This document shows positions 1 through 64,000 of a stretch of 64,000 bases of DNA, piece after piece. A program made the position numbers and the translations under genes. The notes beneath the pieces are model-generated. The model made no database searches. It was not told the origin of the DNA and saw only the letters and a list, made by a program, of their open reading frames with translations. Numbering within the stretch: position 1 is the stretch's first letter; every line of letters starts with the position of its first letter. Source of the stretch: Syntrophorhabdaceae bacterium (GTDB taxonomy: Bacteria; Desulfobacterota; Syntrophorhabdia; Syntrophorhabdales; Syntrophorhabdaceae); assembly GCA_963665295.1 (NCBI GenBank), contig OY762209.1:1152001-1216000 (forward strand). The letters run 5' to 3'.

Positions 1-2
1 TT

Positions 3-752
3 CATGGAAGCGCGAGCTCGTCAGGTCAGTGGCGTCCGTTAATGGAAAGGCTGTCGGACCGGTTCCGCCTCATCGCCCCCGACCTCTATGGCCATGGCCG
101 CACGACCCCCTGGCCGGGCCTGAGGGGGATGGAGGTGGATGACGAAGTCGATCTCCTGGAGCCTGTTTTCCGCATGGCGGGCGACCGGTTCCACCTTGTC
201 GGCCATTCCTGGGGAGGGGCCATAGCCCTGAAAGCCGCCTTGCGCCACCTGCCCCGGTTGATCTCGGTGACCCTCTTCGAACCCGCCCTCTGGAGCCTGC
301 TCGTGGCCCACGACCCCTCAAGCCTCGCTTCACGGGAGATCATCCGGAACCGGGATGAGACCCAGCGCATGATGGATGGGGGACATTTCGCGGAAGCGGG
401 CGAGTATTTCATCGATTACTGGGTGAGGCCCGGCACGTGGACACGCATGACAGAGGCCCGGAAAGAGGCCTTTACCGCAGGCATGTGCGCGGCAAGCCCC
501 GAGTGGCACGCGTCGTTCGACGATAAAACACCCCTCACCGCCTTCGCCGCCATGGACGTTCCCACCCTCCTTCTCTCCGGAGGCGGGTCCACGGTCCCCG
601 CGAGGACCATCACCACCCTCCTCTCCACCGTGATTCCTCACGGGAAGATGGAGAACCTCGAAGGCATAGGACACATGGGTCCCGTAACCCACCCGGACAT
701 AGTGAACGCCAGGATAGAGGCGTTCCTTGTTACATTCCCCCCTGCCCCGTGA
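3..752 (+). CDS. alpha/beta fold hydrolase (5'-truncated by the window edge)
   Basis: GHSWGG nucleophile elbow, APDLYGHG and C-terminal GHM motifs. The frame stays open upstream of the ATG at 42 (HGSASSSGQWRPL), so the true start lies left of the window. Confidence 0.85.
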   Translation, partial: HGSASSSGQWRPLMERLSDRFRLIAPDLYGHGRTTPWPGLRGMEVDDEVDLLEPVFRMAGDRFHLVGHSWGGAIALKAALRHLPRLISVTLFEPALWSLLVAHDPSSLASREIIRNRDETQRMMDGGHFAEAGEYFIDYWVRPGTWTRMTEARKEAFTAGMCAASPEWHASFDDKTPLTAFAAMDVPTLLLSGGGSTVPARTITTLLSTVIPHGKMENLEGIGHMGPVTHPDIVNARIEAFLVTFPPAP

Positions 753-773
753 TAGACTCTGTATAAGGCGACC

Positions 774-2510
774 ATGAAGAGGAAACACGAAGGGAAGATC
801 AGCAGGAGGGGATTTCTCAAGATCGGCGCAGTTGCGGCTGCGTGTATGCTCACCGGAGTGACGGGTATTGAAGCCACGACGCCCACGGCGGATACGGTGT
901 TCGTGAACGGCACGGTACTTACCGTGGACAGGAGCGACTCCATCGCCCGGGCGCTGGCGGTGCGGAACGGCACGATCCTCGAAGTGGGGACAAAGGAGGC
1001 CGTCTCGCCTTACATCGGCAACGCCACAAAGGTTATCGACCTCAAGGGGAGGACAATGACCCCGGGCCTTATCGATTCCCACGGCCACCTTCCCCAGTTC
1101 GGCAACAGGGAGCGCAATTGGGTCAAGCTCCAGGGCCTTGAATCCAAAGAGGAGGTCCTCGAAGCATTGGCGGAGCGGGCCCGGAAGGCCCCTCCGGGAC
1201 GGTTTATCAACGGCTGGGGCGTTGAGAGCAACGAGTTTTCCTTCATGAACCGTCGCGACCTCGACAGGATCACCACCACCCACCCCATGCTCGTTGTCCA
1301 TACCACGGGCCAGTGGGGGTTCGCCAACAGCTATGCCCTGAAAGTATCGGGCATTGACAGGTCCACGCCAAACCCGCCGGGCGCGCGGGTTCAGAAGGCG
1401 CCGAACGGAGAGCCGACAGGGCTTCTCATCCACTACCCCGCGCTCTATCTCGTGCGGAAGAAGTTCCCCATGGCGAATAAGGAGGAGATGGGCAAAAATA
1501 TTCTCTACGCCGCGAGACTTTACGCCCGGGAAGGGGTTACTGCGGTGCAGGACAACTTTTTTGACATCGGAGAGATCGGCGGCGCGAGCCATTCGGGGGT
1601 TTACCTTGAACAGGCCATGTCCGGAAGCCTGCCGGTGAGGGTCAGGATATGGCCCTACATACCGAGCATGAGCGAGGCGTCCCTCGCAGTGCAGGAGTTG
1701 TTCCGGTCCCGGGCCTTGAGGCCCGATTCACCCTTTGCCGCGGCAGTCAGGTACAAGAGGGATAACCCCGAAGGGTTCGCCAGGGTGTGGGGAGGCATGA
1801 AGATCGCCATCGACGGGTCGGGTCCCACCAGCCTGTGGTACCGGAGCGACCGGGGCCTCATGCTCCATTCCATGGAAGACCTCAACTCCATGGTAAAGCT
1901 CTTCCACGAGGCAGGCCAGCAGGTGAGCGTTCATGCCGTGGGCGACAAGGCGGTGGACACCATACTCGACGCCTTCGAGGCTGCCCTCAAGACCCAGCCG
2001 AGAGGGGACGCGCGGCACCGCATCGAACACGCCACATGTCCGCGATCGACCTCCCTGGAACGGATGAAGCGTCTCGGAGTGGTAATCTCCACGCACCCCC
2101 AGTTCCTCTACCCCTGGGGAGACAAGTGGACCACTCTGAAAGGGCAGAGGGTTATACCGGTGAAATCGTACAGGGAACAGGGAATACCCGTCGCTTTCGG
2201 GGCGGACCCGCCCGCCTTCCCCTTGTGGCAGCCCCAGTATGCCCTGTGGGACGCGGTTGCGAGAACCACGAAGGGGGGCTATGTCTTTGCCCCGGAAGAA
2301 GCCATATCAGCGCGGGAAGCCTTGAGGATCCAGACCATGGGAAGCGCCTTTGCCGCCTTCCAGGAAAAGGAGACCGGTTCCCTCGAAAAGGGAAAGCTTG
2401 CCGACCTCGTGGTGTGGGACAGGGATTTCACCACCATTCCCACGGACCGAATTCGTGAGGCAAAGGCCGAGATCACCATGGTGGGCGGCAGGATCGTGTA
2501 CGAGAGATAG
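774..2510 (+). CDS. Tat-exported metal-dependent amidohydrolase (Amidohydro_3/YtcJ-like)
   Basis: SRRGFLK twin-arginine signal; PGLIDSHGH, HAVGD, RIEHA and GSLEKGKLAD motifs. Confidence 0.9.
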   Translation: MKRKHEGKISRRGFLKIGAVAAACMLTGVTGIEATTPTADTVFVNGTVLTVDRSDSIARALAVRNGTILEVGTKEAVSPYIGNATKVIDLKGRTMTPGLIDSHGHLPQFGNRERNWVKLQGLESKEEVLEALAERARKAPPGRFINGWGVESNEFSFMNRRDLDRITTTHPMLVVHTTGQWGFANSYALKVSGIDRSTPNPPGARVQKAPNGEPTGLLIHYPALYLVRKKFPMANKEEMGKNILYAARLYAREGVTAVQDNFFDIGEIGGASHSGVYLEQAMSGSLPVRVRIWPYIPSMSEASLAVQELFRSRALRPDSPFAAAVRYKRDNPEGFARVWGGMKIAIDGSGPTSLWYRSDRGLMLHSMEDLNSMVKLFHEAGQQVSVHAVGDKAVDTILDAFEAALKTQPRGDARHRIEHATCPRSTSLERMKRLGVVISTHPQFLYPWGDKWTTLKGQRVIPVKSYREQGIPVAFGADPPAFPLWQPQYALWDAVARTTKGGYVFAPEEAISAREALRIQTMGSAFAAFQEKETGSLEKGKLADLVVWDRDFTTIPTDRIREAKAEITMVGGRIVYER

Positions 2511-2677
2511 CCCGCTCACGGGATTCATGGGACGGCTCGCCATGCCTGCCCTCCCCCGTTTCCCCCTCGGCAATTCCTCCGCGAAAGACCATTTCCCTGG
2601 TTCTTTATTTCCATCAGGGTGATACAATGTGTGGAGGCAGGCAACACCATTCCTATCTTCACTTAAGGAGGTAGAAC

Positions 2678-3148
2678 GTGAAACAGGTGCTCATAGATTC
2701 GAACCCATCGGGCAGGTTCACCATGCCCACGAAATGCCCCGGCTGCGGCGGGCCTCTTGAAAAAAACCCTTTGACCCAATCCGAAATCAAGATTGAAAAG
2801 GCGTCTTCCGTGGTCTCGGACCTGAAAAGCCTGTCCATAGGCCTTTGCGACGGGTGCGGAAAGAAGCTGTCGAGCATCAAGATGATGACGAACATCGCCC
2901 TCGCTCTCATTGGCTTCGGGCTCCTGGGCCCGGTCTTCTTCGGCATGTCCACGCCTCCCCAGATGGCGCAAGCGGGCGTCTCCGTGTGCATGGGTCTCGT
3001 GTTGCTGTGGGTGGCGGACAGAAACAAGAAGAAGAGGGTCGGCATAAGGTGCAAGAGGCTCTCCAAGAGGGAGTGGGAATTCCGGTTTGAGAACGATGCG
3101 GTGGCCGACGAATTTCAAAAGGCCAACTCTCCTGAGGCGGTCCGCTGA
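2678..3148 (+). CDS. hypothetical membrane protein with two CxxC pairs (possible Zn ribbon) and two TM helices
   Basis: AAGGAGG RBS before the GTG start; CPGC and CDGC; two hydrophobic segments. Confidence 0.65.
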   Translation: MKQVLIDSNPSGRFTMPTKCPGCGGPLEKNPLTQSEIKIEKASSVVSDLKSLSIGLCDGCGKKLSSIKMMTNIALALIGFGLLGPVFFGMSTPPQMAQAGVSVCMGLVLLWVADRNKKKRVGIRCKRLSKREWEFRFENDAVADEFQKANSPEAVR

Positions 3149-3203
3149 AATAACAAGGTTTTTCCAATACCACCGACGGTCGTTCGGGTTTGCCGCCATA
3201 TCC

Positions 3204-4488
3204 GCTAATGTCAACTGTTTTGTGTCAGTACAAAGACAGGGCACACTCCCTGGTTAATGTTCTCATACATAAATATCCCATAAAGGATTCTCTCGATGCT
3301 CGTTCTGTTACTGAATACTCCCATCGGTCTTGTCCTCCTGCGCACCTCCCGGAACCTCCTTTCAATGGCATTGGTCGTCCGTATTGCCTTTCTGAACTCG
3401 GGATCGGCAAACTGAAAACAGGTAAGCAGATCGTCAAGGTCATCCCTTAGACACTTTACTGCCTTGGGGTACTTATCGATCCAGGACTGGGTCCATCTCT
3501 TCGCGTAGGTCCTCGCCTCGGCATAGGTATTTGCGTTGTATATCCTCCCGAGCCCTTTCTTGACTGTTTTCTGTTTCTTCCTCGGCACCTTGTCCAGGAT
3601 GTTGCGTACCTTATGGGCAAAGCATCGCTGGAGGGGGATATCGGGGTAGACGGTGGGCAATATCGAAATCAGCCCCTGACCCCCGTCCGCACAGATGACC
3701 TCGATGCCGGAGAGTCCCCGCGTGATCAGGCTGGTGAGGAAGGTTTGCCATTCCGGGCCGCTCTCGGATCGGGCGAGGCGAAAATCTATGATCTCTTTTT
3801 TGCCGTCATGTCGAAGACCCAGGGCGACAAGCACGGGACGGGCAACCATTCCTGCCCCTGTCTTTCTCTTCATAACAATCCCGTCCAGGATAAGAGCCCG
3901 GAAGGAGCTGGTAATGCGCCTGCGATGGTAGGCATTTACTGCTTCGTCAAGGGTCCTGCCTACCCTGCTTACCGTCTGGGGGCTTATCTTCTCCCCCAGG
4001 AGCGCGAGGAGGGCAACTCCCACCTTTCGCGTGGAGAGGCCAAGAAGGAAACAGGTCAGGATGAGATGGTCGATCTCTTTGGTCCGCCGTGCATAGGCAG
4101 TGATAATACCCCTCGGGTTATACTGTCTGGTCCTCGGCACCGAAAGGGCAATGTCTCCAAGCTCGGTCAGGACATGGCGGACATAGCTCCCATTCCTCCT
4201 GTCCGGGATTCCTCTCTGATACGCCCATGAGAGATGACCTGCGACCTTTTCCTCCATCCTTTCCTTCAAGATCGTGGCGATGCTCATGCGAGCTGCATCA
4301 CGGTAATCGCCGCTCCACTCATCTTCTGAAGAAAGATTCATTTCCTTGACCATGTTAAACGCCTTTGATAAACTCTTTGTGATAATCTGTTGTTCCACGG
4401 GTACCTTCTCCTTATATAAGAATTTGGCGGTTCTTTTTAAGGAAGGTACCCTATCTTCTGCCTGTGACACAAGATATGATACATTAGC
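3204..4488 (-). mobile_element. IS256-family insertion sequence, 1285 bp
   Basis: Imperfect 24-bp terminal inverted repeats: GCTAATGTcaactgttTTGTGTCA at 3204-3227 and GCTAATGTatcatatcTTGTGTCA (reverse complement of 4465-4488). A 9-bp direct repeat GCCATATCC flanks both ends (3195-3203, 4489-4497). Confidence 0.93.
3211..4398 (-). CDS. IS256-family (Mutator-type) DDE transposase
   Basis: RNGSY, VPRTR, LSTRKV, LILDG, ADGGQG, QRCFAH and TTNAIERRFREVRRR motifs. Likely GTG start at 4398 after AAGGAG. The ORF-track start (4581) lies outside the element. Confidence 0.92.
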   Translation of the reverse strand: MEQQIITKSLSKAFNMVKEMNLSSEDEWSGDYRDAARMSIATILKERMEEKVAGHLSWAYQRGIPDRRNGSYVRHVLTELGDIALSVPRTRQYNPRGIITAYARRTKEIDHLILTCFLLGLSTRKVGVALLALLGEKISPQTVSRVGRTLDEAVNAYHRRRITSSFRALILDGIVMKRKTGAGMVARPVLVALGLRHDGKKEIIDFRLARSESGPEWQTFLTSLITRGLSGIEVICADGGQGLISILPTVYPDIPLQRCFAHKVRNILDKVPRKKQKTVKKGLGRIYNANTYAEARTYAKRWTQSWIDKYPKAVKCLRDDLDDLLTCFQFADPEFRKAIRTTNAIERRFREVRRRTRPMGVFSNRTSIERILYGIFMYENINQGVCPVFVLTQNS

Positions 4489-4579
4489 GCCATATCCCGG
4501 GGGCTGGTTATTGTGCCCCCATTTGTTGTATGATGAAATCGTGACAAAATAATGTGAAAAAGCACGGAGGTTCGGCAAC

Positions 4580-4855
4580 ATGGATCACAACATCTATTTT
4601 GAGGGAAAAGTTCAGAGTCTCACTTTGGTAACAGACCAGGGAAGGGCGACGGTCGGCGTCATCACCCCGGGCAAATTCACCTTCTCCACGTCCGCTCAGG
4701 AGAGGATGGTGATTACGTCAGGGACCCTGAACGTAAAGTTGCCGGACGGAACCCGGAAGACGGTGGGGCCGAACCAGGAATTCATGGTGGAGGCCAACGC
4801 CTCTTTCGATGTCGAAGCGGCGCACGACGTGTCTTACCTCTGCTACTACAAGTAG
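4580..4855 (+). CDS. ppnP: pyrimidine/purine nucleoside phosphorylase (YaiE/DUF1255)
   Basis: 91 aa; [18 protein letters not shown]...SG and terminal YLCYY match the PpnP pattern; GGAGG RBS. Confidence 0.85.
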
Positions 4856-4863
4856 ATAGCCAT

Positions 4864-6558
4864 ATGTGCCCATCAGGAAAGGAACTCCCGAAGACGGAGC
4901 CGACCCCGGCAGTGCCTGCGAAAGGCGACGCGAAGGCCCCTGCATTCAAGGGCGCGGACCCGTTCCCCCTGGGACCGGACAGGACAAAGTACCGCCTCCT
5001 CACCAGGGACTTCGTATCGGTCGTGGAGGTGAGCGGGAAGGAGATGCTCCAGGTTGACCCGAAAGGGCTTACGCTCCTCGCCAACGAGGCGATGAGGGAT
5101 GTGAACTTCCTTCTCAGGACGGAGCACCTCGAACAGGTTGCCGCCATCCTTGCGGACCCGGAAGCGAGCGACAACGACAAGTACGTGGCCGCGGCCATGC
5201 TCCGTAACGCCGAGGTTTCATCGAAGTTCGAGCTTCCCTTCTGCCAGGACACGGGCACGGCAACGGTCTTTGCGAAGAAGGGCCAACAGGTGTGGACCGG
5301 CGGGAACGACGAGGAATACCTTTCCGAGGGAATTTACAGGACCTATACCGAAGAAAGCCTGCGGTATTCACAGACGGTCCCCCTCACCATGTACGACGAG
5401 GCCAACTCCGGCTCCAACCTGCCCGCCCAGATCGACATCCTCGCCACGGGCGGGATGGAATACACATTTCTCTTTGTCGCCAAGGGCGGGGGCTCGGCAA
5501 ACAAAAGCACGCTCTACCAGGAGACGAAGGCCGTCCTTAACCCGGCGGGCCTTGAGAAGTTTCTCGTGGAAAAGATGAAGACCCTGGGCACTGCCGCGTG
5601 CCCTCCCTACCACCTTGCTTTCGTCATAGGAGGCACCTCCGCCGAGTCGTGCATGAAGACGGTGAAGCTGGCCACAACGAAATACCTCGACGGCCTTCCC
5701 ACGGAAGGAAACAGGCAGGGGCAGGCCTTCCGCGACACGGACCTTGAAAAGAAGCTCCTCGAAGCATCCCATAGGATGGGATACGGCGCCCAGTTCGGCG
5801 GAAAGTACTTCGTCCTCGACGTGCGCGTGATCAGGCTCCCCCGTCACGGCGCATCCTGCCCCATAGGCATGGGGGTCTCCTGCTCCGCGGACCGCAACGT
5901 AAAGGCGAAGATCAACAGGGACGGCATATGGCTCGAAGAACTCGAACGGAACCCCGGCCGCCTCATCCCGGCCGCCTACCGGGCGGACCATGACGCCGGT
6001 GCGGTCAGGATCGATCTCAACCGGCCCATGAAGGAGGTCCTTGCCGACCTGTCGAAATATCCCGTCTCCACGAGGCTGTCCCTCACGGGCACGATGATCG
6101 TTGCCCGGGATATAGCCCATGCGCGTTTCAAGGAGCGGATCGACGAGGGCAAGGGCGTCCCCGAATATCTCAAGAACCATCCCGTGTGCTACGCGGGCCC
6201 GGCGAAGACGCCTCCCGGCAAACACGCGGGTTCCTTCGGACCCACCACGGCAGGCCGCATGGACTCCTACGTCGATCTCCTCCAGTCGCGAGGCGCGGGT
6301 ATGATCATGATCGCGAAAGGCAACCGGAGCCGACAGGTAACGGATGCCTGCAAGAAGCACGGCGGCTTCTACCTGGGCTCCATGGGCGGCCCCGCCGCGC
6401 TCCTCGGTGAGGAGCATATCAGGAAGATAGAATGCATCGACTACCCCGAACTCGGAATGGAAGCAGTGTGGAAGATCGAAGTCGTAAATTTCCCCGCCTT
6501 CATCCTGGTGGACGACAAGGGAAACGACTTCTACAAGAACCTCGCGGGTGAACAATAA
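4864..6558 (+). CDS. fumA: class I (Fe-S) fumarate hydratase, FumA/FumB type
   Basis: [40 protein letters not shown] and DDKGNDF motifs. Confidence 0.93.
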
Positions 6559-6665
6559 GAGCCGACATGGGGCAACTCACCGGAGGCTTGCCGCCGGTAC
6601 TTGCATCTTCCCGTTTCCGACCTATACTTGTATTAGAGAGCAAATAAGGAACGAAGGAGGAGACC

Positions 6666-6848
6666 ATGATAAGCTTCGAACTGAACGATGAAGAGGCAAA
6701 GTTGCTGTCGAGCGTGCTCGGGAACTATTATCGCCACCTGCAGGTCGAGATCAGCCACACGGACACAAGGGACTTTCGGGAGGCCCTCGTGAAGAGGGAA
6801 AAAGCCCTTGAAGCCGTAATAGAACGGCTTGGCCGTCTTGCCAAATAA
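6666..6848 (+). CDS. small hypothetical protein
   Basis: Strong AAGGAGG RBS; upstream TTGCAT-N16-TATACT (6601-6628); downstream GC hairpin at ~6874-6899. Confidence 0.7.
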   Translation: MISFELNDEEAKLLSSVLGNYYRHLQVEISHTDTRDFREALVKREKALEAVIERLGRLAK

Positions 6849-7021
6849 GGCAAGGCCGAACTACAGGTCCGCGTCCGCCTCGCCCGAAGGGCAGGCGGAT
6901 TTCCGTTATATCCCTCTTTTGAACGCCCGGTTACGCTACAAAAAATACCGCCTTTGACCTTGATCGGGCGATGGAAGGAAGCCCGGTGCCCCCGTCCGCC
7001 GTTCTCATGGCCCACCGGGTA

Positions 7022-7051
7022 TTGACAAGGATTTTGCCGTTGGAGGATAAT
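7022..7051 (+). promoter_or_regulatory. putative sigma70 promoter for the VIT-vWA gene
   Basis: TTGACA-N18-GATAAT, about 90 bp upstream of the ATG at 7144. Confidence 0.5.
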
Positions 7052-7143
7052 AGCGGAGGCTCCATGGCGCGAACGCCTCAAAACGCGGCGCCGGCAAGAT
7101 AGCGTCATCAAAGAAACCATACGCCCTATACAGGAGGTCCTTC

Positions 7144-9537
7144 ATGAAAGCACTCGTAATGTTCACGGCATTCTTCCTTCTCTCCCTCTTCGTGTCAACC
7201 TCGTCCCATGGGGCGGAGGAGCCCGGCACAGGGCAGCTCAAGGTAGTGACCGCCAAAAAGGATAAGGTCGAGGTGCCCCTTGCCCATACGTCGGTAAAGG
7301 CGGACATTGCAGGGTTCGTGGCCCGCGTCACGGTTACCCAGACATTCGTGAACCCCTTCAAGGAGCCTATAGAGGCGGTCTATGTATTCCCTCTGCCTCA
7401 CAAGGCCGCAGTGGACGACATGACCATGAAGATCGGATCGCGCGTCATAAAGGGTGTCATCAAGAAAAGGGACGAGGCGAAGAAGATATACGACGACGCG
7501 AGGAAGGCGGGTAAAACCGCCTCTCTCCTTGAGCAGGAAAGGCCCAACATCTTTACCCAGTCCGTGGCGAACATCCTTCCCGGCGACGCCATAGAGGTCC
7601 GGATCAGCTACGTCGAAACCTTGAAATACGAGAAGGGAGAATACGAATTCGTCTTTCCCATGGTGGTGGGTCCGCGCTACATCCCCGGGGAACGAATCAT
7701 CGGCAAAGAGGGCGGCGGATGGGCGCCCGACACGAACCGCGTCCCTGATGCGTCCCGCATAACCCCTCCCGTGCTGAAGCCGGGAGAACGCTCGGGTCAC
7801 GACATCGATGTGACGGTAAGCATCGATGGGGCGGTGCCTTTCACCAACCTCCGGTCGCCTTCCCACATGATCTCCGTAAAGCAGGGCACGCCGTCCAAAG
7901 CGGTGGTGAAGCTCGACCCCCGCGACACCATCCCCAACAAGGACCTGATCCTCCGCTACAATGTGCTGGGGAAAGCGCCTGCCTTCGGCAGCGCCATATA
8001 CAGTGACGGGAAGGAAGGGTATTTCCTCCTCATCCTCACTCCGAAAGAAAAATACGGCAAGGAAGAGATACTGCCCAGGGAAATCCTCTTCATTATCGAT
8101 TCCTCGGGCAGCCAGTCCGGCGACCCCCTGGCAAAATCAAAGGAACTGATGAAAAGGGCGCTTTACGGGCTCCGGCCGGACGATACCTTCCAGATATTCA
8201 ACTTCAACGATACGGTGACATCCATGGCGGACGGCCCGGTGGGGGCCACGGCGGCAAATATCGTGGATGCCCGGAAATTCATCGACCAGATACGGTGCAC
8301 GGGAGGCACCCGCATGGTGCCTGTAATTCAGGCCGCCCTCAACTGGCCCGCGGACCCGAAAAGGCTCCGCCTCGTGGTGATGGCCACCGACGGATACGTG
8401 GGGAACGAAGGGGAGGTGCTGGGCGAAATCCGCGATAACCTCGGCGATGCCCGGCTCTTCATGTTCGGCGTCGGCAGCTCCACGAACCGTTACCTCATCG
8501 ACAGGATGGCTGAAGAAGGCAGGGGGTTTTCCATGATCGTCCGCCAGGACGAGCCCACGGACAAGGTGATCGAGACCTTTCACCGTCGGATGGACACGCC
8601 CGTTCTCCGTGATCTCAAGATAGACTGGCAAGGCCTCGCCGTTCGGGATGTCTATCCCGCCCGGGTCCCCGACCTCTACGCAGGGCAGCCGGTGGTGCTC
8701 CTCGGCCGCTTCACCAAACCGGGCTCCGGGACCGTGAGGCTCCAGGGCACTCAGGGCTCCGGCGCGGTAGTCTATTCCCACAAGGTGACCTTCCCGGCCG
8801 GGAAGACCGGTCCGGACCAGATCGCGTCCCTGTGGGCCCGCACTGCCATTGAAAAGATGATGAACCAGCGGGAGGCCGACCGCTCAAAGAGTCAGGCCCT
8901 GGAAAAAGAGGTGACAAACCTCGCCTTGGCCTACAGGCTCATGACGCAGTTCACCTCTTTCGTGGCAGTGGAAGAGCAGATACGGAACATCGACGGAAAG
9001 CCCCGGACCGTCCAGGTACCCGTGGAAATGCCGGAAGGCGTCTCCCATGAAGGAGTGTTCGGAGAGGCGGCATCTCCCATGGTTTTCACCCAGGCCGTCG
9101 CCGCCCCGTCTGCGCCCCCACCCGTCGCCTCGGGTCAACGCTCGCCATCGAAAAAGACCATGACACGCCCGGTCCTGCCGTCCGCGTCCCGGGCGGGCAA
9201 TGGAGGCGGCGCGGGAAAGAGGGCAGCCGCCCTTCCCTTCACCATCGACCCGATAGCCTTCCTCGGGATCACCGATGAGGTTCCATATCGAAACACCCTC
9301 CAGGGCAAGGCCGCGGAGGAACTCGCGGCGGCCCTCAAGGACATTCCCCTGCCCAAGGGCAAGGGAATGATGGTCCGCATAGCCCTCTCCCCCAAGGGAG
9401 CGGTAAAAGGGGTGGAAGTGACGAGGAACACCGCCGATTCCCCCGATCTTGAGAAATCAGTGAAAGAAGCCCTCATGAAGATCGTCTTCCCGTCTCCTGA
9501 AAAGGACGCGACCCTCGTATTCTCTCTCAAATTCTGA
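7144..9537 (+). CDS. secreted VIT + vWA domain protein with a C-terminal TonB-C/AgmX-like domain
   Basis: Signal peptide; VIT (EAVYVFPLP, FTQSVANI); MIDAS motif DSSGS and TDG; FTSFVAVE; Pro/Ala-rich linker; C-terminal domain ending 'IVFPSP'. Confidence 0.85.
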   Translation: MKALVMFTAFFLLSLFVSTSSHGAEEPGTGQLKVVTAKKDKVEVPLAHTSVKADIAGFVARVTVTQTFVNPFKEPIEAVYVFPLPHKAAVDDMTMKIGSRVIKGVIKKRDEAKKIYDDARKAGKTASLLEQERPNIFTQSVANILPGDAIEVRISYVETLKYEKGEYEFVFPMVVGPRYIPGERIIGKEGGGWAPDTNRVPDASRITPPVLKPGERSGHDIDVTVSIDGAVPFTNLRSPSHMISVKQGTPSKAVVKLDPRDTIPNKDLILRYNVLGKAPAFGSAIYSDGKEGYFLLILTPKEKYGKEEILPREILFIIDSSGSQSGDPLAKSKELMKRALYGLRPDDTFQIFNFNDTVTSMADGPVGATAANIVDARKFIDQIRCTGGTRMVPVIQAALNWPADPKRLRLVVMATDGYVGNEGEVLGEIRDNLGDARLFMFGVGSSTNRYLIDRMAEEGRGFSMIVRQDEPTDKVIETFHRRMDTPVLRDLKIDWQGLAVRDVYPARVPDLYAGQPVVLLGRFTKPGSGTVRLQGTQGSGAVVYSHKVTFPAGKTGPDQIASLWARTAIEKMMNQREADRSKSQALEKEVTNLALAYRLMTQFTSFVAVEEQIRNIDGKPRTVQVPVEMPEGVSHEGVFGEAASPMVFTQAVAAPSAPPPVASGQRSPSKKTMTRPVLPSASRAGNGGGAGKRAAALPFTIDPIAFLGITDEVPYRNTLQGKAAEELAAALKDIPLPKGKGMMVRIALSPKGAVKGVEVTRNTADSPDLEKSVKEALMKIVFPSPEKDATLVFSLKF

Positions 9538-9555
9538 AAAAGCCCACATCATAAA

Positions 9556-9584
9556 GAGGCCCCGGCGCAACCCGCCGGGGCCTC
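9556..9584 (-). terminator. 12-bp stem hairpin between the convergent VIT gene and the CRISPR array trailer
   Basis: GAGGCCCCGGCG-CAACC-CGCCGGGGCCTC, followed by TTTAT on the minus strand. Confidence 0.55.
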
Positions 9585-9616
9585 CCCCGCTCCCCGCCCA
9601 CAACAAGCCCCATGCT

Positions 9617-12600
9617 ACGCCCCTGTGCGAGGGGCGATGCCATGGCGGAGAAATACGCGGATATGGACGAAGTTTCAATCCACACCCCCGTGCGAGGGGC
9701 GATTCTGGACCCTCACGGGTACGTTTCCTAACTGGACGTTTCAATCCACGCCCCCGTGCGAGGGGCGATGCTTACTGCGGGAATCATCCCCACAAGCTCT
9801 CTGGTTTCAATCCACACCCCCGTGCGAGGGGCGATACCGACACGACGCCGATACACCGAAGGATTTCATGTTTCAATCCACGCCCCTGTGCGAGGGGCGA
9901 TGCATGGGCCTGGATTTTCTGATCGTGCTCTGGGAGTTTCAATCCACGCCCCCGTGCGAGGGGCGATAAATAAGAATTGATTAGGAGGGCTACATCATAT
10001 GTTTCAATCCACGCCCCCGTGCGAGGGGCGATTTTGAGAGATGGTTTAGGAACCAGAGATAAGGAGGTTTCAATCCACGCCCCCGTGCGAGGGGCGATAC
10101 AGGTACAGGGTCAGGAGAAGATGGAGCGCTAAAGTTTCAATCCACGCCCCCGTGCGAGGGGCGATGCAGGATCAAGCGGGCATGACTCCCGGAGAATATG
10201 TTTCAATCCACGCCCCCGTGCGAGGGGCGATGGACCGCCGGAGCCGGGTTGAATCTTCTTTGAGAGTTTCAATCCACGCCCCCGTGCGAGGGGCGATAGA
10301 GCTTTTCGTACCCGCCGGCGTAGGTGGGAAGGTTTCAATCCACGCCCCCGTGCGAGGGGCGATAATCCGTGGATGCCGGGAAAAAGGGGAGGAAAAAGTT
10401 TCAATCCACGCCCCCGTGCGAGGGGCGATAGTAAACGGGCTACAAAGCCTACCAGCACTATAAGTTTCAATCCACGCCCCCGTGCGAGGGGCGATAACTC
10501 TCGCCCGAGAACTCGCGGCTGAAAAAGAAGTTTCAATCCACGCCCCCGTGCGAGGGGCGATGGCCTGCGGCCTCATGTCATATGCCAACGATATGTTTCA
10601 ATCCACGCCCCCGTGCGAGGGGCGATCACGGCCCGGCAGATTTATAACATCCTCAAGAAGGTTTCAATCCACGCCCCCGTGCGAGGGGCGATACTGAAGC
10701 CCTGCGGGCGCTCATTCAGGCTACGGCGTTTCAATCCACGCCCCCGTGCGAGGGGCGATGTCGGCATGCGGCAACAACTCTCACCCAGATTCGTTTCAAT
10801 CCACGCCCCCGTGCGAGGGGCGATAAGCGGTAGCACACATCATCAACAAGTCTTTTGAAGTTTCAATCCACGCCCCCGTGCGAGGGGCGATCTCGGGGTT
10901 ATCACTCCGTATCTTCCATTCTCCCGTTTCAATCCACGCCCCCGTGCGAGGGGCGATGAGGCGCAGAAAAAGGAAGAAAAAGCGGCAGAGGAGTTTCAAT
11001 CCACGCCCCCGTGCGAGGGGCGATGTTCATCGACGGAAGAGCACCCCGTATCATGGGAAGTTTCAATCCACGCCCCCGTGCGAGGGGCGATGGGATGCCT
11101 CACCCGTCCCCCCATGGTAGTGAAAGTTTCAATCCACGCCCCCGTGCGAGGGGCGATGCAGCCATGCGTACTCTGGCGCAGCTTACCAAAGTGTTTCAAT
11201 CCACGCCCCCGTGCGAGGGGCGATTCGCGGATCGCCAATACATTAGGGCCGGTCATGGGTTTCAATCCACGCCCCCGTGCGAGGGGCGATGGAGTGGTTT
11301 ACCCGGGCTACTCAATGGGCTCATGGTTTCAATCCACGCCCCCGTGCGAGGGGCGATCCAGGGCCGGAAAAGGGCCGCACCAGCACCGGTTGTTTCAATC
11401 CACGCCCCCGTGCGAGGGGCGATAGCGACGGAAACGACCAAGGCCACCGCAATAGCGGTTTCAATCCACGCCCCCGTGCGAGGGGCGATACCGTTCCCGT
11501 GCCGGAAAACTGTAGTGTTTCCGGTTTCAATCCACGCCCCCGTGCGAGGGGCGATACCGTCTCCGTCAACAGCACGTCCGGAGTGACCAGTTTCAATCCA
11601 CGCCCCCGTGCGAGGGGCGATCCCGACCTCGAACAACCCGTCCTCGTCCCCCGGGTGTTTCAATCCACGCCCCCGTGCGAGGGGCGATTGTGGCGAAGAC
11701 CTTTTTCGTCGGTGATCGCCCGTTTCAATCCACGCCCCCGTGCGAGGGGCGATGGGGTATCGCTGTAATGGCGTCGGACAGTGGTACGTTTCAATCCACG
11801 CCCCCGTGCGAGGGGCGATTATTCTCGGGAGCATGGGATTCCATGTACAGCAAGTTTCAATCCACGCCCCCGTGCGAGGGGCGATGGGCCGTCATACGGG
11901 CCTTTCACAATCTACGGATGTTTCAATCCACGCCCCCGTGCGAGGGGCGATGGGCCGTCATACGGGCCTTTCACAATCTACGGATGTTTCAATCCACGCC
12001 CCCGTGCGAGGGGCGATACTTGTCAAGGTTAAAGGATATTTGCGTCATGTGTTTCAATCCACGCCCCCGTGCGAGGGGCGATGTGTGCCCCGATAGGCAT
12101 ACAACACGGTCCCCATGTTTCAATCCACGCCCCCGTGCGAGGGGCGATGATGAGTACCTTGCACAGTGGATTGCCGAGCATGGTTTCAATCCACGCCCCC
12201 GTGCGAGGGGCGATCCGGATAGGGCCCCACGCGGTGAGGACATAATATGTTTCAATCCACGCCCCCGTGCGAGGGGCGATGGGGACGATGTAGGTCTCAG
12301 CAAGGCCATACCGGGTTTCAATCCACGCCCCCGTGCGAGGGGCGATTCCGGGTACGATGTTACGACCCTTTCCGCTCATGACGTTTCAATCCACGCCCCC
12401 GTGCGAGGGGCGATGATAATCAAGGACGCAATCAAGGAAAGGAGGAAAGAGTTTCAATCCACGCCCCCGTGCGAGGGGCGATGCCGGATCGTCGATACCT
12501 CCGTCCAGCGCACGAAGTTTCAATCCACGCCCCCGTGCGAGGGGCGATTTCGTCTCGCCTTTTATGCGGACCTGATCAAGCGGTTTCAATCCACGCCCCC

Positions 12601-15600
12601 GTGCGAGGGGCGATCGGGCTTATATTTCTTAACGTCGGGATCGGTCCAGTTTCAATCCACGCCCCCGTGCGAGGGGCGATGCCGGTATACTGCATGATAG
12701 TTACCCGACCATGGTTTCAATCCACGCCCCCGTGCGAGGGGCGATGCGCCGCATCGTAGACAAGGGCCTGAAATAACAGTTTCAATCCACGCCCCCGTGC
12801 GAGGGGCGATGCTCTGCGCGCGGAGATTCAACGTCTTGATGAAGTTTCAATCCACGCCCCCGTGCGAGGGGCGATTACCTGGAATGCAGGCACACGTGGA
12901 CCAAAAAGGGTTTCAATCCACGCCCCCGTGCGAGGGGCGATTCCGCCTCCTTCTTTCATTACCTCGCAGCAGTATCGTTTCAATCCACGCCCCCGTGCGA
13001 GGGGCGATTCTCCCGTGACTATCTCGGACCCGTCCACCCGGTGTTTCAATCCACGCCCCCGTGCGAGGGGCGATGATCCGCTGGTTGAGCATCGCGACCT
13101 TGCGCTTGGTGTTTCAATCCACGCCCCCGTGCGAGGGGCGATCGGACACCGGTCGGACAGGGGTGCGGCATCGAAGTTTCAATCCACGCCCCCGTGCGAG
13201 GGGCGATTGTCCGCGGTGAGTCTGGTCAAGCCGACTTCATAGGTTTCAATCCACGCCCCCGTGCGAGGGGCGATAGCACCAACCCGGTAGCAAAGCATAC
13301 GTCTGCTGTTTCAATCCACGCCCCCGTGCGAGGGGCGATATACGGATCTCGTCACTATTCTTTTCCGACAGATGTTTCAATCCACGCCCCCGTGCGAGGG
13401 GCGATTCGTAGCTGATATAGACGCTGTTCGTCCCCACGTGTTTCAATCCACGCCCCCGTGCGAGGGGCGATTCGGTTGAGGGCGGCGGTCTCCGTCCTAT
13501 CGCAATGTTTCAATCCACGCCCCCGTGCGAGGGGCGATTCGGTTGCCGCTTTCTTCCCACCTTATTCCGGTTAGTTTCAATCCACGCCCCCGTGCGAGGG
13601 GCGATCTCGATGATCAGGCCGGTTACATACTCGCAAAAGGTTTCAATCCACGCCCCCGTGCGAGGGGCGATGGCTTACCGGACACAACCGGCCTCAATCT
13701 GAAGGTTTCAATCCACGCCCCCGTGCGAGGGGCGATACATTCCTGTAAGCTGCTTTTCGCCTGACTTCACGTTTCAATCCACGCCCCCGTGCGAGGGGCG
13801 ATCTGACTTGTCATTTTTCTTCCCGATCATCAAGAAGTTTCAATCCACGCCCCCGTGCGAGGGGCGATCTCAAACTTGGAGACCATTTCCGGCCACCTTT
13901 TGGTTTCAATCCACGCCCCCGTGCGAGGGGCGATGCTCCCGATGCAATCGACCATAGCAGGGGTCAAGTTTCAATCCACGCCCCCGTGCGAGGGGCGATC
14001 CGGCGAAGGGGTCTAAGATGGTGTGGCCTGAATGTTTCAATCCACGCCCCCGTGCGAGGGGCGATAATACTGTTCTCTCCGTCAAAACGGGGTGAATGTG
14101 TTTCAATCCACGCCCCCGTGCGAGGGGCGATCCGATGCCAGTCCAGTAGCCAAAGGAGCCATTATGTTTCAATCCACGCCCCCGTGCGAGGGGCGATCCG
14201 CTGCTTCTATTTTTGCGTTCCATTCTTTTTTGTTTCAATCCACGCCCCCGTGCGAGGGGCGATCGTCGCAGTAATCAAAAATGTCGTTGTCGAAAAAGTT
14301 TCAATCCACGCCCCCGTGCGAGGGGCGATTTGCCTCCTTTGCTGCCTATTTTTATTGCCTGTTGTTTCAATCCACGCCCCCGTGCGAGGGGCGATGCTGC
14401 ACCCATGGCTGCCGTAGCTGCCGCATAGGTTTCAATCCACGCCCCCGTGCGAGGGGCGATATTTCCCGCAGCACTGGTCTACAACGCGCAGGCCGTTTCA
14501 ATCCACGCCCCCGTGCGAGGGGCGATTACATCCTGTACTTCCCCTAACCATTCCCCATCAGTTTCAATCCACGCCCCCGTGCGAGGGGCGATCCTGTGCT
14601 CGCGACATAATAAGCGGCATAGAGACGTTTCAATCCACGCCCCCGTGCGAGGGGCGATCCCGTGGTGGTTATGACTGCGCCCATGATCGACGGTTTCAAT
14701 CCACGCCCCCGTGCGAGGGGCGATCTCTTCCGTGCTCACGTCCCCCACCACGTCCATAAGTTTCAATCCACGCCCCCGTGCGAGGGGCGATCATCACCAC
14801 GGCTATCCAAATGATTCAGGCCATGGTTTCAATCCACGCCCCCGTGCGAGGGGCGATCAGCCTCAAATGTTCATGACCGGCCGGACAGAGGTTTCAATCC
14901 ACGCCCCCGTGCGAGGGGCGATGCAGAGCCATCCATAATAGTTGCTAAGGTTATACCGTTTCAATCCACGCCCCCGTGCGAGGGGCGATGGCGCTATTGG
15001 CTGGCGAGATGGCTACTCAAGGGTTTCAATCCACGCCCCCGTGCGAGGGGCGATCGGGCACGATGTTACGACCCTTTCCCCTCATGACGTTTCAATCCAC
15101 GCCCCCGTGCGAGGGGCGATAAGACTCAAGACTCCTTCCGTTCGGGGCAAAAGGTTTCAATCCACGCCCCCGTGCGAGGGGCGATAATTGCTGGCCTGAG
15201 TTTCGCCCACATCACCAATGTTTCAATCCACGCCCCCGTGCGAGGGGCGATTTAAAGGATTGTCGATGACTGGTTCAAGAGATAGTTTCAATCCACGCCC
15301 CCGTGCGAGGGGCGATGTGACCAACCCGGTAGCAAAGCATACATCCGCTGTTTCAATCCACGCCCCCGTGCGAGGGGCGATCCGAATGAAGTGATACCGT
15401 TTTCCCTCCTCCTATTGTTTCAATCCACGCCCCCGTGCGAGGGGCGATTGCGATATCCGCCGCAATAAGGTCAATCCCCGGGGGTTTCAATCCACGCCCC
15501 CGTGCGAGGGGCGATTGACCGTTACCTTCTGCGACACACCATCGTCGTTGTTTCAATCCACGCCCCCGTGCGAGGGGCGATGCAGATAAACCCTTTTGCC

Positions 15601-15845
15601 TTCCTCTTCTTCAGGTCGTTTCAATCCACGCCCCCGTGCGAGGGGCGATGTGTGCCTTTCATTATTCCTCCTTCTCTTTGTTGTTTCAATCCACGCCCCC
15701 GTGCGAGGGGCGATGAGAGGAGGTAAGCCATGAACGAGCGAGAGAAGGTTTCAATCCACGCCCCCGTGCGAGGGGCGATGTAAGGAGGGGCGTAGTACAT
15801 TCATGCCCATCAAGTTTCAATCCACGCCCCCGTGCGAGGGGCGAT
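9617..15845 (-). CRISPR. type I-C CRISPR array: 94 full 32-bp repeats plus one degenerate terminal repeat, about 94 spacers of 33-36 bp
   Basis: Repeat GTTTCAATCCACGCCCCCGTGCGAGGGGCGAT on +, i.e. ATCGCCCCTCGCACGGGGGCGTGGATTGAAAC on -. First full copy at 9672, last at 15814-15845. Variant and degenerate repeats cluster at the low-coordinate end, so that end is the trailer. Counts are manual. Confidence 0.98.
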
Positions 15846-16028
15846 AGCTACATGTCTAACTTGTCAAAATAAAACCTAAAATACCGTCAATTTCGCGAAC
15901 CTGTCCAATTCGGTTCATCTCCACATATTCAATTGTCAAAGAGCGACAGAAAAACACATGTAATAGTAAACGCTTGACTCATCCGTGAGCCTCCCGGGAT
16001 TTGTGGGAGCTTCGGGTTCGCGGATGCC
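15846..16028 (-). promoter_or_regulatory. CRISPR leader
   Basis: AT-richer non-coding stretch between the cas2 stop and the first repeat. Confidence 0.8.
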
Positions 16029-16319
16029 TCATATGATCAGGGGTCCTTCCTGATCGATCCCTTCTTTTGCCCCGATATGCTCAACCCGCCGCTTCCAGTT
16101 CGATCCCAGGTAATAGAGGCGGAGACTGTCCTTCTCCAGGTCGATCTCGTCTATCAGGCGTTGCTTCAAAGCGGCCCACTGCGCTGGATCGATAATGCAC
16201 TCAAAGACGGAGTACTGCACTCTTTGGCCGTAGTCCTGACACGCCTTCGCCACACGATGCAAGCGCCGCTGCCCGCCTGTATTCGATGTAGCAACGTCAT
16301 AGCATACCAGCACCATCAT
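16029..16319 (-). CDS. cas2: CRISPR-associated endonuclease Cas2
   Basis: VLVCYDV, GQRVQYSVFEC and DSLRLY motifs; 96 aa from the ATG at 16319. Confidence 0.96.
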   Translation of the reverse strand: MMVLVCYDVATSNTGGQRRLHRVAKACQDYGQRVQYSVFECIIDPAQWAALKQRLIDEIDLEKDSLRLYYLGSNWKRRVEHIGAKEGIDQEGPLII

Positions 16320-16329
16320 GCCTTTTCTC

Positions 16330-17361
16330 CTATTTCCATATGAAGGGCGGGTACCCATCGAGGTCTCGCCGAAGATACCGGGCCATGAGGAGGGCCTGTA
16401 CGTGAAACAAAAGTCCGATCATGACTTTTTCACCAAGAAAAGGGTGCGTGATCTCTTCCTGCTTGCGCTCCTGATAGGCCACAAGAACGGTCTTACGTGC
16501 GTCGTCAGTCATCATAACCGCGCCCGATTCCATTTTCTTGAATCCCTTGCCCTGCACCTGTTGGAGATTGATAAGCGACACCACAAGGCGGTCGGCGATA
16601 AACGGCCTGAATTCCTCCATAAGATCAAGGGCGAGCCCCGGTCGCCCCGGTCTGTCCCGGTGCAGGAAGCCGACGGCAGGGTCAAGGCCGACGGTTTCCA
16701 GCGCTGACCGCACATCGTGCATCACAAGCGTGTAGACAAAAGAAAGAAGGCAGTTGACATTATCGAGGGGTGGCCTTCTGTTGCGTTCATCGAACTGAAA
16801 AATCTCTTTTTGCGCAATAATAAGATGATCAAAGACATTGAAATAGATGTGCGCCGAATCTCCTTCAACCCCTCGAAGCCCGTCGAGAGGATAATCCCGG
16901 TCCACAAGTTCGATCTGATGGGTCAATCGCAGGACCGCACGACGCATGGCCTGTTCGTCTATCTTCTCCCCGTGGTCCCGGATGGCCCTTTGCAGTACGG
17001 CCCGGGAGTTGGCGATCTTTCCCATAAGGATGCACTTGGCAATCCGGGCTGAGGCATCGAGGTCGTCGGCCAGACGGTACTGCTCCCTCCGCAACAACAC
17101 ATTTCCCGATACCGGACCCTGCACTCTTGCCAGAAACCGTCCATGCTCGGTCAAGAAACTTATTCCCACCTGATTTTCCGCACAGAACCCCATGAGATAG
17201 GGGCTGCACCCGACATTGCCGAAACAGACAACGCCGCCGATGGTATGAACAGGGACACGAAGGCGCACCGCGCCGTCGATCTTGACGACGATCGTCTCAC
17301 CCTCCTTCGAAAGATACGCCCCTTGCGTCGTTACATAGAGGGTATTGAGATGTTTCTTCAT
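16330..17361 (-). CDS. cas1: type I-C CRISPR-associated endonuclease Cas1
   Basis: MKKHLNTLYVT, SGNVLLRREQY, LRGVEG, RRPPLD, GLDPAVGFLH, LALDLMEEFR and YPPFIWK; 343 aa. Confidence 0.97.
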   Translation of the reverse strand: MKKHLNTLYVTTQGAYLSKEGETIVVKIDGAVRLRVPVHTIGGVVCFGNVGCSPYLMGFCAENQVGISFLTEHGRFLARVQGPVSGNVLLRREQYRLADDLDASARIAKCILMGKIANSRAVLQRAIRDHGEKIDEQAMRRAVLRLTHQIELVDRDYPLDGLRGVEGDSAHIYFNVFDHLIIAQKEIFQFDERNRRPPLDNVNCLLSFVYTLVMHDVRSALETVGLDPAVGFLHRDRPGRPGLALDLMEEFRPFIADRLVVSLINLQQVQGKGFKKMESGAVMMTDDARKTVLVAYQERKQEEITHPFLGEKVMIGLLFHVQALLMARYLRRDLDGYPPFIWK

Positions 17362-17999
17362 TGCTTGCCCGCCTCGATCATTCTTTTGAGATAACGTTCT
17401 ACCGACAATTTCTTCTCCATCTTCCTCGGCAAGCACGCCCCAATGAGGGAACAGCTTTCACATCGCTTCGCGTAGACCGGCGGCGGCGTCACGCCTCCAG
17501 AGATCAGTTTCCGGGCCTTTTCCGCAGTCTCTTCCGTCTCCCGCCGCAATGTATTGTCAAACGCTATATCCTGCCGACGCCTGGTTTTTCCGTAAAAAAG
17601 GGCTCCTTCGGGCACGGCGACGGAGAGCATCTCTTCGAGGCACAACCCTTGGGCACACAATTGGACCGCGTCGCAATGATCGGGCTTCGGTTTGCCTCGC
17701 TTGTACTCCACGGGAAAAGGCTTCCAAGAGCCTTTCTTTTCATGAAGAAACTCCACCACATCGGCCACGCCTACAAGGCCAAGCCTCAAGGACCGCAGGG
17801 GCAGGCCGCGGGCGATGCGGACCTTTCCCCGTGACTCATCCCCGGTCTCGTGTACCTTCTCGTGCATGATGCGGCCCTCTGCGGTAAGACCGCTCTCTGC
17901 CCAGATCTGCTCAATATGGATCAGAGCACACTGGCGTGGGCAGAACGCATAGTGCTGCAAAGCCGAGATCATGATGAGATCATCTTCGGAATAGGTCAT
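17358..17999 (-). CDS. cas4: CRISPR-associated exonuclease Cas4
   Basis: ISALQHYAFCPRQ, ADVVEF, PVEYKRG, QLCAQ and C-terminal CxxC...C cluster ligands; ATGA overlaps with both neighbours. Confidence 0.95.
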   Translation of the reverse strand: MTYSEDDLIMISALQHYAFCPRQCALIHIEQIWAESGLTAEGRIMHEKVHETGDESRGKVRIARGLPLRSLRLGLVGVADVVEFLHEKKGSWKPFPVEYKRGKPKPDHCDAVQLCAQGLCLEEMLSVAVPEGALFYGKTRRRQDIAFDNTLRRETEETAEKARKLISGGVTPPPVYAKRCESCSLIGACLPRKMEKKLSVERYLKRMIEAGKQ

Positions 18000-18574
18000 G
18001 TCTTCTTCCACTGCCTCCGGGCTCTTGAGCGCACGCGATAGAGCCGCTCAGTAAAACCGCCTTCCTCGATAAACCCTCTTTCCAGGGCACGCAGTTGGTG
18101 GTCAAGAAGGTAGTTGGCCTGATGGATCAGGCAGATTGCCGCATTGGCCGCGACAACGGCCGAATCTTCAAAATATGTCTTATAGGTCGAATAGGCCTTA
18201 TCGGACTTATACGCCAAAGCCCTAACCTCTTTAGCTTTGGTATGATCTCTGCCCCAAAGGGGCAAGTGTTTTTGCCGCAAGAAGTCTTGAAAATCGAGCA
18301 AAAGCTCCTCCAAGCTCGCCCGCGCCACACCCACGAGCTTCAGTTCAGTCTTTTTCGAAGTGCCCGACGCCATGCTGCCTTCGGCAATGTTCTGTTTACC
18401 GCTTCTCGCCGCCTGCACCATTTGGTCGAAGGTACGGGAGCGGCGGTCGATAAACCGTTCGCAAAAGACTACCGTGGCGTCGTAGACAATCTCTGTCATC
18501 CGGTAGGACATAAGATTACGGTAACCACCGTGGGGCGGGATGAGGGTGGGGTCGTCGTCCATATAGTGAGACAT
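17996..18574 (-). CDS. four helix bundle protein with suffix domain (23S rRNA IVS/Avd-like superfamily)
   Basis: GGYRNL, DQMVQAARSGKQNIAEG, ARASLEELLLD and EGGFTERLY match my recollection of this family. Confidence 0.85.
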   Translation of the reverse strand: MSHYMDDDPTLIPPHGGYRNLMSYRMTEIVYDATVVFCERFIDRRSRTFDQMVQAARSGKQNIAEGSMASGTSKKTELKLVGVARASLEELLLDFQDFLRQKHLPLWGRDHTKAKEVRALAYKSDKAYSTYKTYFEDSAVVAANAAICLIHQANYLLDHQLRALERGFIEEGGFTERLYRVRSRARRQWKKT

Positions 18575-18588
18575 AGCTGTTGTCTAGT

Positions 18589-19494
18589 CTACTTGTTATT
18601 AAGAGTTCGATTCCATACCAGTTTTTCCGTATTGACCCCATCTTCATCGAGTGTGACGCTATAGTGTTCCATTGATGTGGGAGAAGTTATTCCTTCCTTA
18701 ACGGCAACCTTTAGTCTCTCAAAGGTCCGGTATGCAGGTTCACAAATCTCATTCTGTTTGGGAGAGATGAAGACTAGGTTTTCCAGTATGATCGAACCCA
18801 GTGGTCGTGCGGAGGATTCATCGTTTTCAAACAGAGTTGTCATGGCTTCCTTCAAGACCTCAAGATCTGTGTCTGTAAAACCCGTGCCCCTTGGCGGTTC
18901 TTTTGCGAGAAAGGGGTTTACAGAGCCGACCACCTTATATACGGCATGCTCGACATAATTCTTGGTCCCCATGGTCGATACCTTACCCTTCTTCTTTTCT
19001 TCCTCGTTAGCGACACAGCACCGGGTTATTTGACTAACTGTTGGATCGATCTGTGCAATGCTTCTAGCCCATTGTATGGTAACAGGTCCACGTATTCCTT
19101 GATTGCCATCCCCGGCATCCTCGGTCTCGGTGTCATTTTGCCCCCTCTTACTCTTGCCTCGGTCCTTCCTCCTCGTCAAGACAGCCCCAAAGGCTCTTAT
19201 GTCCCAATATGCCTCGCACATGTGTTTTCTGTCATACTTGTGCGCCTCTGCTTTGGTCGCAAGGGGACGATCATCTTCTTCTGTGGGTCGGATAAAGATA
19301 TCAAATCCCTCCTCCCCATCTTTGAGTTGTGCCACCCTGTTTCTGATCTTGCGCTTGATACAAACGTCCGAGATAAGGCCGTACCCTTCCAAGTCTTGGC
19401 GAGGACTGTTGGCCACAAGCGGGTCCCCGTTCGGATTGGCCTTGGTTGCCGAAATAACAGCGATGAAATCAGTACGATTCTTGATGGTATCCAT
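18589..19494 (-). CDS. cas7: type I-C Cas7 (Csd2)
   Basis: ANPNGDP, SDVCIKRKIRN, DIRAFG, IRGPV, TMGTK, TGFT and SSARP. Confidence 0.92.
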   Translation of the reverse strand: MDTIKNRTDFIAVISATKANPNGDPLVANSPRQDLEGYGLISDVCIKRKIRNRVAQLKDGEEGFDIFIRPTEEDDRPLATKAEAHKYDRKHMCEAYWDIRAFGAVLTRRKDRGKSKRGQNDTETEDAGDGNQGIRGPVTIQWARSIAQIDPTVSQITRCCVANEEEKKKGKVSTMGTKNYVEHAVYKVVGSVNPFLAKEPPRGTGFTDTDLEVLKEAMTTLFENDESSARPLGSIILENLVFISPKQNEICEPAYRTFERLKVAVKEGITSPTSMEHYSVTLDEDGVNTEKLVWNRTLNNK

Positions 19495-19519
19495 ATTATG
19501 TCCTCCTCTTGAGTTTTAT

Positions 19520-19942
19520 CTATTCTTTGTTATCTGCTTGTCCGGCTGTTGCTTCTGTTATTATTTCATTTTGCGGATTGGCTCCGGCTACACTTTTGAT
19601 GCCTTTTGTCTTGAGAATTGTCAATTGATGGTGATAGCCGACTATGACCCTTCCCGGTTCGAAGGCTAGGGTTCCTAGGCCCTCAGAAGTGAAAGGATCA
19701 TATATCTCTCCGAGCAAATTGTCGAAGTACTTCTTTTCCCCAGCGGTCATGCGTTTCAGGTATGGCATCGAAGCTAGTTCGATCCGTCCTATGAGTTGGG
19801 GTCTGTTCATTACACTTTGCATTAGAGAACTCGCCTTGTTATTGGGGTTCCCTCTTCCCCGATCAGTTTGGATCCAGTAGTGGACGGCAATTATTCTACC
19901 TGCCCGGTACGAACGGTCAGTACAGTCTTTATCCAGTGACAT
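19520..19942 (-). CDS. cas11: Cas11c small subunit, translated in-frame from inside cas8c
   Basis: AAGGAGG Shine-Dalgarno (19951-19957) 8 nt upstream of an in-frame ATG starting MSLDKD; 140 aa; matches the known I-C arrangement. Confidence 0.8.
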   Translation of the reverse strand: MSLDKDCTDRSYRAGRIIAVHYWIQTDRGRGNPNNKASSLMQSVMNRPQLIGRIELASMPYLKRMTAGEKKYFDNLLGEIYDPFTSEGLGTLAFEPGRVIVGYHHQLTILKTKGIKSVAGANPQNEIITEATAGQADNKE

Positions 19943-21823
19943 TTTGAGGTCCTCCTTCTTAGTACGTAATAAGTAATTTCTGTAGGCTGCAGCCGCAAGC
20001 CACACCGTATTGTCGTTCTGTTCCGTCAACGCCTTGAAAAGTATCACGTTAACAAGGCTAAGCGGTAATGGCCTCCCGAAGAGGGTAACTCCGGGCATTG
20101 CGTCCCACCAGACGGGAATCTTATTCTTCTTATCCGCTCCGGACTTCGGATTTGCGGCCTTGACAATTGCATGAATTGTGGGTGCCCTGTTAACAGCCAA
20201 ATTCAATCCTGGTTTCTTGTCGCGAAAGGCTACGCCCATTGCCGTATCGTTGATGAATGAGGCGTTGGCCGCTGCAAATTCCTCCAAGGTGAACCGATGA
20301 AACGCGATGAGCGATAAGCGTCCCTTTGCAAGCCTCATTCCCATCAGATGTACATTGTGCAAATCCTCAAAGTTTGCGTACATGCCAAGTTTTGCCCGGA
20401 CGAGACGCGTGCATTCGCCGGCCGTGACCACTTCGTCCCCATAGCCGCAGTCGTATGGCTGGTCCCCTCCCAGTTGTTCTTTAAAGAGGCTCCATGGTTT
20501 GGTATCAGTGTCCTCACGCCAAATGATGTAGAGAATGTCCCCTACTCTTACTTGGCAGTTAGCGGCCAGCCACCGCATTGCTTGACCGTATTTTTGTGAC
20601 TCATCTACTCCGGTAATATAGATTTCATGGTCGGCAAATCCGGTTGAAGAATAGGTATTGTACTCAGAGCTTTCATTGAATGATACTAACTTGCCTCCTT
20701 TTCGCGGCACGGTCAGGTGATCAATGGTCTTGGCAGGGAGTACATACTCGCCACTTAAGGTGCTGATTCGCTTTGTGGACTTGAATTCTTCCCTGACTTT
20801 AACCTCGGATTTGCTCCTCTGCATGGTTATCCAAGATGTCTGTACTTGCGGCATCTGATTGATATAGGCCACATTGCCGACAAGTCGCCACCGAACATAG
20901 AGTCTTCCGGCTTTGTCTCGGTATTTGTTGTCAGAATCACATGCGCTGAGATGCTCCCAATTCCTTGCGTAAGTCTCCTTTCCAATCCTAATCTTTTGGG
21001 CTGCCGCATTTACAATTAGTGCATGCGGACTATCCTCATCCATCTGACTGCCTTCGCTCAACAGGTTCAAAGTCCTATTTAGAATCTTAAGGTCTTCACA
21101 ATCTGAGTTTGTCAAGAAATCGCTGAACTGTCGTTTGTATGAGTTCCTGGCCTGTTTGTAAAGACCCTGCATTATTTCGACGGGGTACGCATCCTCGAGA
21201 ATCTGTCGATTGAGGCGGACGAGGTTTTCCTCATTCAAAGGCATTCTGGAATGCAAGCAGATTAGTGCGCGTGACTCCTGAGACAATGACAACTCCATAA
21301 AACACGGCACGTCATGGAGGGACGGCCCTCGAATAATCCTATTGAACTCGTCAATCAAGGTAGAAGATTGCAGTTTTGCGGATTTTGAGCCACCGATTAT
21401 TTCCTTTGCTTCGCGAGAGAATCGCATTTTCCATAAGTATTGAGAGACTTTGTCGTCTTCTTGATGCTGAGGGAGCCGTTGGAGAAGGTTTGATAATCCC
21501 TTCTCAACAAAATCTGTATTACGGAAGGACTTTGGTCCGCTAACCACATCAGGGTTGATGAAGAATCGTAATTGCTCAACGATTCCGTGAGGATGATTAT
21601 ACCAGTCATTTCGGCGATCATCGGACTTGGCGGTAACTTGACAATTAACATCCTGCGGGTCGGCTCCGCTCATGGTCTTGGCGGTTGAAATTGCCGAGAT
21701 AATTTCTCCTTTTTGGCTAATGACTACATCCACTCCAATTGGTAAAGCTGAGTGGAACAGCTTTGGCACCTGCTCAGACACCTTGAGCCTGTCGTAGAGC
21801 TTTATCAACTCTTGCAGCACCAT
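19520..21823 (-). CDS. cas8c: type I-C large subunit Cas8c (Csd1), divergent and enlarged (767 aa)
   Basis: Located between cas5 and cas7; LQELIKLYDRL N-terminus, KLVSFN, KGRLS, SY.AGR..A and GYHHQ; AAGGGAGG RBS before the ATG at 21823. Confidence 0.85.
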   Translation of the reverse strand: MVLQELIKLYDRLKVSEQVPKLFHSALPIGVDVVISQKGEIISAISTAKTMSGADPQDVNCQVTAKSDDRRNDWYNHPHGIVEQLRFFINPDVVSGPKSFRNTDFVEKGLSNLLQRLPQHQEDDKVSQYLWKMRFSREAKEIIGGSKSAKLQSSTLIDEFNRIIRGPSLHDVPCFMELSLSQESRALICLHSRMPLNEENLVRLNRQILEDAYPVEIMQGLYKQARNSYKRQFSDFLTNSDCEDLKILNRTLNLLSEGSQMDEDSPHALIVNAAAQKIRIGKETYARNWEHLSACDSDNKYRDKAGRLYVRWRLVGNVAYINQMPQVQTSWITMQRSKSEVKVREEFKSTKRISTLSGEYVLPAKTIDHLTVPRKGGKLVSFNESSEYNTYSSTGFADHEIYITGVDESQKYGQAMRWLAANCQVRVGDILYIIWREDTDTKPWSLFKEQLGGDQPYDCGYGDEVVTAGECTRLVRAKLGMYANFEDLHNVHLMGMRLAKGRLSLIAFHRFTLEEFAAANASFINDTAMGVAFRDKKPGLNLAVNRAPTIHAIVKAANPKSGADKKNKIPVWWDAMPGVTLFGRPLPLSLVNVILFKALTEQNDNTVWLAAAAYRNYLLRTKKEDLKMSLDKDCTDRSYRAGRIIAVHYWIQTDRGRGNPNNKASSLMQSVMNRPQLIGRIELASMPYLKRMTAGEKKYFDNLLGEIYDPFTSEGLGTLAFEPGRVIVGYHHQLTILKTKGIKSVAGANPQNEIITEATAGQADNKE

Positions 21824-21824
21824 A

Positions 21825-22475
21825 CTAATGCCTCCCTTCAAGTTCGTCGCGTACTAGCCGGTCCTCTTTCACATCATAGGGGTCGGGAAAATTGACTACT
21901 CCGCTGGTCATCAAAGCGTTCTTCCAGAGTCTTCTTACGCATTTTCCGTCGCCGTCCATAGGGTAGTCGATGCCATGCAACATTGTGCCGAAATATAAGG
22001 TTCCGCTATCATCATAATCGCCCTCTCCATCCATAAAACCGGAGAGCGGGCTAACAACGCATTGACATTCCCTGGCACCCAGAAAGGTATCAAGTCTACC
22101 ACCTTTTTCGATTGAACGTCGTGCGATGTCGAGATGTTTTCCTGGTTTCCGATCTGCGGAACACCTGGGGTCCCGGTTCCATTCCATCCGCGCCTGGATG
22201 TTGTAGCAGACATCATGCAGATAGGTTTGGATTACTTGCTTGCGTTTTCGGTTTTCATCGATCGCATTTGTCATAATTGATTGGGTGCGGACCACTTTCA
22301 TTACCCTCAAGCGCTCCGGTATCCACATGATTGTCGGCTTCCAGTAGATTGATTCAAAAAGTCCCTTGATCGCATCGTACGTCGGTATTTGATACGTACA
22401 CTTCTCTTGTCGAAACTCCGGGACAGTAAACAGCGCGAGCGGTCCGGTTGCTCTTATGCAGAACCTTCCAACCAT
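21825..22475 (-). CDS. cas5: type I-C Cas5 (Cas5d)
   Basis: ALFTVPE, TYQIPT, IYWKP, LHDVCY, FLGAREC and FGTMLHG. Confidence 0.92.
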   Translation of the reverse strand: MVGRFCIRATGPLALFTVPEFRQEKCTYQIPTYDAIKGLFESIYWKPTIMWIPERLRVMKVVRTQSIMTNAIDENRKRKQVIQTYLHDVCYNIQARMEWNRDPRCSADRKPGKHLDIARRSIEKGGRLDTFLGARECQCVVSPLSGFMDGEGDYDDSGTLYFGTMLHGIDYPMDGDGKCVRRLWKNALMTSGVVNFPDPYDVKEDRLVRDELEGRH

Positions 22476-22486
22476 AATTTGTCCTC

Positions 22487-24922
22487 CTATACATACAATG
22501 AATCGACAATGCCGGGTGTTCTTGTAACACCCATATCGTTGTCATAGAAACCCGGTTTCAGGCACAGAATGCCCGTGTCTTCCTGTGCTTCATAGATGGC
22601 GTCAGCTTCTCTTAGCGCAATGTCCAACGCACTGCCCTGATATAGTTGCACGGAGTAGGACTGCGCCTGTCGAAGAAGGTTGTAATACTCACGATCGACG
22701 GCCTGGCTACAAAGATCAGCGATAATTCCGCTACCTTTCTTTGTCCAGGGAACTACCACGGTGTAGGAAAGGTCACGAATTACATAGAATTCTTCTGCGA
22801 CGGCCTTGAAAGGAGTGGAAAAGGCAAAGGAGCCCACGGGCTCAGTAAATAGAAGGCCGCACGCTGTATTGGCCCGATAGTGTCCTGGAAGCCCTGCGTT
22901 GACGGGATTGATGGGAATATCTACCATCTTTCTATTCTGAAGTTCTTTATAGTACGCTCCAAAGTAATATTGAATTGAGCTTCGTCCTAAACTGTGCCGG
23001 CCCATTTCCTTTGATGTCACCAGCGCGTCCCACCCGAGGCGTTTGCCTAGCTCCAGGGCCGTTAATGACTCGGTATTCTCTTCAGATGGATCGAGGTTTA
23101 CGATATAGACTCCCCCAAGTTCTTCCATCAGACCGTTCCGGTTGCATCGCCCGGCGGCTTGGGCAATCGAATCAAGTCCGGCGATAGACCTCCAGACGCA
23201 ACAAAAATCAATGTCAACCCCCGCCTCGATCAATTGGGTGCTGACTACGATCATACGGTCTTTCGTCAGTCTATTACGGATATGCCTAATCCTTTCCAGC
23301 CGATGGGCGGGGCACATATTTGTCGACAGATGAAATACATGGCCGGGAAAGGAGCCCTTCACCTTGGCAAAGATTGATGCAGCGGCGCGCTTAGTGTTAA
23401 CGATGCACAGGGCGTTGCCGTGGAGTTTCCCCGATTCAGTTAAAGCATCACCGAGTTCGGTTGTGGTCCAGAAGCTTGTCTGCCTGCACCTATTGATGAT
23501 TTCTGTCCGCTCAAGGTCTCTAAATAATTCATCTGGGGAAAAACATATTTCGGCGTTCTTTGGCATTCGCAGTCCCCGCTTTAGTCCTAGATTATCGTCC
23601 GAATCAATATATAGACGTGGCTGGGTTGCTGAACAGAGAACAACTGAGCACCCTTCCGATTCTACTAGATAATTCAATGCTTGGCAAGCTAGAGTCAAGG
23701 TATGAGGCGGGAGGGCTTGCACTTCATCGAGAATGATTATTGATTTGGATAGACGGTGCGTTCTGCGGTAGTTGCATGTACCCGCACTGAAAAGAGATTC
23801 AAGAAAGGAAACCGACGTGGTGAATACCACTGGCGCATCCCAGTTTTCGGCGAATAGCTTGCGGTGGGAATTCTCTTTCCCATTGCTGAGGTTAGAATGT
23901 TGTTCCAATACGTTTTGAGTTGTGTACCTGCCCTCTTGGTCCTGTTCGTCTAATGCATCCCTTGCCACGTCGGCATTTTGATCAATAATTGAAGTGAACG
24001 GAATAATATAGAATACGCGTTCGAGCCCATGCTGTGCGGCATGATTAAGAGCAAATCGAAGGGAAGCTAATGTCTTCCCACCACCAGTCGGCACCGTCAG
24101 TGTAAAAAAACCCAGAGGTCTCTTGGCTGCATCCAGACATTCCCTGCTGATCCTAGCTCGGACCTCGTCAACTCTATTCTTCGGTTCACCAAATTTGCCG
24201 AGATAAATCTCCAGTTTTCCAACGAGATCTTCAAATGACGAGCGGCTGGCATTAGAACGCGTTGCTTTCCGCGACGGATCCTCTGTATCGGCGGCATCGT
24301 TACGGTCTGCATCAACAAGGGTACTGTACACCATACGCAGAAGCATTTGGGCTTTGAATGGATCATACTTTCCGACTGTACACATTTTCTGGTTAAAGAC
24401 CATGGCGATTTCCTTTATAGCTTTAGGAATCAGATCTTCCACCTCCGCCTTTAGGGTCCCTGGGACGTTTCCTGTGTAATCAGGGATTGCTTTGGTGATG
24501 CGGGACGCATAGTTGCCGGGTCCCTCGCAGATATTCAGTAACCCGGAATGATGCGATGCGACACAGATAGCCACAATATCGCGGGCCATGAGCTCCATTG
24601 CTGATGCGTTCCGACTAAACGTTGAATGGACGTATTGGGCGCCCGCGGTGGAATGATCAATTTTACCCTTTAATGCACCGACATCGTCCTTGTCGCAATC
24701 GATAAGACCTGTGGCGGACTTTATGTAATGTTGAAATTCCTGAGAGTATTTTCCGAAGTCGTGTAGAGTCCCAGTCAATCGACACAGCTCTGGGAGGCAA
24801 AGAGTGTGGCCGACTTGACCGGCATACTCGGCGGTACCATTCAGGTGTTTGTCCACTGTTTGCTTGCGCCGACCATCTTTGCTGACGTGTGCTATGTAAT
24901 TGCCGGTATCATGTTTCGGCAT
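22487..24922 (-). CDS. cas3: CRISPR-associated helicase/nuclease Cas3 (HD + SF2)
   Basis: LHDFGK, SHHSGL, LVDAD, PTGGGKT, LDEVQ, SAT, STQLIEAGVD and QAAGRCNR. Confidence 0.96.
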   Translation of the reverse strand: MPKHDTGNYIAHVSKDGRRKQTVDKHLNGTAEYAGQVGHTLCLPELCRLTGTLHDFGKYSQEFQHYIKSATGLIDCDKDDVGALKGKIDHSTAGAQYVHSTFSRNASAMELMARDIVAICVASHHSGLLNICEGPGNYASRITKAIPDYTGNVPGTLKAEVEDLIPKAIKEIAMVFNQKMCTVGKYDPFKAQMLLRMVYSTLVDADRNDAADTEDPSRKATRSNASRSSFEDLVGKLEIYLGKFGEPKNRVDEVRARISRECLDAAKRPLGFFTLTVPTGGGKTLASLRFALNHAAQHGLERVFYIIPFTSIIDQNADVARDALDEQDQEGRYTTQNVLEQHSNLSNGKENSHRKLFAENWDAPVVFTTSVSFLESLFSAGTCNYRRTHRLSKSIIILDEVQALPPHTLTLACQALNYLVESEGCSVVLCSATQPRLYIDSDDNLGLKRGLRMPKNAEICFSPDELFRDLERTEIINRCRQTSFWTTTELGDALTESGKLHGNALCIVNTKRAAASIFAKVKGSFPGHVFHLSTNMCPAHRLERIRHIRNRLTKDRMIVVSTQLIEAGVDIDFCCVWRSIAGLDSIAQAAGRCNRNGLMEELGGVYIVNLDPSEENTESLTALELGKRLGWDALVTSKEMGRHSLGRSSIQYYFGAYYKELQNRKMVDIPINPVNAGLPGHYRANTACGLLFTEPVGSFAFSTPFKAVAEEFYVIRDLSYTVVVPWTKKGSGIIADLCSQAVDREYYNLLRQAQSYSVQLYQGSALDIALREADAIYEAQEDTGILCLKPGFYDNDMGVTRTPGIVDSLYV

Positions 24923-25568
24923 GGTTCCCTCCCAAATACCTTCTCAGGGAATAACGGACGCCTGTCGCTACCCGAGCTGCGCATCATCAATCTCGCGAAA
25001 TTTCCGGGACTATCCCTACATGGTCCACCAAGCACTCCCCAGTCCCTTTTGGGTTGGTATGGTATGAGTCGCCTTCTCGGCGAAAGGAGGCGTGACATGC
25101 CTGCGCGTTCTTATAGGTACTTCTATCGCTTGTCGTTTGAAGTCATCGCTGAAAGGGGAACTGGTAATCGGCTTCTTGCCGATAACTTGCGTCACATAAA
25201 CCCCCACCGAATTTATGGGAACGAAACGAAGAAAGTCTAGAGCCATAGACGTTGTACAACCAAGGGAGGGCGAAGTCAAGAAGATTCTCGGGAGGAGCGA
25301 ATCTCGGAAGATGGGGATCGTGCTCGATGAATGGTGGTGGCGCATGAAGCACGCTGTAAGCCGTTCACGCTCGGTCTCCCGTTACCGTTGATTGGACTAT
25401 CCTCCATCTTATCAGGAATAGCCCGTTACGTTCAATCCTTTGTTTCAAGCAAAACCCATTTTGCCCCTTCAACCGTTCTGCCCGCTATCTCGTGCGCCGG
25501 ACCTTTCCGCCCCCTTTTCTAATTGTCTTATGCCCCTTTCGTACGATGCAACTTTCGAAAACCATCAT

Positions 25569-25761
25569 GAGGGAGAGCCCCTCTTTCACTCCTGTGTGCA
25601 TTGCGGAGGGCAGTTAAGAAAACTCAGCGAAAATCATCGGCGAGGTAGAGAGCCCCCTTGCTCTGTAGGGGGATGGGGGGTGGCATTCGCCGGGGATTTT
25701 CGCGCCAAGTTTTCTCTGCCTGGAGCGTCGGCACGCGGGGGTGAAAGAGGGGCTCTCCCTC
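25569..25761 (+). repeat. 193-nt long imperfect inverted repeat (candidate ncRNA or MITE-like element)
   Basis: 31-bp outer arms (25569-25599, 25731-25761) with three mismatches, all U-G on the + strand. Nested stems GGCAG/CTGCC, AGAAAACT/AGTTTTCT, GCGAAAATC/GATTTTCGC and CGGCGA/TCGCCG. Confidence 0.8.
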
Positions 25762-26031
25762 CTCCCCTCAACCTTCAATTCCTGTTCGCTCCACTCCCCT
25801 CAACCTCCAAGCCCCTGCCCGCCGAACTACAGTTCTCCGACGAGTGAGGGACTGCCGTGCTCTCGCGGCGGGCGGGGTTGCGGCGTAATTTGCTTGACTC
25901 GATATAATTGAATATATTATGGTTAATCGCGGCGTATTTGTTTGGTATTAAGGGCTTGTTTCAGGCAAAAATGTGCCTTTCGGACGTCGATTTGAAAACA
26001 GGAGAAAATCCGTTTTTTTATAGAATGTTGA

Positions 26032-27330
26032 ATGAGAATCCTTCTTGTTAACCCTCCCAATTGCGGGCGCAGTATCCCCGAGGAGCAGTACGGCATTGAC
26101 TCCTTAAAGCTGATTTTGCGGGGAGAGCCCCTGTCTCTTGAAGTCCTTGCGGGCAACCTCGACGGGCATGAGGTGAAGATCATCGACCTCAAGGCGGAGC
26201 CTGCCGATGCGTTCAGGGAGGTCCTTGCAGCCTTCAATCCCCAGGTTGTGGGGATTACCGGCGTCACGTGCGAGGCGAACACCATGTTGACCCTGGCTTC
26301 CGAGGTAAAGGCGACGATGAAGGCAACGGTTGTCGTCGGAGGTGTTCATGCAAGCAACGATCCGTATTTCTTTAACAAACCCGACATAGACTATATAGTG
26401 GTGGGCCTCGGAAAGCAGAGCTTCAGGGAATTGATCGCCGCCCTGGAATCAGGGGGCCCGGCAGACGCGATCCCCGGCATTGCAAAGACCGATCCCCGCA
26501 ATACACTTTCCTTTGTGCCGCGGACCTATTCCCCCGCTGATCTTGTGGAGGAAAAACCTCCCCGCTATGATCTGGTGAGCCGATACCGCGAACATTACGT
26601 GCTGCCGTCCCTCGGTTTCAAGCTGGGGTCGGTGTCCGCCGCGTCCGGCTGTCCTCACCGGTGCGCGTTCTGTTCCATCGAAAAGATGACGGGAGGCCGT
26701 TATCTGACCGGCAGCCCGGAGGCGGTTGTCCGGGACATGGGGCTCCTCGGGGACATCCCCGTCATACGTCTTGTGGACGCCAATACCTTCGGAAACGTGT
26801 CCCAGGCGCGGGAATTGTGTCGAAAGATCGTGGAGGCGGGGATACGCAAGAATTACGTGGCCGATGTGCGGTCCGACACGGTGGTGCGTCACCCCGATCT
26901 TTTCATGGAATGGAAGAAGGCGGGACTGCGCTCGGTAATCGTCGGCTTCGAGGAGATAGATGACGGGAGACTCAAGGAGATGGGGAAGGAAAACACCGCT
27001 TCCGTGAACGCGGAGGCGATCGGGGTGCTCCATGAAATAGGCATCACCATCGTGGGCGATTTCATAATCTCTCCTGACTGGGACGAAGACCGGTTTCAGG
27101 AGATGAGAGGTTATCTGGAGAAGAACCCGGTGGACCTGCCCATGTTTTCGGTCCTTACGCCTCTGCCCGGAACCCCGCTTTTTGAATCGCTCAAGGAGAA
27201 GATCACCGTCCATGACCTCGATTACTACACCCTTACAAATGCGGTATTCCCCACGAGGATGGGTGAAAAAGCGTTTTATGAAAACTATGCGGGCCTTATG
27301 AAGTCGGGTCATGCCGGAGCAAAACTATGA
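26032..27330 (+). CDS. B12-binding radical SAM protein
   Basis: MRILLVNPP and VVGGVHA cobalamin-binding domain; GCPHRCAFC; LTPLPGT. Confidence 0.92.
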   Translation: MRILLVNPPNCGRSIPEEQYGIDSLKLILRGEPLSLEVLAGNLDGHEVKIIDLKAEPADAFREVLAAFNPQVVGITGVTCEANTMLTLASEVKATMKATVVVGGVHASNDPYFFNKPDIDYIVVGLGKQSFRELIAALESGGPADAIPGIAKTDPRNTLSFVPRTYSPADLVEEKPPRYDLVSRYREHYVLPSLGFKLGSVSAASGCPHRCAFCSIEKMTGGRYLTGSPEAVVRDMGLLGDIPVIRLVDANTFGNVSQARELCRKIVEAGIRKNYVADVRSDTVVRHPDLFMEWKKAGLRSVIVGFEEIDDGRLKEMGKENTASVNAEAIGVLHEIGITIVGDFIISPDWDEDRFQEMRGYLEKNPVDLPMFSVLTPLPGTPLFESLKEKITVHDLDYYTLTNAVFPTRMGEKAFYENYAGLMKSGHAGAKL

Positions 27331-28495
27331 AGAGGCGCACGACCTGATGGATGCATATATTACCGACATTTCAGCCTTTCTTCCCAACGCCCCCGTCTCG
27401 AACGACGAGATCGACCAGGTGTTGGGCGTGGTCAACCGCATGCCGACGAGGATCAAGAATATCATCCTGGCGAGCAACAATATCCAGACAAGGTATTATG
27501 CGGTCGATCCCGCTACGGGCGAGGCCACCCACACCAACGTGCAGCTTACCGCCGAGGCGGTACGGCGCCTCATGCCCTATGAAGGGTTCGGCCTCGACCA
27601 TATAGAATGTCTCTGCTGCGGGACATCCACCCCGGACCAGTTAATGCCCGGACACGGCTTGATGGTCCACGGCGAGCTGAAAAGCAGCCCCTGCGAGGTG
27701 GTGAGCACCACAGGCATTTGCCTGTCAGGGGTGACCGCCCTGAAATACGGCTACATGAACGTGGCCCTCGGCCTGACGAAAAACGCCGTGGCAACAGGGT
27801 CGGACCTTGCGTCGTCCTTTACGAGGGCGCAATTTTTTGAAGGGGTAAAGCAGAAGAAGGAGGCTTTTCTCAAGAAGGACAAGCTCATGCCTTTTGACAC
27901 GGCTTTCCTCAGATGGATGCTTTCCGACGGCGCAGGCGCGGTGTTTATGACAAGCGACCCCGTCCCCGGCAAGCCCGCCCTGCGAATAGACTGGATCGAG
28001 CACCTCTCCTATGCCGGGGAGTTTGAAACCTGCATGTACGCGGGGACAAAGAAAAACGCCGACGGCGTCATGACCGGCTGGCGTAATTTCCCCTCCCTGC
28101 AAAATGCCGTGGAAGAAGGGGCCTTTCTTATAAAACAGGATGTGAAGCTGTTAAACCGTGAAGCCCTGCAGGTTGCGGTGGAAAGAACCCTGCCCCACGT
28201 AGTGAAAAAACACGGCCTTTCTGCCCGTGAGGTCGATTGGTTCCTGCCCCACTATTCCTCCGAGTATTTCAGGATGAAATTCTACGAATACATGAAAAAC
28301 GCCCACTTCGAGATCCCCCTGGACAAGTGGTTTTCGAATCTCACCTATAAAGGAAATACGGGGGCCGCGTCAATCTATATCATTATGGAAGAACTGTTCC
28401 ATTCAGGGAGGATACAAAGAGGGGAGAAGGTCCTCTGCTTTGTTCCGGAAAGCGGCAGGTTCTCCATGTGTTACATGATGCTCACGGCCGTATAA
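27311..28495 (+). CDS. darB: StlD/DarB-family beta-ketoacyl synthase III
   Basis: FLPNAPVSND, GICLSG active Cys, FLRWMLSDGAGA, FLPHYSS, GNTGAAS and VPESGRFS. Confidence 0.85.
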   Translation: MPEQNYEEAHDLMDAYITDISAFLPNAPVSNDEIDQVLGVVNRMPTRIKNIILASNNIQTRYYAVDPATGEATHTNVQLTAEAVRRLMPYEGFGLDHIECLCCGTSTPDQLMPGHGLMVHGELKSSPCEVVSTTGICLSGVTALKYGYMNVALGLTKNAVATGSDLASSFTRAQFFEGVKQKKEAFLKKDKLMPFDTAFLRWMLSDGAGAVFMTSDPVPGKPALRIDWIEHLSYAGEFETCMYAGTKKNADGVMTGWRNFPSLQNAVEEGAFLIKQDVKLLNREALQVAVERTLPHVVKKHGLSAREVDWFLPHYSSEYFRMKFYEYMKNAHFEIPLDKWFSNLTYKGNTGAASIYIIMEELFHSGRIQRGEKVLCFVPESGRFSMCYMMLTAV

Positions 28496-28769
28496 GGGCC
28501 GTCTGTTTTCTCACATAATCCGCCAGCGTTTTCAATGACCTGAATATCTTGCGCGTCGTTTCCTGCGAACCTATGCGGATATGGTATCTTTTCTCCACCG
28601 CCACCACAATCTCCACCGCGTCAAGGGAATCGAGTCCGAGGGCCGATTCGGGGCCAATGAGCGGATCATCGGGAGACAGGTCTTCCGGTACGGGATCGGT
28701 TATATTGCACACCTCAACGATCATTTCAAGCAATTCCTTTTCAAGTCCATCCTTTTTAACCGATTTCAT
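28482..28769 (-). CDS. acyl carrier protein
   Basis: LGLDSLDAVE phosphopantetheine site; acidic; about 95 aa. Confidence 0.9.
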   Translation of the reverse strand: MKSVKKDGLEKELLEMIVEVCNITDPVPEDLSPDDPLIGPESALGLDSLDAVEIVVAVEKRYHIRIGSQETTRKIFRSLKTLADYVRKQTALIRP

Positions 28770-28786
28770 GCCGTTTCCCCTTGTTC

Positions 28787-30148
28787 TTAATGTATGTGAA
28801 GCCTTCCCCGCTTGAACATATAAAACCATGCCGTGAGAATTGTGAAAACAAAAAAGAGAAGCATCGACCCCACCTCAGGGAGTATTGACCCTATGCCGCC
28901 GCCCCGGACGAAGACCGTGAGGAATGCGTTGAGACCCCAGGAAAGGGGCGAAAAGAGGCTTATGCTTTGCATGACCTTCGGCATCACATAGACGGGCACC
29001 ATGATCCCCCCGAGGGCCGCGGCAATCACCACGGAGACGGCGCCGAAGGTGGAGGCCTGCTCGTAGGTCCTTGCAATCGTGCCGAGCAGGATGCCGTACC
29101 CGGAGGCGGCGAGGGATGCGCTAAGGGCAATGAGGATGAGGGCCGCATAGGAGGACCCCACCTCCAGGGCAGGGGCTCCAAGCATGGGGAGCAGGGCCTT
29201 TCCAACCCCCATGATGAGGGCGAATTGCACCATGCAGATAATGACATATGCCATGACCTTGCCGGATATGATGGTCAGGTACGATATGGGCATGGTGAGG
29301 AGACGGGCCAGCATCCCGTCCTGCCGTTCCCTTATCAGGGCGGCCCCGAGGGGGACCACGATGAAGAACATGCCGAAGAGCGTCCATGCGGGCACGTTCT
29401 GCTGCACCGTGGTGGGGACCTTCGCCGTATCGCCATACCCGGCTATTTCCTCTTTCACCGCCACAATGGGCCTGTTGTCCCAATTAATGCGAACCCGGGG
29501 GATCGCTTTCCTGAACTCGTCAGACCACATGGAACCCATGGCCTTTCTGCTCACCGCCTCCATCTCTTCCGGGAAAAGCTCGGATAAGACCTTCATCTTT
29601 TCGCCGGCCTCCATGCCCAGGATTACCTTCTCGAGGGCGCTCTTAACCCCCGCCCTGAAGGTCTCCCTCAGGGTCGGATCGAAATAGACAAAGAGGGGAA
29701 GGGCCTCTCCCGGCGTCCCGGCCTTCGGTTTACTCTTGTCGCTCCCGATGGAGAAGGAATTCTTTCCGCTCTCCCTCGTCTTCTTCGTGAAAGCTTCGGT
29801 GGTCCCCTGGGGGACGACGATGCAAAGGGGGAAATCTCCTTTTGCCACCGCCTTTTTTGCGGTCTCCACGTCAAATGCCTTGCCTTTGATCTTCGATACG
29901 ATCTTTACCGTGCCCGACTTGAGCAAAGCCTCTTTCAGGCTCCGGCCCACAAATTGCCCGTCCATGTCTATGAAGAGGACCTCCGTCTTTGTCTCCCCCA
30001 TGGATTTAAGCACGTTCTCCTGGACGAGGGTCACCACAACCACGAGGACCACGGGCATGACAAAGAGCACGAGAAGTCCCGCAAAATCGCGCCCCAGGAG
30101 GGTAAGCTCCTTTCTTATGGAGGACAGGAGTTTCAGTATGGAAGCCAT
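28787..30148 (-). CDS. ABC-2 type exporter permease
   Basis: LFVMP, QQNVPAWTLFGMFF and LGGIMVP; multiple TM helices; start overlaps the ATPase stop. Confidence 0.9.
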   Translation of the reverse strand: MASILKLLSSIRKELTLLGRDFAGLLVLFVMPVVLVVVVTLVQENVLKSMGETKTEVLFIDMDGQFVGRSLKEALLKSGTVKIVSKIKGKAFDVETAKKAVAKGDFPLCIVVPQGTTEAFTKKTRESGKNSFSIGSDKSKPKAGTPGEALPLFVYFDPTLRETFRAGVKSALEKVILGMEAGEKMKVLSELFPEEMEAVSRKAMGSMWSDEFRKAIPRVRINWDNRPIVAVKEEIAGYGDTAKVPTTVQQNVPAWTLFGMFFIVVPLGAALIRERQDGMLARLLTMPISYLTIISGKVMAYVIICMVQFALIMGVGKALLPMLGAPALEVGSSYAALILIALSASLAASGYGILLGTIARTYEQASTFGAVSVVIAAALGGIMVPVYVMPKVMQSISLFSPLSWGLNAFLTVFVRGGGIGSILPEVGSMLLFFVFTILTAWFYMFKRGRLHIH

Positions 30149-30912
30149 CAATCCCTCAGTTGTTTTCCCGTGAGTCTGATGAAGAGGTCCTCCAAATCGG
30201 CGCACCCCGGAATACGGTGAACGAGGTCTCCCGGAGGCCCTTCCGCAATGATGGAGCCCGCATCCATGATGGCCACATAGGTGCAGAGCTGCTCCGCTTC
30301 CTCCATGTAGTGGGTGGTATAGACCATGGTAATCCTGTCCTTCAGGATCGTGAGCCTCTCAAGAATGAGATTGCGCGATTGAGGGTCGATCCCGACTGTC
30401 GGCTCGTCGAGAAAGAGAAGCTTCGGACTCTGGAGAATGCCCGCCGCGAGATTCGCCCGCCGTTTCATCCCCCCCGAATAGGTAAAGACGCGCTCGTCGG
30501 CGCTCTCCTCGAGGCCGACCAGTTCAATGGAATCTCGGACCCTCGTTTCAAGGGCTTTGCCCTGCAATCCGTACATGCGGCCGAAAAACATGAGGTTTTC
30601 CCGGGCCGTGAGGTTCTGATAGAGGGCAACCTCCTGGGGAACGTAACCGATGAGCTTCCTCACCTGTGTGGGATACCGGACCACGTCTATTCCGCACACG
30701 GTGACGCTCCCGCCGGTCGGTCGGAGCAGGGTGTTCATGATGGAGATGGCGGTTGTCTTGCCTGCCCCGTTCGGGCCGAGGAGGCCGAAGACCGCGCCTT
30801 CCCTGATCGAGATATCGATCCCGTTCAACGCGGGCCGGGACGCACCCCGATAGACCTTGACGAGGTTGCGCGCTTCGAGGATCGTTCCTCCGGAGGGCTC
30901 CCGATCCGTCAC
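30148..30912 (-). CDS. ABC exporter ATP-binding protein
   Basis: GPNGAGKT, YSGGMKRR, LFLDEPT and TTHYMEE. The GTG start is inferred from the overlap. Confidence 0.93.
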   Translation of the reverse strand: MTDREPSGGTILEARNLVKVYRGASRPALNGIDISIREGAVFGLLGPNGAGKTTAISIMNTLLRPTGGSVTVCGIDVVRYPTQVRKLIGYVPQEVALYQNLTARENLMFFGRMYGLQGKALETRVRDSIELVGLEESADERVFTYSGGMKRRANLAAGILQSPKLLFLDEPTVGIDPQSRNLILERLTILKDRITMVYTTHYMEEAEQLCTYVAIMDAGSIIAEGPPGDLVHRIPGCADLEDLFIRLTGKQLRD

Positions 30913-31922
30913 CGGAGCACTTCCTGCAGATCCTTGTAAAGGGCCTGCTCTTTGTTTCCGCAATCATGGAGAATATGGGCGAGACGATCGAAATTGTCCC
31001 CGTCCGTTGACCTGTTCTTGCAGATCCGCGCGCCGAAGAGGGCGAATTCCCTCCATCTGTCTCCCACATCCGTCATTCTTCGGGAAAGGCCCAGGAGGTC
31101 CTTATTGTCCATTATGCCGGCGGCTTCCTGCAGGAAAGCGGCGTACATAAGGCGAAATCCGCCTCCCCCCGTGCCGATTTCCTCCTGCATCCGGATCGTG
31201 TGGCCCAGATAAAGCACGGCTTTTCGTTTTCCGTATTTTACCGGCCATGTTGCAACCTTTTTCCCGAGAAGCCTGATTCCCCTCACGCCGATGAGAGGAA
31301 TTGGTGTTTTGACCATAACCCGGCAGGTTTCCTTGATCCCTGCCCTTATTGCCCGGGGCAGGTCGATCTGCGACGGAATCTCCGTGAGATAATACATCTT
31401 CCCTTTCGGGGCGAGCACGCCTTCGGAGAACCGGGCTTTCATGAGGTCTTCCCTGGAACAGGTAACGGGTTCATCGAAAACAGGATCGCTTATGAGGTAG
31501 TCCGTTCCCTTCCTGCCGTATGCGATGAGGGTGTGGGCGTTGAAATGGAATCTCAATGCGTCGGGAAAGTAGGGAAGCCAGTAGATGCCCGCCTGGAGAC
31601 CTACGGGGATACCCTTGTCGAGCATGGCATCGAGGGCGTCCATCGCCTTTTCGGGGTCCTTGAATCTGGAGCTTCGGACGGAGACCCTGAGACGTCTTGC
31701 GGTATTCCTGATGATCCTTCCAGGCGCGTTCCGGAACGTAATGAGGGGGAGTCCGTGAACCTTGATGAAGGGAAAGTACCCGAAAAAGAGGCCTGATCCG
31801 ATGCCGAAGGCAAGGGCCTCCGAGATGTTCACGCCATAACCGGAGAGGAGGTTGGAGGTGGAACCGCTCTCGCAGTGAGCCGACTGGCGGTGAACGAAAT
31901 CCGCTCTTAACGTGTTCGACAT
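30909..31922 (-). CDS. BtrH-like (peptidase C39-like) protein
   Basis: HCESG, FHFNAH, ISDP and QEEIGTGGGGFR, as in flexirubin-type clusters. Confidence 0.85.
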   Translation of the reverse strand: MSNTLRADFVHRQSAHCESGSTSNLLSGYGVNISEALAFGIGSGLFFGYFPFIKVHGLPLITFRNAPGRIIRNTARRLRVSVRSSRFKDPEKAMDALDAMLDKGIPVGLQAGIYWLPYFPDALRFHFNAHTLIAYGRKGTDYLISDPVFDEPVTCSREDLMKARFSEGVLAPKGKMYYLTEIPSQIDLPRAIRAGIKETCRVMVKTPIPLIGVRGIRLLGKKVATWPVKYGKRKAVLYLGHTIRMQEEIGTGGGGFRLMYAAFLQEAAGIMDNKDLLGLSRRMTDVGDRWREFALFGARICKNRSTDGDNFDRLAHILHDCGNKEQALYKDLQEVLR

Positions 31923-32315
31923 CTACGGCACCTCCACGAGTTGCGCCACGGTTATTTTGAAGATATTCGCATAGCGCTCAAGCAGGGCCGGGCTAAGGCG
32001 CATGAATACGCGGGGTTTGCAGTGCCGCTTCACTCTCCAGCATGCAATGCCGGCATAGCGGGAAACCATCTTCACGTCCATGAGGCTCCGCGCCATGTGA
32101 TACGCAAGGGGGCTCAACGTGCCCTGTTTCACCTGGTCGAGGATTTCGGCAAGCTCCTGCTCCACCAGGTCCCATGCCTGCCGGTTGGCCCAATTCGCCG
32201 GTTCCCATCCGGCGCTCGGAGTGAGCACATATTTCCCGTCCTCGTCAACGGCATAGTTGATGCCGTGCCACCGGCCGTATATGCCTTCGTCCTGGGGTAC
32301 GTCCTTCTCTTTCAT
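31923..32315 (-). CDS. conserved hypothetical protein of DarB/BtrH-containing clusters
   Basis: VPQD, YAVDEDGKY, GWEP and WRVKRH.KP; translationally coupled to the upstream gene. The family link is from recollection. Confidence 0.75.
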   Translation of the reverse strand: MKEKDVPQDEGIYGRWHGINYAVDEDGKYVLTPSAGWEPANWANRQAWDLVEQELAEILDQVKQGTLSPLAYHMARSLMDVKMVSRYAGIACWRVKRHCKPRVFMRLSPALLERYANIFKITVAQLVEVP

Positions 32316-33169
32316 TTCGTCGTTATCCTCCCGAAACCCTTCGGGAATGAATCTGTATCCTCCATCCTCCACGTTTGACCGGCCCCCGACCCCGTTCCTT
32401 GGGGATATCCGAGGAGATAGGTAATCGGGACAGGCCCGTGGGGACACTTTATGGTCCCCGCCTCCCATGTGTAATTCTTATGGATGTCTCTCGTCAATTC
32501 GCGAAGTTCCGAGGGGGAATAGGTGCGGAGGCAGGATATGAAGGAGTCGTAAAGCTGGGCCACCGGGGCAATGGGGATCAAATAGGTCCACATCAGCCTC
32601 GACCACCGGAAAGGCCGGAGAAAGGGTACGCAAAACGGCATGATCAGGGAGATGACCATGAAAATAAACATGGTTCGGAAGGTCCGCTCCGTTATCTCGA
32701 AAATGGCGATCCCCTGTTGACAATTCACCGCATCCCGGAGGATGGCGCGGGCTTCGGGGGGCTGAAAATGATGAAACGCCGCGCAAAGGGTCCTGAAGCC
32801 GTTCAGGGCCTTGGGCACGTGTGCGGCGTCGACGGGCTCCGGAGAAAAGCCGAGCTTGCCCTCGGAATGGTCACAGGCGTACCGGAGGGCGGGGATGTTC
32901 GGGTACTTGTCCGTGAGGCACACCTTGACGGGCGGCCTTGTGTCTTCGAAAGCCTTGACCATGCCGAGCCACGGCCCCCCGCTCCCTGAACACAGGTCGA
33001 CGACCTGATGCACCCCGAGACGGTCGAGGGCCTCTCTGAGGAGGGACGCTATGGCAATATCGGATTTCCACATGGTTACGCCGAATTGTATATAGTCCGT
33101 AACAGCCCCGCGAAGAGACTGGGGGCACCACTTTTTGTCGGTAATCTCGAAGAGGTGTAATCTGCGCAT
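32312..33169 (-). CDS. class I SAM-dependent methyltransferase-like protein
   Basis: VVDLCSGSGGP motif I, LTDKYP and AFHHF. Confidence 0.8.
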   Translation of the reverse strand: MRRLHLFEITDKKWCPQSLRGAVTDYIQFGVTMWKSDIAIASLLREALDRLGVHQVVDLCSGSGGPWLGMVKAFEDTRPPVKVCLTDKYPNIPALRYACDHSEGKLGFSPEPVDAAHVPKALNGFRTLCAAFHHFQPPEARAILRDAVNCQQGIAIFEITERTFRTMFIFMVISLIMPFCVPFLRPFRWSRLMWTYLIPIAPVAQLYDSFISCLRTYSPSELRELTRDIHKNYTWEAGTIKCPHGPVPITYLLGYPQGTGSGAGQTWRMEDTDSFPKGFGRITTK

Positions 33170-33765
33170 CAAAAGAAACGGCCTAATGTCAATGTGACGG
33201 AGTTGATGCCCGTATTGTCGTGGTTGAGTCCGCCGTTCGAGATATGGTGGAGCCTGAGACCGGCGAGGCACGTGGTGTCGGAACCCACCGTGAACTCGGT
33301 GCCGATACCTACCTGGGGGTTGAAATTGACCCGAAGCCCCTGCCCATCGACCTGAAAATCGGTATAGATCAGACCGATCCCTCCTTCGACGTAGGGCCGA
33401 AAGGTTTTGAATGCAAGCCTCTTGAGATAGTAGAGGGCAAATATGTTCGCCGAGGTCATGAGCTTCCTGTCGGGTCTCGTGGTGGTCCCGACGCTGGTCT
33501 CCACCTTGAACCGGAGCGGTTCAGGGGCCTTGTGACCCCAGACCGATTCGTAATCAAAGAGGGCGAAACCCGAGAGGAGCACAAAGGATATATCGTTTTC
33601 AGGGGTATAGCTGTTGCCCCCGGTTACGGCCATGCCGTAGCGGGTGGGCACATGCTTCGCTGCGGCATCTTCGGCCCGGACCTTTCCCGGAAGGAACGCC
33701 CCGGAAGAGAAGAACACCGCGCACATGAGAATGAGAATAATCCCGTCCTTCCTCAACACTGTCAT
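33169..33765 (-). CDS. outer-membrane beta-barrel of the PagL/acyloxyacyl hydrolase family
   Basis: Signal peptide; PYVEGGIG, NFNPQVG, HHISNGG...NTGIN; C-terminal Phe. Confidence 0.85.
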   Translation of the reverse strand: MTVLRKDGIILILMCAVFFSSGAFLPGKVRAEDAAAKHVPTRYGMAVTGGNSYTPENDISFVLLSGFALFDYESVWGHKAPEPLRFKVETSVGTTTRPDRKLMTSANIFALYYLKRLAFKTFRPYVEGGIGLIYTDFQVDGQGLRVNFNPQVGIGTEFTVGSDTTCLAGLRLHHISNGGLNHDNTGINSVTLTLGRFF

Positions 33766-33772
33766 CACTCCT

Positions 33773-34876
33773 TTACGCGGCCCTCGGGGCAAGGGTGATC
33801 ATCCCCGTATCCGTTCCTCTGCCGAGTTTGAGGCAGCATATGGAATGTGCGCGAAGGTCCCGGGGGAGCGTGGAAATATTCATGAGGGGCGGAAGGGTGA
33901 TCCCGGCCGGAGGGGCATACAGCGTTCCCTCCCTGATGGATGCACATGCCGCCGCCATGTCGAAGGCCATATTTGTGGGAAAACTCCCGTAGACGGGCGC
34001 GTAGGACGTTACCTTCATCTCGTCCGTGATCAATTGTTTGTACCGCGAACCGGATTGGGCGTTTCCATCGGCCCCGAGGATAAACAGGGTTTGATCCGGC
34101 CGGGGAAGGGGGGCGCTGTCCCGGTATTCCGTAAGGGCCCCTGTGACACGACCGTAATCGTTCCCTGACCCGCCTGTGCGGGAAAGGAGAAAGAAGGCGG
34201 CCCCTTCCCCGATAACCGCCGTCTGCCGGTCGAAGAGGAAGGGTTCGGTCCCGGCATCGGACCGGTTCGGTCCGAAGAAACGATGCCAACAATATGCCCA
34301 CACGTCACAGTACTCGTCCACCGCGCCGAAGAGCACCCTTTCCACCCTTCCTTCCTGCAGCCAGTGAAGGGCGGTAATAAGCGCGGAGGGAACGGACATC
34401 TCGAACTGGCTCACCGTGAGGCACGGACCGGTTGCGCCGAGGAAGATGGAGACGTGCGCCGCAGCGGCATTGTGGACCGAGTTCGAAAAATGGGTGGGAG
34501 AGGAGTACGCGTCGTTGCCGTTGATAAACGAATCGAGAAAAGCAAAGGTCGTGGCGCCCGCGCCATATCCGCTCGCCACGACGATGCCGAGGCCCTTGCG
34601 GTCGATATCGAGCATTTGGGCGTCTTCCAGGGCGAGGTATGATGCGAGGACAGCCATTTTTGCATGATGGTCTATCCTTCGCAACGCCTTCTTCGGAACA
34701 TATATATCGAGACGCGCCGTGTCCGCGAGAAAGGCGGGCATTTCCCCGGTCCCTTCCCCTGTGTGAAAAGAAACGGACCGCACCCGCCTTGTTCCATGGG
34801 CGAGGGCTGCCGAGAATTCCTTAATGTCTGCGCCGAACCCCCCGACAATACCGATCCCTTCGACAAAAGCTTCCAT
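33773..34876 (-). CDS. ketosynthase-like chain length factor
   Basis: SPTHFSNSVHNAA; lacks the active-site Cys (SQFEMS) and the HGTGT motif; follows a KS gene. Confidence 0.8.
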   Translation of the reverse strand: MEAFVEGIGIVGGFGADIKEFSAALAHGTRRVRSVSFHTGEGTGEMPAFLADTARLDIYVPKKALRRIDHHAKMAVLASYLALEDAQMLDIDRKGLGIVVASGYGAGATTFAFLDSFINGNDAYSSPTHFSNSVHNAAAAHVSIFLGATGPCLTVSQFEMSVPSALITALHWLQEGRVERVLFGAVDEYCDVWAYCWHRFFGPNRSDAGTEPFLFDRQTAVIGEGAAFFLLSRTGGSGNDYGRVTGALTEYRDSAPLPRPDQTLFILGADGNAQSGSRYKQLITDEMKVTSYAPVYGSFPTNMAFDMAAACASIREGTLYAPPAGITLPPLMNISTLPRDLRAHSICCLKLGRGTDTGMITLAPRAA

Positions 34877-34878
34877 AT

Positions 34879-36078
34879 TCAGTCCTCCCTCCTGCCCAGC
34901 ACCAGGACCCCGTTGCACCCGCCGAAGGCGAGAGATTGGGAGACGGCAGTGCCGCCTGTGATGGTAGTTGCGGCCGCTGACGGGGATACGGCCATCTCGG
35001 GATCGAGGTTCGCGAAGCCCGCATTGCCGGGTATCATGCCCTTTTCAAGGCACGCCACCGTAAAGGCAGCCTCGATGGCCCCGGCTGCTCCCAGGGTATG
35101 TCCCGTGTAGCCTTTTGTGGAGAAGAAGGGGACGCCGGGGAGTGTTTCTTTAAGCACCTTGCCCTCGATGCGGTCATTGTCGGGTGTCGCGGTGCCGTGG
35201 GCATTTACAAAGGCGATATCCGACGCTTCCCTGCGGGAGAGTCTGAGCGCTTCGAGAAGGGCCCGCTTCAATCCCTCGCCCTGAGGGTGGGGTGCGGTAA
35301 GGTGGTGGGCGTCGCTTGACGACGCATAGCCGAGAAAACGCGCCCGGGGGAGCCTTTCCCTTTTCCCGCACGAGTTTTCCGGCTCCAGTATGAGCACGGC
35401 TGCGCCCTCTCCCAGGTTAAGCCCTTTTCTGTCCCGGTCAAAGGGCTTGCAGGGGGTGTCATCGGTGATCATGAGGGAGATAAAGCCGTTATACGTTACA
35501 TGACAAAGCTCATCGGCTCCCCCTGCAATAACGATATCGCAGAGGCCCGATTGAATCCACGATGCCCCTATGCCCACGGCATCGGTGCCGGAGGAGCACG
35601 CGTTCACCACTGTCTGGCACGGCCCCGTAAGCTCGAACTCCCGGGCAATCAGGTCGGCGGGATTGCTCGTGATGAAGCGGGCAATGGGCGCCATATCGGG
35701 GCTACCCCCTTGGAGAAACTCTCCATAGAACATCTCGTTGTTCATTGCCACGCCCACCGTCGTGCCCAGGCACACCCCCACTTTTTTCCCCTTGAGGGCA
35801 ATGCGGTCGAGGCCTGCGTCGCTTATTGCCTCGTAAGCGGCGGCGAGGGCGAGCTTGCCCGTGAGGGAGATCTTCGTAGAGGCCATGATATGACCGGGGA
35901 TTGCGGCTTCAGGCACCTCGAACACAGGATAGGAGACGGGGTGGGTGCTTTGGAACCTCGTGGGCGGCGCAGGACTTCGCGTGCCCCTGAACAGGGAATT
36001 CATGCATTCCCCGAGCGTCCCTCCGGCTCCCGAGAGGCAACCCGCTCCGGTTATGTCGACAGGGACGGTTTTGTTCAC
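34879..36078 (-). CDS. beta-ketoacyl-ACP synthase
   Basis: NACSSG, AHGTAT, KGYTGHTLGA and AFGG. Confidence 0.92.
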   Translation of the reverse strand: MNKTVPVDITGAGCLSGAGGTLGECMNSLFRGTRSPAPPTRFQSTHPVSYPVFEVPEAAIPGHIMASTKISLTGKLALAAAYEAISDAGLDRIALKGKKVGVCLGTTVGVAMNNEMFYGEFLQGGSPDMAPIARFITSNPADLIAREFELTGPCQTVVNACSSGTDAVGIGASWIQSGLCDIVIAGGADELCHVTYNGFISLMITDDTPCKPFDRDRKGLNLGEGAAVLILEPENSCGKRERLPRARFLGYASSSDAHHLTAPHPQGEGLKRALLEALRLSRREASDIAFVNAHGTATPDNDRIEGKVLKETLPGVPFFSTKGYTGHTLGAAGAIEAAFTVACLEKGMIPGNAGFANLDPEMAVSPSAAATTITGGTAVSQSLAFGGCNGVLVLGRRED

Positions 36079-36329
36079 AGGGCTCTCCTTTCCTCGACAA
36101 AGGCGGCAAGGGTGTTGATGCATTGAAAGGCCTCACGCCCCTCGTCGATGTTTTTGACGGCGATCCCGAAATGTTTCTCAAGGAGGACGACCAGTTCCAC
36201 GGCGTCCAGGGAATCGAGACCGAGACCCTCCCCGAAAAGGGGTGTATCGTCTTCGATCTCTTCGGGTGTAACATCCTCCAGGTTAAGCTCTTCCACAAGA
36301 ATCTTCTTCAGTTGTTCCTTGATAGTCAT
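36075..36329 (-). CDS. acyl carrier protein
   Basis: LFGEGLGLDSLDAVE. Confidence 0.93.
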   Translation of the reverse strand: MTIKEQLKKILVEELNLEDVTPEEIEDDTPLFGEGLGLDSLDAVELVVLLEKHFGIAVKNIDEGREAFQCINTLAAFVEERRAL

Positions 36330-36349
36330 CAAACTTCCCTCTCCTTTCA

Positions 36350-37294
36350 TCAATGGTCGGCGTTATCGAGCCTCCACATGTCGTAAAAATTATAGAACTG
36401 GTAGGGGTGTTCAGTTGTATAGGATTCAAGGGCCCGTGCGAACTGACCGACATAGGGGAGAAAATCCCTATTGCTCTTTCCTGCGTCGTGGGGTACGCGG
36501 ATCACCTTCGCAACCTCCAGGGTGTAGGTGGAGGGGCCCGACTTGTGGGAAAAGAAGACCACCACGGGCGCCCCTGTTGCCGAGGCTATCTTGAAGGCGC
36601 TGAAAGGGAAGAGAACCTTCCCTCCAAGGAAATCTACGGCGGCGGCCCCTTTCGAACTGCCGAAAAGCCTGTCTCCCATCACACAGAGGACCTCACCCCT
36701 CTTAAGCAGGCCCATCATCTCCAAAACGCCGCCCATGTAGCCCCTCGGGTCGATTATACCGTAAGGGCACGGAATCCCCGCGTGTTCAAAGTAGTGAAGG
36801 TCAATATCGCCCTCCTCGCGCTGCAGGAGGAGATGGACAGGCGCGTTGAGGAACCGCAGGGCCGACATGGCGGCCTGCCAGCATCCCACGTGGGCCGTCA
36901 TGAGGATCATGCCTTTGCCTTCGCGCATAATGTCGAATATCTCGTTCCTTTGTGCGAATTCCACGGTCATCTTCTCTTCGCCCAGGATGCCGGTCACTGC
37001 CCGGTCTATGAGCGCCTTCCCAAGGCTGAGAAATATGCGGTAACTGTCTCCGAGCCTTCCCGCCGTTCCCTTCCCCCTGAACCTCCGGGAGAGGTAATAG
37101 TCCGCCTTTCTTCGTATTGACGGCGCCAGGAAGACATAGAAGAGCACGACAAAGGAAAGAACGAAATATGCAAATCTTCGTCCCGCATACCTGATGAGGA
37201 GATAGAAGAACGTGTGGCCGAAGTGCGAACCGATGCTGCGGCTTGTCCATTGCCCTTCTCCCGCAGGGGTCGGTCCGGGGTCAGTCGTTTCCAT
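36350..37294 (-). CDS. LpxL-like lysophospholipid/lipid A acyltransferase
   Basis: TAHVGCW, MGDR and PYQFYNFYDMW, as in aryl-polyene cluster acyltransferases. Confidence 0.85.
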   Translation of the reverse strand: METTDPGPTPAGEGQWTSRSIGSHFGHTFFYLLIRYAGRRFAYFVLSFVVLFYVFLAPSIRRKADYYLSRRFRGKGTAGRLGDSYRIFLSLGKALIDRAVTGILGEEKMTVEFAQRNEIFDIMREGKGMILMTAHVGCWQAAMSALRFLNAPVHLLLQREEGDIDLHYFEHAGIPCPYGIIDPRGYMGGVLEMMGLLKRGEVLCVMGDRLFGSSKGAAAVDFLGGKVLFPFSAFKIASATGAPVVVFFSHKSGPSTYTLEVAKVIRVPHDAGKSNRDFLPYVGQFARALESYTTEHPYQFYNFYDMWRLDNADH

Positions 37295-38465
37295 GGGTTT
37301 CCCTTTTGAGGCATAGGGCGGTTACGTAAATGGCGGCTGCAGTAAGGATACCTATCACGGGTCCGAGAATGAGAGAGCCGAGGAACCACTCGAAAATCCT
37401 CTCAAGGGCCTGATACCCGAGGGTCTCCAAGGAGACTTCGGTGAGGAACCTGCCGTGGCGCATAAAGTATCCCGCTTCAATGCAGAGCGCGGGGACCAGC
37501 GGGGGTATGCAGATCTGGCCCGCGGCAAGGGCCATCAATTTGTTCAACCGGAAATAGTTCGCCGCGAAGAGGGTAGTGATGCTCTGGCACGCAATGAGGG
37601 GCAACGCTCCGATGAATACGCCGAGTCCCCCTGCCACGGCAAGCCTTTCCGGCGAGTTATTCCCTGTGAGCAGCAACCTAAGGGACTTGAGAGGCCTGAG
37701 GAGGGTGACCTTTTCCGTCTCCTTCCTTCCTGTCCTGAACCTTTTGTGCGGGTAAGGAGTAAGGGCCCTCAGGGTGAGCCTTGTATTGAGGATGCTGAGG
37801 CGGAGATTGTCCATAAAGAGACGGAAGTGGGACACACGCAGGGAAGAGGGGGGATAATATACGGATATATCGACCTCTTTCAGGATCACTCCCGCCCACA
37901 CGGCCTTCACGAGAACCTCCACCTCGAAGTCGTAGTGCCGCTCCCTCAGTTTCAGCCATTCAAGGAGGGCAAGGGGATAGGCGCGAAAGCCGCTCTGGGT
38001 ATCTTTCAGCTTATATCCCGTCTGGACCCTCAGCCAGAAGTTGGAGAAGGCCCGGCCGAACCGGGAAAGAAGGGGGGTGGTGGCCGAATCGAATGCCCGG
38101 GTGCCCACGATGATCGCATCGGGGTCTTCGTCGATCAAAGGGAGAAACCGGGGGTAGTCGGCGGGGTCATGCTGGCCGTCCGCGTCGATGGTCACTATGT
38201 GGGTTGCCCCTCTTGTGCGCGCTTCGTGGGCGGCGGTGATGATCGCGGCGCCCTTGCCCCTGTTCAGGGGGTGCCTTATTTCCGTTACGGGGAGTCCTGC
38301 GAGGGTCTCTGCGCCGCCGTCGGTGCTCCCGTCGTCAACAACTATCACATTATCGTTCACCGCGAGGGCCCGGACCACCACGTCCCTCAGAGTCTTCCCG
38401 TGGTTGTACACCGGGATGACAAGGAAGACCTTCGGCATTTCAGGGCTCTTTTTCTCCAAATTCAT
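37281..38465 (-). CDS. GT2 glycosyltransferase fused to DUF2062
   Basis: IPVYN, VDDGSTD, NRGKG, DADGQH and DTQSGFR; hydrophobic C-terminal domain. Confidence 0.9.
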   Translation of the reverse strand: MNLEKKSPEMPKVFLVIPVYNHGKTLRDVVVRALAVNDNVIVVDDGSTDGGAETLAGLPVTEIRHPLNRGKGAAIITAAHEARTRGATHIVTIDADGQHDPADYPRFLPLIDEDPDAIIVGTRAFDSATTPLLSRFGRAFSNFWLRVQTGYKLKDTQSGFRAYPLALLEWLKLRERHYDFEVEVLVKAVWAGVILKEVDISVYYPPSSLRVSHFRLFMDNLRLSILNTRLTLRALTPYPHKRFRTGRKETEKVTLLRPLKSLRLLLTGNNSPERLAVAGGLGVFIGALPLIACQSITTLFAANYFRLNKLMALAAGQICIPPLVPALCIEAGYFMRHGRFLTEVSLETLGYQALERIFEWFLGSLILGPVIGILTAAAIYVTALCLKRETHGND

Positions 38466-38474
38466 GGGCAGTCA

Positions 38475-39389
38475 TCATTCCTGGCGCGTAAGGAACTCAA
38501 GGATCTTTCTGTTTACCGTCTCCGGCTGCTCCACCGTAAGGCCATGACCGGCGTGGGGAATAATCTCCGTATCCATACGGGGCGCCACCCTGTTGAGACG
38601 CAGAACAGCCTTCCGGGCCGGATAGATCCTGTCGTTTTCACCGATCAGACAGAGCACGGGTATCCCGATGCTCCCCAATTCCTCGTCCGTGAGGACGGTC
38701 GGCCGCACAAAAGGCTTACGTGTGAAGCATTGCGAAGCGACGAACATGTCGTCCGCCGCATTCGTGAGCGCCGCCCGGTCGGCCGCGCCTCCGCGGGCGA
38801 GGTCGGCGAAGGCCCATCGCATGAAGCTCCTGGTAAAGGTGCGGCAGGGTAGTGTGGTGAGGACCGCCCGGAACATAAAGGCGACCCCCATGGGCAGCAC
38901 CGTGCACGCGGGTGCAAGGAGCACTGTCTTCGCAAGTCTGTGGGGAAAACGGAGGGTGTAGAGACATGCCAGCCAGCCCCCATAGGAGAGACCCATAAGA
39001 TTGATCGCGTCTTTGAGTTCAAGGACGCGAAACAGCTCGTCAAGCCAGCGCACAAAATCATCGGCGCCTTTGACGGCGCGGGTGTATACGCTTCGCCCGT
39101 AGTCATAGATGTTATCCACCGCATAGGTTCTGAAGGGCCCTGACAGGGCCTTTATGTTCGGGACCCACATGAGCGACGTGCTTCCTGCCCCGGGCAGCAA
39201 TACCAGGGGCGGCCCATGGGCAGGCCCGCTCACGCGTACGAATGTGGGGCCGTAAGACGTGTCCGCCGTTACAGCCTCGGAAGCGACGGGCCACTGTTTC
39301 GCCCTCCTCTCATAGAGGTCGAGGTACCGCTCTTTCGCCTGCGCCGACCGAAAAGGGTGATACGGGGGCAAGGGCCTTGCTTCAGCCAT
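38475..39389 (-). CDS. alpha/beta hydrolase
   Basis: GLSYGG, GEND and AGHG. Confidence 0.88.
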   Translation of the reverse strand: MAEARPLPPYHPFRSAQAKERYLDLYERRAKQWPVASEAVTADTSYGPTFVRVSGPAHGPPLVLLPGAGSTSLMWVPNIKALSGPFRTYAVDNIYDYGRSVYTRAVKGADDFVRWLDELFRVLELKDAINLMGLSYGGWLACLYTLRFPHRLAKTVLLAPACTVLPMGVAFMFRAVLTTLPCRTFTRSFMRWAFADLARGGAADRAALTNAADDMFVASQCFTRKPFVRPTVLTDEELGSIGIPVLCLIGENDRIYPARKAVLRLNRVAPRMDTEIIPHAGHGLTVEQPETVNRKILEFLTRQE

Positions 39390-40827
39390 GCCGCTTGTCG
39401 GTCCATGCGAATTTCAGGAACGCCATGAGATGGGAGACGAACCGTATCCAGCTATCGGGTGAGCGCCATATCATGGTGAAATAATGCCAGATCCCCTTGG
39501 GCCTCAAGATGTGCTTCCGGTAGAACAGGGTGAAGAGCTTTTCCAGCTTCTCCCGTGTCATTCCCGCGGGTATGAACTGAAAATGCATGCAGTCCATCTT
39601 CTCCCAGTCCTCGTCAAAGGCCCCATAGTCCCCTATGTTCTTATAGAGGGCGGACCCGGGAAAGGGTGTGAATTTCGATACGTTGATATAATCGATGGGG
39701 AGGGAAAAGACATAGTCCATGCTCTTCTTCACGCTTTCCTGCGTCTCCCCGGGTAATCCCATCATCATGAGCCCCTTGACCAGAATCCCCGCTTTCTTGA
39801 TGAGCCTCACCTTGTCCGCCACAAGGTCGAGTTTGACATTATTCCGATGCTGGGAAAGGAGTTCTTCATCTCCATTCTCGATGCCCAGGCTGATCATCCA
39901 GCACCCTGCGGCCTTGAGCCGTTCCAGGAGGTCAAGGTCGATATGGTCCGCCCTCACGGCACAGTTAAAGGTCATTCCCGGGGGATGGTCGATCATCATG
40001 CGGGTAAAAGCCTCCACCCTCTTCCGGTGAAAGGTGAACTGGTCGTCGTAAAGGTTGACGTGCCGTATCCCGAAGCGCCCTTTCAGGTACCGCAGGTGCT
40101 CATAGAGATACTCCGCCGAGTTGTACCGGTAGCCTGCGGGAAAGACCGACCTGTCGCAATAGGTGCACCGATACGGGCAGCCGCGGCTCGAAGTGCAACT
40201 GGAGTTGGGGGTGTGGGGGTAGTTGAAGATGGGAAGCCTGTATGTCTCCGGATAGCCGTCGAGTTCTTCATATGCAGGAAAGGGGAGGGTGTCGAGGTCA
40301 AGAAGGGGGGAACGGTAGCCCGTAAAGCGGACATCGCCCGAAGCCTCCCTGTAAAGCAGGCCCCCGATTGAAGAAACCCCTTCTCCTTCGGCCTGAATGA
40401 GTTCCGTCATGGTCATTTCTCCTTCGCCCACAACGGCAAAGTCGATGACAGGGAACGAGTCGAGGGCCTCTTCCTTCAGGGCCGACACATGGTGGCCTCC
40501 GAATACCGTTTTTATCCCGGGCAGAACGTTCTTCGCCCTCTCCGCGATGCGGAGTCCGTCACGGAAGTTCGCGGTGGCACAACTGAATCCGATGAAGGCG
40601 GGCCTCGCGTCTCTCAGGTATTCATCAATAAGGTGACCCGAATGCGGCTTGGCGTAGCAATCCATGATCTTCCCTTCGATCCCTCTTTCTTTCAAATAGG
40701 AAGCGATGCTCGCAAGCCCCAGGGGGGGCATGATGTTGGCCATCCTTGAAATATCTCCGCCTGCGGCGTCGGTGTGATAGCCGAGGGGATGGATAAGAAG
40801 CACTTTCTTGAAGTCGAGAACGGTCAT
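39382..40827 (-). CDS. B12-binding radical SAM protein
   Basis: PPLGLA, FGGHH, VGEGE, SRGCPYRCTYC and TPFPGS. Confidence 0.92.
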   Translation of the reverse strand: MTVLDFKKVLLIHPLGYHTDAAGGDISRMANIMPPLGLASIASYLKERGIEGKIMDCYAKPHSGHLIDEYLRDARPAFIGFSCATANFRDGLRIAERAKNVLPGIKTVFGGHHVSALKEEALDSFPVIDFAVVGEGEMTMTELIQAEGEGVSSIGGLLYREASGDVRFTGYRSPLLDLDTLPFPAYEELDGYPETYRLPIFNYPHTPNSSCTSSRGCPYRCTYCDRSVFPAGYRYNSAEYLYEHLRYLKGRFGIRHVNLYDDQFTFHRKRVEAFTRMMIDHPPGMTFNCAVRADHIDLDLLERLKAAGCWMISLGIENGDEELLSQHRNNVKLDLVADKVRLIKKAGILVKGLMMMGLPGETQESVKKSMDYVFSLPIDYINVSKFTPFPGSALYKNIGDYGAFDEDWEKMDCMHFQFIPAGMTREKLEKLFTLFYRKHILRPKGIWHYFTMIWRSPDSWIRFVSHLMAFLKFAWTDKRHG

Positions 40828-40831
40828 GATG

Positions 40832-42196
40832 TCAGTGTCTGGACAAGGGTTGTCGAAAAGAAATGAGTCTCTGCCACGGGGGACCCCGATGGCCGAAACG
40901 GTACATGATGTCGAGTTTTGACTGAAACGATGAGGGAGGGAATATGCGGTCCCTCCGGCCCCTGAAGGCATTCTCAAGGGTTTCGTTCATGCGCGCCGCA
41001 TCTATGTCCGGAGAAAAATAGAATACAGGCTTCAAAAGGGGGTCTTCTTCTCCCACCACGCCTTTCTCTACGGACAATCCGTGGAGGGCGGCGCCCGGAT
41101 AGATGCGTACCCCCGAGAACGCAAGGACCACGCAGTCCCTGAGGGACGTCATATTGCTCAGTCCTTCTCCGAGGCTACGCTCCGTTTCTCCCGGACCCCC
41201 GAACATTACGTAGTGGACACAGGGGGTCTTCTCGTCAACGCACGCGTCATTGAAATGAACCACATCGTCGAAACAGAATGGCTTGTTGAGGCCCTGGAGG
41301 GTCGTGTCGCTTGCCGCATCCGTACCTGTTTCCACAGCCGCGAGTCCCGAGCGCTTCAACAATCGCAGGTCTTTGCCGTGGAGCCCCCGGGGCTGAAAAA
41401 ACGCGGACCATTCGATGCGGATTTCCCGGCGCACCATCTCCTCGACAATCTCGAGATAGTTGCCTTCACCGTCATTGAACACCGAGTCGGTGAAGAACAC
41501 ACTCTCAACATGGTGATCTTTTTGCAGTTGCAGGATATCTTCTATCACGGACCCCGGTTCTCTGCACCGGTAGGTCGTCCCTTCCACAGCCGGATAGGTG
41601 CAATAAATGCAATTGTACGGGCAGCCGCGCTTGGTGTGAAGACCGACCACCCCGCTCTTCTTTACATAGTATTTGATCAGTTTCCTGTCCCAGAGGGGTC
41701 GGAACACCATGTCTCCGGGGCCGGCCGTTTCCGCGTTTCGCGAGATGGCCTGCGCCGGCTCTCCGCTCTCTATCTTCGCGATGAGAGCGTTGAAGAGAAT
41801 CCCCCCTTCTCCTACGATCCCGTAATCTCCCCCTACATAGGCGAGGATATCCTCGGGCATGATGGAAAAGGCCGATCCGCCCAAAACCACGGGGGCCCGC
41901 GTCACCTTCCTGATGATTTCTATCAATGCCCGCACTGAGGTGAGGGTCCAGGCATCCTCCGCCGTAAAGGAATCGACGTTGTCGATATTGCGGAGCGACA
42001 GGCCGACAACATCGGGCTTGAATGCCCTGATCGCATTGCCGAGCCTTTCGGAGTCGCCCTTTTCAGCGAGGAGATCGAACTGTTTTACCCTGTGTCCCCG
42101 GGAGGTCAGGGCAGAGGCAACTACCGCCATCCCCAGGGGGTATACCGGGTAAGGCCCGGTCATGGTGTTGGTGGAAAGGAGAAATACCCTGCTCAC
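40832..42196 (-). CDS. lipid-biosynthesis B12-binding radical SAM protein (type seen in ladderane-like clusters)
   Basis: PYPVYPLG, SLRNIDN, KRGCPYNCIYC, FTDSVFN and GVRIYPG. Confidence 0.88.
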   Translation of the reverse strand: MSRVFLLSTNTMTGPYPVYPLGMAVVASALTSRGHRVKQFDLLAEKGDSERLGNAIRAFKPDVVGLSLRNIDNVDSFTAEDAWTLTSVRALIEIIRKVTRAPVVLGGSAFSIMPEDILAYVGGDYGIVGEGGILFNALIAKIESGEPAQAISRNAETAGPGDMVFRPLWDRKLIKYYVKKSGVVGLHTKRGCPYNCIYCTYPAVEGTTYRCREPGSVIEDILQLQKDHHVESVFFTDSVFNDGEGNYLEIVEEMVRREIRIEWSAFFQPRGLHGKDLRLLKRSGLAAVETGTDAASDTTLQGLNKPFCFDDVVHFNDACVDEKTPCVHYVMFGGPGETERSLGEGLSNMTSLRDCVVLAFSGVRIYPGAALHGLSVEKGVVGEEDPLLKPVFYFSPDIDAARMNETLENAFRGRRDRIFPPSSFQSKLDIMYRFGHRGPPWQRLISFRQPLSRH

Positions 42197-43458
42197 CCGT
42201 TCGTCCTTGGGGCCCCGAAGGAGCGCTTTTTCCGCGTGTCGTACCTCCGGTATGTCCCGTCGTCCATTTCCCGGCGGATGATCTTTTTGAACAGCTCACC
42301 CATCTTAAGCTGGTAGCCGCCTCCCGCGTAAAAGGTGTCCCATGCGTAACGATACATTTCAAGGAGCTTTTCGGGAGTCATCAATTTTGGTTGAAAAACC
42401 ACCTTATCCGCCGTGTAATCGATCCAGTTGTTGCTCAGGATCCTTCCTTCTCCTTCAAGGCGATCCCGTATCGGGGAATGGGGGAAGGGGGTCAGGATGG
42501 TGAACTCCGCCATATCGAGGTCTATCTCAAGAAGGAAATCCACCAGCCTCTTGATGTAATCTTCGTCCTGTTCGTCGGTCCCGAGGATGATGGTCCCCTC
42601 GACGCCGATGCCGTAGTCTTTCAGTCTTCTGACTCTGGTCCGGATCACGTCCGATGTATCGAAGATGGCCTGATACACATACCAGCTCCCTGCCTCCGCC
42701 GCAAGGCTCAACACCTTGTCGTCATCCAGAATGGGATGGGAGACCCACTTTTTTTTCAGGGGGACCATGGCGGTAAAGAGGTCGATGAGCCACTGCCGGT
42801 CCTGGGACAGGGAATTGTCAACGATGAACATCCTGTTATTGGGGATGGAGGCCATTTCTTCGATGACCATGTCAATCGGCCGCGGGCGGAATTGCCTTCC
42901 TCCGAGAAAACCCGTACAGCACGGAAAACAATTGAACTTGCACCCTCTCGACGCATGGACGAGATCGAACATCTGGACGCCCCGGTAGTTGTAAAGGGAA
43001 CGGTCAAGGATCTCCCGCCTCGCCTTTCCCACGAGGTGAATGTCCGGGTAGGCGGTCATGTAGTCATAGATCTTCCTGAGCCTTCCCCTCTTGAAGTCTT
43101 CGAGCACCCCGGCGAACCTGCCCTCCACCTCGCCGATGAACACGCTGTCCGCATGGTGCACGACCTCTTCGCTGTGGAGCATTACCGCGATCCCGCCGAA
43201 TATGACGGGAATCCCCATCTTTCTGTAGACGCGGGATATCTCGTAGGCCCTCGGGAGCTGGCTGGTGAGCATCACCGATAGGGCGACAAGATCGGGACCC
43301 GCATCAAAGGTTATCTCCTGGACGTTGTCGTCGATGAAGGTGATGTCAACCTCGGGGGGAACCTCTGCGGCAAAGACCGCCGGGCCGTGGGGCGGCAGGT
43401 GGAACTCCGTTTGTCCTTCCAGCTTGGGCCAGGACGGGTAGATGAGCGTCATCTTCAT
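42193..43458 (-). CDS. B12-binding radical SAM protein
   Basis: PPHGP, IFGG, SRGCKFNCFPC and LTPFP. Confidence 0.88.
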   Translation of the reverse strand: MKMTLIYPSWPKLEGQTEFHLPPHGPAVFAAEVPPEVDITFIDDNVQEITFDAGPDLVALSVMLTSQLPRAYEISRVYRKMGIPVIFGGIAVMLHSEEVVHHADSVFIGEVEGRFAGVLEDFKRGRLRKIYDYMTAYPDIHLVGKARREILDRSLYNYRGVQMFDLVHASRGCKFNCFPCCTGFLGGRQFRPRPIDMVIEEMASIPNNRMFIVDNSLSQDRQWLIDLFTAMVPLKKKWVSHPILDDDKVLSLAAEAGSWYVYQAIFDTSDVIRTRVRRLKDYGIGVEGTIILGTDEQDEDYIKRLVDFLLEIDLDMAEFTILTPFPHSPIRDRLEGEGRILSNNWIDYTADKVVFQPKLMTPEKLLEMYRYAWDTFYAGGGYQLKMGELFKKIIRREMDDGTYRRYDTRKKRSFGAPRTNG

Positions 43459-44198
43459 TTGTCTCGATTGCCCCCTTTTTGGTCGCGCATGGATGCAGTA
43501 CACATGCTCGCAAGATTATTCAGGTCTTCTACCTGTACTCCATTGAACAGGGTAGCACCCTCCCCGTTTTGCGTCAATGCGCCGTACGAGGGGCCCCGGT
43601 CGGATATCCCGTCCTGTATTACAAAAAAGAGCGCCCCCGGAGCGCCGCTGCCTGTTCCGGCAAGCGACGGGGGAATCCCGACGTCGCACACGCCCGCCAC
43701 AGCCGTAGCATATTCCCCGCCCGCGATGCCGCTCATGGCCATGCGCAAACCCTGGAGGCCTGAAAGCGTTGGTTCACAGAGGACAAAGCCCGGGCCCGTG
43801 AGTCCGAAGTGGACTGCCGCTTCTCCGAGATACGTATTCGCAAGGGTGTAGGCAAAAAGGTTGGGGCTTGCGAGGCGGCCCCCTTCGGGAATAACCGTAT
43901 CGTAGTAGTCATTGTCCAGGCTCAGGCATCCGTAAACCGTGGAAGCGATAACGGCGATGTCCCGCGGGTTCGACCATTCGTCGAGTCCCGCATCCTTAAG
44001 GGCGAAGGATATGGCGGATACGCCGAGACGGGAATAGGCATCCATCCTGCCGAACCGCGGGAAGGGCCTGGAGGAGACATCCTTTCGCGAGAGCTTCGGC
44101 AATGGTCCGTCACCGCCCGCGAGGAAGGGAACCTGTCTTCCGCATCCCGCCCCTGCGGCATTGATCCAGCCCACACCAATGAGTTCGACTCTCAGCAT
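43455..44198 (-). CDS. short ketosynthase N-terminal domain protein (chain-length-factor-like)
   Basis: FGRMD and ASPNLFAYTLAN; no catalytic triad; follows a KS gene. Confidence 0.78.
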   Translation of the reverse strand: MLRVELIGVGWINAAGAGCGRQVPFLAGGDGPLPKLSRKDVSSRPFPRFGRMDAYSRLGVSAISFALKDAGLDEWSNPRDIAVIASTVYGCLSLDNDYYDTVIPEGGRLASPNLFAYTLANTYLGEAAVHFGLTGPGFVLCEPTLSGLQGLRMAMSGIAGGEYATAVAGVCDVGIPPSLAGTGSGAPGALFFVIQDGISDRGPSYGALTQNGEGATLFNGVQVEDLNNLASMCTASMRDQKGGNRDK

Positions 44199-45325
44199 GA
44201 TCCTCCCCGCTTAAGCAGGATTGCCGCATTGATCCCGCCAAATCCGGAGTTCGTGGTGAGAAGGCAGTCGCCCGCCATGGAGACGGGTTCCGAGCCGACA
44301 AGGCCTTCCGCGCCCTCCTCGGGATTGACAAGACCGACAGTGGGCGGAATCGTGTATTCGGCGAGGGCCTTCGTCCCCAGGGCGACCTCGATGCCCCCTG
44401 CCGCGCCGAAAGTGTGCCCTATACACCCTTTTACAGAGTAGAGGGGCGGGCAATCGCTGCCGAAGATTATGTGAAAAGCGGTAAGTTCCATGAGGTCGTT
44501 CTGATAGGTTCCGGTTCCGTGGGCGCTTATGCCTGCGATATCACGGCGATCCATCCCTGCCCGGGCAATTGCTTTGGAGACTGCCTTGACGAGGCCTGAG
44601 CCTTTGGCGTCCGGGGCCGTCACATGAAAGGCATCGTTGGCTACGCCGAAGCCTTTCACGGTACACATGGGGGAATAGCCTTCCCGCCGGGCACAGGTTG
44701 AGCTCATGAGCAGGAGAAATGCCGCCCCCTCTCCGGGGGAGAGGCCTGCCCGGTCCCTGTCGAAGGGTTTGCATGGCACGGGCGAGAGGGCCTGAAGCGC
44801 GGAAAAACCCGAAAATATGAATTCCGTAACCCCATCCGCACAGCAGATAAGCACTGATTCCGCGCTTCCCGATGCGATCATGGCTGCCCCCTCCGCCACT
44901 GCAATCGTGGAAGACGCGCACGCCGCGCTTATGGTTATTACGACGCCGGAGAGACCCAGTCTCGCCGACACCCTTTCCCCTATGGATGACGGAAGAATCT
45001 CGCCCGGGTTGGAGGCAAGGCCCCGTTTCATCTTTTGCAGGTTATCGATGCCTGCCTTTGTGGTAGCGGCGATGACCAGGGAACCGGCGGGAACCCTCGT
45101 GATCTGACCGAGGAGCATGTCCACTATCGCCGAAACCAGAGAGCCCGGTCCTTCGGCTTCCAGACCGGGGATGATTCCACCCACCGTGCTGCGGTAGGCC
45201 TCTACGGGAAAGCGGTCTATTTCACTTATCGCCGTCTTGCCGGACAGCATCTTGAGCCACGTGGCGTCGAGGCTGTTCCCTGCCGACGTCACCATGCCGA
45301 CGTCCGTGATCCAGACTTCCCTCAA
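44192..45325 (-). CDS. beta-ketoacyl-ACP synthase
   Basis: AACASS, AHGTGT, KGCIGHTFGA and SGFGG. The start is uncertain (45325-45355). Confidence 0.9.
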   Translation of the reverse strand: MREVWITDVGMVTSAGNSLDATWLKMLSGKTAISEIDRFPVEAYRSTVGGIIPGLEAEGPGSLVSAIVDMLLGQITRVPAGSLVIAATTKAGIDNLQKMKRGLASNPGEILPSSIGERVSARLGLSGVVITISAACASSTIAVAEGAAMIASGSAESVLICCADGVTEFIFSGFSALQALSPVPCKPFDRDRAGLSPGEGAAFLLLMSSTCARREGYSPMCTVKGFGVANDAFHVTAPDAKGSGLVKAVSKAIARAGMDRRDIAGISAHGTGTYQNDLMELTAFHIIFGSDCPPLYSVKGCIGHTFGAAGGIEVALGTKALAEYTIPPTVGLVNPEEGAEGLVGSEPVSMAGDCLLTTNSGFGGINAAILLKRGGSC

Positions 45326-45783
45326 TGGAACTGGCCCGCCTTCCACTTTTCGCAAAATTCCCGGTAAAAGGGAGGCGGAATGAGAAGGAGATTGCCATCC
45401 ATATCGAGCATTATCTGCACCGTGTAGCCCGTGGTGGCCAGGAGGCCCTCCTTGTCGCGTATCACGTACTCAATATCGATGCGCGCCGCCTCGGTCCAGT
45501 GGAGAATGCTTTCGATGGTAAAATTATCCAGATATCTCAAGGGCCGGTGATAGTCCGAATGCATGATTCTTATTGGGGCGATCACGCCATTCCGGACAAG
45601 GTCCGGATAGCCGAGGCCATACCTTTCCCCCGCCGCGCAGCGCGCGTCTTCAAAATAGCTCGCATACCGGCCATGCCAGACAATGCCGAGGGGATCGGTC
45701 TCTTCGAATCGTACCCGCCTCTCCACGGTGGTCCTGAGCGGCGCGGGAGAACCTTTCCTGACAGGAAAATATGGTTTACGCAT
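45322..45783 (-). CDS. acyl-CoA/ACP thioesterase (4HBT hotdog fold)
   Basis: VRFEETDPLGIVWHGRYASYFE. Confidence 0.9.
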   Translation of the reverse strand: MRKPYFPVRKGSPAPLRTTVERRVRFEETDPLGIVWHGRYASYFEDARCAAGERYGLGYPDLVRNGVIAPIRIMHSDYHRPLRYLDNFTIESILHWTEAARIDIEYVIRDKEGLLATTGYTVQIMLDMDGNLLLIPPPFYREFCEKWKAGQFH

Positions 45784-45795
45784 AATTCTTACCCC

Positions 45796-46206
45796 TTATG
45801 AAGTGGTGTCTAAATTTTCTATTGCGTCCTGTTCCGTGCGGCGTACGGTAAGGAGCAAAGAGGCGGCGAGGCTTTCAGCAACGGAAAGGGTTACCTCGAT
45901 GCCTGTCGCTCCCCTGACGGCACGCTCGCGATACCGCACCTCCACTTCCCGGTCGGGGTGGATTTCGGTGCGAAACTTGGCCTTGACAATGGAAACAAGT
46001 GTGAGCCCGCGCCCCTCAACCTCTTCCGCCATGGAAAGGGCGGTGAGCACCTGGAGAAACGCGGGAAGGACCGGGTAGCCGGGAAAGTGGCCCGAAAAGC
46101 CTATGAAATCAGGGGCAAAGGAATAGGACTTCACGAAAATGCCCCCTTCCGTCTCCTTTGCAGGGCCTATTGCCGATAAAGAAATGGCGGTCTTGAGTTT
46201 ATCCAT
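45796..46206 (-). CDS. FabA/FabZ-like dehydratase (ApeI-like)
   Basis: FSGHFPGYPVLP and KAKF...I.P. Confidence 0.85.
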   Translation of the reverse strand: MDKLKTAISLSAIGPAKETEGGIFVKSYSFAPDFIGFSGHFPGYPVLPAFLQVLTALSMAEEVEGRGLTLVSIVKAKFRTEIHPDREVEVRYRERAVRGATGIEVTLSVAESLAASLLLTVRRTEQDAIENLDTTS

Positions 46207-48607
46207 TTTCCGGGCAGGACTCCCGCTCGGTCCTCCGCGAATGATAGAGGGCAGGTATGACAAAAAGGGCGGAGGGTATGGCGCCGCACATGCCGAGAAG
46301 CACTGATATTCCGATGGAGTACAGGGCGGGGTGGCGGGCAAGGGCAAGGGCGCCCATACCCACAAGGCTCGTGAGTCCGCCGAGGAGCACCGCCATGCTC
46401 GTATTGTGATCGTTTCCTTCAGAAATCCGGCTCACCATGAAGATGCCGAGGTCCACACTCAAGCCGATCACCAGGATCGTCGCGATGATGTTGAAGAGGT
46501 TGAACTCGATGCCCCTCCACCCCATGGCGCCGAACATAAAAAGGAGGCCTGCGGCAACAGGAACGGCGGCGTAAAGCACTTTTGCCGGCGAGCGGAAGAC
46601 CATGCAGAGAAAGACGACTATCACGATCGATGCAACGATGATGTACCTGACGAAATTGTTCACCATGGCCCTGCTGATGGTATCATTGAAGCGGGTATTC
46701 GACACAAAGCGCTCCACGAAAGGCGTACGTGCCCGATCCTTGAAGAGCGCGGCCACTTCCGGGGTATCGGGCACCAGGGTGAGGACTCGCCGGCCGGGGC
46801 CGTCACGGATGATCATGGAGTCTATCAGATCGCCAAACCCGGCTTTTCTGAGGCCCTCCATGGTGACCGGGGCGGGCTTGACTTTAAGCCTTTCCAGAAA
46901 AGCCTCGAAGGCCTGCGGGGTGAAGCCTTCCTTTGCGCCCTCCCGTTCAATAAGCCCTGCCACCATGTTCCTGTTCTCTTGTGACCATTGCCCTTCCCAG
47001 CGCCGCCGGTTCGCCTCCTGGGTTGCCGCCGAAGGGAGGAGGGGGGCGAGACTGATGACCCCATCGTCGGGAATCTTCCCTTTGAGGTATGAGAAGAGCC
47101 GGTCGTTATTCACCAGCGCGGACTCCAGGTCCTTACCTTCCGCAAAGACCATTGCCTTTCCGCGGAAATCTCCCCAGGTCTGTTTCAGTTGTTCCTCCAT
47201 CGCGTGTATTGCCCCGGGGATCATGCTTATGGCGCGCATATCTCCGTTGAACCTGATGTGGCTTCCCTGCCACAGGCAGAGCCCCATGAGCAGGAACCAT
47301 CCCGTAATAACGGTACCCCGATAGAGGGGTCCCCTGACAGGGTGAGGGGCGGCGGGAAAGCCTTTCCCCGGCGGCAGGCCCCGGATGAAATGGGGCAGAA
47401 TTATCAGGGAAAAGATGAGGGACGCAATGATACCGATAATGGAAAAGAGCGCAATCTGGCGCTGGCCGGGGAGGTCGGAAAAGAAAAGGGCGCTGAAGGT
47501 CGCCATGGTGGTTACGCCGCTCATAAGAACGGGACGGGAGATCCGGGCAACCGCCTCTCCCTTGTAGTCACCTGTGCCTCTCAGGGAAAAGTACGTGAAT
47601 ATGGGATAATCATCGGCAATTCCCATGAGCACCGAACCAAAGGCGATGGTCACGGCGGAGATGGTGCTGTAGACACACAACACTCCCGCAGTGGCGATGC
47701 AGACTACCGATGTGGGCACCAGAAAGACAAAGATGGCCCTCCAGTTCCGCATGAAAAGAAAAAGGAGCGCGAGAATGGTAACGGATGCACAGGTGAGTAT
47801 CACATAGAGGTCTTCTTTTATGGTCTCTGCGTTGGCGGTGGTGTAGGAGTGGCCGCTTAAGAAGGAAACGGAAATGCCCGGCACGTTATGGGCGTCCACA
47901 ACCTTCTTTGTGTAGGCGACAAGGTTCTTTGCCCCCTCGGCGTCCGTGATCTTGATGGGGGTTTCACCGATGAGAAGGGCATTTTTGCCGTCGGCGCTTA
48001 TGAAATGGTTTTCTTTAAGGACCATTCCCCCGAACATATTCATGGAACGGAGTTTCCCGAGAATGATGAGATAAAACTGAAGGGGGTCCGCCTGAAGCAG
48101 GGGTTTCATGACCCATCCCTGAGGAGAATTGAGGATGGTCCGGATATCATTGAGCCGGGCGTCAACCTTCTCGGGGGTAAGGAGTCCCCTTACCTGTTCC
48201 ATGTCCTTCTCCGTCATAAGCGAGGGGCCGGCCTGGAGGACCCAGGAGAAGAATTCATCGGGCGCCGGCATCTCCGGACCGGCGATCACGCGACTGTAAT
48301 AAGGCGCCTTCAACGCCCCTGCAAGGGCATCAGCGGCTTCCACAAGGGTCTTCCCGTCAACCCCGGGGCCGGCCTTGAGGTTGAACACTATTTTCTGCAT
48401 AAAAGGAGCCTGCTGCAGAAGGCGGAAATCTATCGCCGCGTCCGATGCGCCGTCAGGAAGCAAAGGCTGGACATCCTCGCTGAGTTTGATGCTTTTGAGA
48501 AGGAAGGCGCTTGAAGCCACGACTGCGAAAATTATCGCATACAGGAGTATGCGGCGACGCTCGAAAAACTCGAAAGCCCTCGAAAATATGGCGTAAAAGG
48601 GGGCCAT
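46199..48607 (-). CDS. MMPL/RND-family exporter
   Basis: Two TM clusters with GIADDY and GLSVDLGIF; 802 aa. Confidence 0.88.
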   Translation of the reverse strand: MAPFYAIFSRAFEFFERRRILLYAIIFAVVASSAFLLKSIKLSEDVQPLLPDGASDAAIDFRLLQQAPFMQKIVFNLKAGPGVDGKTLVEAADALAGALKAPYYSRVIAGPEMPAPDEFFSWVLQAGPSLMTEKDMEQVRGLLTPEKVDARLNDIRTILNSPQGWVMKPLLQADPLQFYLIILGKLRSMNMFGGMVLKENHFISADGKNALLIGETPIKITDAEGAKNLVAYTKKVVDAHNVPGISVSFLSGHSYTTANAETIKEDLYVILTCASVTILALLFLFMRNWRAIFVFLVPTSVVCIATAGVLCVYSTISAVTIAFGSVLMGIADDYPIFTYFSLRGTGDYKGEAVARISRPVLMSGVTTMATFSALFFSDLPGQRQIALFSIIGIIASLIFSLIILPHFIRGLPPGKGFPAAPHPVRGPLYRGTVITGWFLLMGLCLWQGSHIRFNGDMRAISMIPGAIHAMEEQLKQTWGDFRGKAMVFAEGKDLESALVNNDRLFSYLKGKIPDDGVISLAPLLPSAATQEANRRRWEGQWSQENRNMVAGLIEREGAKEGFTPQAFEAFLERLKVKPAPVTMEGLRKAGFGDLIDSMIIRDGPGRRVLTLVPDTPEVAALFKDRARTPFVERFVSNTRFNDTISRAMVNNFVRYIIVASIVIVVFLCMVFRSPAKVLYAAVPVAAGLLFMFGAMGWRGIEFNLFNIIATILVIGLSVDLGIFMVSRISEGNDHNTSMAVLLGGLTSLVGMGALALARHPALYSIGISVLLGMCGAIPSALFVIPALYHSRRTERESCPENG

Positions 48608-49269
48608 TACGGGTTAAACAGATCGTGAGGCAACGGTTCGTCCAGGAGGATGTGGGAAAATTTGATACGTACGTAATCCCCGCCTTTCTCGTGTATCTCC
48701 ACTGAACGGACGTGGGACCAATCCTTGGAAAAGGCAATGATGAGGTGGGAGACATACTTTTTTTCCTGGGAGGAAAGGGGATTGAGTTTCAGGGCCGTCG
48801 GCCTGTCTTCCGCCACGGTAATCCTGTACCTCTTTTCGAGCCAGGGGAAATCCGCCCGTGCCCATGCAAATACCTGCTCCACAATGGCCTTTGCCACGGG
48901 CTCCTTCTGTACGTCAAATGTCTCTGCCTTATTGACGTCTCCCTCCCACCGCTTTGCCCTGGTTCCTCGTACCACAAATCCCGCGGGAGACGGTTTTGTG
49001 ATCTCCCAGTAAAGACGATCCGGTTTCTCGTATGCAAACCGTCCGCTCGAAACGAGGGGGTCTTTCAGCATGGACGAATACTTTTCCTGGGTAAAGCCGC
49101 TTGAGATGGTCCGGAGGGCTGTTGCTGCGGCGGCAATACGGGAGAAGGCCTCCGATCTCACGTCCCGCTTCTCCGGCTCATCTTTTGGTTCCGCCGCGAA
49201 TCCGAGGGCCGCCCAAAGGAGCATAGGGATGATAAGGGAAGAGAGATAAAGAAATGTCCTCCTGGTCAT
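48607..49269 (-). CDS. LolA-like periplasmic lipid carrier
   Basis: Signal peptide; FTQEK, SSGRF and PDRLYWE. Confidence 0.85.
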   Translation of the reverse strand: MTRRTFLYLSSLIIPMLLWAALGFAAEPKDEPEKRDVRSEAFSRIAAAATALRTISSGFTQEKYSSMLKDPLVSSGRFAYEKPDRLYWEITKPSPAGFVVRGTRAKRWEGDVNKAETFDVQKEPVAKAIVEQVFAWARADFPWLEKRYRITVAEDRPTALKLNPLSSQEKKYVSHLIIAFSKDWSHVRSVEIHEKGGDYVRIKFSHILLDEPLPHDLFNP

Positions 49270-49712
49270 TGTGCCTCCCTGGGAACCCAGACCATGACGC
49301 TTCCGGAGGCTATTGCCTCTCCTTCCCGCATTACCGTGCCTTCTGCCAGGGCAAATTCGTCCATGTCCCCTGTCTTCCTTATGATGATCGACAATTTGTC
49401 GCCCCCGTGAGCGGTTCCGAACAACTCGAACCTTTTCACCTCCACGAGAAAACCTTTCGCCACCGCTCCCCCTTCCGTGAGGTCCTCATACCCTTTGACT
49501 GCCGCAAAGGATTGAGCGATAAGCTCGACAAACACGGTGGGCTCGACTGAACCGTCATTTCGAAGGAAGATGCTGTCCGGCCTTATGGTCGACTCCGCCA
49601 CGCCGCCGTGGCCCGCCCGGAACCCGGTCAAGCGGTCGATTGCGAGCATAGGCGGCCTCTGAGGCAGCAGCTTCGCGGCTGCGACAGGGAGATCGAGGGG
49701 ATGTCCGCTCAC
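49266..49712 (-). CDS. hotdog-fold dehydratase partner (ApeP-like)
   Basis: LLPQRPPMLAID, ELIAQS and GFLV. Confidence 0.83.
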   Translation of the reverse strand: MSGHPLDLPVAAAKLLPQRPPMLAIDRLTGFRAGHGGVAESTIRPDSIFLRNDGSVEPTVFVELIAQSFAAVKGYEDLTEGGAVAKGFLVEVKRFELFGTAHGGDKLSIIIRKTGDMDEFALAEGTVMREGEAIASGSVMVWVPREAQ

Positions 49713-50488
49713 AACCCCCTCATGGCTGTCACGGTTTCCGTCATGATGGCTTTTGTATGTTTTCCCATCTTGATATGGGCAAGAGGCTCGTCAAAGTCTT
49801 TCGGGTCAACAGGGGGAAGCACGGTGATACACACCCTGGCAGGCAGCATCCACCATCTCCCCGGCGGCAGCAGCACATCGGTGCCCGTGAGACAGAGGGG
49901 GAGAATTTTCGTGCCTGTCCGCAATGAAAGCTTGAATGCCCCCGAAAAGAAGCGCTGCATCTTTCCGTCCTTGCTTCTGTGCCCCTCGGGAAAAAACAGG
50001 ACCGACCCGCCTTCCGAGAGTATTCCGGCGCCCTTTTCGAGATATCCGGCGGCGCCGAGTGATTCCACGTTGAGGTAACCGGCAAGCCGCATGAACGGCG
50101 CATACCACGGCATCTTGAAGGGCCATGCGCGCACGGCCGCGGCGACATTGGTGAAGGGAAGCAAACCCATGCAGTAGAAATCAAAGAAAGAGAAATGGTT
50201 TATCACCATGACGTAAGGAGGCCCGATCACAACCTTCTCAAAGCCCCTTCTCTTGAACCTCACGAAGGGCGACGTTATGGCGACCCACCCTTTTCCGTAA
50301 AACCAGATAAAAAGGCGCATAATGCGGCCGCTACCCCAGTTTGTAAAGATCTTCCAGAAACCGAAAAGAAAAGGCATGGCCACGATCCCCAGCAAGGTCC
50401 AGAGGATAATCATGGGATAGACAAAGAGATTCATGGGGACAGACCAGAGAAGGGAGATGATACCCGGTTTCCTTACCGCCCGCCCCAC
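49709..50488 (-). CDS. PlsC-like acyltransferase
   Basis: NHFSFFD and FFPEGHRS. Confidence 0.9.
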   Translation of the reverse strand: MGRAVRKPGIISLLWSVPMNLFVYPMIILWTLLGIVAMPFLFGFWKIFTNWGSGRIMRLFIWFYGKGWVAITSPFVRFKRRGFEKVVIGPPYVMVINHFSFFDFYCMGLLPFTNVAAAVRAWPFKMPWYAPFMRLAGYLNVESLGAAGYLEKGAGILSEGGSVLFFPEGHRSKDGKMQRFFSGAFKLSLRTGTKILPLCLTGTDVLLPPGRWWMLPARVCITVLPPVDPKDFDEPLAHIKMGKHTKAIMTETVTAMRGL

Positions 50489-50494
50489 CCTGTT

Positions 50495-50776
50495 TCAGTC
50501 CTTAAGCGGTGCGCCCTGGGTCGATTCCAGGCCCTTCATCTTGTTGATCACGAACCGGTGAATGTCGCCAAGGGTAATGATCTCCCGGATCGCCCCCTCG
50601 TCCCGTATCTTGAATTTGAAGGCGTTCTCCAGCAGAATCACTGTATCCACCCTGTCCAGACTGTCCAGCCCAAGATCGTCATAGAGGTGAGCCTCGGGAA
50701 CCATCTTCTCCGGATCGAGTTCGAACTCTTCGGCAAGCGAGGCGTTTATCACCTCGATTATCTTCTCGTCGGTCAT
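50495..50776 (-). CDS. acyl carrier protein
   Basis: DLGLDSLD; GAGGAGG RBS. Confidence 0.92.
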   Translation of the reverse strand: MTDEKIIEVINASLAEEFELDPEKMVPEAHLYDDLGLDSLDRVDTVILLENAFKFKIRDEGAIREIITLGDIHRFVINKMKGLESTQGAPLKD

Positions 50777-50777
50777 G

Positions 50778-52004
50778 TCAATACCTCCTCAACACAGTGC
50801 ACGTGTTCACGCCGCCCAAGGCGAAATTATTTTTGATTGCTGTCTCTATGGGGGACTCCTCAACCTTGAAGATATGGGCAAGGTTTTCGCACAAGGGGTC
50901 GACGTTCTCCAGGTTGCGGGTGGGTATCAGGCAATTCCGGTTCATCATTCCGATTGTGGCGATGGCCTCCAAGGCCCCCGATGCCGCCATTGTATGTCCA
51001 AGGTGTCCCTTCAGACTGCTCACCCGCGCTTTACTGCCGAAAATTCTTCTTATGGCCTCGCCCTCCGAGATGTCCCCCAGGGTTGTGCCCGTGGCATGGG
51101 CATTCACATAGTCCACATCCCCGGGTTCAACGCCCGCGTCCAGAAGGGCCTGCCGGATACACGACTCTATGGAATCCGAGTGCGGATCGGCGATGTTGGC
51201 AGGGTCGGACACGGTGGCGAACCCGATCACTTCCGCGAGGATGGGAACGCCGCGGCTGAGCGCCGACTCCAGGGATTCCAGAAGGATAATGCCGGAGCCT
51301 TCAGCACAGACCACGCCGTCCCGGTTGAGGTCAAAAGGACGGGGCGTCATGTGGGGCCGGTCGTTATAGCTTGTTGACCCCGCATTGATAATGTCGAATG
51401 TAGCCGCTGAAAGGGGGTGAAACTCATCGGCCCCTCCGCAGAGCATGAAGTCCTGTTTTCCGAAGGCGATCATCTCATACCCGTACCCTATGGCCTGGTT
51501 TCCCGTTGAACAGGCCGACGACGGGGCGAACATCCTGCCTGTTATGCCCAGGACCTGAGCGACATTGGAAGCGCAGGAATGGTTCATGATCTGAAAGAAG
51601 AAGGTGGCCCGGGTGTTTTCGATAGTATTGCCGGGAATGAACTCCTTGTAGAAATCATGGGTAGCAATCGGGCTGCCCACGGTGGAGCCTATACAAAGTC
51701 CCATCCGGCCGCCCGAACAGTCCTGGCCGGTGATACGACCCGCGGCGCACGCCTCCCGGGCGGCCAAGGTGGCGTAAATGGACATATTCGACATGGAACG
51801 TCTGAACTTGCGGGGTATTTCCTTTGGATCTACACCGGTCACCAGCGCCGCTACCCTTGATCTCATGCCTCCTATGTGAGCGAGTTCCGGGACGGCCGTT
51901 ACGGCGCTTTTGCCTGCCATGAGCGCATCCATGAGCCCGTCGACGCCTACTCCAAAGGGCGATACGGAACCCATCCCGGTCACCACAACTCTTCTCATGC
52001 CCAT
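50778..52004 (-). CDS. beta-ketoacyl-ACP synthase (FabF-like)
   Basis: SACSTG, NAHATGT, KGHLGHT and NFALGG. Confidence 0.92.
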   Translation of the reverse strand: MGMRRVVVTGMGSVSPFGVGVDGLMDALMAGKSAVTAVPELAHIGGMRSRVAALVTGVDPKEIPRKFRRSMSNMSIYATLAAREACAAGRITGQDCSGGRMGLCIGSTVGSPIATHDFYKEFIPGNTIENTRATFFFQIMNHSCASNVAQVLGITGRMFAPSSACSTGNQAIGYGYEMIAFGKQDFMLCGGADEFHPLSAATFDIINAGSTSYNDRPHMTPRPFDLNRDGVVCAEGSGIILLESLESALSRGVPILAEVIGFATVSDPANIADPHSDSIESCIRQALLDAGVEPGDVDYVNAHATGTTLGDISEGEAIRRIFGSKARVSSLKGHLGHTMAASGALEAIATIGMMNRNCLIPTRNLENVDPLCENLAHIFKVEESPIETAIKNNFALGGVNTCTVLRRY

Positions 52005-53482
52005 CTTCTTATCTCCTCCATGAGTTTTTCGTGTCCAAAAATACTCCCGCACGCAAGGAACCCGGAGACCACGGCACCCATGATGCCCGGGGCAGTGATT
52101 GCCTGTCCTGCAAGGAAGAGGTTCCTTATCTTCGTCACGGGCATAGGGTTATACTGGTCAACCTTGTGTTTTACCCCATAGATGCTCCCCACGGGACTAT
52201 GGGTGTATCTCTTCAGGGTCAGCGGCGTCCCGCACTCCACGTGGGTTATCCTGTTTCTGAATTCCGGGGCCGAGGTTTCGAGGTGCGCAAGCATTCTCCC
52301 GGTCATGTCATCCTTATAGGATTTGTAGGCTTCTGAATCGTCTTCAGGGACGGAAGCCGACCAGTGTTCCGTTCCCATGTTCGGTTCCGGGCAGATAATG
52401 ATATATCCTTCCCGGGAAGTCGTGCCCCCATCCTGGGGCGCATGGGTTATAAAGAGCGGTCTTCCCTCCACGGGGCCGTTACCTTGAGGAATCGTAAGGC
52501 GGGGGGAAGGAAAGAGGAGGAGGTTTGTCCTGTCGAGGCCTTGCAAAGGACGATCGGTTTCCACATAGAGTATGATTGCCGAACCGGTATCTTCAAGGGT
52601 CTCAAGCCGTTTCCTGTAGATGGGGCGGAAGGCCGGACCGGGGACAAGCGGCAGGAGTTGCCGGGGATGTATGGTGGAGACACACCTCTCGCAGTGCAGG
52701 ACCTCATCATCACCAAAACGAAGGCCCGATACGGAGCGGTCCCCGGAAAGGATGATCTCTTTCACCTCCGAACCGGAGAAGACATCGACCCCCAACTCGG
52801 AGAGACGGGCATCGAAAGCCTCCGAGAGGCTTAAACCCCCGCCTTTTATGCCGTTGGCCGATTCATAATAAGATCCCGCAACGCAGGCATGACAGAGAAA
52901 AGAGACCTCCTCCGGATATACCCCATGAAGCAGGCAATGCATGGAAAGGATGCACTTGAGCATCTCATTGTCCGTTATCCTGTCGAGGAACTCCTTGAGA
53001 CTTTGCCCCTGTGCGGGGGGGAATCCCTGCATATCCACGCCGGCGTTGAGGTCGATGTAGGGCTGACACCGGTACGTATGCCTTACTGCCTCAAGGTAGA
53101 CGTCGATAGCCCGGACATCTCCCGGAAATGTCTCATGAAGCCTCTCGCGGATACGGTCATACCCGTAGGGAAAGGAGAATTCGAAGTGAGGATCGAGACA
53201 GCGGAAAGCATCGAACCCATCTTCATGAAAGGGGTATTTCTGTATTTTGCCGGACAGTCCAAGGTACCGGAAGAGGACGTCCAAGGGTTCTCCATCATTC
53301 AGGCCCCCCGTATAGTGAAAGCCCGTGTCGAAAAAAAGGCCTCTTCGGCTGAACCCCCTGATGGTGGGGGCCGTGGTGCGCCCTGTCTCCAGGAGGGCGG
53401 TGCGGTAGCCCGCTTTTGCCATGATAATGGCGGTGGTCATTCCGGATACGCCGCCGCCGATAACCGCACATCCGTAATTCAT
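51995..53482 (-). CDS. phytoene desaturase (CrtI)-like FAD oxidoreductase
   Basis: IGGGVSG, FDTGFHY, TPLT...Y..S..GSIYG and LFLAGQ. Confidence 0.88.
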   Translation of the reverse strand: MNYGCAVIGGGVSGMTTAIIMAKAGYRTALLETGRTTAPTIRGFSRRGLFFDTGFHYTGGLNDGEPLDVLFRYLGLSGKIQKYPFHEDGFDAFRCLDPHFEFSFPYGYDRIRERLHETFPGDVRAIDVYLEAVRHTYRCQPYIDLNAGVDMQGFPPAQGQSLKEFLDRITDNEMLKCILSMHCLLHGVYPEEVSFLCHACVAGSYYESANGIKGGGLSLSEAFDARLSELGVDVFSGSEVKEIILSGDRSVSGLRFGDDEVLHCERCVSTIHPRQLLPLVPGPAFRPIYRKRLETLEDTGSAIILYVETDRPLQGLDRTNLLLFPSPRLTIPQGNGPVEGRPLFITHAPQDGGTTSREGYIIICPEPNMGTEHWSASVPEDDSEAYKSYKDDMTGRMLAHLETSAPEFRNRITHVECGTPLTLKRYTHSPVGSIYGVKHKVDQYNPMPVTKIRNLFLAGQAITAPGIMGAVVSGFLACGSIFGHEKLMEEIRRWA

Positions 53483-54699
53483 GAGCCGAATCTCAGGATC
53501 AGGCAGGAGTTGGTGCCGCCGAACCCCGCGGAATTGCACAAAACCAGACGGGGCGGCCGGGAAACGGCCTCTCGCACGATATTCAGCCTTTCCGTGTATC
53601 GGTCGGGTTTTTCAAAATTGATGTTGGGCGCGATAAAACCGTGCTCGGCCATGATCGCCGAATAGACTACCTGGGAAGCGCCGGACATCCATAACTCGTG
53701 ACCTGTCATCGATTTTGTGGAAGAGACCAGGGGTCCTTCATCGCCGAAGACGGAAAGGATGCACGCTGCTTCAGCGGCATCCCCCAGGGGGGTCGAGGTG
53801 GCATGGGCACAGATATAGTCTATCTCGGAGGGTTTTACCCGGGCGCTGCTCAGCCCTCTTTGCATGGCGGCCGCAATGCCTTCTTCACTCGGAACCGAGA
53901 TGTTGTTTCCATCCGAAGAAAAGGCGTAGGAGAGGATTTCGCCGAGAATTCTTGCCCCTCTTTTCTCCGCCAGATCGTATCGCTCGAGTATGACTGCGGC
54001 GGCCCCTCCGCTTGGGACCAGACCGTCCCGGCTTTCGTCAAAGGGCCTGCAGGCGGCTTCGGGGTTGTCGATCCTTGTGGAAAAGGCGTTGATTCCATCG
54101 AAGCTGCACATGGACTCCCAACTGATCTCCTGGGCTCCCCCGCAAATTATTCGTTCCTGTCGTCCCAGGGCAATCAAGTCCGATGCCTGCCCCACTGCAT
54201 GACCTCCGCTGGAACACGCGGAGCTGATGGACCAGCACGCGCCCTTCGTTTTCAAAAGGGTATTCAGATTCATGGTTATTGTGGAGGTCATGGAGCGGAA
54301 GATAAGACCGCTGCCGATGCCCTTCGTATCTCCCTGGTCAAGGACGATTCTTGCCTGCTCGATGGCGGCTACACAGCTTGAGTCGCACCCGAAGATCAGG
54401 CCTGTTTCTCCATTCTGAATTTCCTCCGGGGCCAAACCGGACATGGCCAGGGCGTCCATTGCGGCGGTGTAGGTCTGGACCGCGAAGTCGGGCATGGTTT
54501 TGAGTTGTTTCCTTGAGAGACTGCGATGGGGGGCAAAGCCCTTTATCGCCCCTGTCAGGGGACTGCGAAACCCCAGTTCCCTTCTCTTTTCGTCGATAAC
54601 GATGCCGGATTTTCCCTGCCGAAGCGACATGCCGACAGTTTCTGAATCCGTGCCGAGACAGGAGATAATGCCGATGCCGGTTATGGCTACCCTGAACAT
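53479..54699 (-). CDS. beta-ketoacyl-ACP synthase (FabB/F-like)
   Basis: SACSSG, AHATST, KSMTGHE and SAGFGG. Confidence 0.92.
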   Translation of the reverse strand: MFRVAITGIGIISCLGTDSETVGMSLRQGKSGIVIDEKRRELGFRSPLTGAIKGFAPHRSLSRKQLKTMPDFAVQTYTAAMDALAMSGLAPEEIQNGETGLIFGCDSSCVAAIEQARIVLDQGDTKGIGSGLIFRSMTSTITMNLNTLLKTKGACWSISSACSSGGHAVGQASDLIALGRQERIICGGAQEISWESMCSFDGINAFSTRIDNPEAACRPFDESRDGLVPSGGAAAVILERYDLAEKRGARILGEILSYAFSSDGNNISVPSEEGIAAAMQRGLSSARVKPSEIDYICAHATSTPLGDAAEAACILSVFGDEGPLVSSTKSMTGHELWMSGASQVVYSAIMAEHGFIAPNINFEKPDRYTERLNIVREAVSRPPRLVLCNSAGFGGTNSCLILRFGS

Positions 54700-54801
54700 T
54701 TGACCCTCTCAATCCCCCTTTCTATCTGGTAATTCATATGACGGTTCCCCGGAGCGGTTACGGCAGGAGTATCTGTGCGGAGCGTGGCGCAGGAAAGCCA
54801 T

Positions 54802-55692
54802 TCATGGAAGGGCCCCGGCCAAGGGGAGGGAGGAGCCCGACGTGCCGGCCGCATAGGCGAGGAAGGAACGGTATGCGGTCTTCAGGGGGGCAAATTTGAA
54901 CTGTCGCGCGAGGTGTGACAGGTGGTGCTTGTATATACCGAAGTAGATCCCGTAAAAAGCGGCGCAGACCGAGCTGTATTTCCATGGATGCCTGTTGATC
55001 CCTTGAGGATGGATCTCAAAAGGGTGACAATAATAATTGAAGGGCATGCCCTTTCGGTTCAACCGCCGGTAATGGCGGATCTGGATAGCTATGGGCACGT
55101 AGGCGCAGAAAAGTCCTCCGTTAAAAGGAAAGTCACGCCCGAGCAGCCTGCGCGAGGTTACGGGAATGACAGCGAGAGAATCCTTGTACACGAAGGGGGT
55201 CATGTCTTCCGGACACCGCCCCAGGAACTTCAACAACGATGGCTGGGCGGTATTATCGACACGGTAACCCGCGGAGATGAGCTCATCGTAGGCCCAGGGC
55301 GTACGGGGCGTGATACCCCACTCAGGCGCCTTGTACGTGTCTACCTCCACGGAGAGGATATCCTCGAGCATCTTTTTGCTTATGAGGGCGTCCTCGCGAA
55401 AACCTTCCCTCTTTAACCGTTCGGGCACCATATGGGTGCAGCCGTGGGAGCCCACTTCATGACCGGCCCGGCCAATCTCCCTCACGAGGCGGGGGAAGCG
55501 CCGGGCCACATACCCCGGGACGAACATGGTGGCCCTGATACCCATCTCCGCCAATGATTCCAGCAGGGCGTAGGTCTCTTTCTCCACGAGGTCCCCGGAG
55601 GGCAGACATGTCCCGTTCCTCATATTGAGGCCATACGCCAGGTCATCGATGTCGAAACATAACGCGTTTACCAGATCAGGGATAGAGGCCAC
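54802..55692 (-). CDS. polysaccharide deacetylase family protein
   Basis: FDIDD, HEVGSHG..H, YKAP and YCHPFE. Confidence 0.83.
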   Translation of the reverse strand: MASIPDLVNALCFDIDDLAYGLNMRNGTCLPSGDLVEKETYALLESLAEMGIRATMFVPGYVARRFPRLVREIGRAGHEVGSHGCTHMVPERLKREGFREDALISKKMLEDILSVEVDTYKAPEWGITPRTPWAYDELISAGYRVDNTAQPSLLKFLGRCPEDMTPFVYKDSLAVIPVTSRRLLGRDFPFNGGLFCAYVPIAIQIRHYRRLNRKGMPFNYYCHPFEIHPQGINRHPWKYSSVCAAFYGIYFGIYKHHLSHLARQFKFAPLKTAYRSFLAYAAGTSGSSLPLAGALP

Positions 55693-55695
55693 CTC

Positions 55696-56424
55696 TCACC
55701 GGTACGCGCCGCCGTTCACGGAGATGACCTGACCCGTGATGTACGAGGCCCGCTCCGAGCAAAGGAAGCTCACCACCCCTGCCACCTCCATGGGCGTCCC
55801 ATAACGGCCCATGGGGATCATGGGCAGGACCTTGTCCTTGGGAAGGTCTTTTACCATTTCAGTATCTATGAAGCCGGGCGAGACTGCGTTGACAAGGACG
55901 TTCCGTCTTGCCACTTCCACGGCCAGGGCTTTCGTGGCACCTATAAGGCCTGCTTTTGCAGCGGCGTAATTTGTCTGACCCGCAACCCCGCTCTGTCCCG
56001 AGGTCGAGACAATGTTGATGATACGGCCCTCTCTTTTTCTGAGCATGTTGTTTATGACGGGCTTGGTTATGTGAAAGAAACCGCCGAGGCTGACGGAGAG
56101 GACATCGTCCCATTCCTCCTGTGTCATCCAGGCGAGGATCACATCCTTGCTGAAGCCTGCGTTATTGATAAGGGCATAAGGCGTTTCTTTCTCCAACAGG
56201 GGCAGAAGGTGCGCCTCGACGCCCTTCGGATCGGACACGTCGAAGGGGAGCAAAGTGCACCTCCGCCCTGCCTGCTCCACCGATCGCGCCACATTTGATG
56301 CCCCCTCGTGGTCGCTCCTGTAGTTCAGCCAGATGTCAAAACCGTCGCCGGCGAGGGCCGACGCCATCGCCGCCCCGATCCCTTTGCTTCCGCCCGTTAT
56401 CAATGCTATTCTGCCGGATGCCAT
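55696..56424 (-). CDS. fabG: 3-oxoacyl-ACP reductase (cluster-specific FabG)
   Basis: TGGSKGIG, NNAG, YAAAK and VSPGFI. Confidence 0.92.
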   Translation of the reverse strand: MASGRIALITGGSKGIGAAMASALAGDGFDIWLNYRSDHEGASNVARSVEQAGRRCTLLPFDVSDPKGVEAHLLPLLEKETPYALINNAGFSKDVILAWMTQEEWDDVLSVSLGGFFHITKPVINNMLRKREGRIINIVSTSGQSGVAGQTNYAAAKAGLIGATKALAVEVARRNVLVNAVSPGFIDTEMVKDLPKDKVLPMIPMGRYGTPMEVAGVVSFLCSERASYITGQVISVNGGAYR

Positions 56425-56444
56425 GTCCTTGTCCTGCGGGCTGT

Positions 56445-57023
56445 CTAGTCGATGATTTTGACTACTTTCCCTTTTGAATTGAATTCAACGGCGATGGACT
56501 TCCACCTGTTTGTCCAGTAATACCAGGTATTGCTGTCAAGGGAAGGGGTCTTGTGTACGGCAGGATAACCGAGGGCGATTCTCACCCCTTCTTTTGTCAT
56601 GCCCGTGTGCGCCTTTCCTTCCTTAATGCCCTTGAGGTCGATATGTGAGAAGCCGTTAAGGCTTACGGGCTGAGTCGATGTGATGACATTGATGTACTGC
56701 TCGTTGGTCATGCCCATTCTTTCTTCATCAAATTCAAAATTGATGGTTTGGTTGGTGTCCAGGGTTTCAATGGTCAGGTCCCTTCTCGAGGTCCATATCG
56801 ATACGGGCGTATTTACGGGGATTATTACATGTCCTGCGCCGGGGTCGGTCCAGTTTGAATAGGCTGCCCTTATTTCCTTCGGTTGCTTTTCAGCGTGGAT
56901 GTTATTCTTAAGGAACCTGGGGGCAACCTTGTCACCGTAATGAGTCGAACCGCCGCACCCGGCGAGACCCACAAGGAATAGACAACAGAGAATAAGGCAT
57001 ATGATTGTTTTGTGTGTGTGCAT
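56445..57023 (-). CDS. lipoprotein of unknown function; first gene of the minus-strand cluster
   Basis: Lipobox LAGC; C-terminal GMTKEGV..ALGYP...W.YW (SmpA/BamE-like); AGGAGG RBS. Confidence 0.78.
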   Translation of the reverse strand: MHTHKTIICLILCCLFLVGLAGCGGSTHYGDKVAPRFLKNNIHAEKQPKEIRAAYSNWTDPGAGHVIIPVNTPVSIWTSRRDLTIETLDTNQTINFEFDEERMGMTNEQYINVITSTQPVSLNGFSHIDLKGIKEGKAHTGMTKEGVRIALGYPAVHKTPSLDSNTWYYWTNRWKSIAVEFNSKGKVVKIID

Positions 57024-57526
57024 AGTTCCTCCTATGTATTTTGATTAAGATATAAGGGAGAAGTAACCGGCACCATGGTATACCTTCGGGTCGAGGTAAG
57101 CTACCGCCATTGGGGCAGGTCGCAAAACGCGCCGCGATACACAAAGGAAAGACAAAGGTCAATTTTGCGAGATATTCTCAGGAGCAGATCCCGCATCAGA
57201 AGATAGGATATGTAACATAGAACACCCCGCCAATACATGTTTATTAAGGGAAGTTTAGTAAAAAAGGCAGGAAAATGCAATAAATATTTGGGCGGAGCCC
57301 GGGTCTTTTCAGCGCATCCGGGCCGGCACACCGTAGCCCGGGGGCGCCGGCCCGGAACGATCCCACAGTAATGCAAAAAAAGACTTGTTCTGTCTCTCCG
57401 GGTGGGTGTAGAATCTCCCGAAAGGCGCGTGGGTGAGAAAAACACCCGCCGGGAACAGAACCGTAATGGACGAGTCCGGATTCGATGGTCAGTGTGGCCC
57501 GGTATACGGGCACCTGTGGCAATAGC

Positions 57527-59158
57527 ATGCGTGACGCCGACACGATCGTTATCGGGTCAGGTGCAGGGGGGCTTACTGCGGCTTTAGCTCTGGCCCAGGC
57601 AGGCGAAGGGGTGCTTGTCCTCGAGCAGCACACCCACCCCGGCGGATTATGTCACAGCTTCCGGCGCGGAGGCTATCGCTTCAGCCCCGGCGTCCATTAC
57701 ATCGGGCAACTTGGGCCCGGTGGATGGTTGCGGAGAATCTACGAGGGACTCGGCGTCGCGGACGACCTCGCCTTCTTTGAGATGAACCCCCAGGGGTTTG
57801 AACACATCCATGTGGGCCGTGAGGTTTTCGACCTTCCAAGCGGCAAGGCCGCCATGATCGAGCGTTTCAAGATGCGATTTCCGGATCAGGCCAAGGGAAT
57901 CGAAGAATATCTGTCTCTTCTCCACACGGTATGCGAGGAAATGGCGTGTATTCCGGAAGCCAGAAGCTTCATGGACTTTGCGACCATACCCTTCCGGACC
58001 TGGAATATGGGCCGGTACGGACTTTACAGTCTCGACCGCATCCTTCGCGACAGGATATCCGATCCGTTGCTGCGCGCTTTTCTGTCCATCCAGTGCGGCG
58101 ACCATGGGCTTCCCCCCTCCAAAATCCCCTTTATCATGCATGCGCCGGTGACGGGCCATTATATGGATGGCGCGTACTACCCCGCCGGTGGCGCGAGCGT
58201 CATCCCGGAAGCCATGATCCGGGGCCTTCGCAAAGAAGGCGGCGAGGTTCTGCTCTCGACGCCCGTGGAAAAGATACTTATTGAAAAAAGGGGAGGCAGG
58301 CGCCGTGCCGTCGGCGTTCGCCTCGACAACGGCACCGAGCTTCGCGCGGGCCGCGTGATCTCCAACGCGTCGCCCCACATCACGTACGATAGCCTCGTGG
58401 GCCGCGAGCATCTGAGCCTTCGCCTTCGACGAAAACTCGACCGGACGCGTTACTCGATAGCGGCTTTGACCCTTTTTCTGGCCACCGATATGGATCTCGA
58501 GTCCATGGGTCTGGATTCGGGAAACTACTGGTACACCCCCGACACCGATTTGGAGTCCGTCTTCACCCGTGCTCAAGACCCCGAAACGTTAAAGGACCAA
58601 CTCCCGAGCATTTTTTGCGGGATCACGAGCATCAAGGACCCGGGCAACTTTCATGACGGGCGCCATACCATCGAGGTGGTGCGTTTTCTGACCTATTCCG
58701 CCTTCAGCGCCTACGCGGGTTCCACATCGGGAAGACGCCCCGGGGATTACCTGGACCTCAAAGGCAGACTCACCAGGGCCATGCTGAACTCCCTGGAACG
58801 GATCATTCCGGGGATTACGGGCCGCATACTCTTCAGTGAGCTGGGAACCCCGCTCACCAACGAACACTATGTGCGCTCGACCCGGGGGTCCTGCTACGGA
58901 ACGGCAAAGGTCCTGAGCCAGATAGGCCCTTTCAGTTTCAAACAGTTCTCGGAGATCGACGATCTTTATCTTTGCGGGGCGAGCATTCTCCATGGGGTAT
59001 CGGGAGCAACCACGTCGGGGCTCACCCTCGTCGCGGCGATCCTCGGGTGTCGGCCGAGCGAACTGCTCAAGGTCAAGGGCCGGGACCTGCGGATATTCGC
59101 GTCCGGACGGCCCACGCCCCTTGACACTGCTCATCCCCGAATCTTAGGTTCCGGTTAA
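57527..59158 (+). CDS. phytoene desaturase-like FAD oxidoreductase
   Basis: IGSGAGG, PGVHY, YPAGG, GTPLT and LYLCG. Confidence 0.88.
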   Translation: MRDADTIVIGSGAGGLTAALALAQAGEGVLVLEQHTHPGGLCHSFRRGGYRFSPGVHYIGQLGPGGWLRRIYEGLGVADDLAFFEMNPQGFEHIHVGREVFDLPSGKAAMIERFKMRFPDQAKGIEEYLSLLHTVCEEMACIPEARSFMDFATIPFRTWNMGRYGLYSLDRILRDRISDPLLRAFLSIQCGDHGLPPSKIPFIMHAPVTGHYMDGAYYPAGGASVIPEAMIRGLRKEGGEVLLSTPVEKILIEKRGGRRRAVGVRLDNGTELRAGRVISNASPHITYDSLVGREHLSLRLRRKLDRTRYSIAALTLFLATDMDLESMGLDSGNYWYTPDTDLESVFTRAQDPETLKDQLPSIFCGITSIKDPGNFHDGRHTIEVVRFLTYSAFSAYAGSTSGRRPGDYLDLKGRLTRAMLNSLERIIPGITGRILFSELGTPLTNEHYVRSTRGSCYGTAKVLSQIGPFSFKQFSEIDDLYLCGASILHGVSGATTSGLTLVAAILGCRPSELLKVKGRDLRIFASGRPTPLDTAHPRILGSG

Positions 59159-59232
59159 TGACCGGCGGGATGTCATCAGCCCCGGGGAAGAAGGGCGGAC
59201 CACCCATATCACACGAAGAGGAGGAAACAGGA

Positions 59233-59697
59233 ATGAAGTCACGTGGATTTTCGACATTGGTCACCATACTCTGTGCCGGGGCAATCACAATTGCCGGGGC
59301 GACGTTTGGAAACAGTTTGCGGGCGGAAACCGTTCAGGGGACCGAGCCCGCGGCCCAGGAAAGGGAAGGGGTGACCGAGCCCGGTTCCAAGGGGCCGGAA
59401 GCATCCCAGGAAGGACAGCACCGGACTTTAAAGAAGGATGCGAAAAAGGCGCTCCGGGACCTCAATGAACAGATAGCGGTCCTCGGCAAGCAGGTCAAGG
59501 AACAGGGATCGAAGGCGGAATCGGGCGTAAAAGAGAGTTGGGATGATGTGAAGGAAAAGCAGCGTGCTGCAAAGCTGAAACTCAAGGAACTTTCTTCGGC
59601 CGGCAGAGAGGCCCGGGAAAAGGCAAAGTCGGACTTCAAGTCCGCCCTTGACGATCTCCGGAAGTCCTACGAAAAGACCGTATCCTACTTCAAGTAA
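59233..59697 (+). CDS. exported coiled-coil hypothetical protein
   Basis: GAGGA RBS; signal peptide; Lys/Glu-rich amphipathic helices. Confidence 0.72.
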   Translation: MKSRGFSTLVTILCAGAITIAGATFGNSLRAETVQGTEPAAQEREGVTEPGSKGPEASQEGQHRTLKKDAKKALRDLNEQIAVLGKQVKEQGSKAESGVKESWDDVKEKQRAAKLKLKELSSAGREAREKAKSDFKSALDDLRKSYEKTVSYFK

Positions 59698-59893
59698 GGA
59701 ATCCGGGCGCGGGCCGGGTCTGCGGCCCGGCCGCCGACGGTTCCCGGCTTGACGTCGTGTGTCGAGGATTACCGCTCCCGATCCGGGCTGCGCTCCTTGA
59801 GGTTCACCACCGTTTCCGGTTGAAGGATGTTCTGTTCTGTGATATCTGTGATAGTCGATGGAAGGGTGAATAATTCATATCGGGGAGGAGAGC

Positions 59894-60379
59894 GTGGCTG
59901 ATTTGGCGGATAAGGAGTCCGGTGGGATTTTGTACCTGGAGGACCATGTGCCGGGATCGGTGGTGAGATTCGGGACGGTTTTGGCGGAAGAAGGGGCAAT
60001 GATCGAGTTTGCTTCGAGGTATGATCCGCAGGTGTTTCATGTTGACCCCGTCGCGGCCCGGAAGACCTCCTTCGGGGGTCTTGTGGCGAGCGGGCTGCAT
60101 ACCATGTGCATGGCCATGCGGCTCCTTGTGGACAACTATATTTGTCGCGTGGCGAACCTGGGGTCGCCGGGGGTGGATGAGCTGCGATGGCTGAAACCGG
60201 TGCGTCCCGGGGATGAACTGTCGGTGAGGCTCACCGTTCTGGAGGCGAGGCCTTCGGAATCGAAGCCCGACAGGGGTGTGATCAAGGCCCTGGTGGAAGT
60301 GCTGAATCAGACAGGAGAGATAGTGACGAGCTGGAAGGGGACGGCCATTATCCTGCGGAGGCCAACCTTACAGGCATAA
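59894..60379 (+). CDS. MaoC-family dehydratase
   Basis: YLED, YDPQVFH.D, FGGLVASG.HT and PVRPGD. Confidence 0.9.
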   Translation: MADLADKESGGILYLEDHVPGSVVRFGTVLAEEGAMIEFASRYDPQVFHVDPVAARKTSFGGLVASGLHTMCMAMRLLVDNYICRVANLGSPGVDELRWLKPVRPGDELSVRLTVLEARPSESKPDRGVIKALVEVLNQTGEIVTSWKGTAIILRRPTLQA

Positions 60380-60608
60380 CCGGTTCAGGGTTTACTTCTC
60401 CTTTTCGCCGGTCATAGTGTCCGTTGACCGGGCTGTACCCTCCCGGGCCAATTTCGGCCAATATTGCTTCGTTACGGGTCTTGCCGGGACCGGCGGGGCA
60501 CAGGAGGTACTTCACGAGGTAATGCCTTTCTTTGAGGCCGAGATTGAAGTAACACCCACTTTCCATCAGGATGCTCACCGTTTCTCTCATTGAGTGCAGG
60601 CGCCACAT
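60348..60608 (-). CDS. small hypothetical protein (LMES..YF.L.L.ER motif)
   Basis: GGAG RBS and a sigma54 consensus immediately upstream; overlaps the 3' end of the MaoC gene. Confidence 0.55.
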   Translation of the reverse strand: MWRLHSMRETVSILMESGCYFNLGLKERHYLVKYLLCPAGPGKTRNEAILAEIGPGGYSPVNGHYDRRKGEVNPEPVMPVRLASAG

Positions 60609-60631
60609 TTTCTATCTCCAAAGAATTGAAC

Positions 60632-60647
60632 TGCAAATCGTGTGCCG
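60632..60647 (-). promoter_or_regulatory. sigma54 (-24/-12) promoter
   Basis: CGGCAC-ACGAT-TTGCA on the minus strand. Confidence 0.65.
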
Positions 60648-60853
60648 GGACCGGGGGAGAGGGTGCGTCCTGTCCCTGGGACCGGGCCGTAGGGCCGGAA
60701 AGGCGGCGCCCCGTTGCGTGCCCGCGTCGCTTGGAGGAAAGGTATCCGACAAATTTGTCTTATATCATGCCGAAAACGACAAAAAAGATGGCCGGTTGCG
60801 TGACAGTGTTTCGTTTATGCCATTATTTCAGTTAGTTTGAAGATACCCCTTCC

Positions 60854-60869
60854 TGGCACGACCCTTGCT
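60854..60869 (+). promoter_or_regulatory. sigma54 (-24/-12) promoter
   Basis: TGGCAC-GACCC-TTGCT, a consensus match. Confidence 0.75.
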
Positions 60870-60965
60870 TTGTATTGTATGGGACCCGAAGACCGGGGTA
60901 GCCGACCGGGGCCTGAATCACGCAGGCCGCAAAGAGGTCCCATGCGTCATGCGAAGGAGAGTGTC

Positions 60966-61154
60966 ATGAAAACACTGATTGCGGCAATTGTGGCAGCAAC
61001 GTTGATGGCAGGATGTGCGATCGTCCCCATCGGTTACTACGAGCCCGGCCCGTATTACGGACCTCGGTACTACAGTCCGCCCGCGTACGGGAGCTATCCG
61101 CGCGGCTACTATGGACATGGCTACTACGGACCGAGGTATTATGGACATTATTGA
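60966..61154 (+). CDS. small Tyr/Gly/Pro-rich lipoprotein
   Basis: AAGGAG RBS; lipobox MAGC; YYGP repeats. Confidence 0.75.
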   Translation: MKTLIAAIVAATLMAGCAIVPIGYYEPGPYYGPRYYSPPAYGSYPRGYYGHGYYGPRYYGHY

Positions 61155-61839
61155 AAGGGGTTTTTACAAAATTAGAAGAAAGGGCGCGGCAGTGGTGTGC
61201 GTGGTCGCCCTTGTTTCAATATTTGTCTTCTCCGGCACGGCCATGGCTTTCAATAAGGGGAACCTGAGCCGCTTGAACGCGACAGGCAAATGTCCGGACT
61301 GCGACCTTACGAACGTGGACCTTTTCGGCGTAAACCTTTCCCGGGCCGACCTTATCAAGGCCAACCTCTCCGGCGCGAACCTTTCGGGGGTAAACCTTTC
61401 CCGGGCAGGGCTTTCCCGGGCGGAACTGACGGGGGTGAACCTCGTGGGTGCGAACCTTGCGGGGGTGGACCTTTCGGGCGCGAACCTTTCCGAGGCAAAC
61501 CTCATTAACGCGGTCCTTTCCGGGGGAAACCTTTCCGATGCGCACCTTGTCAACGCGGACCTTTTCGGCGCGAACATGGCGGGGGCAAACCTCACCCAGG
61601 CGAACCTTACGAGTGCGGTCCTTTCCGGCTCGAACCTTTACAGGGCGAATCTCGCAGGGGTAAACTTCACCGGGGCGGACCTCTATGGCGCGAACCTCAC
61701 CAGCGCGAACATGACGGGGGTGAACCTTTTCCAGGCAAACCTGCGGGGCACCGATCTCACCAATGTGAATCTCTCGGGCGTCACGTGGACGGACGGGAGT
61801 GTATGCAAGCCCGGTTCGAAGGGAAAGTGCAGGAAGTAA
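61141..61839 (+). CDS. exported pentapeptide repeat protein
   Basis: Signal peptide; CPDCDL; tandem A(N/D)Lxx repeats; TWTDG..C. The start is uncertain. Confidence 0.9.
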   Translation: MDIIERGFYKIRRKGAAVVCVVALVSIFVFSGTAMAFNKGNLSRLNATGKCPDCDLTNVDLFGVNLSRADLIKANLSGANLSGVNLSRAGLSRAELTGVNLVGANLAGVDLSGANLSEANLINAVLSGGNLSDAHLVNADLFGANMAGANLTQANLTSAVLSGSNLYRANLAGVNFTGADLYGANLTSANMTGVNLFQANLRGTDLTNVNLSGVTWTDGSVCKPGSKGKCRK

Positions 61840-61893
61840 AAGGGACCGGCTTGCCGCCGGACCGAATGGGGCTCGTTGCCGCCGGGGACGGCT

Positions 61894-62457
61894 TCAATTC
61901 CCGCCTAACTCCCCATGGCGGAAACAGTCCTTCACGTGGTCGTTTACCATTCCTATCGCCTGCATGAAGGCGTAGCAGATCGTGGTTCCCGTGAACTTGA
62001 AGCCCCTTTTCTTGAGGTCCCTGCTCATGGCGTCCGACTCGGGGGTGCGGGAGGGGACTTCGCTCAGCGTTCTCCAGGCGTTTTGGATCGGTTTCCCGCC
62101 GGTGAACCCCCAGATGTAGCGGTCGAAGCTCCCGAATTCCTTTTGTATTTCGAGGAAGGCCCTTGCGTTGGTGACGGCTGCGTTGATCTTGAGTTTGTTC
62201 CGTACAATCCCGGGGTCTGCGAGGAGGCGCCCTATGTCGGCCTCGGAGTAGCAGGAGACCTTGCGGGCGTCAAAATTGTCGAAAGCCTTTCTGTAGTTTT
62301 CCCGTTTCCTCAAGATGGTGGACCAACTCAGGCCCGCCTGGGCTCCTTCCAGAATGAGAAATTCGAAGAGGGTCCGCTCGTCGTGGGTCTCCACGCCCCA
62401 TTCGTTGTCGTGGTAAGCCTGATACTCGCCTTCACCCGCCCATCCGCATCGCGTCAT
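61894..62457 (-). CDS. tag: DNA-3-methyladenine glycosylase I
   Basis: RCGW, YHDNEWG, LEGAQAGLSW, IVRNKLK and GMVNDH...C. Confidence 0.95.
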   Translation of the reverse strand: MTRCGWAGEGEYQAYHDNEWGVETHDERTLFEFLILEGAQAGLSWSTILRKRENYRKAFDNFDARKVSCYSEADIGRLLADPGIVRNKLKINAAVTNARAFLEIQKEFGSFDRYIWGFTGGKPIQNAWRTLSEVPSRTPESDAMSRDLKKRGFKFTGTTICYAFMQAIGMVNDHVKDCFRHGELGGN

Positions 62458-62903
62458 CTGTCGTCATCCATCAGGAGCGTCCCGCCCTGTTGCCTTTCGC
62501 CGCCCAGCGAGTTTTGGAGGATGTCCTCCTCTCCCCGTTTCCTTGCGGCCTCGATGGCCTGCATCCGCTCGGCTTCGAGGTTCCTTGCGCCCTGTGGGGA
62601 GTCCCCTTCCCGGCCCTGGAACGCGCCTCTTACGGATTGCCAGGAATCCCTTGCCGTCGCCTTCGCCGCACTGTCCCGGCTCGGGCCGCTGCCCCCTGAC
62701 CCGTCTTCCTTGATTACCCGCTCCTGCGGCCGGTCGCTTCCGCCCCAGTTCCAGAACTTCACTATTTCCTTGATGGTGTTTATGAGGTCTCCCACGGACG
62801 TATCCCCATGGGAGGGCGTTGCAAAGAGGACGAAGGCCATGGCAACGACGAGCAAAAAGGGCCTTATTTTCATCTTTTCACTCATACAGACATAAGTATA
62901 CAC
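62454..62903 (-). CDS. hypothetical exported protein
   Basis: Signal-peptide-like N-terminus; ATGA coupling to tag. The start is uncertain. Confidence 0.6.
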   Translation of the reverse strand: MYTYVCMSEKMKIRPFLLVVAMAFVLFATPSHGDTSVGDLINTIKEIVKFWNWGGSDRPQERVIKEDGSGGSGPSRDSAAKATARDSWQSVRGAFQGREGDSPQGARNLEAERMQAIEAARKRGEEDILQNSLGGERQQGGTLLMDDDR

Positions 62904-62993
62904 CTTACCCGCGGGCCTTGTGTACTGTAAAGACGGGGTGAGGAGGGCCGCGGCGCGGTCCTTACGGACGGGAAGGGGTTTACGCGAGCCATT

Positions 62994-63581
62994 CTAGTCT
63001 TCGGGACTGATGCCGAACAGCGGGTGGGGTGATTTCGCGACGGCGTCCCTCATGTCGAGGACATAGGGAGGCCTGATCCAGTCCTTCCATCTCGGGTAGC
63101 CGCCCAGCCAGATGTAGTTCAGGAGATTGTGAAACTGGAGCCTGGTGAAGACGTATTCGCCGATGGCGACAATAATGCCGGAGGCCGGGTCTCTTTCCTC
63201 CCTCACGGTTATGGAGGTAAGGGGCGCGTACTGCGTGATTATGCCCTCGATGATGCCCCGGGTCTTGTATCCCTCGGGGTTTTGCCTGAATGCCTCAGGC
63301 TCCGCGGGAAAGGGGAATATCTTGTAGGTCTCCCCTATGAAACCCTGATAACGGGTGCCTTGTATGGCGCCCATGAGGTCTCCCGCATCCCTTTCGTCAA
63401 GGACATATGCGTCGATGTCCGCCCGGACGGGGCCCTGCTCTCGTGCGGCGAGGTCCGAAACACAGGCCGAGAAATCGCTCGCAAAGAAGAAGTACTGGTT
63501 GAGAAGGACCATATCGGTCTCTATATTGAAGAAACCGAAGACCACTTCTCCGTGGCTCAGGGACTCATAGGCAAGGGGCAT
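62994..63581 (-). CDS. conserved hypothetical protein
   Basis: GGAGG RBS; globular-looking 195-aa ORF (FGFFNIETDM, GGYPRW). Confidence 0.75.
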   Translation of the reverse strand: MPLAYESLSHGEVVFGFFNIETDMVLLNQYFFFASDFSACVSDLAAREQGPVRADIDAYVLDERDAGDLMGAIQGTRYQGFIGETYKIFPFPAEPEAFRQNPEGYKTRGIIEGIITQYAPLTSITVREERDPASGIIVAIGEYVFTRLQFHNLLNYIWLGGYPRWKDWIRPPYVLDMRDAVAKSPHPLFGISPED

Positions 63582-63598
63582 AAAACCTCCGTGGGAGC

Positions 63599-63626
63599 AA
63601 AAAAATTGGGGGGCAAAAGCCCCCCA
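63599..63626 (-). terminator. rho-independent terminator of groEL
   Basis: Minus strand reads TGGGGGGC-TTTT-GCCCCCCA followed by ATTTTTTT. Confidence 0.8.
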
Positions 63627-63644
63627 TAGTTTGTTTCTTTCTTC

Positions 63645-64000
63645 TTAGTACATGCCTTCCATTCCGCCCATTCCTCCGGGGGGCATTCCGGGCATTCCGC
63701 CCATTCCGCCTTTGTCCTTCGGCTTTTCGGCGATCATGCAATCCGTGGTGAGGAGAAGGGCTGCAACCGACGCGGCATTCTGAAGGGCCGTTCTCGCGAC
63801 TTTCGTCGGGTCGATGATGCCCGCTTCCTGCATGTCGTCTACAAAGACTTCCCGGGCAGCGTCAAAACCGAAACCGTCTTTCCCGTTCTTTACCTTCTCG
63901 ATGATGATCGAGCCGTCGTGACCGGCGTTCTGCGAGATCCATCTCATGGGATCTTCCAGGGCCTTCTTCACGATCTTGACGCCGAACTGCCTTTCTCCCT
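63645..64000 (-). CDS. groL: chaperonin GroEL (C-terminal part)
   Basis: [20 protein letters not shown] and a GGM-repeat tail. Confidence 0.97.

Follow-up and report, generated by a model that had tools for sequence, protein, structure and literature searches.

A divergent type I-C Cas8c carries an undescribed promiscuous helical domain with a probably incidental role in Cascade

The Cas8c protein encoded in the DNA stretch analysed here (64,000 nucleotides from a Syntrophorhabdaceae bacterium, hereafter the window) is 767 aa long, and a first-pass annotation of the sequence had described it as longer than usual, with an extra block near its PAM-sensing part. This raises the question of whether the block is genuine, where it comes from and whether it acts as an anti-CRISPR shield, a sensor or an interaction module, the possibilities that the annotation had raised. 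The gene belongs to a complete type I-C CRISPR system lying on the minus strand of the window in the order cas3-cas5c-cas8c-cas7c-four-helix-bundle gene-cas4-cas1c-cas2-array. The system comprises cas3 (22487..24922, HD nuclease and helicase), found by a profile match that is the sole strong cas3 match genome-wide, cas5c (21825..22475; TIGR01876, above cut-off), the divergent cas8c (Csd1) that hosts the insert (19520..21823; PF09709, above cut-off), cas7c (18589..19494; TIGR02589, above cut-off), a four-helix-bundle-suffix gene between the effector and adaptation genes (17996..18574; TIGR04258), cas4 (17358..18011; TIGR00372), cas1c (16330..17361; TIGR03640), cas2 (16029..16358; TIGR01573), and an array (9672..15845) in which 94 repeats, each 32 nt long, alternate with 93 spacers of 33-36 nt. 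Probable transcription of the array from the minus strand is deduced from its leader side and the PAMs. One spacer is tandemly duplicated (11854-11985), and a degenerate partial repeat lies at the leader-distal end, before 9672. Upstream of cas3, a short repeated element (25554-25760) at which several contigs break with variant letters is possibly a dispersed repeat at the edge of an acquired module. Elsewhere in the window, an ORF at 3211-4581, upstream of a fumarate hydratase-like gene, presumably resembles IS256-family transposases.

The assignment of Cas8c to type I-C draws on the Cas_Csd1 profile, the full operon and a Cas8c fold with a Cas11c bundle and an internal start. The protein matches PF09709 at 178.7 bits (cut-off 27, E 2.6e-52), the best stretch beginning at residue 287 against profile position 120, and TIGR01863 at 134 bits, under the cut-off of 218.65. 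Its full-length AlphaFold2 model (mean pLDDT 67.5) aligns to 8dex_I at Z 20.3, and the C-terminal bundle of the model (residues 629-738) aligns to the Cas11c chain 9jhc_A at Z 14.5. An AAGGAGG ribosome-binding site precedes M628, from which an internal cas11c reading frame (19520..19942, minus strand) is probably translated; a precedent for such a start within cas8c is described in the accessible text of PMC7684278. Gene order, fold, the internal Cas11c start and the TTC PAM at matched protospacers are all shared with characterized type I-C Cas8c/Csd1 (PF09709, TIGR01863; D. vulgaris 8dex/8dej, N. lactamica 8g9t). The differences from ordinary type I-C are the low identity (about 20%), the score under the TIGR01863 cut-off, a 121-aa domain in the loop equivalent to that of D. 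vulgaris K92, the four-helix-bundle gene between cas7 and cas4, and a wedge position at which no glutamine is visible, as is likewise the case in one subgroup of our comparison set.

That comparison set consists of 20 Cas8c proteins of 567-674 aa from 25 loci, one locus having been left out for a mis-called start (L135) and four for the lack of a complete ORF (L143, L146, L148 and L150). In their alignment (A5), all 20 show a gap at residues 99-219 of the present protein, with 0-6 residues of their own in these columns, which confirms the extra block. All of the motifs quoted in the first-pass annotation occur in the protein; the block it delimited and the end at 21529 stand, while the start moves from 21170 to 21167, so that the insert (21167..21529, minus strand) is three bases longer and encodes 121 aa. 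Without it, Cas8c would measure 646 aa, inside the ordinary length range. A domain HMM matches the insert at 82 bits over HMM positions 2-115 of 116. Contigs from two of four sequencing runs, one of them possibly from the source sample, cover 15816-25644 with 0 differences, and no contig joint skipping the insert was found among the 15 of 27 joints listed. The insert is neither a frameshift nor an obvious assembly error. A second Cas8c, protein P0002, is 67% identical and carries an insert at the identical place. When residues 225-745 were used as query, P0002 alone came above threshold; other searches for closer relatives found nothing, and the domain HMM gave no match in four further Cas8c proteins from related genomes. 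With only two Cas8c carriers and no close insert-free relative found, the insert junction is not readable at base level.

The position of the insert within the effector complex can be approached by alignment. In the accessible part of a type I-C structural account (10.1101/2022.06.15.496202), the N-terminus of Cas8c clamps the duplex, the four PAM loops being those of N72, Q212, the residue-92 lysine and R363, and K92 of D. vulgaris touches the backbone of the PAM duplex. The insert maps to a short loop after a conserved YxLG-like motif, which corresponds to the K92 loop (L128 against 8dej_I, together with A5), so that the suggestion of a graft near the PAM-sensing part agrees with the alignment. 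This placement rests on alignment because the full-length model resolves the insert poorly (pLDDT below 50 over residues 133-179), and the three-dimensional position in Cascade is accordingly a predicted one.

The domain is far from confined to CRISPR proteins. Used alone as query, the insert matched two non-Cas proteins with repeated copies; a four-row profile recovered 97 proteins among 7,999 candidates, and a 38-row profile matched 5,177 protein clusters at E<=1e-3 (3,263 at 1e-10). The statement, in the first-pass annotation, that the same motif occurs in unrelated bacterial proteins was therefore correct, and the host range, the lack of a curated family and the structural model uphold its description of an accessory, mobile and unnamed helical domain. 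The unit spans about 115 aa with sharp bounds and closes on the conserved motif R-L-N-R-x-L-L-E-D-A-Y-P. Two of the 97 proteins are Cas8c and one is an RT-Cas1, the others being unrelated cytoplasmic, membrane and periplasmic proteins. Hosts across the family include MFS and other transporters, redoxins, an S41 protease, LptE, MurJ, cytochromes c, kinases, a NACHT protein, DNA ligase (within the OB fold), sigma-54 (within the core-binding domain), and MgtA and YidC, whose genes are neighbours in locus L043. RpoB is a host in one family of the same phylum (loci L120, L122, L123 and L125 of genomes G255, G027, G314 and G166), and the insertion site holds about one codon in the RpoB of the present genome versus the whole domain in G255. 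In this family (f29), five of six genomes have a domain match. The RT-Cas1 fusion, a verrucomicrobial protein (P0095, residues 215-329) with the domain upstream of its RT domain, is a second CRISPR host. Since the host sites are both cytoplasmic and extracytoplasmic, the domain has no common compartment-specific job.

A pattern scan of GTDB genomes gave 306 matches, 221 of them confirmed, and Verrucomicrobiota account for about 58 of the 80 loci kept, as counted from their titles. Five verrucomicrobial genomes, selected because they had domain matches, contain 7-14 each; none of 52 copies holds a stop, a lack of broken copies that is partly inherent in a protein-based search. The domain is rare in the organism's own phylum (14 of 401 genomes, and 0 of 11 from the same family), and the Cas8c insert is the single copy in this genome. 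It was absent from the phage and plasmid record collections searched, with three viral contigs as the only viral occurrences. The 38-row alignment gave only scattered weak matches in Pfam (14 weak families), NCBIfam and PADLOC; a Csm2 match in PADLOC (E 0.0044), given by one of the 38 members, was not adopted as an identity. No sequence relative was found in the PDB. In the ESM Atlas, sub-0.9 leads went to Cas_Csd1 clusters only, and a canonical domain copy had no usable match. Among abstracts and passages of the openly accessible literature, no published account was found that describes this domain or a Cas8c with a domain insertion. The domain family is undescribed, and Pfam, NCBIfam, PADLOC and the PDB do not account for it.

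Modelled in isolation with AlphaFold2, the domain folds into seven helices at a pLDDT of 95.1, and strand or bridge marks at residues 7 and 120 of the model are consistent with adjacent termini. Fold searches with this model gave no clear match in the Foldseek PDB, VIA-align wide (best Z 4.2) or BFVD collections. The fold is possibly new, an absent match being no proof of novelty. The pattern of hosts has a parallel in the BEAN/HABAS insertional domains of RNA polymerase, for which the accessible text of PMC11515920 describes homologous domains at several positions and in non-homologous hosts, including RpoB. Those domains are beta-rich and belong to known CATH families, whereas the family of the Cas8c insert is all-helical, has no fold match and covers a far wider range of hosts; the main text of PMC11515920 contains 0 occurrences of 'Geobacter', 'Desulf' and 'helical'.

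We lean towards a reading in which the insert stems from a promiscuous domain cassette that enters genes in frame, and is now a tolerated and partly domesticated passenger on the PAM clamp of Cas8c. The coding sequence of a self-contained helical domain of about 115 aa would have entered unrelated genes again and again, each time in frame and at a permissive loop of the encoded protein, and because its two ends appear in the model to meet, the host fold would survive. The copy seen here would have entered the N-terminal PAM clamp of Cas8c, in the loop equivalent to that of K92, when the gene belonged to the ancestor of a cas3-cas5-cas8-cas7 module that is rare and divergent and that this genome apparently acquired horizontally. 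Its retention would have lasted long enough for its codon composition to match that of the host gene and for its sequence to drift from the consensus with the core retained. It would now ride the clamp as an appendage with, at most, a steric effect on the approach of DNA or inhibitors to the PAM pocket, and not as a dedicated CRISPR sensor. Passenger status is suggested by the occurrence of the domain in periplasmic loops as well as RNA polymerase, which rules out an origin as a CRISPR component, by the near-zero net charge of the insert and by the lack of a partner copy in the genome.

The features of the Cas8c copy fit an old, folded and tolerated appendage that has drifted from its family. 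GC3 is 0.521 in the insert versus 0.525 in the remainder of cas8c. Between the two Cas8c proteins, the insert is 59.5% identical versus 67-74% for other segments, and the two copies agree at 23 of 28 family-core positions versus 19 of 42 variable ones; such conservation of the core between proteins that are 67% identical could reflect function and not only the need to fold. Thirteen residues common to both copies, R75C among them, are rare (<=5%) in the family; they could mark an interface specific to Cas8c, and shared ancestry explains them too. In a quick tree the two copies form a clade (support 96) to which no donor lineage is assigned. As for the module, GC3 is 0.50-0.54 in the effector genes versus 0.64-0.67 in cas4 and cas1, and in 60 relatives the best match of Cas7 does not exceed 43% identity across the greater part of its length. 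Because of this gap in GC3 and the lack of a closer Cas7 relative, the effector genes look foreign, and composition suggests that the cas3-cas5-cas8-cas7 module reached this genome horizontally. The four-helix-bundle-suffix gene (17996-18574) lies where the low-GC3 effector genes give way to the host-like adaptation genes.

The spacers give some indication of how the system performs. Four of the 93 match elsewhere in the genome. Those at window positions 10232 and 10298 perfectly match a resident prophage (G000:C1:2513777 and 2514159), each with a 5'-TTC PAM; the target of spacer 3 lies in another prophage and has a TGC PAM and a seed mismatch; the remaining match is partial. TTC thus flanks two of the four matches, a flank that reflects acquisition. 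Because two perfect TTC-flanked prophage targets are tolerated, interference on TTC targets in this strain appears blocked or weak, which suggests an anti-CRISPR or inactive interference. The target with the TGC PAM and seed mismatch is as expected, in a single case, after escape from TTC-dependent interference. In the prophage matched by spacer 3, an intergenic solitary I-C-like repeat (G000:C1:3741772) is a candidate RNA anti-CRISPR, a class described in the accessible text of PMC10651486. Given this repeat, and since protein anti-CRISPRs could also act, weak interference on TTC targets does not implicate the insert.

The genome also holds a second cas5c-cas8c-cas7c module of the ordinary type (L001 7658-10903; G000:C1:2957.7-2960.9 kb), with a Cas8c of 585 aa that lacks the insert. 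It has no adjoining cas3 or adaptation genes and is followed by a mini-array of two repeats (G000:C1:2957490-2957582). Over 21 nt, the mini-array spacer is identical to a site that has a TTC PAM and lies close to the 5' end of a chromosomal gene (C1:~5394330; L165, ORF 4544-6505), which we take to resemble an aldehyde:ferredoxin oxidoreductase gene. The mini-array is a candidate for Cascade-mediated repression of a metabolic gene.

Among the alternatives to the passenger reading, the first is that the domain has been domesticated at the PAM entry, where it would act sterically as a shield or modulator and either hinder anti-CRISPRs that block the PAM or change how the PAM is read. The site itself speaks for it, as the loop to which the insert maps belongs to the N-terminal clamp and contacts the PAM, and the accessible part of 10.1101/2022.06.15.496202 describes AcrIF2 and AcrIC4 as blocking the PAM site by binding at or beside it; so does the retention of the insert, with its 13 rare residues in common, in an orthologue of 67% identity. 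Against this, the same domain occurs in thousands of proteins unrelated to CRISPR, it is less conserved than the remaining Cas8c, and its net charge (-1 and +1 in the two Cas8c copies) is near neutral. The persistence of the two perfect TTC-flanked protospacers in the resident prophage weakens the idea of an effective shield further, since it points to weak interference. We consider this explanation unlikely; with two Cas8c and one RT-Cas1 among 97 otherwise unrelated proteins, no strong charge in the domain and two tolerated self-targets, the CRISPR-specific shield or sensor of the first-pass annotation finds no support.

A rather improbable alternative turns the same self-targets into a consequence of the insert, which by disrupting the K92-equivalent loop would impair the PAM clamp, so that Cascade would bind TTC targets weakly or not at all and the spacers at 10232 and 10298, perfectly matched and TTC-flanked, would be tolerated. 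Such impairment sits poorly with the state of the locus, in which cas3, cas5 and cas7 are intact, the Cas11 start is preserved and the other segments of Cas8c share 67-74% identity with P0002, a picture unlike decay. Other causes of tolerance exist in the candidate RNA anti-CRISPR of the other prophage and in possible protein anti-CRISPRs, and the third target, though one case, fits escape from an interference that depends on TTC.

Seen from the family instead of the locus, the domain might be a homotypic adaptor that couples its host proteins to each other, in the manner of EAD or death-like domains. The accessible text of PMC7159879 describes EAD1-11 and bacterial death-like domains as small, often helical, mobile and non-enzymatic, in many architectures, and the present domain is likewise all-helical and often multi-copy, with at least two matches in 13 of the 97 proteins; adjacent genes both carry it in loci L030, L041, L043 and L051. 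Several CARD chains are among the weak fold matches (Z 2.4-3.3, rmsd 2.8-3.6 over about 70 residues), at scores below the level that the tool regards as meaningful. However, EADs form terminal pairs in linked conflict-system genes (PMC7159879), whereas this domain is internal, inserted inside host domains and not appended to them, often in housekeeping or membrane proteins on both sides of the membrane; none of 38 members matches an EAD or death-like Pfam family. A domain with a single copy in the genome has no partner in another protein and none in a linked gene, and a homodimer prediction (score 0.25, mark 0.42) speaks neither way. We consider an adaptor role very unlikely.

How the domain moves was addressed at the DNA level. 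Across 91 copies, junction inverted repeats average 5.33 nt against 5.20 nt in controls and direct repeats 5.26 against 5.09 nt, in the setting of no close empty allele and of old duplications that erode; neither palindromic or inverted-repeat ends nor a target duplication was detected at the domain junctions. Synonymous codons vary freely across the same number of copies, and identity at four-fold sites is 0.403 within genomes (79 pairs) versus 0.397 between genomes (356 pairs). Against synonymous shuffles, the present copy has a folding z-score of 0.15, and a set of 25 copies has a mean of -0.99, with three of them below -2. The closest pairs of copies sit in orthologous hosts, so the insertions are judged to be old and vertically inherited; a nine-row clade (support 99, quick tree) mixes different host genes and therefore points to a past burst. 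The least probable explanation, a translated palindromic MITE-like element of the Rickettsia palindromic element (RPE) type, reproduces the in-frame insertion into many unrelated genes and the several copies per genome described in the accessible text of PMC10969869, but is judged weak on the junctions, from which old insertions could have lost their marks, on the folding scores, on the free synonymous variation with same-genome copies no closer at four-fold sites, on length (about 350 bp versus about 150 bp for RPEs, PMC10969869) and on conservation of the domain as a folded protein across many phyla, with no detected palindrome, terminal repeat or target duplication.

Inteins, too, are in-frame insertions in essential proteins and have adjacent termini, and the present domain resembles them in these respects. 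It differs from them in being helical, in showing no sign of self-excision and in its ends, which over 91 copies have neither an invariant N-terminal Cys/Ser nor an invariant C-terminal His-Asn followed by Cys/Ser/Thr, both termini and flanks being variable. A bolder interpretation, tentative and on balance doubtful, would combine an undescribed class of mobile element, a coding cassette of about 350 bp that enters essential genes (RpoB, ligase, YidC, Cas8c) in frame without DNA hallmarks and persists thanks to its closed, possibly new fold, with its recruitment in Cas8c as a natural addition to the PAM clamp, where it would tune the entry of DNA or the access of anti-CRISPRs.

The Cas8c variant described here is real and new in carrying an undescribed promiscuous domain, whose role in Cascade is probably incidental. 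It indicates that the PAM-clamp loop of Cas8c can carry a folded domain of 121 residues. In a compact Cascade that serves in genome editing, the loop is thus a naturally occurring point for fusions, and the variant is a direct test case for whether add-ons alter PAM or anti-CRISPR sensitivity. With it, a large and unannotated domain family of more than 5,000 clusters and no fold match gains a CRISPR host, and the behaviour of this family bears on how whole domains enter bacterial proteins.
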